Source of the DNA: Leptolyngbya sp. Cla-17
GTDB lineage: Bacteria > Cyanobacteriota > Cyanobacteriia > Leptolyngbyales > Leptolyngbyaceae
DNA: 32,000 nucleotides
Direction: 5' to 3'
Assembly: GCF_016807185.1 (NCBI RefSeq)
Contig: NZ_JAEVYN010000001.1
Coordinates: 245,145 to 277,144 of the forward strand
In this document: one piece after another, positions 1 to 32,000 of the stretch
Position numbering within the stretch: the first letter of the stretch is position 1
Layout: every line of letters begins with the position of its first letter
Position numbers and translations under genes: made by a program
The notes under the pieces: generated by a model
What the model saw: the letters and a program-made list of their open reading frames with translations, nothing else
What the model was told of the DNA's origin: nothing
Database searches by the model: none

Positions 1-2
1 GC

Positions 3-36
3 AAAAAATAGTCTGAAATCCATTGGTTTCAGACTA
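3..36 (-). terminator. Rho-independent terminator downstream of dnaA
   Basis: Perfect 10-bp stem TAGTCTGAAA (9-18) / TTTCAGACTA (27-36) with an 8-nt loop. On the minus strand it is followed by TTTTTT (3-8). It lies 22 nt after the dnaA stop (59-61). Confidence 0.8.
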
Positions 37-58
37 CTGAATTAAAAATAGAAGTTTT

Positions 59-1492
59 TTAGGATTTATTGCGGGATTGACTTGCTTGATTGATGCGATC
101 GCTTAACTGACGAAGCGTCTGCGCCATTGATGTGTCATTTTCCTTCAGTTGGGCAATCTTGTCGCAGCTATACATCACGGTTGTATGGTCTTTGCCGCCA
201 AACACTTCCCCAATTTTGGGCAGGCTCAACCCGGTGTGGTGGCGCATGAGATACATGCCAATCTGTCGTGCTGTGCTCACTTCCCGCCGCCGAGAATGAC
301 CTTTCAACTCCTCAATCGGCACATTGAAGTTTTCTGCAATGATGGTCATTACTTCCGAGGGAGACGCTTCCACTTGTTCCACCGGCGGGTTCAGCACGGG
401 CGAAATATTGGCTACTGTCATGGGTAACCCAGAGATGGAAATATAAGCGACCGCCCGAATCAGCGCTCCTTCTAACTCTCGGATGTTGGAGGTGTAGCTG
501 GAGGCGATATATTCAATCACATCGCGCGGCAAACGCATGTTTTCATACTCAGCTTTCTTTTGCAAAATTGCCATTCTGGTTTCTAAGTCGGGCGATTGAA
601 TGTCGGCAATCAATCCCATGGAAAACCGAGAGCAAAGCCGTTCTTGTAGCCGGGGAATCTGATTGGGGGGACGATCGGATGCCAGCACAACCTGTTTTCC
701 TGCCTCATGCAAGGTATTAAACGTGTGAAAAAACTCTTCTTGGGTGTACTCTTTGCCTTCAATGAACTGGATATCATCGACTAGCAGCACATCTGCCGCA
801 CGATAGTGCTCCCGAAAGCTCTGCATACTGTCGCGTCTGATGGCAGTAATCAAGTCGTTGGTGAATTGCTCTGTGGACACATAAAAAACCCGCGAACTCC
901 GGCAAATTTCCAAACGGTAGTGCCCGATCGCCTGCATCAAATGGGTTTTGCCTAATCCAACGCCACCACACAAAAACAGCGGATTAAATTCTCGACCGGG
1001 CGATTCTGCTACTGCCAGCGATGCAGCATGAGCCATGCGGTTATTCGACCCAACGACCAAACGAGAGAAGATATATTTTGAATTGAGATCGCTAGAACGG
1101 GGGCGATCAGCTGGCTCAGGCAAAACGGTCACAGTAGGAATCTCCATCGGGCTAGTCAGATTGGCAGCGTTGGGTTCCATCGGCAATGCCCAGAAGAAAT
1201 CTGAATCCACTGGGTTGCCCTCATCATCACAGGCAACCGTCATTTGAATTTCGATCGGGCGCTCCAATATTTCTTGAACCACCTCTGTCAGTGTTTTGAG
1301 GTAATACTTCTGCAACCACTTTCGGGCAAAAGGATTCGGCGTTCGCAAAACGAGTCGTTCCTCGGTCAACTCTTCTACGATCGCCGTTTTAATCCATGCC
1401 TCAAACGTCGGGCGACTCAGCAAAAGCTGAAGGCGGTCTAGGGCTTCTGCCCAAAAATTTTCAATTGCCGTTGCTTCCACAACTGACCTCAT
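59..1492 (-). CDS. dnaA: Chromosomal replication initiator protein DnaA
   Basis: 477 aa with an ATG start. Walker [18 protein letters not shown], Walker B LLVDDIQF, and the C-terminal DNA-binding segment ([15 protein letters not shown]) typical of DnaA. Confidence 0.95.
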
Positions 1493-1897
1493 GTTCTAGC
1501 GGACGGTAGGGAGAATAGAAAGCTGCATTTGAGGAGAACGGTCAATAGTTCCCTAAATCATTCCTGCTGACTCGCAAATTTGGGAGCCATGCGCTTTTGA
1601 AAGTCACCTCAACATAAGAAAAAACGCTATAGGCAGCGTTTAAACATTTTGAAGGCGCTACATCTAAAGTAGCAAACATAAAATTATGGCAAGGTGGAGG
1701 CGGATACCAAATGCCAGAAAATCCCTTTAACTGGACGACAGCTAAAGTAGTCTACAGCACCCACCCCATGAAAAGCAGGTAACTCCAAAGATATTTAAAG
1801 ATTGACAAACCAGGAATATTTGTGCCGAGGCGATCGCCAATTCAGCCTTTCTTCGCCCACTGCACTTCGTATTTTGTACGCTGCACCCCGATTCGCT

Positions 1898-2374
1898 CTA
1901 TCCTTCTTTGCCTGTAAAAGTCGGTGCCGCTTCAGCCTTCTCTACGGGCGCAGGTTTGGCTTCGGGAATGCTTGCTTCTAGTTTCAAACAGTTTTTTCCA
2001 TTTACCTGCAACCGATATTCCACCCGATCCATTAGCCGATTTAAAATCAACCAGCCATAGCCACTCTCCTGTTTTGCTTCTGGAGTAGGAGGAAGATAGG
2101 TAGACAAGTCAAACCCTTGTCCATGATCCCAAATCTCTAGAGCAATATCCCGATCTTGGAGTTCCAAACGAATTAAAACGGGCAAGTTGGGCTGATCTTT
2201 GTGAGCGTGGCGCACCACGTTGGAATAGGCTTCTACCAGCACTAAACGTAAACGGTTGGATTGTCTGGGCCAATCTACATGGTCGCCTAGCTCAACCTCT
2301 AAACTGCCTAGCAGCCAATTCTCGACGATGCTTAAAAACTGTAGATCGCTGGGGATGTGAAGTTCAGTTCTCAT
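1898..2374 (-). CDS. Anti-sigma regulatory factor / Ser-protein kinase (RsbW/SpoIIAB-like HATPase)
   Basis: 158 aa with an N-box-like EAYSNVVRHAH and a G-box-like WDHGQGFD. Its ATG lies 3 nt after the stop of the upstream PP2C gene, consistent with an operon. Confidence 0.75.
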   Translation of the reverse strand: MRTELHIPSDLQFLSIVENWLLGSLEVELGDHVDWPRQSNRLRLVLVEAYSNVVRHAHKDQPNLPVLIRLELQDRDIALEIWDHGQGFDLSTYLPPTPEAKQESGYGWLILNRLMDRVEYRLQVNGKNCLKLEASIPEAKPAPVEKAEAAPTFTGKEG

Positions 2375-2377
2375 TCG

Positions 2378-4084
2378 CTACAGAACCTCCAAAGAGAGAA
2401 TAGTTTGGTCGTCTTCTTGTATATCATTGTGCGATCGAATCCGGGCAAGCAAGTCTTTCAGATCCAAGGATGATTGATCTTGAATCAATAATTGCCATAA
2501 CCCGGTTTGTTGCAGCATGGCAGTGGCTTGATTGCTGCCATTAACTTGATTGGTACCATTAATCGGTTCCGCATTGTGGATGGTTGCTTCAGTAATGCCA
2601 TCACTGGTAAGCAAAAGAATCTCGCCGGGGTTAAGGTCAATGCTACCAGCAGCAGCTTTCCAATGCGGCAAGATGCCAAGGGGCACACCTCGCACTTTCA
2701 GATAATTCGGTTCGATTGTCACGGGTTGTCCTTGAGCGAGATGGGCTGAAACTGCTTCTCTAGACCAGACTAAGGGGTAAATGTGTCCGGCATTCGCATA
2801 GATCAGCTTGTGAGTGGATGGGGTGTAGCAGACTAACACCATGGTAATGAAACAGTTGGTGCTGACTAAATCTTCAGACAAGCTGCGATTTAAGTTTTGC
2901 ATCACAATATGAGGCTCTGGCGGCATTTCTTGAGAAAGTTCTCGCCGTAAGACAGAAATTGCGCTTGCCATGAACAGGGCAGCAGGAACGCCTTTTCCAG
3001 AAACATCTCCTACTGCTAACCAAACATCGCCTTGAGGATGGGCATAAACCTCAAAAAAGTCTCCGCCAACCTCCCGTGCCGGATAGCAACATGCTTGAAC
3101 TTTCATCCCCTTCAATTCGGGTAAAGTTTGCCGCAGCAGGTTGCCCTGAATTTGACGGGCAACTTCTAACTCTGCCCGCATTTGCTCGGCTTGCGTTTGC
3201 GTTTGCAGGTAAAGCTTCGCTTGAGAAATGGCAAGGGCAGCTTGTTCGGCAACTTCTTGAATAAGGGTAATGTCTTCGCTAGACCAAGGTGCAGCATCCA
3301 GTTCCCGATGCATGGCAAAGATAGCGAGGAAATCTTGCTGATAGGTGATGGGAACAACTAAGCGGTGCGGGCTACCTGTGATTTTATCGGTCTGAATTTG
3401 GCGTGTACTAAGGACATTTTGAATCAAGAGATCATCTGTGGACAAGGATTGTTGCGCGGGATTGCTGTTGTCTGCGTTGACGATCGCGGAGTGATAAAAA
3501 ACCTCGGTCGTCAGGCGATCGCCTTCTATAGGCTGTAAAATGCACTCACTCGCATTAAACGTTTGTACTAGAGTCGCTGCGATGGTTTGCAGCATACTGT
3601 CATAATTGAGCGATTCACGAATGGCTGTAGTTACAGCATTAAACAGCGACTCTCGACGCAGCGCCCGCCTGAGTTCGTTGGTGCGTTGTTTGACGATGCG
3701 GTAGGTTTCCCCTGCCTGCTGGATTACAACCTTAAGTTGGTCGGGCACCCACGGCTTGGTGATGTACTTAAACACCTTCCCGGCGTTAATGGCTTCCACT
3801 AAATCTTCAACATCCGTGTAGCCCGTTAACACAATCCGAATCGTATCGGGAAAGTGATCAACTGTTTTGCTGAGAAACTCAGTTCCTAGCATTTCTGGCA
3901 TTCGTTGGTCGGAGATGATGATTGCCATCTCGCCCTGTTCATCTAAAATCTTCAGCGCCTCGATCGCGCTTTCTGCCTTGACGACTTCAAAATCTCGCCG
4001 AAAAGTCCGGTACAACAGCGCCAGGTTATCTGGTTCGTCATCAACGACCATCAATTTCAGCTTGCCATCGATTTCCTCAGCCAT
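2378..4084 (-). CDS. Response-regulator receiver + GAF-like + PP2C (SpoIIE/RsbU-type) phosphatase
   Basis: REC domain (KLMVVDDEPDNL...ISDQRMPEMLGTEFL...KP), a central GAF-like region, and a C-terminal PP2C (GGDFFEV...VGDVSGKGVPAALFM...TSDGITEA). The ORF is open to 4114, but the ATG at 4084 (MAEEIDGK) fits the REC N-terminus better. Confidence 0.85.
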   Translation of the reverse strand: MAEEIDGKLKLMVVDDEPDNLALLYRTFRRDFEVVKAESAIEALKILDEQGEMAIIISDQRMPEMLGTEFLSKTVDHFPDTIRIVLTGYTDVEDLVEAINAGKVFKYITKPWVPDQLKVVIQQAGETYRIVKQRTNELRRALRRESLFNAVTTAIRESLNYDSMLQTIAATLVQTFNASECILQPIEGDRLTTEVFYHSAIVNADNSNPAQQSLSTDDLLIQNVLSTRQIQTDKITGSPHRLVVPITYQQDFLAIFAMHRELDAAPWSSEDITLIQEVAEQAALAISQAKLYLQTQTQAEQMRAELEVARQIQGNLLRQTLPELKGMKVQACCYPAREVGGDFFEVYAHPQGDVWLAVGDVSGKGVPAALFMASAISVLRRELSQEMPPEPHIVMQNLNRSLSEDLVSTNCFITMVLVCYTPSTHKLIYANAGHIYPLVWSREAVSAHLAQGQPVTIEPNYLKVRGVPLGILPHWKAAAGSIDLNPGEILLLTSDGITEATIHNAEPINGTNQVNGSNQATAMLQQTGLWQLLIQDQSSLDLKDLLARIRSHNDIQEDDQTILSLEVL

Positions 4085-4210
4085 GTGATACCCCAACCTT
4101 GTACACCATGGCAAATTGCAGTCTCATGCGCCATTATGCCCCTTGCTTGTCTAACTCAAAATACCCCAGATGACAATCAACCTAACAGGCAGGAATGATT
4201 TGGGGAGGAA

Positions 4211-4270
4211 AGGGAATAAGAGCAGGAAAAAGGGAATAAGAGCAGGAGAAAGGGAATAGGGATTGAGAAA
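4211..4270. repeat. Purine-rich 20-bp tandem repeat (about 2.5-3 copies)
   Basis: AGGGAATAAGAGCAGGAAAA (4211-30), AGGGAATAAGAGCAGGAGAA (4231-50) and a degenerate third copy AGGGAATAGGGATTGAGAAA (4251-70). It is intergenic, between the CpcT-like stop and the PP2C gene start. Confidence 0.85.
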
Positions 4271-4283
4271 AGATGCACAGACT

Positions 4284-4973
4284 TTATTGGCGACGGAAGT
4301 GGTAGGCTTCGGTTTTTGCGCCCCAAACTTGTTTGCCTTGAGCATCGAAGCCGCGATCCCAAGTATTCATGCTGGCAGGAGCGAGTTCGATGTGGTTAGT
4401 GATACGAACGGCTCCTCGTACTTTGGCGGGACAGCCATCGACCGGCGTGTTGCCCATGTAGCCCGTGCCGACCTGTTTGAGGAAGACGTTGCAAACAGGA
4501 GTGCCCAGATCGCTAAGGTTGACAGTTCGCTCTATGCTGTCTGATGTGCGATCGCACAATCCAGCCCAGCGAGTTGGGTCAGTGGGCTTAAAAGAGCGCG
4601 ATCGCACACTTTGGCTAAGGGAACTGGGCGAAATTTCCAAAAATCGCTGACGATATGGTTTGTCAAGCGACGTAGACATTGCCTGTTCTTGATATAAAAA
4701 AATGGACTGCGGTTCAGCCTGAGCGACTAACCCGATCCGGCAGGTTGTCATTTGTACGTTGGGCGCTTTAGGATTGGCGATCGCTTGGGCTGAGGTATCC
4801 ATTTTGCCTACTAGCAATGCAGCGACTTCTTCGGCTTGCTGTTCTAACGTGCTAGAAGTTTTAATAATCGGCTCTGCGATGGCAATGGTGGGATGGAGGA
4901 GATACGCGATCGCGATCGTCCCACTCACTGTCGTGGGGAGTTTGCTTATAAAATTTTGCAGAGAAAACGCCAT
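4284..4973 (-). CDS. CpcT/CpeT-family (DUF1001) bilin-lyase-like protein with a hydrophobic N-terminal leader
   Basis: 229 aa. The family-like motifs are LYQEQAMSTSLDKPYRQRF and the C-terminal GCPAKVRGA...MNTWDRGFDAQGKQVWGAKTEAYHF. The N-terminus LPTTVSGTIAIAYLLHPTIAIAEP looks like a signal peptide or anchor. Confidence 0.6.
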   Translation of the reverse strand: MAFSLQNFISKLPTTVSGTIAIAYLLHPTIAIAEPIIKTSSTLEQQAEEVAALLVGKMDTSAQAIANPKAPNVQMTTCRIGLVAQAEPQSIFLYQEQAMSTSLDKPYRQRFLEISPSSLSQSVRSRSFKPTDPTRWAGLCDRTSDSIERTVNLSDLGTPVCNVFLKQVGTGYMGNTPVDGCPAKVRGAVRITNHIELAPASMNTWDRGFDAQGKQVWGAKTEAYHFRRQ

Positions 4974-4993
4974 GGAGGAATCCTAGCGCATCT

Positions 4994-5893
4994 TTAGCGA
5001 GTTGCGATCGCGCCATCAGCCTTCAGCAAGATCGATTGCCAGGCGGCGTATCCTTTAGCGTTGAGGTGCAATCCATCGGTGGTCAGCTCTTGTCGCAAAT
5101 TGCCGTTGGTATCTGCCATCTGACTAGAGAGATCGAGAAAATAGGCTCCGCTGCGGGTGGAAAGTGCCCTGAGTTGGCGATTGAGTTGGGCGATGCGATC
5201 GCTGGATGCAATCACCGAGCGGGTTGGCAGCACTGACTGCACAATCAAATTCGCTTGAGGCTGGGTTCGCCGAAGTTGAGTAATAATCTGGCGCACATTC
5301 CACAAAATTTCGTTGTCGGTGGCTCCCTGTTTCAGGTCGTTGATGCCTGCCATGAGATAAACGACACGGGGACGAGTTGCCGCAAAATCAGACAAACGGC
5401 GGAGAATGCCGTGCGTGGTGTCGCCTGAAATAGATTGGTTCAGCCACGTTTGGGGTTGCGGCAAGCGATCGCTAGGAAACCACAGGCTCAAAGAGTCGCC
5501 CAATAATACACCAGTGCGTTGAGTTGCTTTGGCAGCGATCGCGGCTTCCCGTTTCATCAAAGTGCGCCACTGCTCGTAAGTCGGTTGTTGGGTGGCATTG
5601 CTCCAACTAGATTGAAAGCTGTTGGGTGGTAAGTGAGTGTAGAGATGCCCGGTGCTGACTGCGGCGACCCGCTGAGAATAAAGCTGGCTTCCCGACCTCG
5701 GCACGGCCACTGAAGAAAATTTTGTGGAGGAGATCGATTCTGGGCGACTGTGAGATCGCAACCTCAGCAAGATTTGATTCAACCGCTGCTTTTCAGCTTG
5801 CACTGCTTGATGATGGGTGCGAAGTTCGTCTTTTGGAACGCTGGTGTTGGTTTTATCAGGAATTTGGGAGGCAAGTACTAACGAATCAAGCAT
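4994..5893 (-). CDS. SGNH/GDSL-family hydrolase
   Basis: Block I GDSLSLW, block III MAGINDL, block V DGLHLNAKGY. The first ATG is at 5893; the ORF track begins at a TTG at 5899. Confidence 0.85.
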   Translation of the reverse strand: MLDSLVLASQIPDKTNTSVPKDELRTHHQAVQAEKQRLNQILLRLRSHSRPESISSTKFSSVAVPRSGSQLYSQRVAAVSTGHLYTHLPPNSFQSSWSNATQQPTYEQWRTLMKREAAIAAKATQRTGVLLGDSLSLWFPSDRLPQPQTWLNQSISGDTTHGILRRLSDFAATRPRVVYLMAGINDLKQGATDNEILWNVRQIITQLRRTQPQANLIVQSVLPTRSVIASSDRIAQLNRQLRALSTRSGAYFLDLSSQMADTNGNLRQELTTDGLHLNAKGYAAWQSILLKADGAIATR

Positions 5894-5954
5894 GATCAAA
5901 TGGCAGCAAACTCTGCTTACTATTCACAGCGATCGCTACTTCGTTTCAGGATAG

Positions 5955-6419
5955 TTATGACCAGACTTCAGTCTTATTCTCTCTACTACTTCCGCAGCGA
6001 TCGCCAGTTTTATGCGGCACTACTTCGGCGATCGTGCGGATCAAGTAATCAAGGTCAACGGGTTTAGAGAGCCACCTTTGAAAGCCTGCGGCTGCAGCCA
6101 GTAAATCGTCGTTTCCCTGGATGTAAGCTGAAACAGCAATGGCAGGCAGAAATTGATTAGACTTCGCTTCTAAGGCTCTAAGCTTGCGAATGAAGATATA
6201 GCCATCTTCATTGGGGAGAGCAATATCGCTGACCAAAACATCGGGCGTGAACTGGGTGAGGAGAGTGAAGGCTTCGCACGCCGAAGCAACTACTGCCACC
6301 ACCGCTCCGATACTTTCTAAGAGACAGGTAAACAGAAGTTGGGTGTCTGGATCATCGTCAACAATCAGAATCTTTAGCCCAGTGAGATCCAAAGACTGAT
6401 CCTGCACGTATCCTTCCAT
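5955..6419 (-). CDS. Single-domain response regulator (CheY-like receiver)
   Basis: ILIVDDDPDTQLL...LVSDIALPNEDGYIFIRKLR...SKP. The ATG at 6419 (MEGYVQ) is preferred over the upstream in-frame start at 6476. Confidence 0.85.
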   Translation of the reverse strand: MEGYVQDQSLDLTGLKILIVDDDPDTQLLFTCLLESIGAVVAVVASACEAFTLLTQFTPDVLVSDIALPNEDGYIFIRKLRALEAKSNQFLPAIAVSAYIQGNDDLLAAAAGFQRWLSKPVDLDYLIRTIAEVVPHKTGDRCGSSRENKTEVWS

Positions 6420-6645
6420 GATGAGTTCTCTAATCACAAAATCCCAAATGCGTATTTGAATTTTGAATCGAAGCAAACGAGTTTTGAAATCTGCAAGCTC
6501 ATCCCTGCGCTCTCCCTAGCAAACACAGGTTTGAATTAATTACGGCTCTAGAAGCAACTCAGTAAAGCTTTTCTTGTAAAGAAGAGTAACATTTCTCATA
6601 CAAAGAAGTCAGTACGATCTTAAACAAACGAGTTGACTTTTGGTT

Positions 6646-6689
6646 ATTCTCTCGAATGCTGAGGCTATAGCCTCAGCATTCGAGAGAAT
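6646..6689. repeat. 44-bp perfect palindrome centred on the stop codon of the Crp-family gene
   Basis: ATTCTCTCGAATGCTGAGGCTA | TAGCCTCAGCATTCGAGAGAAT. The two 22-nt arms are exact reverse complements. The right arm encodes the last residues (..SRMLRL*) and the left arm lies just downstream. Confidence 0.95.
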
Positions 6690-7378
6690 TCGTTTCTGAT
6701 CACGCCATAACACTCGCAGGAAAAGTCCTCCAGTCCATGTCGGCTCACAACCTCAATCTTGCCGCGCGTGTAGCGGATCAGTCCTAATTGAGCTAGGTTG
6801 CCTGCTGCCACCGTCACTCCTGCCCGACGCACACCCAGCATTTGACCAATAAATTCTTGAGTGAGCAAAAACTCCTCCTTGGAAACGGCATCAGCGACTA
6901 ATAGCAGCCACCGCGCCAAGCGTTTTTCGGTTGTGTGAAAGCGATTACAAGCCACCGATTGCGAGGTTTGCACTAATAGTGCTTGCACATAGCGCAACAA
7001 TATCTTTTGCAGGCTGCCTCCCTCGCCAAACTCTGCTTGCAACACCGTTGCCTCAAGTCGAAGTGCATCGCCTGCAACTTGAACCAAGGCGCGATGAGTT
7101 CCGGTTGTGCCGCTCAAAATCACTGAAATCCCCGCCATGCCCTTGTGTCCTATGATGCCGACTTCGATCGTTGAACCATTCAGCAAGGTGGAAACTAAAG
7201 AAATCATCGCGCCAATTGGAAAATAGACGTATTGAATGGCGTTATTTGCTTCGTAAATCACCTGATGAAGGGGCAATGAAACCCACTCTAAGTGAGGAAG
7301 GAGACGTTGGTAATCTTCAGGCGGCAGTGCTTTCAATAACCAATTTGCAGCCACACCATCAGATTGAGACACAGGCAT
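6665..7378 (-). CDS. Crp/Fnr-family transcriptional regulator
   Basis: N-terminal cNMP-binding-like beta-barrel and a C-terminal HTH (LTQEFIGQMLGVRRAGVTVAAGNLAQLGLIRYTRGKIEV). The ATG at 7378 is preferred; the ORF is open to 7417. Confidence 0.85.
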   Translation of the reverse strand: MPVSQSDGVAANWLLKALPPEDYQRLLPHLEWVSLPLHQVIYEANNAIQYVYFPIGAMISLVSTLLNGSTIEVGIIGHKGMAGISVILSGTTGTHRALVQVAGDALRLEATVLQAEFGEGGSLQKILLRYVQALLVQTSQSVACNRFHTTEKRLARWLLLVADAVSKEEFLLTQEFIGQMLGVRRAGVTVAAGNLAQLGLIRYTRGKIEVVSRHGLEDFSCECYGVIRNEFSRMLRL

Positions 7379-7812
7379 AGAAATTATTCCTAGTGAAATC
7401 GAGTTGAGAAAAAACAACTGACAACATAAGGAAGCGTATTAACGCTTTAGCCCTCATTGCCAAGAAGCAATTTTTCTAGTTCAAAGCAAAATGCTAAACC
7501 TGACTCATGACAGTAGCTAAAACTATAGATTTGTAGTAGACCACAATCGCATATTGAGCGTCTGTACGGTTCTCAACCTAGTTCCCTTTTTCCAAATCCA
7601 TTCCAAGGCAGGCTGCGGGTAGTGTTCTCGCAAGGACAGATCATTTCAACGCACAAAGACGATCGCAAAGTCCTAGTCTCTGCAATCGCGCTATTCAATC
7701 TGAAGCAACTGTCCTGGATTAACCCACTTAGACTCCAGCCCAAAGACAAAAGTTGAAAACGAGAGCGGTAAAATAACATCTGAACACTAATTTTTAACAA
7801 GCTGAGTTTGAG

Positions 7813-8013
7813 ATGGAGAACACTACGATTAACTGCGCTGTAGCCTGTATCAACGGCTGCGTGCTGGGTGACAAGTGCCCTAACCTGGAGTACAAATCGA
7901 AAGCGGTGAGTTTTGTGAATGAAACATCGCTGGATAAATTGCTGGAAATTGCCGAGTCAGCCCGCATGAAAAAAATGACGGAGCCGCCCAAATGGGTGCT
8001 GCCAGAAGACTAA
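7813..8013 (+). CDS. Small Cys-rich hypothetical protein (66 aa)
   Basis: ATG start. The Cys pattern C-x3-C-x3-C-x5-CP (CAVACINGCVLGDKCP) is reminiscent of a ferredoxin-type cluster motif with unusual spacing. Composition looks protein-like and no competing ORF is credible. Confidence 0.5.
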   Translation: MENTTINCAVACINGCVLGDKCPNLEYKSKAVSFVNETSLDKLLEIAESARMKKMTEPPKWVLPED

Positions 8014-8079
8014 TCACGGTAAGTGGCAGGGACTAAGGGGCAAGTGGGTGCAAAGCCCTCCTCCCAACGCCGCACTTTC

Positions 8080-9087
8080 CTAGAGATCGCCTTTTTCTTG
8101 TCCTGGCTCAATCACTTCTCGTACTCGATAAATCGGTCGTCCTTGCGATTCGTGATAGGTTCGCATTAGCAGTTCTGCCAATAGCCCAAAGCAAAACAAC
8201 TGTACTCCTGTCAAAATCAATACGACGACTAAAATCAGCAGGGGACGGTTAATGCTTTCCCCAAAGCTGAGCTTTAGGGTGGTGAGATACAAACCAATTA
8301 CCGTTCCTAAAAAGATCGATAACACGCCCATGGAACCGAACACATGCATCGGGCGCGTCAAAAACTTACGCATAAAGAAAACGGTTATCAAATCCATGAT
8401 GACGCGAATCGTGCGATCGAGTCCGTATTTGCTTTTGCCAAACTGCCGGGGATGATGGCGTACTGGAATTTCGGCAATCCGCGCACCTTCAATAAATGCC
8501 AGTGCGGGCAAAAAGCGGTGCAACTCACCATAGAGATTCATATCGGCGATCAGTTCTGAGCGATAGGCTTTGAGAGAGCAGCCATAATCGTGAACCTTGA
8601 CCCCGGTCACTTGGGCGATTAGCCAATTAGCAATTTGAGATGGAATTAACCGAGTGACCGTGGCATCCTGCCGATTTTTACGCCAACCGCTGACCAGGTC
8701 ATAGCCTTCGCTCAGTTTGCTAAGCAGGATGGGAATATCCGCCGGATCATTTTGCAAATCTCCATCCATCGTCACGATGATTTGCCCTTTGGCGTGGCTA
8801 AACCCTGCTGCCATTGCGGCGGTTTGCCCATAGTTACGCCGCAGAATCACACTGCGAAGATCGGTGCGATCGCTGGCAATTTGCTTCAGCCGATCAGCGG
8901 AACCATCGGTAGAGCCATCGTCAATACACAAGATTTCGTAGCTGATGTTGGCAGTGATCAGCGTGGCAGAAATCGCCTCTAATAAATGGGGCAGATTTTC
9001 GTATTCATTATGAATCGGGACGACGATAGAGACCTGAGGCTGGAGGGATGATGCCCACAATTTGCTGTTTTCAACAGTGAATGTCAT
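8080..9087 (-). CDS. Family-2 glycosyltransferase (polyprenyl-phosphate glycosyltransferase, ArnC/DPM1/GtrB-like)
   Basis: VSIVVPIHNEYENL, IDDGSTDGS, the DxD-like MDGDLQNDP, and two C-terminal TM helices. Confidence 0.9.
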   Translation of the reverse strand: MTFTVENSKLWASSLQPQVSIVVPIHNEYENLPHLLEAISATLITANISYEILCIDDGSTDGSADRLKQIASDRTDLRSVILRRNYGQTAAMAAGFSHAKGQIIVTMDGDLQNDPADIPILLSKLSEGYDLVSGWRKNRQDATVTRLIPSQIANWLIAQVTGVKVHDYGCSLKAYRSELIADMNLYGELHRFLPALAFIEGARIAEIPVRHHPRQFGKSKYGLDRTIRVIMDLITVFFMRKFLTRPMHVFGSMGVLSIFLGTVIGLYLTTLKLSFGESINRPLLILVVVLILTGVQLFCFGLLAELLMRTYHESQGRPIYRVREVIEPGQEKGDL

Positions 9088-9138
9088 GCGGAATTGAAAC
9101 GTTAGGGTGCATTGAGGGTGAGAAGACGCGATCTGATT

Positions 9139-9870
9139 CTACAGGGTTTGGCTGGGTTGATAGGTGGCAACGATGCGTCCGGCTCCCCGCAACTGAGCAT
9201 AGTAGGTTTGACCGATGCGGCTTGCTTGATCTGATAAGACATCGATCGCGATGCCATTGTGCCCCTGATCTTTGCCGGAACTGTGAATATAGTGGTTGTC
9301 GCCCAGGTACAGTCCAACATGGGTGGCTTTTTGGGGAGTGCCAAAAAAGATCAGATCGCCGGGTTGCAACTCTGAAACCGCGATCGCTTGAGTAAATGCT
9401 TCTTGCTGGTAAGCATCTCTCGGCAGCCACACGCCCACCGATGCAAAGGCGGCTTGCATCAAGCCAGAGCAATCGTAGTTGGGTGCCACTGTGCCGCCCC
9501 AGAGATAATGGTTGGGCTGATCTTTTGCTGCCTGAGTAAAGGCGATCGCGGCTGGAACTCTCGCTTGAATCTCTGTTGTAGAGAGCGAGATTGGCTGATA
9601 GGGATGAACTGCTTTCTCTAAATAGGCAAGATCTGCCATTGAAATCCAGCCGGGATAGTCATCTTCACACAGGCAAACGGCGATTGCGGCTGTGCTCTGA
9701 TCAGCAGCCAATTGTTCCAGCACTGTGGAAGTTCGCAGATGTCTGCCAACCGCTGCTTGAGTTGCCAACCGCTCTAACGCTGGCGAATCGAACACATCTA
9801 AAGATCGGCTACAACGGTACTCTGATTGAATTTCAGCCGTGTGAACCTGATTCGCTTGTAAAGAAATCAC
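9139..9870 (-). CDS. NlpC/P60 (C40) family cell-wall peptidase
   Basis: YLWGGTVAPNYDCSGLMQAAF (catalytic Cys), GDLIFFG, and THVGLYLGDNHYIHSS (catalytic His). GTG start in the ORF track. Confidence 0.9.
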   Translation of the reverse strand: MISLQANQVHTAEIQSEYRCSRSLDVFDSPALERLATQAAVGRHLRTSTVLEQLAADQSTAAIAVCLCEDDYPGWISMADLAYLEKAVHPYQPISLSTTEIQARVPAAIAFTQAAKDQPNHYLWGGTVAPNYDCSGLMQAAFASVGVWLPRDAYQQEAFTQAIAVSELQPGDLIFFGTPQKATHVGLYLGDNHYIHSSGKDQGHNGIAIDVLSDQASRIGQTYYAQLRGAGRIVATYQPSQTL

Positions 9871-10153
9871 GGTTAAAATACTCCCTGTTATTACACCTAC
9901 CGTGTATCCATATCTCGATGTTAAGAGTCTGTGCCGGGAGACTTCCCCCGCTCCTTGGAGGACTCAGCCCCCCAAACCCTTTGCATAAGAGTTTTGTGGT
10001 GTAGCACTAAGACTCAGTTCATTCACAGGGCACATCATATCAGCAAGGGTCGAGTGTGCAATGCTGGCGCAGAGTTTTTAGAAAGTTTTCGGAGTTTTCC
10101 GGATAGAGCGTAGGAACTCGGAATAGTGGAGTGGTAGATGCACCCTGATTGTC

Positions 10154-10184
10154 GCCCTCAGCCACAAGCTGGGGGCTTTTTGTT
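10154..10184 (+). terminator. Plus-strand-oriented intrinsic terminator with no plus-strand CDS upstream
   Basis: Stem GCCCTCAGC (10154-62) / GCTGGGGGC (10168-76), 9 bp including one G-U pair, with loop CACAA, followed by TTTTTGTT (10177-84). On the minus strand (downstream of thrB) there is no U-run after the stem. Confidence 0.6.
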
Positions 10185-10199
10185 GGGATATTACGACAG

Positions 10200-11123
10200 T
10201 TAAAACTGGGCGATCGCGCCCTTGTGATCAATTTGCAGAACTTGGACAGTCGCGTCAATGGTTTGATCTTTCCAGGCAGTGGCGATCGCGGCTTGCACCT
10301 GTTCTGCTTGGGTCACCTCCGCCAGTGCTAACAGAGTTGGTCCTGCGCCGCTAATCACTAATCCATAGGCACCTGCGGCGATCGCCGCTTGATGCACTGC
10401 TTCGTAACCCGGAATCAGCGCTTGCCGATAGGGTTGATGAATTCGATCTTGCAAAGCGGCTTGCAGCCAGTCGGCGTTTCCTGTTTCTAAGCCGCGCAGC
10501 AATAAACCTAAATGAGCCGTGTTGAAAATAGCATCCGCCCGACTATAGCTAGTAGGAAGAACACGGCGCGCCTCCGCAGTGGATAGCTCAAAGTTGGGAA
10601 TAGCAGCGATTGCGGTAATGCTGGGATGCCAAGGAATGTCGCAAATTTGCCATTCGTCATTCACTCCCTTTGCTGCCAAGCGACACCCTCCCATCAATGC
10701 TGGCACCACATTATCGGGATGTCCTTCAATATCTACCGCTAGTTTCACCACGGCTTCCAGGCTCAGCGGTGACCCTGCCAAAATATTTGCCCCCAACATT
10801 CCCGCGGCGATCGCCGTTGCCGAACTTCCTAAACCCCTTGCCAGTGGCACTCCTAGTTGAATGTCAATTTTTACGGAGGGCACTGATTGCCCAATCTGTT
10901 CATAGAGTTTGGCAAACGCTTTGTATGCCAGATTTGATTCATCTGTTGAAACCCGTGCTGCTTCTGTGCCCGTTGCGGTGATCACAACCGCCGGTGGGCT
11001 AGATAACAGCGAAAATGTGAAGGAGTTATAGAGCGTCAGAGCCGCACCCAAACAGTCAAAGCCGGGTCCGATATTGGCGGTGGTGGCAGGAACCGCGATC
11101 GCAACAGAAGTAGGATGAGACAT
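10200..11123 (-). CDS. thrB: Homoserine kinase
   Basis: GHMP-kinase motifs [15 protein letters not shown] and [16 protein letters not shown]. The ATG at 11123 ([14 protein letters not shown]) is preferred over the longer ORF reaching 11183. Confidence 0.9.
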
Positions 11124-11499
11124 CAAAAAAACCAAATCTGGCAAATGACAAAGCATTGCTAATGATATAGCAGGGGAGGGCACAGTTTTGAGTGCGGAGT
11201 GCGATAGGTTGGATTCAGTGATTCTTCATTATCCTGTGAAGCCTCAATGAGGTTGAAGCAGTAGATATACGAAGATATACGGAGTTAAACTAAAATCGTA
11301 AGATACTTGCCGCCTTGCTCTTGCTCCACATATATTGCCGATTGCCAACGCATAGTGGGTCTCAGATGTGTCTTAGGTTGGATTGACCCAACGCTTAAAG
11401 TGTCACAAGGCCTCTGTTTTAGATTGGATCAAATCGGTAGTGTCATGGTTCAGCTGATATGGATTGGTGGCGATTGCACAGATTAGAACAGTCTCTTTT

Positions 11500-13464
11500 A
11501 TGCCTTGTTCTTCGTCTAAAGTTTCTCAAATCAAAGCCTCTACGCAATCAAAAGACTCTATGTCACTAGAGCTTCAGCTTTGGAATGAACGTTGTGTAGC
11601 TTCGCTAGGACAGCGGATATCTGAGTTTGTAACTGCTTATTTAGAGAATGAAAAGACAGTCCCGCAGGAAAGTGTAGACCAAGCGGAATTGGCGCTTTTT
11701 CAACGGGTTGCCTCTGAGTTGAGTCGCCTGTTAGAAACACCCGTCGCGATCGCGCTGCCATTGACCCATCACCCTAAAGCCGAATTGACGCTAGCCTATG
11801 TTGCCGGATATGGGCGATCGCAGTTAATGACATGGCAGTTGTCGAAAGGCAAAGAAATTGCTTTGAAGCAAGGACAGCCAATTAGCCGATCTGACTTCGC
11901 TAAGTTGCAGCAGTGCGTTGATTCCTCAGGGCACCCGTATCGTCTCTATGAAATTCGCGGATCGCAGTGTGAAGCATGGCTGCTGATTGGTCATTCAACT
12001 GATGATCTAAGCAATCCAGATGAGTCGCCTCAGCTACGCTGTTCCCCTGAAACACTTGAGCGCATCGCTCAACAGTGTGTAGGTGCGCTGCACCAGATTA
12101 GACTGATTGCTAGCCAGCGTCAGCGCTACCAAACTCTACTAACAAAAAATCAAGAACTTGAGCAAGCTAATCAGCTAAAAAGTGAGTTTCTTGCCAATAC
12201 CAGCCACGAAATTCGTACACCCCTCAGCTCCATTCTTGGATTTACCCATCTTTTGCAGCAACAGGGCTTCGACCCGCTGAATTTGCGCCACCAGGAATAT
12301 CTCAGAATAATTTTGAGTAGCGGTCGGCACCTATTGGCACTGATTAACGACATTTTGGATTTGTCCAAAATTGAAGCCAATCAAATGACCTTGCAATGGG
12401 AAACGATCAATATTGAGGAACTTTGTAAAATTTGCCTGACCTTGGTGCGCGAGAAAGCAAGTGATAAGGGCTTGAGTGTGCAGTTAGAGTTGCAGCCAAA
12501 TCTGAAAACAGTTGGGGGAGACGGCTTACGGCTCAAGCAAATGCTGTTTAATCTGTTGTCTAATGCAGTCAAGTTTACGCTTCGAGGCTCAGTTGGGCTG
12601 CAAGTGATGACCACAAAGGATCACATTCACTTTACCGTGTGGGATAGCGGCACTGGAATTTCACCCGAACAGCAGAGCCTGCTGTTCAAACCTTACTCGC
12701 AGATCGCCAACGTCGCAGTAGAGCGCAGCGAAGGAACCGGACTGGGGTTAGTGCTGACTCAAAAGCTAGCCGAGCTTCACGGTGGACGGGTTGAAGTTTG
12801 TTCAGAACTAAATCAAGGGTCTCGGTTCACGGTGGTGCTACCGCTCAGTCCAATTGGGTTAGCAGAGGATTTTGAGCGGTGTGATGCCGAGGCGAATCAT
12901 AAAGTGCCTCCATCTGCTCACGCGAAACCCAGTCCAAAACTGGCTCGCCAGGGAATCGTGGCTAAACAGGTGATTTCAGAAACGGTGAAAGAAAGCGATA
13001 GAACTAGCGCGGTCGCTCTACCGGATGACGACCCAGACTCAATCGCTCTGCTTGCGGAGGAGTTTACTCAGCAAGATCTTGCATTTAACCGAGTGTTAGT
13101 GGTGGAAGACAATATTCCGAATGCAAAACTGATGCTGACTTATTTGAGCCGTTTGGGCTATGAGGTCACTTGGGCAAAAGATGGCATGGAAATGTGGAGT
13201 GCGCTGGAGCGATCGCTGCCTGCGGTCATTTTGATGGATGTGCATTTGCCTGACGCAGATGGACTTGTCCTGACTCGTCAACTGAAGCATCATCCTCGCT
13301 ATCAGACCATTCCAGTAATCACTCAAACGGCAATGGCAATGAAGGGCGATCGCGCGGTTTGTTTAGAATCTGGAGCTGACGATTATATTTCTAAGCCGAT
13401 TGATCTAGATGCCCTGGCAAAACTGATGATGCACTACGCCAAACTTGGCACGAAAGTGAATTAG
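11500..13464 (+). CDS. Hybrid sensor histidine kinase (HisKA + HATPase_c + C-terminal receiver)
   Basis: H-box SHEIRTPLSSILGF, N-box LLSNAVKFT, G-boxes WDSGTGI and GTGLGL, and a receiver VLVVEDNIPNAKL...MDVHLPDADG...SKP. The start is uncertain: the ORF opens at a TTG at 11464, and in-frame ATGs lie at 11500 and 11560. Confidence 0.9.
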   Translation: MPCSSSKVSQIKASTQSKDSMSLELQLWNERCVASLGQRISEFVTAYLENEKTVPQESVDQAELALFQRVASELSRLLETPVAIALPLTHHPKAELTLAYVAGYGRSQLMTWQLSKGKEIALKQGQPISRSDFAKLQQCVDSSGHPYRLYEIRGSQCEAWLLIGHSTDDLSNPDESPQLRCSPETLERIAQQCVGALHQIRLIASQRQRYQTLLTKNQELEQANQLKSEFLANTSHEIRTPLSSILGFTHLLQQQGFDPLNLRHQEYLRIILSSGRHLLALINDILDLSKIEANQMTLQWETINIEELCKICLTLVREKASDKGLSVQLELQPNLKTVGGDGLRLKQMLFNLLSNAVKFTLRGSVGLQVMTTKDHIHFTVWDSGTGISPEQQSLLFKPYSQIANVAVERSEGTGLGLVLTQKLAELHGGRVEVCSELNQGSRFTVVLPLSPIGLAEDFERCDAEANHKVPPSAHAKPSPKLARQGIVAKQVISETVKESDRTSAVALPDDDPDSIALLAEEFTQQDLAFNRVLVVEDNIPNAKLMLTYLSRLGYEVTWAKDGMEMWSALERSLPAVILMDVHLPDADGLVLTRQLKHHPRYQTIPVITQTAMAMKGDRAVCLESGADDYISKPIDLDALAKLMMHYAKLGTKVN

Positions 13465-13476
13465 CTTAAAAGTGCT

Positions 13477-14628
13477 TTAAAAGTCTACGCCCCGCTTCAG
13501 GTCTACGCCTTTTTCGGCGTAGTGTTTGTGGCAAATCATTTCAGAGTGAACGCTTGCTAGATCAAAGTAAGCAGGCAAATTCTTGCAGCGCCCAGTGATG
13601 ATGATTTCAGTATCACGTGGTTTGCGAAGCAGGGCTTGCATGATCGGTTCTTCGGGCAACAGTTCGAGATCGACAGTAGGATTGAGTTCATCCAAAATCA
13701 GGGTTTTATAAAGTCCAGAGGCGATCGCGGCTCTGGCAATTTCCCAACCCCGCTCGGCTTCCACATAGTCCAATTCTTGCTGCTGCCCCCGCCAAACGAT
13801 GGCATCGCGTCCGCAGCGCTGATGATCCACCAGGTTGGGATAACTTTGGCGCAGGGCGGCGATCGCTGCATCCTCGGTGTAGCCTGAGCCACCCTTCAGC
13901 CATTGCATGATCAGCACCCGATGAGATTTATCCTGACTGATGCCGCGCCCGATCGCCTGTAGTGCTTTGCCCAAGGCGCTAGTAGATTTGCCTTTCCCCT
14001 CGCCAGTGTAGATTTCAATGCCCTCAATTCCGTTGTTCTGGGCTTTGGAGTGGTAATGGGGGCGCATTTCTGAGTGCAAATCAGCAATATCAAGTAGGGT
14101 TTGAGGGGCTGCACGTCCGGTGGCAATCACTTCCATATGGTCAGGTTTACGCTGAAGCGTGCTAGCCACTTCATCCACAGGCAGCAAGCCTAAATCGAGG
14201 ACGGGGTTCAACTCGTCTAGCACCACGACAGAATATAAACCAGACGCGATCGCGCCTTTTGCAACATCCCAACCGCGCTGCGCTTCTAGCTTGTCGAAGC
14301 GGGTGATTTGGTCGGCTCCAAAAAACTCAGCCCGTCCGGTGCGAACCTGATCAATTAAGTGAGGAAAGCCGCGTTGCAAAGCTTCGATCGCGGCATCTTC
14401 ATCATAAGTGCGTCCTGGACCTTTGAGAAAGCGCAGCAACAGCACACGGGTTTGCAAATCGCTGTGAATGCCTAAGCCAATTGATCGCAGCACTACTCCC
14501 AATGCCGCTTGAGATTTACCCTTTCCGGCACCGTCGTAGACATGAATTTGCCCAGTCAACCGTTCCGATCGAGTTTGAGCCGTCCGAATGCCAACCCCGC
14601 CTCGTGCCATTGTTCTCACTGTTCCCAT
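13477..14628 (-). CDS. Tandem double CobA/CobO/BtuR-like (corrinoid adenosyltransferase-fold P-loop) protein
   Basis: 383 aa made of two homologous halves. Each half carries G-x-GKGKS (DGAGKGKSQAALG / TGEGKGKSTSALG), LKG...Y.ED, LDELN, TGR and HSEM. A GGAG lies 5-8 nt upstream of the ATG. Confidence 0.75.
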   Translation of the reverse strand: MGTVRTMARGGVGIRTAQTRSERLTGQIHVYDGAGKGKSQAALGVVLRSIGLGIHSDLQTRVLLLRFLKGPGRTYDEDAAIEALQRGFPHLIDQVRTGRAEFFGADQITRFDKLEAQRGWDVAKGAIASGLYSVVVLDELNPVLDLGLLPVDEVASTLQRKPDHMEVIATGRAAPQTLLDIADLHSEMRPHYHSKAQNNGIEGIEIYTGEGKGKSTSALGKALQAIGRGISQDKSHRVLIMQWLKGGSGYTEDAAIAALRQSYPNLVDHQRCGRDAIVWRGQQQELDYVEAERGWEIARAAIASGLYKTLILDELNPTVDLELLPEEPIMQALLRKPRDTEIIITGRCKNLPAYFDLASVHSEMICHKHYAEKGVDLKRGVDF

Positions 14629-14790
14629 ACTGCTCCATCCTAGCGAACTCTGCTTCGCTGCTGCTGGGAATACTTTAACCTACTCTACCTATAGCGTCTT
14701 TTAAGAAAGAATTCATTAAATCTGGCTATAGCTGGATTTGCACAATAAGGGCTGAAGCGTCTTGATGAGTACAGTAGAACTCTTGCACAG

Positions 14791-15519
14791 CTAGATCAAT
14801 TCTTCTAGGGTGGGCTGCAAAAGTTTTTGAATTTCAGCAGGCGTGCAGCAGATACATTGGGCTGGGACGATTGGATTCAGGTCAGCGCTTGCGTTTCCTC
14901 TCTTGAGCAAGTGCAGACTGCGACGAATTAAAGGAAAAGCACTTCCGCCGACGATAAGGGCAACCACTAAACTAACGGCGACATCTGCCCAAGTCCAGTG
15001 CCAGAGCCAAACGGCGATCGCGGCTAGCAGCACGCCGATTGAACTAAACAAATCGCCTAGCAAGTGTAAAAACACACCCTGCACGTTCAGATCTTGGTGG
15101 CTGTGCCCATGCAGCAACCGCACATTGATCACATTAGCAACCAGGCTAAATCCTGCCATAGCGACCATGGGCACACTTAAAATCTCTGGAGCCGCTTCAC
15201 CCAGGCGATGCAAACCCTCCCACAGCAACTCTGCCGAAATGCCTAGCAATCCCAAACCATTGACCAGCGCGGCGATCGCTTCCAAGCGAGAGGTGCCTGT
15301 CGCAGGCTGTTTTTTGCAAGCCCACCATGCTGCAATCACCGATAGCCCAAAGGTGGCTGCATCCGCAAACAGATGTCCAGAGTCGGCAAACAGCGCTAGG
15401 CTGTGGCTCCATGCGCCAATCGCAACATCAGCAGTAGCAGTCAAAACAACAAGACTCCAGGCAATCGTCAGCGATCGCAATTTTTGCAGCGGTTCTCGAG
15501 ATGTTGAATCAGATGCCAA
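14791..15519 (-). CDS. Cation diffusion facilitator (CDF/CzcD-like) transporter with a short C-terminal domain
   Basis: HxxxD motifs SGHLFADAA and HLLGDLFSS, and a His-rich loop HGHSHQD. It is 242 aa with a TTG start, and the cytoplasmic C-terminal domain looks truncated relative to typical CDFs of about 300 aa. Confidence 0.75.
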   Translation of the reverse strand: MASDSTSREPLQKLRSLTIAWSLVVLTATADVAIGAWSHSLALFADSGHLFADAATFGLSVIAAWWACKKQPATGTSRLEAIAALVNGLGLLGISAELLWEGLHRLGEAAPEILSVPMVAMAGFSLVANVINVRLLHGHSHQDLNVQGVFLHLLGDLFSSIGVLLAAIAVWLWHWTWADVAVSLVVALIVGGSAFPLIRRSLHLLKRGNASADLNPIVPAQCICCTPAEIQKLLQPTLEELI

Positions 15520-15683
15520 AGCGTTTCACGTTTACTACAGGCTTCAATCATAGATAGAAAAGCTGGTTAAATGTTCCTCGGTCGCTTAGTTGAATCTGCA
15601 CGGGATCGACAAAGCCCAAGTCACGATAGCTAACGCAATTGAGTTGCAGAGTTGAAAATAACTTTTTCAGTTTTAGGTGTAAG

Positions 15684-16990
15684 CCCTGGTTGACTGACAC
15701 ATCTTTTCGACTCTAGCCTTCTAAGCAGTGCTGAGACTTTGTTCCAGAGAAATCGCACAATCAACAGTCGTGCATCTGAAATAGAGCGGTTGTTGCTGTG
15801 CCGCTTGAGATTTAGACGAAATGCAGGGAGCAGGGTCAAGGGCAGATTTGAGCGCCAGAGTCGTGGGCAGTCCCCAACCTTGCACGAGGGCTTTGCGAAT
15901 CCAATGCCAGCCAATCTTGAAATAGCTACTGCCCCGAAACCAATGCGGGTCAACCTGACGACGCTCACCTCGCTCCACCGCTGCTGTGCCCGCACTGGTC
16001 AAATAGAGAGTGGCAACGGCGAGTACCAAGCACAAGCGTGAGAGCATGGCAGCAGAACGGATGTGGGAGGATTCAAGTTGAAAACCGTTGGACTTATCAT
16101 CCAAAAAGTTCTCCTCAATATCCAACCTCAAGCCGTATTCAACAAAGGTTTCGGTCGTAGTGGGTTGGTCACTAACGACATACCAACGTTCCCGACTGGG
16201 ATAGTGATGAGCTAAGGCTAGATGCACCAGCCCATAGCGAGCTTTAGTGATCTTGACTTGATGCAGAAACAGGGCATGACTGGTCGATAGGGGGTAAAAC
16301 GAGATGGGTGTACCCTGCTGACCGCGATACACCAGAAAGTTGGACTTGACCCGAATCCGGTAGTGCCAGCCCAAACGATGCAGGTGTTTGAATAACTCTA
16401 CGTCAGCAAAGCCTCGGTCTGCCAAAAACAAGACTTCAACCCCTGCGGGCAATACCTCAACGACGGCATCCAACAGCGGAGCGTAGGTGGCATAAGCAAC
16501 GGTACTGCTAGAATGCTTCAGCACCTTCCAGACCACTGGAATTCCTCGTCCTCGGTATACGGCCACAATCCGAATGATGCAGTATTGCTCCCACAGCCGC
16601 GTGGTGTCGAGTGCCAGAACAATACGCTCTTGCTGCCAAACCGATAGGGCATATCCAATCAACCGGGCATACAACGAATGCTCGTGTACCCGCTCATTCT
16701 GAAGCCACCGTGAAAATCGCCGTTGCGTACTCTGAGCATAAACCGCACGACTTCGCACATAATCGCTCCATGCCGTTAAGCTGATTTGTCCGCTGGCAAC
16801 CAGTCCTGCGACCATCCAGACCAGAGGGTACAAGTGGCGCTGATCTCGCCAGCGACAGTGTTGACCCAGCAACGCTTGCAGCGCATCATAGAGGCGAGGG
16901 GTGTTTTCCTTAGCGACTTCTGTTGATGTGGTAATCCTCAGAGTACTTGGATTGGCCCCTCTTCCAAGTTTTTGTGTCAGTCAGCCAGGG
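15684..16990 (-). mobile_element. IS4-family insertion sequence (1307 bp)
   Basis: Terminal inverted repeats CCCTGGTTGACTGACAC (15684-15700) and GTGTCAGTCAGCCAGGG (16974-16990) match at 16/17. The flanking direct repeat is TGTAAG (15678-83 / 16991-96), or 8 bp (GGTGTAAG) if the last GG of the right IR counts as target. One DDE transposase ORF lies inside. Confidence 0.85.
15721..16872 (-). CDS. IS4-family DDE transposase
   Basis: D (LALDTT), D (LADRGF), and the IS4 signature Y-2-R-3-E-6-K (YGLRLDIEENFLDDK). There is no in-frame ATG. The frame is open upstream to 16980 (..STEVAKENTPRLYDALQALLGQ..), so the true start is a non-ATG codon or has been lost. Confidence 0.85.
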   Translation of the reverse strand: MLGQHCRWRDQRHLYPLVWMVAGLVASGQISLTAWSDYVRSRAVYAQSTQRRFSRWLQNERVHEHSLYARLIGYALSVWQQERIVLALDTTRLWEQYCIIRIVAVYRGRGIPVVWKVLKHSSSTVAYATYAPLLDAVVEVLPAGVEVLFLADRGFADVELFKHLHRLGWHYRIRVKSNFLVYRGQQGTPISFYPLSTSHALFLHQVKITKARYGLVHLALAHHYPSRERWYVVSDQPTTTETFVEYGLRLDIEENFLDDKSNGFQLESSHIRSAAMLSRLCLVLAVATLYLTSAGTAAVERGERRQVDPHWFRGSSYFKIGWHWIRKALVQGWGLPTTLALKSALDPAPCISSKSQAAQQQPLYFRCTTVDCAISLEQSLSTA

Positions 16991-17010
16991 TGTAAGCCTT
17001 TAAAAGGTTT

Positions 17011-17057
17011 GCTGCCCAGTTCTATGACTTTTTTGAAAAGCTATAGAGCTGGGCAGC
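17011..17057. repeat. Long imperfect hairpin (15-16 bp stem) between the IS4 right end and the DUF4383-like gene
   Basis: GCTGCCCAGTTCTAT (17011-25) pairs with ATAGAGCTGGGCAGC (17043-57), with one G-U pair. There is no clean U-run on either strand, so its role as the terminator of the gene at 17116-17565 is uncertain. Confidence 0.4.
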
Positions 17058-17115
17058 CAGAAAGACTACATTCAAATTACAGACCGTAAGAGATAACCAA
17101 TTAGCACTACAGCGT

Positions 17116-17565
17116 TTACTGAGGCTCTTGCTTAGGGGTACTGGACAATTCCAAAAGCCCTGGTGACTCAAGAAAGCCGTAGTAAAATGCGATCGCGGCA
17201 CTTGCTGCATGGAGCAAAACATCGCTTCCAAAAATTGGAACTGTACCAAAAAGTGTATTTGTGTAAGGAATCAGTCCCAACACAGCAAACAGTCCATAGG
17301 AGACTGCAACCAGCCGACTATAAATACGAGAGCTGTCTAAAGAGATCGACGCTACGATTCCTAAAAGTCCTACAACAATGCGAATAAAGGCATGATTACC
17401 ATTCGTAGGAATAACTCCTGCAATGTAACCATATGCCATTCCATAGGCCTCACTGGTCTTAGAAGCCACATCCGCAGATTCAACCAGCCCTGGAATCAAT
17501 CCTGCAATTCCAAGCAATAGAAAAAAGCTACCCGCAATTAAACAAAAGTACTGTCCTGGTTTCAT
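17116..17565 (-). CDS. Small integral membrane protein (DUF4383-like)
   Basis: 149 aa with four hydrophobic helices and an N-terminus YFCLIAGSFFLLLGIAGLIPGL. A strong SD (AAGGAG) lies 7 nt upstream of the ATG. Confidence 0.65.
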   Translation of the reverse strand: MKPGQYFCLIAGSFFLLLGIAGLIPGLVESADVASKTSEAYGMAYGYIAGVIPTNGNHAFIRIVVGLLGIVASISLDSSRIYSRLVAVSYGLFAVLGLIPYTNTLFGTVPIFGSDVLLHAASAAIAFYYGFLESPGLLELSSTPKQEPQ

Positions 17566-17720
17566 AGCAAACTCCTTGATTTTTAGCTCATCAACTCAAG
17601 ATTTGAGAGAGATACTTAAACTTAATTGTCTGAACTTTTTAATTCCTCTTCTTTAAGGAGGGGATTGACTCTGCTGAATATCCCACTATTGAGCCAGTTA
17701 GCGTTCAGGTAGGTCTATTT

Positions 17721-18200
17721 CTAGGCCGATTTCTTAAACAGCTTAGATACTGCGCCTCTCAAAATGTGCGGTAATAATTTTGGACCTGGCAGGAAGACAA
17801 TTCCCAATTGCTGCATTAGTCCAAGGGCATCACCTTGACCCCAATGCTCCACAATTTTTCCGTCTTCGAGTCGATCAATATGCATGATTGCCAAACTGAT
17901 TTGCTTGCCCGTCGGTGGAAGACCCTGAAATTCTCCGAGATGGGTTGCTGTGAAAGTTCCGCAGGTGACTACGCGATCGCCCGCAACCACAACCTCATCA
18001 AAAATATGTTGCCCCTGGCTGAAGGCTGAATAAAAGGACATGCCAAACTGCTTAAATCCTTGCCGGTCTAATGGCTTGGGCATCCCTGCTTGATGAGCAA
18101 CAAAGTTCGGTGCCAAAAGATCCAGGGCTTGCTCCATGTTGCGATCATCGAAGGCTTTGTAGAACTGGAGCGAGATCGCTTTGTTTTGCTCGGTCAACAT
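17721..18200 (-). CDS. SnoaL-like ester cyclase family protein
   Basis: FYKAFDDRN...GTFTATHLGEFQGLPPTGKQISLAIMHIDRLEDGKIVEHWGQGDALGLMQQLG matches the remembered ester-cyclase (NTF2-like fold) pattern. Confidence 0.75.
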   Translation of the reverse strand: MLTEQNKAISLQFYKAFDDRNMEQALDLLAPNFVAHQAGMPKPLDRQGFKQFGMSFYSAFSQGQHIFDEVVVAGDRVVTCGTFTATHLGEFQGLPPTGKQISLAIMHIDRLEDGKIVEHWGQGDALGLMQQLGIVFLPGPKLLPHILRGAVSKLFKKSA

Positions 18201-18322
18201 ACAGAATTGCGTTTTGAGCTAGATCTTAACGCGGTAGTGAGAATTGATTGAAGCAGTGGCACTTCTCTAGAGACTGATAAGTTAGAAGAGCTTCTTAAGA
18301 ACCATGAGGCTCAGCGATCGCG

Positions 18323-20107
18323 ATGCAGCAATCAGACAGTCAAGATTCCTCAATGCAGTCACTTCAGCGGGTGCTGAAAAGCTTGAATGCTTACCGCTGG
18401 CTGTCTCTGGGCGCGTTTCTTAGTCTACTGCTGTTGACGGCGGCAAATGCGATAACTCCGCAGCTATTTCGCTGGGGAATTGATCAGGGGATTGAAAAAC
18501 CAGATCTGAAAATCGTGTTGTACAGCGCGGGTGCAATGGTGGTAACCGCGATCGCCCGTGGCGTGTTCAACTTTGGTCAGAGCTTTTGGGCAGAAGCCGC
18601 CTCTCAAGGGGTTGCCTATGATCTGCGAAACAAGATTTTTAGCAAAATCCAAACCCTCAGTTTTAGCTATCACGATCAGGCGCAAACCTCGCAACTGCTG
18701 ACCCGTGTGACCAGTGACATTGAGCAAATCCGCACATTTCTGGGCACCAGCCTGATTCAGGTGCTGAGTTCTGTGGTGACATTGGTGACGATTGCGGTGA
18801 TTTTGCTGGTGATGAACTGGCAGCTAGCCCTGATTACGCTGACGGTCGTGCCGATGGCAGGTTGGCTGTTGGCTCGTTTTCTGATGCGCAATGGTAAGTT
18901 GTTTCGCCAGGTGCAGGAGCAATTGAGCGATCTGAATGCCATCTTGCAAGAGAACTTGCTGGGGGTGCGGGTGGTGAAGGCGTTTGTGCGTGAGTCTGCC
19001 GAAGCGCAGCGCTATACAGCGTTGAATGAGGCGCTGGTGACGGCGAACATGAAAACCATTCGGGCGATTCACAATACGTTTCCAGTGATTTTTTTGCTCA
19101 GCAATTTGGTCACGCTGGTGGTGTTTGGTTATGGCGGGGCACAGGTGATTGGCGGCAACTTTTCGATTGGTGAACTGGTGGCGTTTAACTCTTATTTGCT
19201 AGTGATTTTGCAGCCAATTTTGCTGATTGGGTTTGCGGCACCGGCGATCGCCCAGGCGGCGGCTTCTGCGGAGCGAGTGTATGAAGTGGTGGATGCCAAG
19301 GTGGAAATTCGCGATCGCCCCGGTGCCGTGCCCTTTGAAACCTGTGGCGGCAGAATCACCTTTGAAAACGTGTCGTTTCGCTATCCGGGAGCGACGACTG
19401 AAGCGCTTAAGGGTATGTCGTTTGAGACAAAACCCAAGGAACTAATTGCCGTGCTGGGCATGACAGCTTCGGGCAAAAGTACGATTATGAACCTGATTCC
19501 GCGCTTTTACGACGTGACCACTGGAGCCGTGCGGATTGACGGGCGGGATGTGCGAGATTTTACTCTGGCAAGTTTGCGATCGCACATTGGCATTGTCTTT
19601 CAAGAAACGACGCTGTTTTCGGGCACCCTGCGGGAAAATATTGCCTATGCCAAACCCAACGCCACCCTGGATCAAGTAATTGAAGCGGCAACTACGGCGC
19701 AGATTCACGACTTTATTGCCGCCCTGCCCGATGGCTATGAAACGATTGTGGGAGAGCGCGGTGTGGGCTTGTCGGGGGGACAAAAGCAGCGGGTGGCGAT
19801 CGCCCGGACTCTGCTAACCGACTACAGCATTCTGATTTTGGATGACAGCACCTCGGCGGTGGATGCCCAGACCGCATCCCAAATTCAGGCGGCGCTGGAT
19901 GACCTGATGCGCCGCCGAGCCTGCGTTACCTTTGTGGTCGCCCAACGCATCAGCACGGTGAAAAATGCTGATCGCATTTTTTTGATGGACAAAGGACGAT
20001 TGATGGCACAGGGCACCCACGAGGAGTTGATGCAAACCAGTCCACTCTATGGCGCAATTTTGGAATCGCAAGTGGCACGATCGCCGGAGCGATCGCCGTC
20101 AAAATAG
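18323..20107 (+). CDS. ABC exporter, fused permease/ATPase (MsbA/MdlB-like)
   Basis: Six-TM exporter domain plus an NBD with Walker A GMTASGKST, signature LSGGQKQRVAIAR and Walker B ILILDDSTSAVD. Confidence 0.9.
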   Translation: MQQSDSQDSSMQSLQRVLKSLNAYRWLSLGAFLSLLLLTAANAITPQLFRWGIDQGIEKPDLKIVLYSAGAMVVTAIARGVFNFGQSFWAEAASQGVAYDLRNKIFSKIQTLSFSYHDQAQTSQLLTRVTSDIEQIRTFLGTSLIQVLSSVVTLVTIAVILLVMNWQLALITLTVVPMAGWLLARFLMRNGKLFRQVQEQLSDLNAILQENLLGVRVVKAFVRESAEAQRYTALNEALVTANMKTIRAIHNTFPVIFLLSNLVTLVVFGYGGAQVIGGNFSIGELVAFNSYLLVILQPILLIGFAAPAIAQAAASAERVYEVVDAKVEIRDRPGAVPFETCGGRITFENVSFRYPGATTEALKGMSFETKPKELIAVLGMTASGKSTIMNLIPRFYDVTTGAVRIDGRDVRDFTLASLRSHIGIVFQETTLFSGTLRENIAYAKPNATLDQVIEAATTAQIHDFIAALPDGYETIVGERGVGLSGGQKQRVAIARTLLTDYSILILDDSTSAVDAQTASQIQAALDDLMRRRACVTFVVAQRISTVKNADRIFLMDKGRLMAQGTHEELMQTSPLYGAILESQVARSPERSPSK

Positions 20108-20179
20108 GTGTGAAGGTTCCCGAAGCGATGGGAATTCTTTTGGTAGAAAAGATGTAGTCCCACCTCTCAAATCGTCCCA

Positions 20180-20677
20180 ATGAATAACGATCGCCTGCGT
20201 CAAATCGAGGAAAACTTAAACCTCCTGCGAGAACAGCAAGCCTCTTTGGAACGAGAAGCTTTGCTTACGACAGGATTGCCAAAAACTCAGGCAGAGCAGC
20301 GATTGCGGCTAGAAATCAAGCCAAAAATTCGTGACTATGAGCAAGAATACTGGCAGATTTTAGCCGAGAATATCAACCAGCTAGCCATCCTCGAACCAGA
20401 AGCAGAAGTGGCAATAGCAGAAATTGTCAAATCGGTTGCCCAGATCGAAGTACAGCAGACTGATGCCTGCTCTGCCGAAGTGCTGCAAATCTTGCGGGAA
20501 ATTCGGGACAAACTGAACCAGCTAGGAACGACCGCCGCCGCAAAGCTCAAGGGTGTAATTTCGTCGATTCCTCCGTTTATTGGAGTTTCCTATGAGGCAG
20601 AGCTAGACACAGAAAACTTTTTCCGCAAACATTTCCCAACTTTTACCCGCGTCATTAAAGGTGCGGCAAAAAAGTAA
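20180..20677 (+). CDS. Uncharacterised 165-aa protein; likely the N-terminal (effector/adaptor) module of the downstream STAND NTPase
   Basis: ATG start. It has a heptad-rich N-terminal helix (RLRQIEENLNLLREQQASLERE) and a hydrophobic/aromatic C-terminal segment (GVISSIPPFIGVSYEAELDTENFFRKHFPTF). It ends GCA AAA AAG TAA, where the NB-ARC frame opens in -1. Confidence 0.65.
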   Translation: MNNDRLRQIEENLNLLREQQASLEREALLTTGLPKTQAEQRLRLEIKPKIRDYEQEYWQILAENINQLAILEPEAEVAIAEIVKSVAQIEVQQTDACSAEVLQILREIRDKLNQLGTTAAAKLKGVISSIPPFIGVSYEAELDTENFFRKHFPTFTRVIKGAAKK

Positions 20678-20716
20678 GTGCTTCTCCTGGTAAGAGTAGA
20701 GGCGGTCAGGAGAAGC
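20668..20716 (+). promoter_or_regulatory. Candidate programmed -1 ribosomal frameshift cassette
   Basis: Slippery heptamer A_AAA_AAG (20668-74) is in phase with the zero frame. A 5-nt spacer follows, then a perfect 10-bp stem GCTTCTCCTG (20680-89) / CAGGAGAAGC (20707-16) with a 17-nt loop. Confidence 0.45.
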
Positions 20717-21993
20717 CCATCCCACACAATCTCGACCAACGCGGTACGGATATTTTCGTTGGACGAGAGCAGGAATTAATCGATTTGCACACGCTGTTGC
20801 AGGGAGAAAACGCTGTGGCAATTTCGGCAATCTCTGGCATGGGTGGGATTGGCAAGACCGAATTAGCAGTGCAGTATGCGTGGACACATCTGGTGCAGAA
20901 AACCTATCCAGGTGGGGTAGTTTGGTTAAAAGCACGGGAAGACATCGCCACACAAATTGTGCTGTTTGTTAGATCGCTGCCAATGCCGCAGCCACCGGAT
21001 GATTTTGACCCAGCAGCAAAGGTTGCATTTTATTGGCGCAACTGGCAAGACGCGAAAACGCTGGTGATTCTGGATGATGTCCAGGATTACGGTGCCATCA
21101 AACCGCTGTTACCAGTAGACCCGCACTTCAAAATTTTGCTGACCACTCGATCGCGGTTGCAATTGCCCGTGCATGATTTTGAAATCAAGGTGCTGTCGGA
21201 GGAGAAGGCGATCGAGTTGTTGAGGGCGATCGTCACCGATGGACGAATTGACCAGCAAATTGATGAAGCAAAGCGAATTTGTCAATGGTTGGGCTACTTG
21301 CCGCTTGGCTTAGAGCTAGTCGGGCGATATCTGGCGCGAAAACCGGATACATCACTGGCAACCCTGTGGCAACGCTTGCAGGACAAAAAGCTGAACGCGA
21401 AAGCATTGAAAGATGCCGTCCCGGAAATGACCGCCACTTTGGGAGTCACCGCCGCCTTTGAATTGAGTTGGGACGTATTGGACGAGCCAGTGCAACAGTT
21501 GGCTGCATTACTGAGTCTGTTTGCCCTGGCAGAAATTCCCTGGATATTAGTAGAGGGGTGTTTGCCAGAAAACGATGCCGAAGCGTTAGAAGATCTGCGG
21601 GATGAGTCACTCCTCAACCTGCATCTGCTGGAGCGAACTGGACAAGGGACGTATCAACTGCACCAACTGCTGCGCGAGTTTTTTGCGGCAAAGCGGGAGC
21701 AGAGGTCAGAGGCACTCGTGATGAAACAAACCCTTTGTCAAGTCATGGCAGCAGTGGCAGAGCAACTGCCAATAATCACAACCCGTTCCCAAATTGAGCA
21801 ATTTGCAGTCGTCATTCCTCATCTCAAAGAAGCAACCACCACTCTACAGCCTTGGCTCACTGATGCTGATGTATTTAAACTCTCTACTCGCATTGCCCAA
21901 TTCTATGCAGGACAGTTAGACTACCTCGAAGCACTGCTTTGGTATCAGCACTGTCGAGAAACGTCTGAAAATCGTTTAGGCAGTGATCATCCT

Positions 21994-23132
21994 GACGTGG
22001 CAATTACTCTGAATAATCTGGCAGGACTTTACCGATTGCAGGGACGCTATAGCGAAGCAGAACCGTTACATCTGCGCTCGCTCGAAATCGATCAACGCTG
22101 TTATGGAGATAATCATCCCGCAATTGCCACTGATCTCAATAATCTTGCACTCCTCTACGACTCCCAGGGACGTTACAGCGAAGCGGAATCCCTATGCTTA
22201 AGATCTTTAGAAATTGAGAAACGAACTCTGGGAGAAAACCAGCCTCGATTTGCCATGGGACTCAATAGTCTGGCAGGAATCTACCGATCTCAGGGACTCT
22301 ACAGTGAAGCGGAACCGTTGTATCTGAGATCTCTCACCATCCAAGAATGGCAGTTAGGCGCGGAGCATCCCGACGTTGCCCAAAGTCTCAATAATCTGGC
22401 AGCACTCTACGAATCTCAGGGACGCTATGGGGATGCAGAACCCCTATATCAGAGATCTCTCGCCGTCTATGAAAGCAGTTTGGCACAGAGCATTTCCATG
22501 TCGCTAGTAGCCTTAACAATCTGGCAAACCTCTACCGAGTGCAGGGACGCTATAGCGAAGCGGAACCATTGTGCCAGAGATCTCTCACCATCTATGAGCA
22601 GCGGTTGGGCACGGAGCATCCCCATGTCGCCAGCATCCTCAACAATCTGGCAAGCCTCTACGAATCGCAGGGACGCACCAACGAAGCCGAACCACTGTAC
22701 TTGAGATCTCTCACCATTCTTGAACAGACTTTTGGCCCAGAGCATCCCCATTCCCAGGTCGCTAGCAGTCTCAATAATCTGGCAGAACTCTACCGAGTGC
22801 AGGGACGCTATAGCGAAGCGGAACCCCTACGCTTAAGAGGTCTAGAAATTGAGAAAGAAACTTTGGGAGAGAACCATCCTCAATTTGCTTCTAGCCTCAA
22901 CAATCTCGCACTCCTCTATGAATCCCAAGGACGCACCAGCGAAGCCGAACCACTATATCTGCAATCACTCCAGATTATGGAGCAGCAGTTAGGGGCAGAC
23001 CATCCCACTACCGCCACCAGCCTGAATAATTTGGCAGAGTTATACCACTCCCAAGGACGCTATGGGGAAGCAGAACCGTTGTATCTGCAATCTCTAGAGA
23101 TCTTGACCGCAAAGCTTGATCTGAACCACCCC
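21994..23132 (+). repeat. Nine tandem 126-bp (42-aa) TPR-coding units
   Basis: The anchor GGACG(C/T)TA..GAAGC recurs at 22042, 22168, 22294, 22420, 22545, 22671, 22803, 22929 and 23055. The spacings are 126, 126, 126, 125, 126, 132, 126, 126. Confidence 0.95.
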
Positions 23133-23430
23133 AACATCCAGCAAGTGCGAAAAAATCTTGCCATTCTTTACGACAGCATGGCAACTCAATTCAAACTGCA
23201 AGAGCGCTACGACAAAGCTGTGAAATATTTGGAAAAGGCGATCGCTTTACATCAGTTAGCAAAGTAAAAAGGAGTGACAAGATGAGCGGTCTACTATAGT
23301 TGATGACAATCAGGAGCATGAAATTACCGAATGGCGATCAGAGCATCCGCTGACACAAGACCTATAGCCTTTTCCTATTGGATAAGGTACAGTTTTAGAG
23401 ATGTTTGCAGCTCCAAAAGAGTTGATAGAG

Positions 23431-23520
23431 ATGAAAGCGTATTCCACAGACTTGCGCCAAAAAATCATCACAGCGGCAAACAGATGCCTTAAATCACAAT
23501 CTCTAATAAACAATACGTAA
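23431..23520 (+). pseudogene. Remnant of an IS630/Tc1-type transposase N-terminus
   Basis: ATG AAA GCG TAT TCC ACA GAC TTG CGC CAA AAA ATC encodes MKAYSTDLRQKII.., the characteristic N-terminal motif of cyanobacterial IS630-family transposases. The ORF stops after 29 codons, 10 nt from tRNA-Ala. Confidence 0.5.
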
Positions 23521-23529
23521 GAAAATCTA

Positions 23530-23602
23530 TGGAGCTAAGCGGATTCGAACCGCTGACCTTCTCAATGCCATTGAGACGCGCTACCAACTGTGCTATAGCC
23601 CC
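23530..23602 (-). tRNA. tRNA-Ala (anticodon GGC)
   Basis: Folded by hand. Acceptor GGGGCTA/TAGCTCC includes the G3:U70 Ala identity pair. Anticodon stem TCTCA/TGAGA with loop ATGGCAT, T-arm AGCGG-TTCGAAT-CCGCT. CCA is not encoded. Confidence 0.9.
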
Positions 23603-23680
23603 TTGTGCATCAATTATAATGCCTTGAGACGGGAAGAAACGTCAACCTGTTGGATTTAAACTCTTCACTGACATTATCCT

Positions 23681-24769
23681 ATGACTGAAAATTCCCACGA
23701 TGATGCTGCATCCAATCCCGATAAAGCTGAGATCAACGCCTCAGAACTATTTCTCAATCTTCGGCGCAAGCAGGGAAGCTGGGTGTCATGGGGGCAAGCC
23801 TGCCAAGCGTTGCAAAAAGCGGGTTATGACGCTCAAACTATTTTTGAAGAGACTGGATTTGAACCGATTCAACAAAATCAAGTGATTGTGGGCGCTCAGG
23901 TACATGCCACGATTATGGCGGTGGGCGTATCTGAGGCGACGAAGGCGCTTTTCGATCGCAAAGGTAGCGACATTTTGTATGAACTGCGGATTTTAACCCA
24001 GCCAGAGCGAGCTGCAACTGCGGATTTAGTTCAGGAAAAAGGATTGGATATTGATGAAGCAAAAGATGTAGTCAAAGCCGTCAAAGATTTTTCTCGATTG
24101 GGTGCGATTCCTGAAGGCTTTAGCCAACATCCGGGTGATGTGGTGGCGTATCAATCCTGGAAGCAGGCACGCCAAAAATCCGATTTGCAAGAGCGATCGC
24201 GCTTGATCGCAAAAGGGTTGCGCTTTGCCCATAGCGAACCAGCCCGCAAGCAAATTGAAAAACTGCTAACCGATTTCGCTGTGGTGCCAAACAAGCCCGA
24301 GCCACTGCTGCCGCTTTATCGATTGGAAGAAGATGAATTTTTGCCCCGGATCATTCCGGTTGTGGGCAAGTTTCCCCTGACAAAAACTGATCTGCAAGCC
24401 GTTCCTATCCTGGAAGAAGAAGACTCCTTTGGCATGGTGCAGTTTACAGGCACAGGGGCTTGGGTTTCTGTGCCCGGTTGGCAGGTGATTCGGCTGGCAG
24501 AAGATCCAGTTGCCGTTTTAGAAATCAGCGATCGCCTTCCCACTCAGCTTCCTGGCAGAGCAGAGGAAGTGTTGATTATCGTCGATCGCGCCCAGCGCAC
24601 TTGGGATGCCAGTAGCTACTTTTTAATCGAAGAAGCCAATCAACTCCACATTCGCTGGTTTACAGAAACGCCAGAAGCAGCCATTTTAGGACGAATCGTT
24701 TTGATTATGCGTCCTAAAAAGGTGCTAGACAACGAGTACACCAAAGATCCTTGGCAAATGGAAGAATAG
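23681..24769 (+). CDS. raf1: RuBisCO accumulation factor 1 (Raf1)-like protein
   Basis: 362 aa. The N-terminal WVSWGQACQALQKAGYDAQTIFEETGFEPIQQNQVIVGAQV matches my recollection of the conserved Raf1 alpha-domain, and size and layout fit. Needs confirmation by search. Confidence 0.65.
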   Translation: MTENSHDDAASNPDKAEINASELFLNLRRKQGSWVSWGQACQALQKAGYDAQTIFEETGFEPIQQNQVIVGAQVHATIMAVGVSEATKALFDRKGSDILYELRILTQPERAATADLVQEKGLDIDEAKDVVKAVKDFSRLGAIPEGFSQHPGDVVAYQSWKQARQKSDLQERSRLIAKGLRFAHSEPARKQIEKLLTDFAVVPNKPEPLLPLYRLEEDEFLPRIIPVVGKFPLTKTDLQAVPILEEEDSFGMVQFTGTGAWVSVPGWQVIRLAEDPVAVLEISDRLPTQLPGRAEEVLIIVDRAQRTWDASSYFLIEEANQLHIRWFTETPEAAILGRIVLIMRPKKVLDNEYTKDPWQMEE

Positions 24770-24846
24770 CCCACTCTGCGGAAAGTGATATACACCCTAG
24801 CCTTCTCCCGACGGGAGAGGGCACCGAAAATGTTTCTTGCTTGCCC

Positions 24847-26703
24847 TCACTTCGTACACTGATAAAGCTGATAGGGCACCCCAAGACGGTAATGGTGGGT
24901 TGGATCGATGTCACAGGAATGCTGAGCGCCTGCGCGATCGCCCAGCATAAGCTGTTGATTGTAGTCCCTGCGTCTTAACCCCGGACTGATGACCCACAGA
25001 TTCAGCGGAAAGGATAAAGGCTGTTTTAACTGAGCAAGATCAGCCCAAACTTGGTTATATCCGTTTGTTTGAGAAAGCAGTGCAAAGTGAGTGCGCGAGG
25101 ATTTTTTTACTTGATGTTCTTGTTGTTGCAGTTTCAGGGCAAAACTGAGTCCCAAGGCAATGTCTTGAAAACCTTGATAGGCATTCACCACCAAGCGATT
25201 TTCTATTGGCTCAACGGATAAGTTCTGTGCAACTAGACCAGGATTGTAGGGTTTTTGAAAGACTAAATCCTGCACTACAAAGAGGCTGCTCAACAGTGCC
25301 ACAAGTAAGACAATCGCGATCGCGGATGGAGTTTTAGACAATCGAAAAATCAATTTATTTGACTCATTGCGGTTGGGCGATCGCTGGCTTAAACAGGCCC
25401 CAATTAATGCACACACTGCTGGAAAGTAGATGAAATTATAGCGCGGCACTTGGGTCAAATCAGTGCCTACCAGATAGGCGATCGCCACAAATTCCAGCAC
25501 CACCACCAGAATAAATGTGACGAGCATCCAGGTTCCCAAATGAGACTGTGGCGATCGCCATAGTTGCCGCAGCCCACTTTTCACCTGCCAAATGAGCCAA
25601 ACAATAAAAATTAGCAGGGGTACTCCTCCCAAAACGACAACCCAAATAGGTTGTTGCTCAACGGGAAATGCCGCCACCATCAAAATCCAGCCCATTGGAA
25701 GCTGATATAAGGGCGCGATCACATGTTGCCAGCTAGGAGCATGAGACTTCATCCAATCGATTTCTGGACGACCTGTATGACTGAAAAAAGTCGGCAGCCA
25801 GGGCAAATAAGCGAGGCAGACGATGAAGATAGATATCAGCGATGGAATATTAGACGTGAAGAGTGTGTAGGAAGTAGAGTTCATCGAGTAGAGCGGTTTA
25901 TCTTCCTCTGCTTCTGCCTCTCCAACTCTCGGCTGGGCTGTTTTCTGGTTCCGATCGCCTGCTGTAAACGATAGAGCATTCTTTGCTTGTTGCCAGGTAG
26001 TTGCATGCTTCGACTGGGCGATTTTGCTAGCGCCTAAAACTAGCGTCACGCTTTGAGCCAAAAAGGCGAGTAAAAAGAAATAGTGAACATAGAACCCAAT
26101 ACTGTTGACGGCAATCCAGCCCAGCCAAATCGGTAGCCTAAAGCGCTGTTTTTGCAGATCAACCAGCATGGCATACAGTCCGGCTAATGCCAGAATGATC
26201 AGCAGCATGGGAAAGGTGTAGTGGCGGGCTTCTTGGGATAAATAGACTGCAAAAGGCGACACTGCCATCAGGGCTGCTCCAACGAGTCCAGCTTTGGGAG
26301 AGAAGGCGATGCGGTTGAGCAGATAAAGGGCAGCGATCGCCCCTACGCCACACAAAGCAGGCAGCGATCGCAGCTTCCACACCCACGAAACAGGCAGGGG
26401 GTTCAGCCAATTCAGCCATTGGTGCATCCCACAAAAAAATAGCGGTGGATGCACCGATTGCACCGACACTGTTTTTGTAATCTGCGCGCAGGTTGCCTGA
26501 GCATTTAGGGTGAAAACCTGCTCAAACGCCGATAGTGGAAGCGCTTTTTCCAGCGGCACATCATAGTAGGTGTGCCCCAGACTAAACAGAGCTGTGATCA
26601 CTTCATCCATCCACAGCGGCTTCAAATCTAGATGCCAAAATCGCAGCACCGCCCCAAGCAGCAAAATGCCAGCCAGTAACCAATAGTGTCGAGAACTTTT
26701 CAT
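24847..26703 (-). CDS. Multi-pass membrane glycosyltransferase (ArnT/PMT-like, GT39/GT83 type)
   Basis: The N-terminus RHYWLLAGILLLGAVLRFWHLDLKPLWMDEV is typical of the family, and there are more than 10 predicted TM helices. The ATG at 26703 is preferred; the ORF track starts at a TTG at 26715. Confidence 0.8.
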   Translation of the reverse strand: MKSSRHYWLLAGILLLGAVLRFWHLDLKPLWMDEVITALFSLGHTYYDVPLEKALPLSAFEQVFTLNAQATCAQITKTVSVQSVHPPLFFCGMHQWLNWLNPLPVSWVWKLRSLPALCGVGAIAALYLLNRIAFSPKAGLVGAALMAVSPFAVYLSQEARHYTFPMLLIILALAGLYAMLVDLQKQRFRLPIWLGWIAVNSIGFYVHYFFLLAFLAQSVTLVLGASKIAQSKHATTWQQAKNALSFTAGDRNQKTAQPRVGEAEAEEDKPLYSMNSTSYTLFTSNIPSLISIFIVCLAYLPWLPTFFSHTGRPEIDWMKSHAPSWQHVIAPLYQLPMGWILMVAAFPVEQQPIWVVVLGGVPLLIFIVWLIWQVKSGLRQLWRSPQSHLGTWMLVTFILVVVLEFVAIAYLVGTDLTQVPRYNFIYFPAVCALIGACLSQRSPNRNESNKLIFRLSKTPSAIAIVLLVALLSSLFVVQDLVFQKPYNPGLVAQNLSVEPIENRLVVNAYQGFQDIALGLSFALKLQQQEHQVKKSSRTHFALLSQTNGYNQVWADLAQLKQPLSFPLNLWVISPGLRRRDYNQQLMLGDRAGAQHSCDIDPTHHYRLGVPYQLYQCTK

Positions 26704-26762
26704 GGTGCTATTCAACCATACTCAAGTCCGGCTTGGGTGGAGAATGACTCGACAGTCCACAT

Positions 26763-27818
26763 TCAGCACTCACTAACCGGACGAGCAACCAGTCCGGGGT
26801 ATGGCTCCAAGGCAAATGCTTGATCGGGTTGGCTCAGTAAGTAGCGATCGCAGACCAAGAGCAATTCGGCTTCGGTTTGGGTCAGACGCATATCGCGCAA
26901 GAAAGCACCCGCAGCATCGACACTTTGGGCGATGTAGTTGAGGTACATTTTTAAATAGCTAACCCGCGATCGCTCTGGAACTGTCAACGCAGTTGTCGTT
27001 TGACGCAGTTGCTCAATGTAGCCATGAACTTCAGCCAGCGTGACGATAGAAACAGGTTCTCCCTTTAGAATTTGGCGAATCTGCTTAAAAATCCAGGGAT
27101 TGCGGATTGCAGCGCGACCCACCATGATTCCAGCGGCTTTAGTCTGGGTTAGGACAGCAGCGGCAGACTGGGCAGAAGTGACATTCCCATTGGCTAGAAC
27201 TGGACAGTTTACCCGTTGAACCGCGTGGGCAATTAGGTCGTAATGCACAGCGCCACGATACATTTCTTTGACTGTTCGACCGTGCAAACTCAGCAAATCG
27301 ATGTGATATCGATTGATTAGATCAAGGATGCGATCGAAGTTATCAGTATTATCAAAGCCAATTCGCATTTTGACGCTCAAGCGTCCATCAACAGCCTCTC
27401 GCAACTCGCCAAAAATTCGGTTCACCTTTTCAGGATCGCGCAACAATCCACCCCCCACATTTTTCCGATAAATTCTGGGGGCAGGGCACCCCATATTTAA
27501 ATCAATGCCTGCAATTGGGTAGTGGCTCAGGGTTTGGGCAATTCGCACCAGGTCGGGAATGCTCTCGCCAATCATTTGAGCAAAGACGGGGCGATCGGTT
27601 GTGTTTTCAGTAATCGATCGCAGAATTTTTTTATCTAGGGTGGAGGTCGGATGAACCCGAAAATATTCAGTAAAGAAGTAATCGGGGCTGCCATAGCTGG
27701 CAATCACATTCATAAAAAACAAATCGGTCACATCTTGCATGGGAGCAAGAGCGGTTAAGGCAAGCCCTGAACAGATTGGAGTAGGCAGGCGATCGCAAAG
27801 TGGCAGGGTTGCAGTCAT
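26763..27818 (-). CDS. tRNA-dihydrouridine synthase (Dus family)
   Basis: DLNMGCPAPRIYRKNVGGGLL (catalytic Cys region) and LSLHGRTVKEMY within a TIM-barrel flavoenzyme pattern. Confidence 0.85.
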   Translation of the reverse strand: MTATLPLCDRLPTPICSGLALTALAPMQDVTDLFFMNVIASYGSPDYFFTEYFRVHPTSTLDKKILRSITENTTDRPVFAQMIGESIPDLVRIAQTLSHYPIAGIDLNMGCPAPRIYRKNVGGGLLRDPEKVNRIFGELREAVDGRLSVKMRIGFDNTDNFDRILDLINRYHIDLLSLHGRTVKEMYRGAVHYDLIAHAVQRVNCPVLANGNVTSAQSAAAVLTQTKAAGIMVGRAAIRNPWIFKQIRQILKGEPVSIVTLAEVHGYIEQLRQTTTALTVPERSRVSYLKMYLNYIAQSVDAAGAFLRDMRLTQTEAELLLVCDRYLLSQPDQAFALEPYPGLVARPVSEC

Positions 27819-28084
27819 TTAGATTGCCGCTTTGATTTTTTCCCAAGCGGTGTTTGACGCGCCCCAAAGTATTTATCACTGCGGTAACGCAACCACACTC
27901 GCAGCACTTGAGGAATCTGCTCTTTCTGTTCTTGGGTTAGGGTATTGTACAGTTCCAAAGCGCGATCGCGTTCACCCCGACAGGCAGCATTATTGTGAGC
28001 ATCCCAATAGCTGCGGGCAACGCGGATTCGCCGACATACTTCTTTGATTAATTCTGCTTCTGTTGAGATCTCATGCTTTCTCAT
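27815..28084 (-). CDS. Hypothetical 89-aa basic protein, translationally coupled to dus
   Basis: ATG start. Its stop overlaps the dus start in ATGA (27815-27818). I do not recognise a family. Confidence 0.55.
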   Translation of the reverse strand: MRKHEISTEAELIKEVCRRIRVARSYWDAHNNAACRGERDRALELYNTLTQEQKEQIPQVLRVWLRYRSDKYFGARQTPLGKKSKRQSK

Positions 28085-28320
28085 AGTTCTTACCTATATC
28101 TAGTTTAGGTATAGCAAATGGCAGTCAGTCGGCTGCAACCATCTGCGCCGGATTGCTATCAGCTTCGTGCAGTAACTCTAAAAAATGGAAAGCATCAGTC
28201 CGTAATGTCATTGAAATGAGATGTATCCATAGCCGAACCACTCCATTGAATCAAGCAGTGGTTAATCAAACAGTGGACAATTTTATACTACAAGTGTAGT
28301 CTATAAGCAGTTCTCGTAAT

Positions 28321-30216
28321 TACTACAGTTGTAGATGTTGAATTTATGATTGTATTTCGCCTAGAATCAGCGTCAAACCAGTGTTCTAGGTGATGCGTGA
28401 TGACTCTCGCCCTTGCCCAAATCGACCTCAGTGAAGCCGAGGTCGAGTCAAATCTGAAACAGCTTGAGACTTGGGCCAGCGACCTCGATGCCCTCATGAT
28501 TCGGCTGGCCCCGCGCTTCAAACGCGCAGAGCTGCGAGAGCGCGCGAAAGAGTATGTGCAAGGATTGCTCAGTGCAGCTGAGCGGAAGAATAGCTGGCAA
28601 ATCGCAGAACAACTGGGCAAGCCCACACCGTATGGGATGCAACATCTCCTCGGTCGAGCCCAGTGGAATGCCGATTTAGTGAGAGACGACGTGCAAGCCT
28701 ATGTGAATGAAGCGTTGGGCGATCGAGAAGCGGTGTTTGTGCTCGATGAAACAGGCTTTCTCAAAAAAGGCGACCACTCAGCTGGGGTGCAACCGCAGTA
28801 CAGTGGCACCGGCAATGGGATTGAAAACTGTCAGGTCGGCGTCTTTCTCGGCTATGCCGCCGCCGATGGCTACACGTTGATTGATCGAACACTGTATCTA
28901 CCGCAACGTTGGCTGGATGAGCCAGAGCGATGTGCTCAAGCTGGCATTCCGCCAGAGGCCGCCTTTGCGACCAAGCCGATGCTGGCACAACGCCTGTTAG
29001 AACGGGCGTTTGCGGCGGGACTGCCAGGCCGTTGGGTGACTGGGGATGAAGTCTACGGGCGCGATGCCCGCTTGCGGCAATGGTTAGAAGCACGGCATCA
29101 AGCGTATGTCCTGACCACTTGGTCAAAAGAGAACGTTGGGCGCGATGCCCTATCGATGCGCATCGAGGAACTCGCCATGAGTTGGCCCGCTGAAGAATGG
29201 CACCGGCTCAGTTGTGGGACGGGCACGAAGGGAGAACGCTACTTTGACTGGACTTGTATGCCGATTAACAGTCCCAAAGGGTGCGATTGGCAGCACTGGG
29301 CACTCGTCCGACGGGGCATCGAACACCCAGAAGACTGGGCTTATTATCTGGTGTTTGCGCCGCCTGGAACGTCTTTGCAGACGATGGTGCAGGTTGCCGG
29401 TCGGCGCTGGACGATCGAGGTTTGTTTCGAGAGTGCCAAAGGGGAAGTCGGGCTGGATGAGTATGAAGTGCGTTCATGGAATGGCTGGTATCGCCATATG
29501 ACGTTAGCGCTACTGGCCCACGCTTTCTTAACGGTGACGCGAGCGCAGGCGGCTAAAAAAGGGCTTTCAACGGTGACTGCTGCCCAGTACCGCCCTCCGG
29601 TGCAGCCGTCGCAGGCATGGGCCGTGTGCCCTTGAGTGTGGCTGAACTGCGTCACTTGCTATGGCGCTTAGCTTGGCAGCCTCCATTGAGTCCTCGACAG
29701 CTGTTGCATTGGTCCTCATGGCGACGACGGCATCAAGCGATTGCCCAGTTCTACCACTTCAAGCGTCGAGCGTTAGCCATGCGGTGGCGAAAACTGCTAA
29801 TGGTTCATTCCGTAGAGGTGCCTCCAGAATGCACAGTCGCAGACATCGCTGATCGACTGTCTGTAAAAATGGTCTTCGCGTTGCCCTTGCTTTGGCTAGC
29901 CACCGCTGCATCGAGCAATAGTAGTGGCAGACAATGAAGCTGATTTCAGCACTGTGCAAGCTCTTGTGGAAGCGAGTGGTTGAGTGCTTGCCGGTCAAGC
30001 AACTAGCCAAGAAGATGAGACAGGGGTGTCACCGTTGCCCTATCTTGGTTGAGCGCGCGTTTCCGGTCGGACTAACCGAGGCGACAGTCTCACGAGTTTA
30101 GGGCGTTGTAGCGGACTGTGAAGGATTGGGTTAGTTCGATTTTAGCCCTGCTGACTTTTGAGACGTTGAATCTTTATATGAGACGGCCTCGGAGATGAGG
30201 ATCTACAACTGTAGTA
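28321..30216 (+). mobile_element. IS701-family insertion sequence (1896 bp)
   Basis: 16-bp perfect terminal inverted repeats TACTACAGTTGTAGAT (28321-36) and ATCTACAACTGTAGTA (30201-16). The flanking 4-bp direct repeat is TAAT (28317-20 / 30217-20); a 4-bp duplication is the IS701-family norm. An IS701-type transposase lies inside. Confidence 0.85.
28397..29937 (+). pseudogene. IS701-family DDE transposase, reading frame broken near the C-terminus
   Basis: GRRWTIEVCFESAKGEVGLDEYEVRSWNGWYRHMTLALLAHAFL is the typical IS701 core. The conserved tail LSVAELRHLLWRL...LHWSSWRRRHQAIAQFYHFKRR is in the -1 frame (open from 29557), while the main frame stops at 29635. Confidence 0.8.
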
Positions 30217-30473
30217 TAATACAAGAAACTACAAGCCTCCCATGATACGCCACCACTTCCCCGTCTTACATCATGCCATCCTGTGCCGACACCCGCAGTG
30301 TTTAGGCAAGGCAATCTTGTTGTCAAGATTTGAGCTGTATTGTGGCAGCAAATTTATCCGTGGAGGCAGTGATACAGCCATTGTCAAGTGGCTAAATCGA
30401 TTTCAACAAATTCAGAGCGGGAGGTACAGGACGAGCCTGTTACCGACATAGGGCGAGCATTATCACCTTTCCC

Positions 30474-30510
30474 AATCCCCGCTTCTGTGACCAGAGGTGG
30501 GGATTTTTTT
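30474..30510 (+). terminator. Strong intrinsic terminator immediately upstream of the HNH gene RBS
   Basis: 14-bp stem AATCCCCGCTTCTG (30474-87) / CAGAGGTGGGGATT (30492-505) including two G-U pairs, loop TGAC, followed by TTTTT (30506-10), extending the T-run begun by the TT of the 3' arm to seven T (30504-10). GAGGAG (30511-16) and the ATG at 30525 follow directly. Confidence 0.8.
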
Positions 30511-30524
30511 GAGGAGTAAATTTC

Positions 30525-31043
30525 ATGCAAACTCATCAGCCACGAATACTACAAAACCAGGTGGTGGTGTTCTCTAAGAACTACCTACCCTTGGCACGAA
30601 TCAACATTAAGCGGGCGATCGCGTTGTTGGTTACGGGTCAGGCAGAATCGCTGGAATTTAGCAGTACTCAGCAATGGGAAGTGCGATCGCCCAGCATCGT
30701 ACTACAAGTTACGGAACATATCCGCCTCACAGATGGCAACCCACAGCGGCATTGGAAAGTGCCTCCTGTAAACCGCCGAGAGGTTTTTCGCCGTGATGAC
30801 CACACCTGCCAATACTGCGGCAGCACCAAGCATCTGACGCTGGATCACGTCATCCCTCGTTCAAAAAATGGACAACACAGTTGGGATAACGTCGTCACTG
30901 CTTGCGAAAAGTGCAACTCGAAAAAGGGCGATCGCCTGCTGCACGAAATTGGCATGGTGCTACAAAGCAAGCCCAAAGCACCCATCCATCCCGCTGTTGC
31001 CTTCGCAGACCAGTTCTGGAAAGAGCAACAAAGCAGCATTTAA
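30525..31043 (+). CDS. Small HNH endonuclease (McrA/COG1403-like)
   Basis: 172 aa with the HNH core CQYCGSTKHLTLDHVIPRSKNGQHSWDNVVTACEKCNSKKGDR. A GAGGAG SD lies 8 nt upstream. Confidence 0.9.
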   Translation: MQTHQPRILQNQVVVFSKNYLPLARINIKRAIALLVTGQAESLEFSSTQQWEVRSPSIVLQVTEHIRLTDGNPQRHWKVPPVNRREVFRRDDHTCQYCGSTKHLTLDHVIPRSKNGQHSWDNVVTACEKCNSKKGDRLLHEIGMVLQSKPKAPIHPAVAFADQFWKEQQSSI

Positions 31044-31104
31044 CCCTAAATGCCTCGCGCTAACATCCGTTCCCATCGCTCTCAAAAAAAGTTGTAGTAC
31101 ACCC

Positions 31105-31134
31105 TTGACGTCATGTAGCACATTGTATTATATT
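31105..31134 (+). promoter_or_regulatory. Sigma70-type promoter candidate bracketed by TTGTAGTAC direct repeats
   Basis: -35 TTGACG (31105-10), 18-bp spacer, -10 TATATT (31129-34); alternatively TATTAT at 31126-31. TTGTAGTAC occurs at 31092-31100 and 31134-31142. Confidence 0.5.
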
Positions 31135-31169
31135 TGTAGTACGAGACGAAACACAAAGGAGTCAATCCA

Positions 31170-31367
31170 ATGGTTACTCGCTCTATTAACCGAGCCAGGC
31201 CTTTACCGAAGCTTTCAGAGTTTCCTCAAATTCCCAAGAAAGTTTCCTCTACTCAACTTGTCGATCATCAATCCAGTCAGAAAATCCATCTGAACTCAAC
31301 TGAACCTTATCAAGCACTTCGCCACCTCAGGCAAACCTATCACCTGGAACGGCGCACATTTCTCTAA
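31170..31367 (+). CDS. Hypothetical 65-aa protein
   Basis: ATG preceded by AAGGAG (31156-61) at 8-nt spacing, downstream of the promoter candidate. No recognisable family; basic and hydrophilic. Confidence 0.45.
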   Translation: MVTRSINRARPLPKLSEFPQIPKKVSSTQLVDHQSSQKIHLNSTEPYQALRHLRQTYHLERRTFL

Positions 31368-31425
31368 CTCTGGCTGACATCAAGCCACCCCTGAACCTTG
31401 AAAACTGAATTGCCATTTAATTTCT

Positions 31426-31503
31426 AGGAAGCAAGCACTAGAGAGTGGGAACCAGGCATCTTGCCAATATCCTGTTCTCTAGCTCGTTTCTTCCTAATTT
31501 TTT
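31426..31503 (+). terminator. 72-nt rod-like hairpin followed by AATTTTTT, abutting the first tRNA
   Basis: TAGGAAG (31426-32) pairs with CTTCCTA (31491-97). Inner helices are TAGAG/CTCTA and GGCA/TGCC, with bulges. The T-run 31499-31503 ends at the first base of tRNA-Asp (31504). Confidence 0.55.
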
Positions 31504-31578
31504 GGGGGTGTAGCTTAGCTGGTCAAAAGCGATCGCCTGTCGAGCGAAAGATCGTGGGTTCAAATCCCATCATCCCCG
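31504..31578 (+). tRNA. tRNA-Asp (anticodon GTC)
   Basis: Folded by hand. Acceptor GGGGGTG/CATCCCC, D-stem GCTT/AAGC, anticodon loop CTGTCGA, T-arm GTGGG-TTCAAAT-CCCAT, discriminator G. No encoded CCA. Confidence 0.85.
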
Positions 31579-31628
31579 TGTAGCCCTGTGGAGAAGCGAG
31601 TGCAATCCTTGTCACGGCTACTAGATTC

Positions 31629-31700
31629 GTCCGAGTCGCCAAGTGGAAAGGCGTTGGTCTGCAAAACCAACTAGCGCGGGTTCGATTCCCGCCTCGGACT
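31629..31700 (+). tRNA. tRNA-Cys (anticodon GCA)
   Basis: Acceptor GTCCGAG/CTCGGAC (7/7), anticodon stem TTGGT/ACCAA with loop CTGCAAA, T-arm GCGGG-TTCGATT-CCCGC, discriminator T. Confidence 0.9.
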
Positions 31701-31705
31701 CTTTT

Positions 31706-31795
31706 GCAGAGATGGTGTAATGGCAGCATCGGGGTCTCCAAAGCCTTTGGTTCGGGTACCCTGCGGGAAGCAAGCTACAAATCCTGATCTCTGCG
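31706..31795 (+). tRNA. Aberrant tRNA-like element: Trp(CCA)-like 5' half, no foldable T-arm
   Basis: Acceptor GCAGAGA (31706-12) / TCTCTGC (31788-94), U8, D-arm GTGT-AATGGCA-GCAT, anticodon loop CTCCAAA. The anticodon stem has 3 G-U pairs, and the 40 nt between the anticodon stem and the 3' acceptor strand contain no T-stem/TPsiC loop. Confidence 0.35.
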
Positions 31796-31840
31796 TTCTA
31801 CGGTGTGACCTAATCCAAGAAGCTTACAAACTGGTAAAAA

Positions 31841-31884
31841 CTGATTTTCCGATCAGTCTTATAGGTTCAAGTCCTATGTCCTGT
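31841..31884 (+). other. Orphan tRNA 3' part: hairpin plus a canonical T-arm, with no matching acceptor or D-arm
   Basis: CTGAT/ATCAG stem with a 6-nt loop TTTCCG, 4-nt linker, then ATAGG-TTCAAGT-CCTAT (31861-77). The next 7 nt (GTCCTGT) have no complementary 5' strand upstream. Confidence 0.3.
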
Positions 31885-31938
31885 TCGCAGGTTAAAACAG
31901 CTTCTTAAACTTACACACTGTAGATACTTCCAAAACTG

Positions 31939-32000
31939 GGTGCCGTAGGCAAATTGGTAAAGCCATAGGACTTTCAATCTTGTGTTTGCGGGTACTGCTC
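31939..32000 (+). tRNA. Partial tRNA-like element, Glu(UUC)-like, truncated by the window end
   Basis: GGTGCCG-TA-GGCA-AATTGGTAA-AGCC, anticodon stem TAGGA/TCTTG (two G-U pairs), loop CTTTCAA, T-stem GCGGG, but a non-canonical T-loop TACTGCT. Confidence 0.3.

What the first reader, a model, noticed from the sequence alone, without database searches (positions are those of the whole stretch)
20656..20787. Textbook -1 frameshift cassette exactly at the junction of a 165-aa ORF and a start-less NB-ARC ORF
ORF 20180-20677 ends ...GGT GCG GCA AAA AAG TAA. The NB-ARC frame is exactly -1 to it and opens at 20659, after a TAA at 20656-58. The two frames therefore overlap for only 16 nt. That overlap contains A_AAA_AAG (20668-74) in the correct phase (zero-frame codons GCA AAA AAG). 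This is the heptamer used by E. coli dnaX and by many IS elements. Five nt downstream begins a perfect 10-bp stem GCTTCTCCTG (20680-89) / CAGGAGAAGC (20707-16) with a 17-nt loop, which is the usual geometry of a stimulatory hairpin. An SD-like AAGGTG sits at 20658-63. After a -1 slip the product reads ..GAAKKVSASPGKSRGGQEKPIPHNLDQRGTDIFVGREQELIDLHTLLQGENAVAISAISGMGGIGKT. The FVGRExEL lead-in typical of STAND P-loop domains is encoded upstream of the first possible start in that frame (TTG 20785; no ATG or GTG before the P-loop). It can therefore only be translated by ribosomes arriving from the upstream ORF. A real frameshift would yield both a free N-terminal module and that module fused to the NTPase, a stoichiometry-setting device I do not know from STAND or Avs-type proteins. 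The competing explanation is one A lost from an A7 run, by mutation or homopolymer miscall.
Basis: partly seen in the sequence, partly recalled or inferred. Interest (0 to 1): 0.8.

Follow-up and report, generated by a model that had tools for sequence, protein, structure and literature searches.

The report
Frameshift-coupled adaptor on cyanobacterial NLR genes
A textbook ribosome-slipping signal, conserved in more than a hundred cyanobacterial loci, probably lets one locus make both a free 165-residue helical module and that module fused to an NLR-type (STAND) ATPase, a use of frameshifting I could not find reported for such receptors.

Summary
Every coordinate in the finding is correct. The 165-aa module has 493 homologs, and nearly all of the 120 listed are ~165-aa ORFs ending …xKK-stop. 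I examined 108 other loci plus the window. An in-phase A-rich heptamer ends the module in all 109, and 81 have exactly A_AAA_AAG. The zero-frame stop lies 0-3 nt later in 83. The -1 frame opens 9 nt or less before the heptamer in 75. A -1 ORF of at least 300 nt, or one running off the contig, follows in 89. That ORF has no canonical start before its conserved sequence. Downstream partners differ (NB-ARC-TPR, NACHT, nSTAND4, TM-TPR, WD40), so the cassette travels with the module. Three lineages have one extra A and are single-ORF fusions. The window's hairpin shows compensatory changes in relatives. Best reading: a conserved programmed -1 ribosomal frameshift giving a free module plus module-NLR fusion (confidence about 0.78, no experimental proof). 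A caveat applies to this copy. Its TPR array has a second, non-programmed 1-nt deletion near 22474, so the gene may be decaying or the assembly may be wrong there. I found no prior report.

The parts
20180..20677 (+). Zero-frame ORF for the 165-aa all-helical N-terminal module (free product of standard decoding), stop included
   Evidence: It is 100% identical to P0121, a hypothetical protein of Phormidium/Leptolyngbya sp. CLA17. It has 493 homologs, and nearly all of the 120 listed are 162-168 aa. AF2 model: pLDDT 90, pTM 0.82, 7 helices. No Pfam, NCBIfam, PDB-sequence or Foldseek-PDB relative.
20656..20658 (+). TAA in the -1 frame: upstream boundary of the NB-ARC frame, 10 nt before the heptamer
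   Evidence: In 75 of 109 loci the -1 frame opens 9 nt or less before the heptamer.
20658..20663 (+). SD-like AAGGTG (possible upstream stimulator; status unclear)
   Evidence: An AAGG at about -11 to -7 recurs in many lineages, but it is confounded with the conserved K-G/K-A/K-V residues. The 4-7 nt spacing is shorter than the 10-14 nt I recall as optimal for dnaX.
20668..20674 (+). Slippery heptamer A_AAA_AAG in zero-frame phase (GCA AAA AAG)
   Evidence: It is identical in 81 of 109 loci and invariant in the Microcoleus group. The pre-codon third base is A in 90 of 90 A6/A7 loci.
20675..20677 (+). Zero-frame stop TAA directly after the heptamer
   Evidence: The stop lies 0 or 3 nt after the heptamer in 83 of 109 loci.
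20680..20716 (+). Stimulatory hairpin: 10-bp stem (20680-89 / 20707-16), 17-nt loop, 5-nt spacer
   Evidence: On the MAFFT alignment A4 of 12 relatives, 86% of cells pair against 39-53% when the partners are slid. Five pairs change on both sides and 16 cells are compensatory (0 of 500 shuffles).
20674..22473 (+). -1 frame continuation: linker, FVGRE lead-in, NB-ARC (P-loop GMGGIGKT) and the first TPR_10/12 repeats; predicted junction ..GAAKK|VSASPGK..
   Evidence: Pfam NB-ARC E = 3.3e-16 and TPR_10/12. The closest relatives are 88-90% identical.
20785..20787 (+). First canonical start (TTG) in the -1 frame, downstream of the conserved FVGRE motif
22470..22476 (+). Second, non-programmed frame break: 1-nt deletion in the TPR array (TATGAA-AGCAG versus TATGAGCAGCAG in UHCC 1019), no slippery motif
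22473..23267 (+). Remaining six-plus TPR repeats and C-terminus, readable only in a third frame
   Evidence: The 42-aa repeat period is preserved across the break.

Best explanation
The junction is a genuine, evolutionarily conserved programmed -1 ribosomal frameshift cassette: A_AAA_AAG, an immediate zero-frame stop, a 5-nt spacer and a 10-bp hairpin. Ribosomes that decode normally stop at 20675-77 and release a free 165-aa helical module. A fraction slip back one base on GCA-AAA-AAG, probably paused by the hairpin, and continue in the -1 frame. That produces the same module covalently fused (..GAAKK-VSASPGK..) to an NB-ARC-TPR STAND/NLR-like NTPase. The cassette belongs to the module and is portable: in other cyanobacteria the same module and slip site are joined to NACHT, nSTAND4, TM-TPR or WD40 partners. 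The module behaves like an adaptor (effector-associated type) domain. Shown here by comparative sequence evidence: the anatomy, its conservation, the coding status of the start-less -1 stretch, the hairpin covariation and the natural in-frame fusions. Inferred: that slippage is ribosomal, what its efficiency is, and that the free-to-fused ratio is the selected function. In this window's copy the NLR part also carries a separate 1-nt deletion in its TPR array. The long product here would therefore be aberrant unless that is an assembly error.
For: (1) Anatomy confirmed. (2) The module has 493 homologs; nearly all of the 120 listed are 162-168 aa and end ..xKK plus 0-3 residues. In 300 representative clusters the module almost always sits at the end of its ORF. 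(3) 109 loci carry the in-phase heptamer and 81 have exactly A_AAA_AAG. The stop lies 0-3 nt later in 83. The -1 frame opens 9 nt or less upstream in 75. 89 have a -1 ORF of at least 300 nt or one running off the contig. (4) The pre-codon ends in A in 90 of 90 A6/A7 loci (GCA 67, CTA 9, CCA 8, GTA 3, GGA 2, ACA 1), against a background NNA share of 0.19-0.37 in the same genes. (5) The first ATG/GTG/TTG in the -1 frame lies at +99 to +798, after conserved motifs. In 11 Microcoleus loci all 7 variable sites between +60 and the first ATG are synonymous third positions of the -1 frame. In Nostocales the synonymous fraction is highest in the -1 frame straight after the A-run. (6) Hairpin: 33 of 83 loci and 19 of 40 sequence clusters rank at or below 0.05 against control positions in the same genes (binomial about 1e-11). 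Five pairs show compensatory changes in the window's clade. (7) Natural single-ORF fusions with one extra A occur at exactly this site: L008 (A7, module-TPR), L051/L105/L106 (A7, module-NACHT, two of them from independent assemblies) and L035 (A10 against A9, module-nSTAND4). Their junction residues equal the predicted trans-frame products. (8) Distant homologs carry the module in frame, N-terminal to nSTAND1, TIR, TM-TPR and TM-Peripla_BP_6.
Against: There is no direct evidence of the trans-frame protein or of any frameshift efficiency. The hairpin is not universal: the Microcoleus stem is conserved but not exceptional in energy, 9 of 40 clusters rank above 0.5, and the Nostocales A9/A10 loci have none. 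The upstream SD-like motif has non-canonical spacing. An A6 run could in principle support low-level transcriptional slippage. Loci are phylogenetically related, so raw counts overstate independence. This copy's NLR is broken again at about 22474. The function of the module is unknown, with no fold relative.
Confidence: 0.78

Rival explanations
1. Programmed transcriptional realignment: RNA polymerase, not the ribosome, slips on the A-run and adds one A to some mRNAs. Standard translation of those mRNAs then gives the fusion.
For: The in-frame relatives differ by exactly one extra A. The Nostocales members carry A9-A10 runs without a detectable hairpin, a length at which slippage is established, for example in Thermus dnaX as cited in PMC3711429.
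Against: 81 of 109 loci, including the window, have only A6 followed by an invariant G. The run is kept in one codon phase. A covarying hairpin sits 1-6 nt downstream in many lineages. These are hallmarks of ribosomal -1 slippage, and polymerase slippage has no need of them.
Confidence: 0.1
2. There are two separate polypeptides and no recoding. The NTPase is initiated on its own at a non-canonical codon (ATC/ATT/CTG) by translational coupling. Ribosomes finishing the module ORF melt the hairpin, whose 3' arm is SD-like (CAGGAGAAG), and re-initiate downstream.
For: The 3' arms of several hairpins are purine-rich and SD-like (GGAGA, GGGAGA, GGAGGA). In the window and in L005 an ATC/ATT (the I of IPHNL) follows 5-6 nt later. 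Overlapping effector/NLR ORF pairs are common in filamentous bacteria (bioRxiv 10.1101/2020.01.06.895854).
Against: This does not explain the invariant in-phase heptamer. It does not explain why the pre-codon always ends in A, or why the -1 frame opens 9 nt or less before the heptamer. It does not explain the stop-free, codon-like evolution of the -1 frame right from the slip site. It does not explain the natural A7/A10 single-ORF fusions. The SD-like 3' arm plus AT[CT] is not conserved in Microcoleus, Coleofasciculaceae or Nostocales loci.
Confidence: 0.08
3. Artefact or recent lesion: one A was lost from an A7 run by mutation or homopolymer miscall, so the locus is simply a broken fusion gene.
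For: This same gene has another, plainly non-programmed 1-nt deletion at about 22474, so this copy or this assembly is not pristine. A few relatives do have A7 and are contiguous.
Against: A6 with the split occurs in more than 80 independently assembled genomes and metagenomes. Module identity ranges down to about 40%, and the same stop placement and structure are kept. Other genes in the window are intact.
Confidence: 0.02
4. Not exclusive with the best explanation: in this particular genome the NLR is a decaying pseudogene. The intact cassette would then be a relic, and only the free module would still be functional.
For: The 1-nt deletion in the TPR array leaves about 77 out-of-frame codons and cuts off six-plus repeats. 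6 of the 109 loci have a -1 ORF shorter than 300 nt, so partner loss does happen.
Against: There is a single lesion, with no stops in the correct TPR frame after it and 87.5% nucleotide identity to an intact ortholog over 2.5 kb. That fits either a very recent mutation or an assembly error in a repetitive array.
Confidence: 0.3

Closest known systems
E. coli dnaX -1 programmed frameshift (tau/gamma)
   Same: Identical heptamer A_AAA_AAG, a downstream hairpin, and two products that share an N-terminus in a fixed ratio (summarised in PMC3711429).
   Different: In dnaX the frameshift gives the SHORT product, because a stop follows in the -1 frame. Here the zero frame stops at once and the shift gives the LONG product. 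The dnaX SD stimulator lies 10 nt upstream, while here the SD-like motif is 4-7 nt away and of uncertain role. The genes are unrelated.
IS3-family (IS911/IS150) OrfA / OrfAB
   Same: An A_AAA_AAG-type site, a zero-frame stop just after it, a start-less -1 ORF, a downstream structure, and a short product plus a trans-frame fusion as the 'full' protein (PMC5009743). This is the closest architectural match.
   Different: This is not a mobile element and has no transposase. The fused partner is a STAND NTPase, and the cassette is attached to one N-terminal domain that is combined with at least five different partner classes.
Phage tail assembly chaperone G/GT
   Same: An abundant short form and a rare frameshift-extended form share an N-terminal domain and act together in one assembly. 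This is the stoichiometry logic I infer here.
   Different: It is a viral structural system, and no homology was detected. The comparison comes from my general knowledge and a passing mention in PMC13581612, and was not tested here.
Effector-associated domains (EADs) of NTP-dependent conflict systems (Kaur et al. 2020, PMC7159879)
   Same: A small, non-enzymatic, all-helical domain at protein termini. It occurs on STAND NTPases and also on effector-type proteins (module-TIR, P0354). It is preponderant in multicellular cyanobacteria and has several copies per genome.
   Different: No Pfam EAD or other family matches the module. EADs are described as fused directly or encoded in adjacent genes, and the word 'frameshift' does not occur in that paper.
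Bell-domain / BASS amyloid-signalling effector-NLR gene pairs (Dyrka et al., bioRxiv 10.1101/2020.01.06.895854)
   Same: A small helical protein is encoded immediately upstream of, and often overlapping, an NB-ARC/NACHT-TPR/WD gene in filamentous cyanobacteria.
   Different: Those pairs are coupled by a short amyloid motif shared between the effector C-terminus and the NLR N-terminus. No shared motif exists here, and coupling is by covalent trans-frame fusion.

Membership tests
Programmed -1 ribosomal frameshift site (dnaX / IS3 type) | X_XXY_YYZ slippery heptamer in the zero-frame phase | tested here: met
   GCA AAA AAG at 20668-74. In phase in 109 loci, with 81 identical.
Programmed -1 ribosomal frameshift site (dnaX / IS3 type) | Stimulatory RNA structure about 5-9 nt downstream, supported by covariation | tested here: met
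   10-bp stem 5 nt downstream, z = -2.8, rank 0.025. Five pairs with compensatory changes, 86% paired against 39-53% when slid. Not universal across the family.
Programmed -1 ribosomal frameshift site (dnaX / IS3 type) | The downstream ORF is in the -1 frame, overlaps minimally and has no initiation codon of its own before conserved coding sequence | tested here: met
   16-nt overlap. The first start is the TTG at 20785, after FVGRE. Synonymous-only variation upstream of the first ATG in Microcoleus.
Programmed -1 ribosomal frameshift site (dnaX / IS3 type) | Site conserved beyond the needs of the protein (synonymous positions fixed) | tested here: met
   The pre-codon third base is A in 90 of 90 loci across six codon families. 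The heptamer is invariant among 11 Microcoleus loci.
Programmed -1 ribosomal frameshift site (dnaX / IS3 type) | Upstream SD-like stimulator at about 10-14 nt (a dnaX feature, not obligatory) | tested here: inconclusive
   AAGGTG at 20658-63 is only 4 nt from the heptamer. AAGG recurs at -11 to -7 in many loci but is confounded with the K-G/K-A/K-V residues.
Programmed -1 ribosomal frameshift site (dnaX / IS3 type) | Trans-frame polypeptide demonstrated, with efficiency above background | not testable with these tools
   Needs a reporter assay, western blot, MS or Ribo-seq.
Programmed -1 ribosomal frameshift site (dnaX / IS3 type) | AAG decoded only by tRNA-Lys(UUU) (basis of high efficiency at A_AAA_AAG in E. 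coli; from my own knowledge) | not tested
   The window holds only tRNA-Ala, Asp and Cys. The whole genome was not available.
Programmed transcriptional realignment | Homopolymer of about 8-9 or more A/T | tested here: not met
   The window has A6. The feature is met only in Nostocales-type relatives with A9-A10.
STAND / NLR-like NTPase (NB-ARC-TPR) | NB-ARC NTPase domain with a P-loop | tested here: met
   Pfam PF00931, E = 3.3e-16, residues 205-411 of the reconstruction; GMGGIGKT is present.
STAND / NLR-like NTPase (NB-ARC-TPR) | C-terminal repeat sensor array in one intact ORF | tested here: not met
   TPR_10/12 repeats are present, but the array is interrupted by a 1-nt deletion at about 22474.
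Effector-associated (adaptor) domains of conflict systems | Small non-enzymatic terminal domain found both on the core NTPase and on effector proteins | tested here: met
   165-aa 7-helix model. Found in frame N-terminal to nSTAND1, NACHT, nSTAND4, TIR and TM-sensor proteins.
Effector-associated (adaptor) domains of conflict systems | Match to a described EAD / Death-like family | tested here: not met
   No Pfam or NCBIfam hit. Foldseek against PDB: best E = 0.8.
Effector-associated (adaptor) domains of conflict systems | Homotypic interaction between copies | not testable with these tools
   Needs a biochemical or two-hybrid test.
Bell/BASS amyloid-signalling gene pair | Short motif shared by the effector C-terminus and the NLR N-terminus | tested here: not met
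   BLASTP of the module's C-terminal 53 aa against the first 70 aa of the NLR part: no alignment at E <= 100.

The most novel reading that the evidence does not exclude
The cassette is a portable, recoding-based wiring device for bacterial NLR signalosomes. One locus makes an abundant free adaptor and a rare adaptor-NLR 'nucleator' in a ratio set by frameshift efficiency. Activated NLR would then template or recruit the free adaptor pool, or free adaptor would cap the NLR and hold it silent. The ratio might itself be conditional, for example shifting with tRNA-Lys modification or translation stress during phage infection, which would make frameshifting part of the immune switch. The same module and slip site have been grafted onto at least five sensor classes, so evolution would be selecting the frameshift itself.
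Probability: 0.3. Interest if true: 0.9.

Novelty: new variant of a known kind. Interest (0 to 1): 0.8.

Why it matters
Conserved programmed frameshifts in non-mobile, non-viral bacterial genes are few; dnaX, copA and csoS2 are the usual examples (PMC5009743). This would add a large family of at least 300 clusters at 50% identity, spread across filamentous cyanobacteria. It would also place recoding inside NLR-like STAND systems, whose N-terminal adaptor and effector stoichiometry is central to how signalosomes fire. There is a practical consequence as well. Current annotation splits these loci into a 'hypothetical protein' and an N-terminally truncated 'tetratricopeptide repeat protein' with an arbitrary start. 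Censuses of bacterial NLR architectures therefore miss this N-terminal domain entirely. Finally, the cassette offers a compact natural module (heptamer plus hairpin, with in-frame A7 variants as built-in controls) for testing how the ratio of free to fused adaptor controls an NLR.

Tried and rejected
(1) Sequencing error or a lost A: rejected on conservation. (2) General assembly sloppiness in the window: the other long ORFs are intact and have clean Pfam matches. The overlapping ORFs at 9071-9870 and 15630-16872 are shadow ORFs or a transposase, not split genes. (3) Identifying the module: Pfam gave only a sub-threshold DisA-linker hit (E = 0.006). PADLOC gave only weak matches (a JetC match for the module at E = 0.0037, and a TPR family match at E = 1.2e-07 for the TPR repeats of the NB-ARC-TPR part). 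NCBIfam gave nothing for the module. A PDB sequence profile gave best E = 0.11. Foldseek against PDB with a confident model gave best E = 0.8. None is meaningful. (4) Rfam: no known frameshift element or other family at the junction. (5) A whole-55-nt MFE comparison was too blunt, because any 55-mer folds to about -10 kcal/mol. I replaced it with a positional best-hairpin statistic. (6) The Coleofasciculaceae alignment A3 put the 3' arms out of register, so I did not use it for pair counts. I used A4 instead. (7) The stop-free count is partly circular, because loci were chosen for long -1 ORFs. I therefore treat 89 of 109 as the real statistic. (8) Bell/BASS shared-motif model: no shared motif. 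(9) Literature: seven full-text searches and six papers read found no mention of frameshifting in STAND, NLR, NB-ARC or NACHT genes. That is absence of evidence within an open-access library only. (10) The transposase ORF pair at 28397-29937 also has a -1 overlap but no slippery motif.
Full report
**Observation.** The sequence is exactly as described.
- The ORF 20180-20677 encodes 165 aa and ends GGT GCG GCA AAA AAG TAA.
- The NB-ARC reading frame is -1 relative to it. A TAA at 20656-58 closes that frame upstream, so the two frames overlap for only 16 nt.
- This overlap contains A_AAA_AAG (20668-74) in the correct phase.
- Five nt after the heptamer a perfect 10-bp stem (20680-89 / 20707-16, 17-nt loop) begins. 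It folds at -17.1 kcal/mol, z = -2.8, and 1 of 200 shuffles is as stable.
- The first ATG/GTG/TTG in the -1 frame is the TTG at 20785, after the FVGRE lead-in.
- The bare heptamer is not enriched in the window (9 found, 10.5 expected). Its significance comes from its context.

The gene changes frame a second time near 22473.
- The 42-aa TPR period runs ..SLAVYE|KQFGTEHFHVASSLNNL.. only if one base is restored.
- Aligned with the intact ortholog of Leptolyngbyaceae UHCC 1019, the window reads TATGAA-AGCAG against TATGAGCAGCAG.
- This is a plain 1-nt deletion with no slippery motif. It is either a recent lesion or an assembly error in a repetitive array.
- It made the 'sloppy sequence or pseudogene' explanation worth testing seriously.

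**Is the first break an accident?** It is not.
- The window comes from Phormidium/Leptolyngbya sp. CLA17. The 165-aa product is 100% identical to an annotated hypothetical protein, P0121.
- The module has 493 homologs. Nearly all of the 120 listed are 162-168 aa stand-alone ORFs from many filamentous cyanobacteria, down to about 53% identity. Almost every one ends ..xKK followed by 0-3 residues.
- A profile search of 1.84 billion representatives found 300 clusters, and the module nearly always sits at the very end of its ORF.
- The closest NB-ARC relatives are annotated without any N-terminal module. One of them (Stenomitos frigidus ULC029, P0010) 'starts' with MYPRHQRCGKKV. That is the -1-frame reading of the end of its own upstream module ORF.

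**DNA-level comparison.** I fetched 57 genome loci and 56 metagenome loci and anchored each at the conserved ..FPTF motif. Counting the window, 109 loci carry an in-phase A-rich heptamer.
- 81 loci have exactly A_AAA_AAG with an A6 run. 17 loci, mostly Nostocales, have an A9-A10 run in a -1 arrangement.
- The zero-frame stop lies 0 or 3 nt after the heptamer in 83 loci.
- The -1 frame opens 9 nt or less before the heptamer in 75 loci. In Nostocales the closing TAA is formed by AT|TAA at the very start of the run.
- 89 loci have a -1 ORF of at least 300 nt or one running off the contig. 55 of these ORFs are 900 nt or longer.
- The +1 frame closes almost at once.
- The codon before AAA AAG ends in A in 90 of 90 A6/A7 loci, although it encodes Ala, Leu, Pro, Val, Gly or Thr. 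In the same genes those codon families end in A only 19-37% of the time.

**The start-less stretch is translated in the -1 frame.**
- The first canonical start in the -1 frame lies 99-798 nt after the heptamer, usually beyond conserved motifs such as FVGR at +84 to +96.
- In 11 Microcoleus loci the heptamer is invariant. All 7 variable sites between +60 and the first ATG (+117) are synonymous third positions of the -1 frame.
- In eight Nostocales loci the synonymous share of codon differences in the first 60 nt after the run is 30% in the -1 frame, against 9% and 20% in the other two frames.

**Hairpin.**
- I scored the best local hairpin starting 1-8 nt after the heptamer and compared it with 40 control positions inside the same genes.
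- 33 of 83 A6/A7 loci rank at or below 0.05. After clustering the 45 nt after the heptamer at 75% identity, 19 of 40 clusters do so (binomial about 1e-11). The window ranks 0.025.
- Stem sequences differ between lineages: GCTTCTCCTG/CAGGAGAAGC, GGTCTCCCGATC/GATCGGGAGAC, GGCTTCTG/CAGAAGCC, TATCCCCTG/CAGGGGATA, TCCTCCGATC/GATCGGAGGA, GTCCGCGATC/GATCGTGGAC, CCCCTCGA/TCGAGGGG.
- On a structure-blind MAFFT alignment of 12 junctions from the window's clade, the window's helix is 86% paired, against 39-53% when the partner columns are slid. Five pairs change on both sides, and 16 cells are compensatory (0 of 500 shuffles).
- The hairpin is not universal. The Microcoleus 9-bp stem is conserved but not exceptional in energy, the A9-A10 Nostocales loci have none, and 9 of 40 clusters rank above 0.5.

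**Natural fusions.** Three lineages carry one extra A at exactly this site and read through as single ORFs.
- L008: A7, module-TPR, 629 aa.
- L051/L105/L106: A7, module-NACHT, 722 aa. L105 and L106 come from independent assemblies.
- L035: A10 where its sisters have A9, module-nSTAND4, 875 aa.
- Their junction residues (AKK-V, AKK-A, IKKK-T) equal the predicted trans-frame products of their split relatives.
- More distant homologs have the module in frame, N-terminal to nSTAND1, TIR, TM-TPR and TM-Peripla_BP_6.
- The fused polypeptide is therefore a biologically real architecture.

**What travels with what.**
- The -1 partners differ: NB-ARC-TPR, NB-ARC-DUF7779, NACHT, nSTAND_NTPase4, TM-TPR and WD40-only.
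- Conversely, the closest NB-ARC ortholog of the window (UHCC 1019, 87.5% nt identity) has a different upstream ORF. Homology to the window begins only at HNLDQRGTDIFVGRE.
- The slip site is therefore a property of the module, which has been combined with many sensors.

**The module.**
- The model is confident: seven helices, pLDDT 90, pTM 0.82.
- It has no Pfam, NCBIfam, PADLOC, PDB-sequence or Foldseek-PDB relative.
- Its distribution fits the 'effector-associated domain' logic described for conflict systems of multicellular bacteria (PMC7159879). It is on NTPases and on a TIR protein, it has several copies per genome, and it occurs in filamentous cyanobacteria. It matches none of the described families.

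**Mechanism (best reading, confidence about 0.78).**
- Standard decoding ends at the TAA at 20675-77 and gives the free 18-kDa module.
- A fraction of ribosomes, paused by the hairpin with GCA-AAA-AAG in the decoding sites, slip to GC-AAA-AAA-G and continue in the -1 frame. That gives the module-NB-ARC-TPR fusion.
- The architecture matches IS3-family OrfA/OrfAB. The heptamer and hairpin match dnaX (PMC3711429, PMC5009743).
- Selection has kept the split in more than 90% of loci although a one-base insertion fuses the frames. I therefore infer that both products are needed and that their ratio is the selected trait. This step is inference.

**Rivals.**
- Transcriptional slippage (0.10) is plausible for A9-A10 relatives. 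It is not favoured for A6-G with a phase-locked site and a covarying hairpin.
- Independent initiation of the NTPase by coupling at a non-canonical start (0.08) is suggested by SD-like 3' stem arms. It explains none of the following: the heptamer, the fixed pre-codon base, the coding signal from the slip site, or the A7 fusions.
- A lost A or a miscall (0.02) is contradicted by the conservation.
- Separately, this copy may be decaying (0.3, not exclusive with the best reading) because of the TPR deletion.

**Novelty.**
- Seven full-text searches and six papers found nothing on frameshifting in STAND, NLR, NB-ARC or NACHT genes. The papers were the GeneTack survey, the 2016 recoding review, two Aravind-lab conflict-system papers, the 2026 STAND phylogeny and the Bell/BASS study.
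- The Bell/BASS study notes frequent ORF overlaps in effector/NLR pairs without considering recoding.
- The library is open-access only, so this is not proof of absence.
- Mechanistically this is a classic -1 frameshift. Biologically it is a new, large and portable use of it: an adaptor domain attached to NLR-like sensors by recoding. I rate it a new variant of a known kind, interest 0.8.

Noticed in passing
window 22470-22476 (frames 20674-22473 and 22473-23267): A second, non-programmed -1 break in the same gene. It is a 1-nt deletion in the TPR_10/12 array relative to UHCC 1019 (TATGAA-AGCAG against TATGAGCAGCAG). It may be a real lesion or an assembly error in a repetitive region.
   Followed up: yes
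L002 about 2647-3000 (Leptolyngbyaceae UHCC 1019, closest NB-ARC ortholog): The ortholog lacks the 165-aa module. Instead a 94-aa ORF ending ..QVFGGEGFQNNDPQAPIFQGVHNSPININYNYGNKPID lies in the SAME frame as the NB-ARC, separated by a single TGA. The tail is Q/N/G-rich and looks like an amyloid-signalling (BASS-like) motif. This could be stop-codon readthrough or simply an effector/NLR pair.
   Followed up: partly
L014, L023, L031, L033-L037, L046, L067, L068, L071, L079 (Nostoc/Anabaena-type loci): In these loci the slip site is an A9-A10 run (ATT AAA AAA AAA CAG) with no hairpin. The -1 frame is closed by the TAA formed by AT|TAA at the start of the run, and the partner is an nSTAND_NTPase4 protein. 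This looks like a shift from ribosomal to transcriptional slippage within one family.
   Followed up: partly
P0244, P0246, P0318 and others: In some clusters the module sits at the C-terminal END of long ORFs, for example after an SNF2-like helicase or after an NB-ARC-TPR-like protein, and still ends ..AKK-stop. I did not establish whether these are true fusions or read-through ORF calls.
   Followed up: no
window 20730-20741 / 20757-20768: A second inverted repeat, TCTCGACCAACG / CGTTGGACGAGA (12 nt, 92% complementary, 15-nt loop), lies inside the HNLDQRGTDIFVGRE lead-in, about 55 nt after the slip site. I did not examine its conservation.
   Followed up: no
window 28397-29937 (+): A DDE_5 transposase ORF (412 aa) is followed by a 106-aa ORF that overlaps it by 19 nt in the -1 frame. 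There is no slippery motif at the overlap. A DDE_Tnp_1 transposase lies at 15721-16872 (-).
   Followed up: partly
window 23681-24769 (+), 30525-31043 (+), 23530-23602 (-): The neighbours are ordinary: Rubisco accumulation factor Raf1 directly downstream, an HNH endonuclease, and tRNA-Ala(GGC). An ABC-transporter-like ORF (18323-20107) lies upstream. The NLR locus is not in an obvious defence island.
   Followed up: no
P0001, P0002, P0004, P0006, P0010: Public annotations of these NLRs start at arbitrary internal codons (MFVGRE.., MQGENAV.., MGGIGKT.., MYPRHQRCGKKV..). The N-termini of this protein family are therefore systematically mis-annotated in databases.
   Followed up: partly
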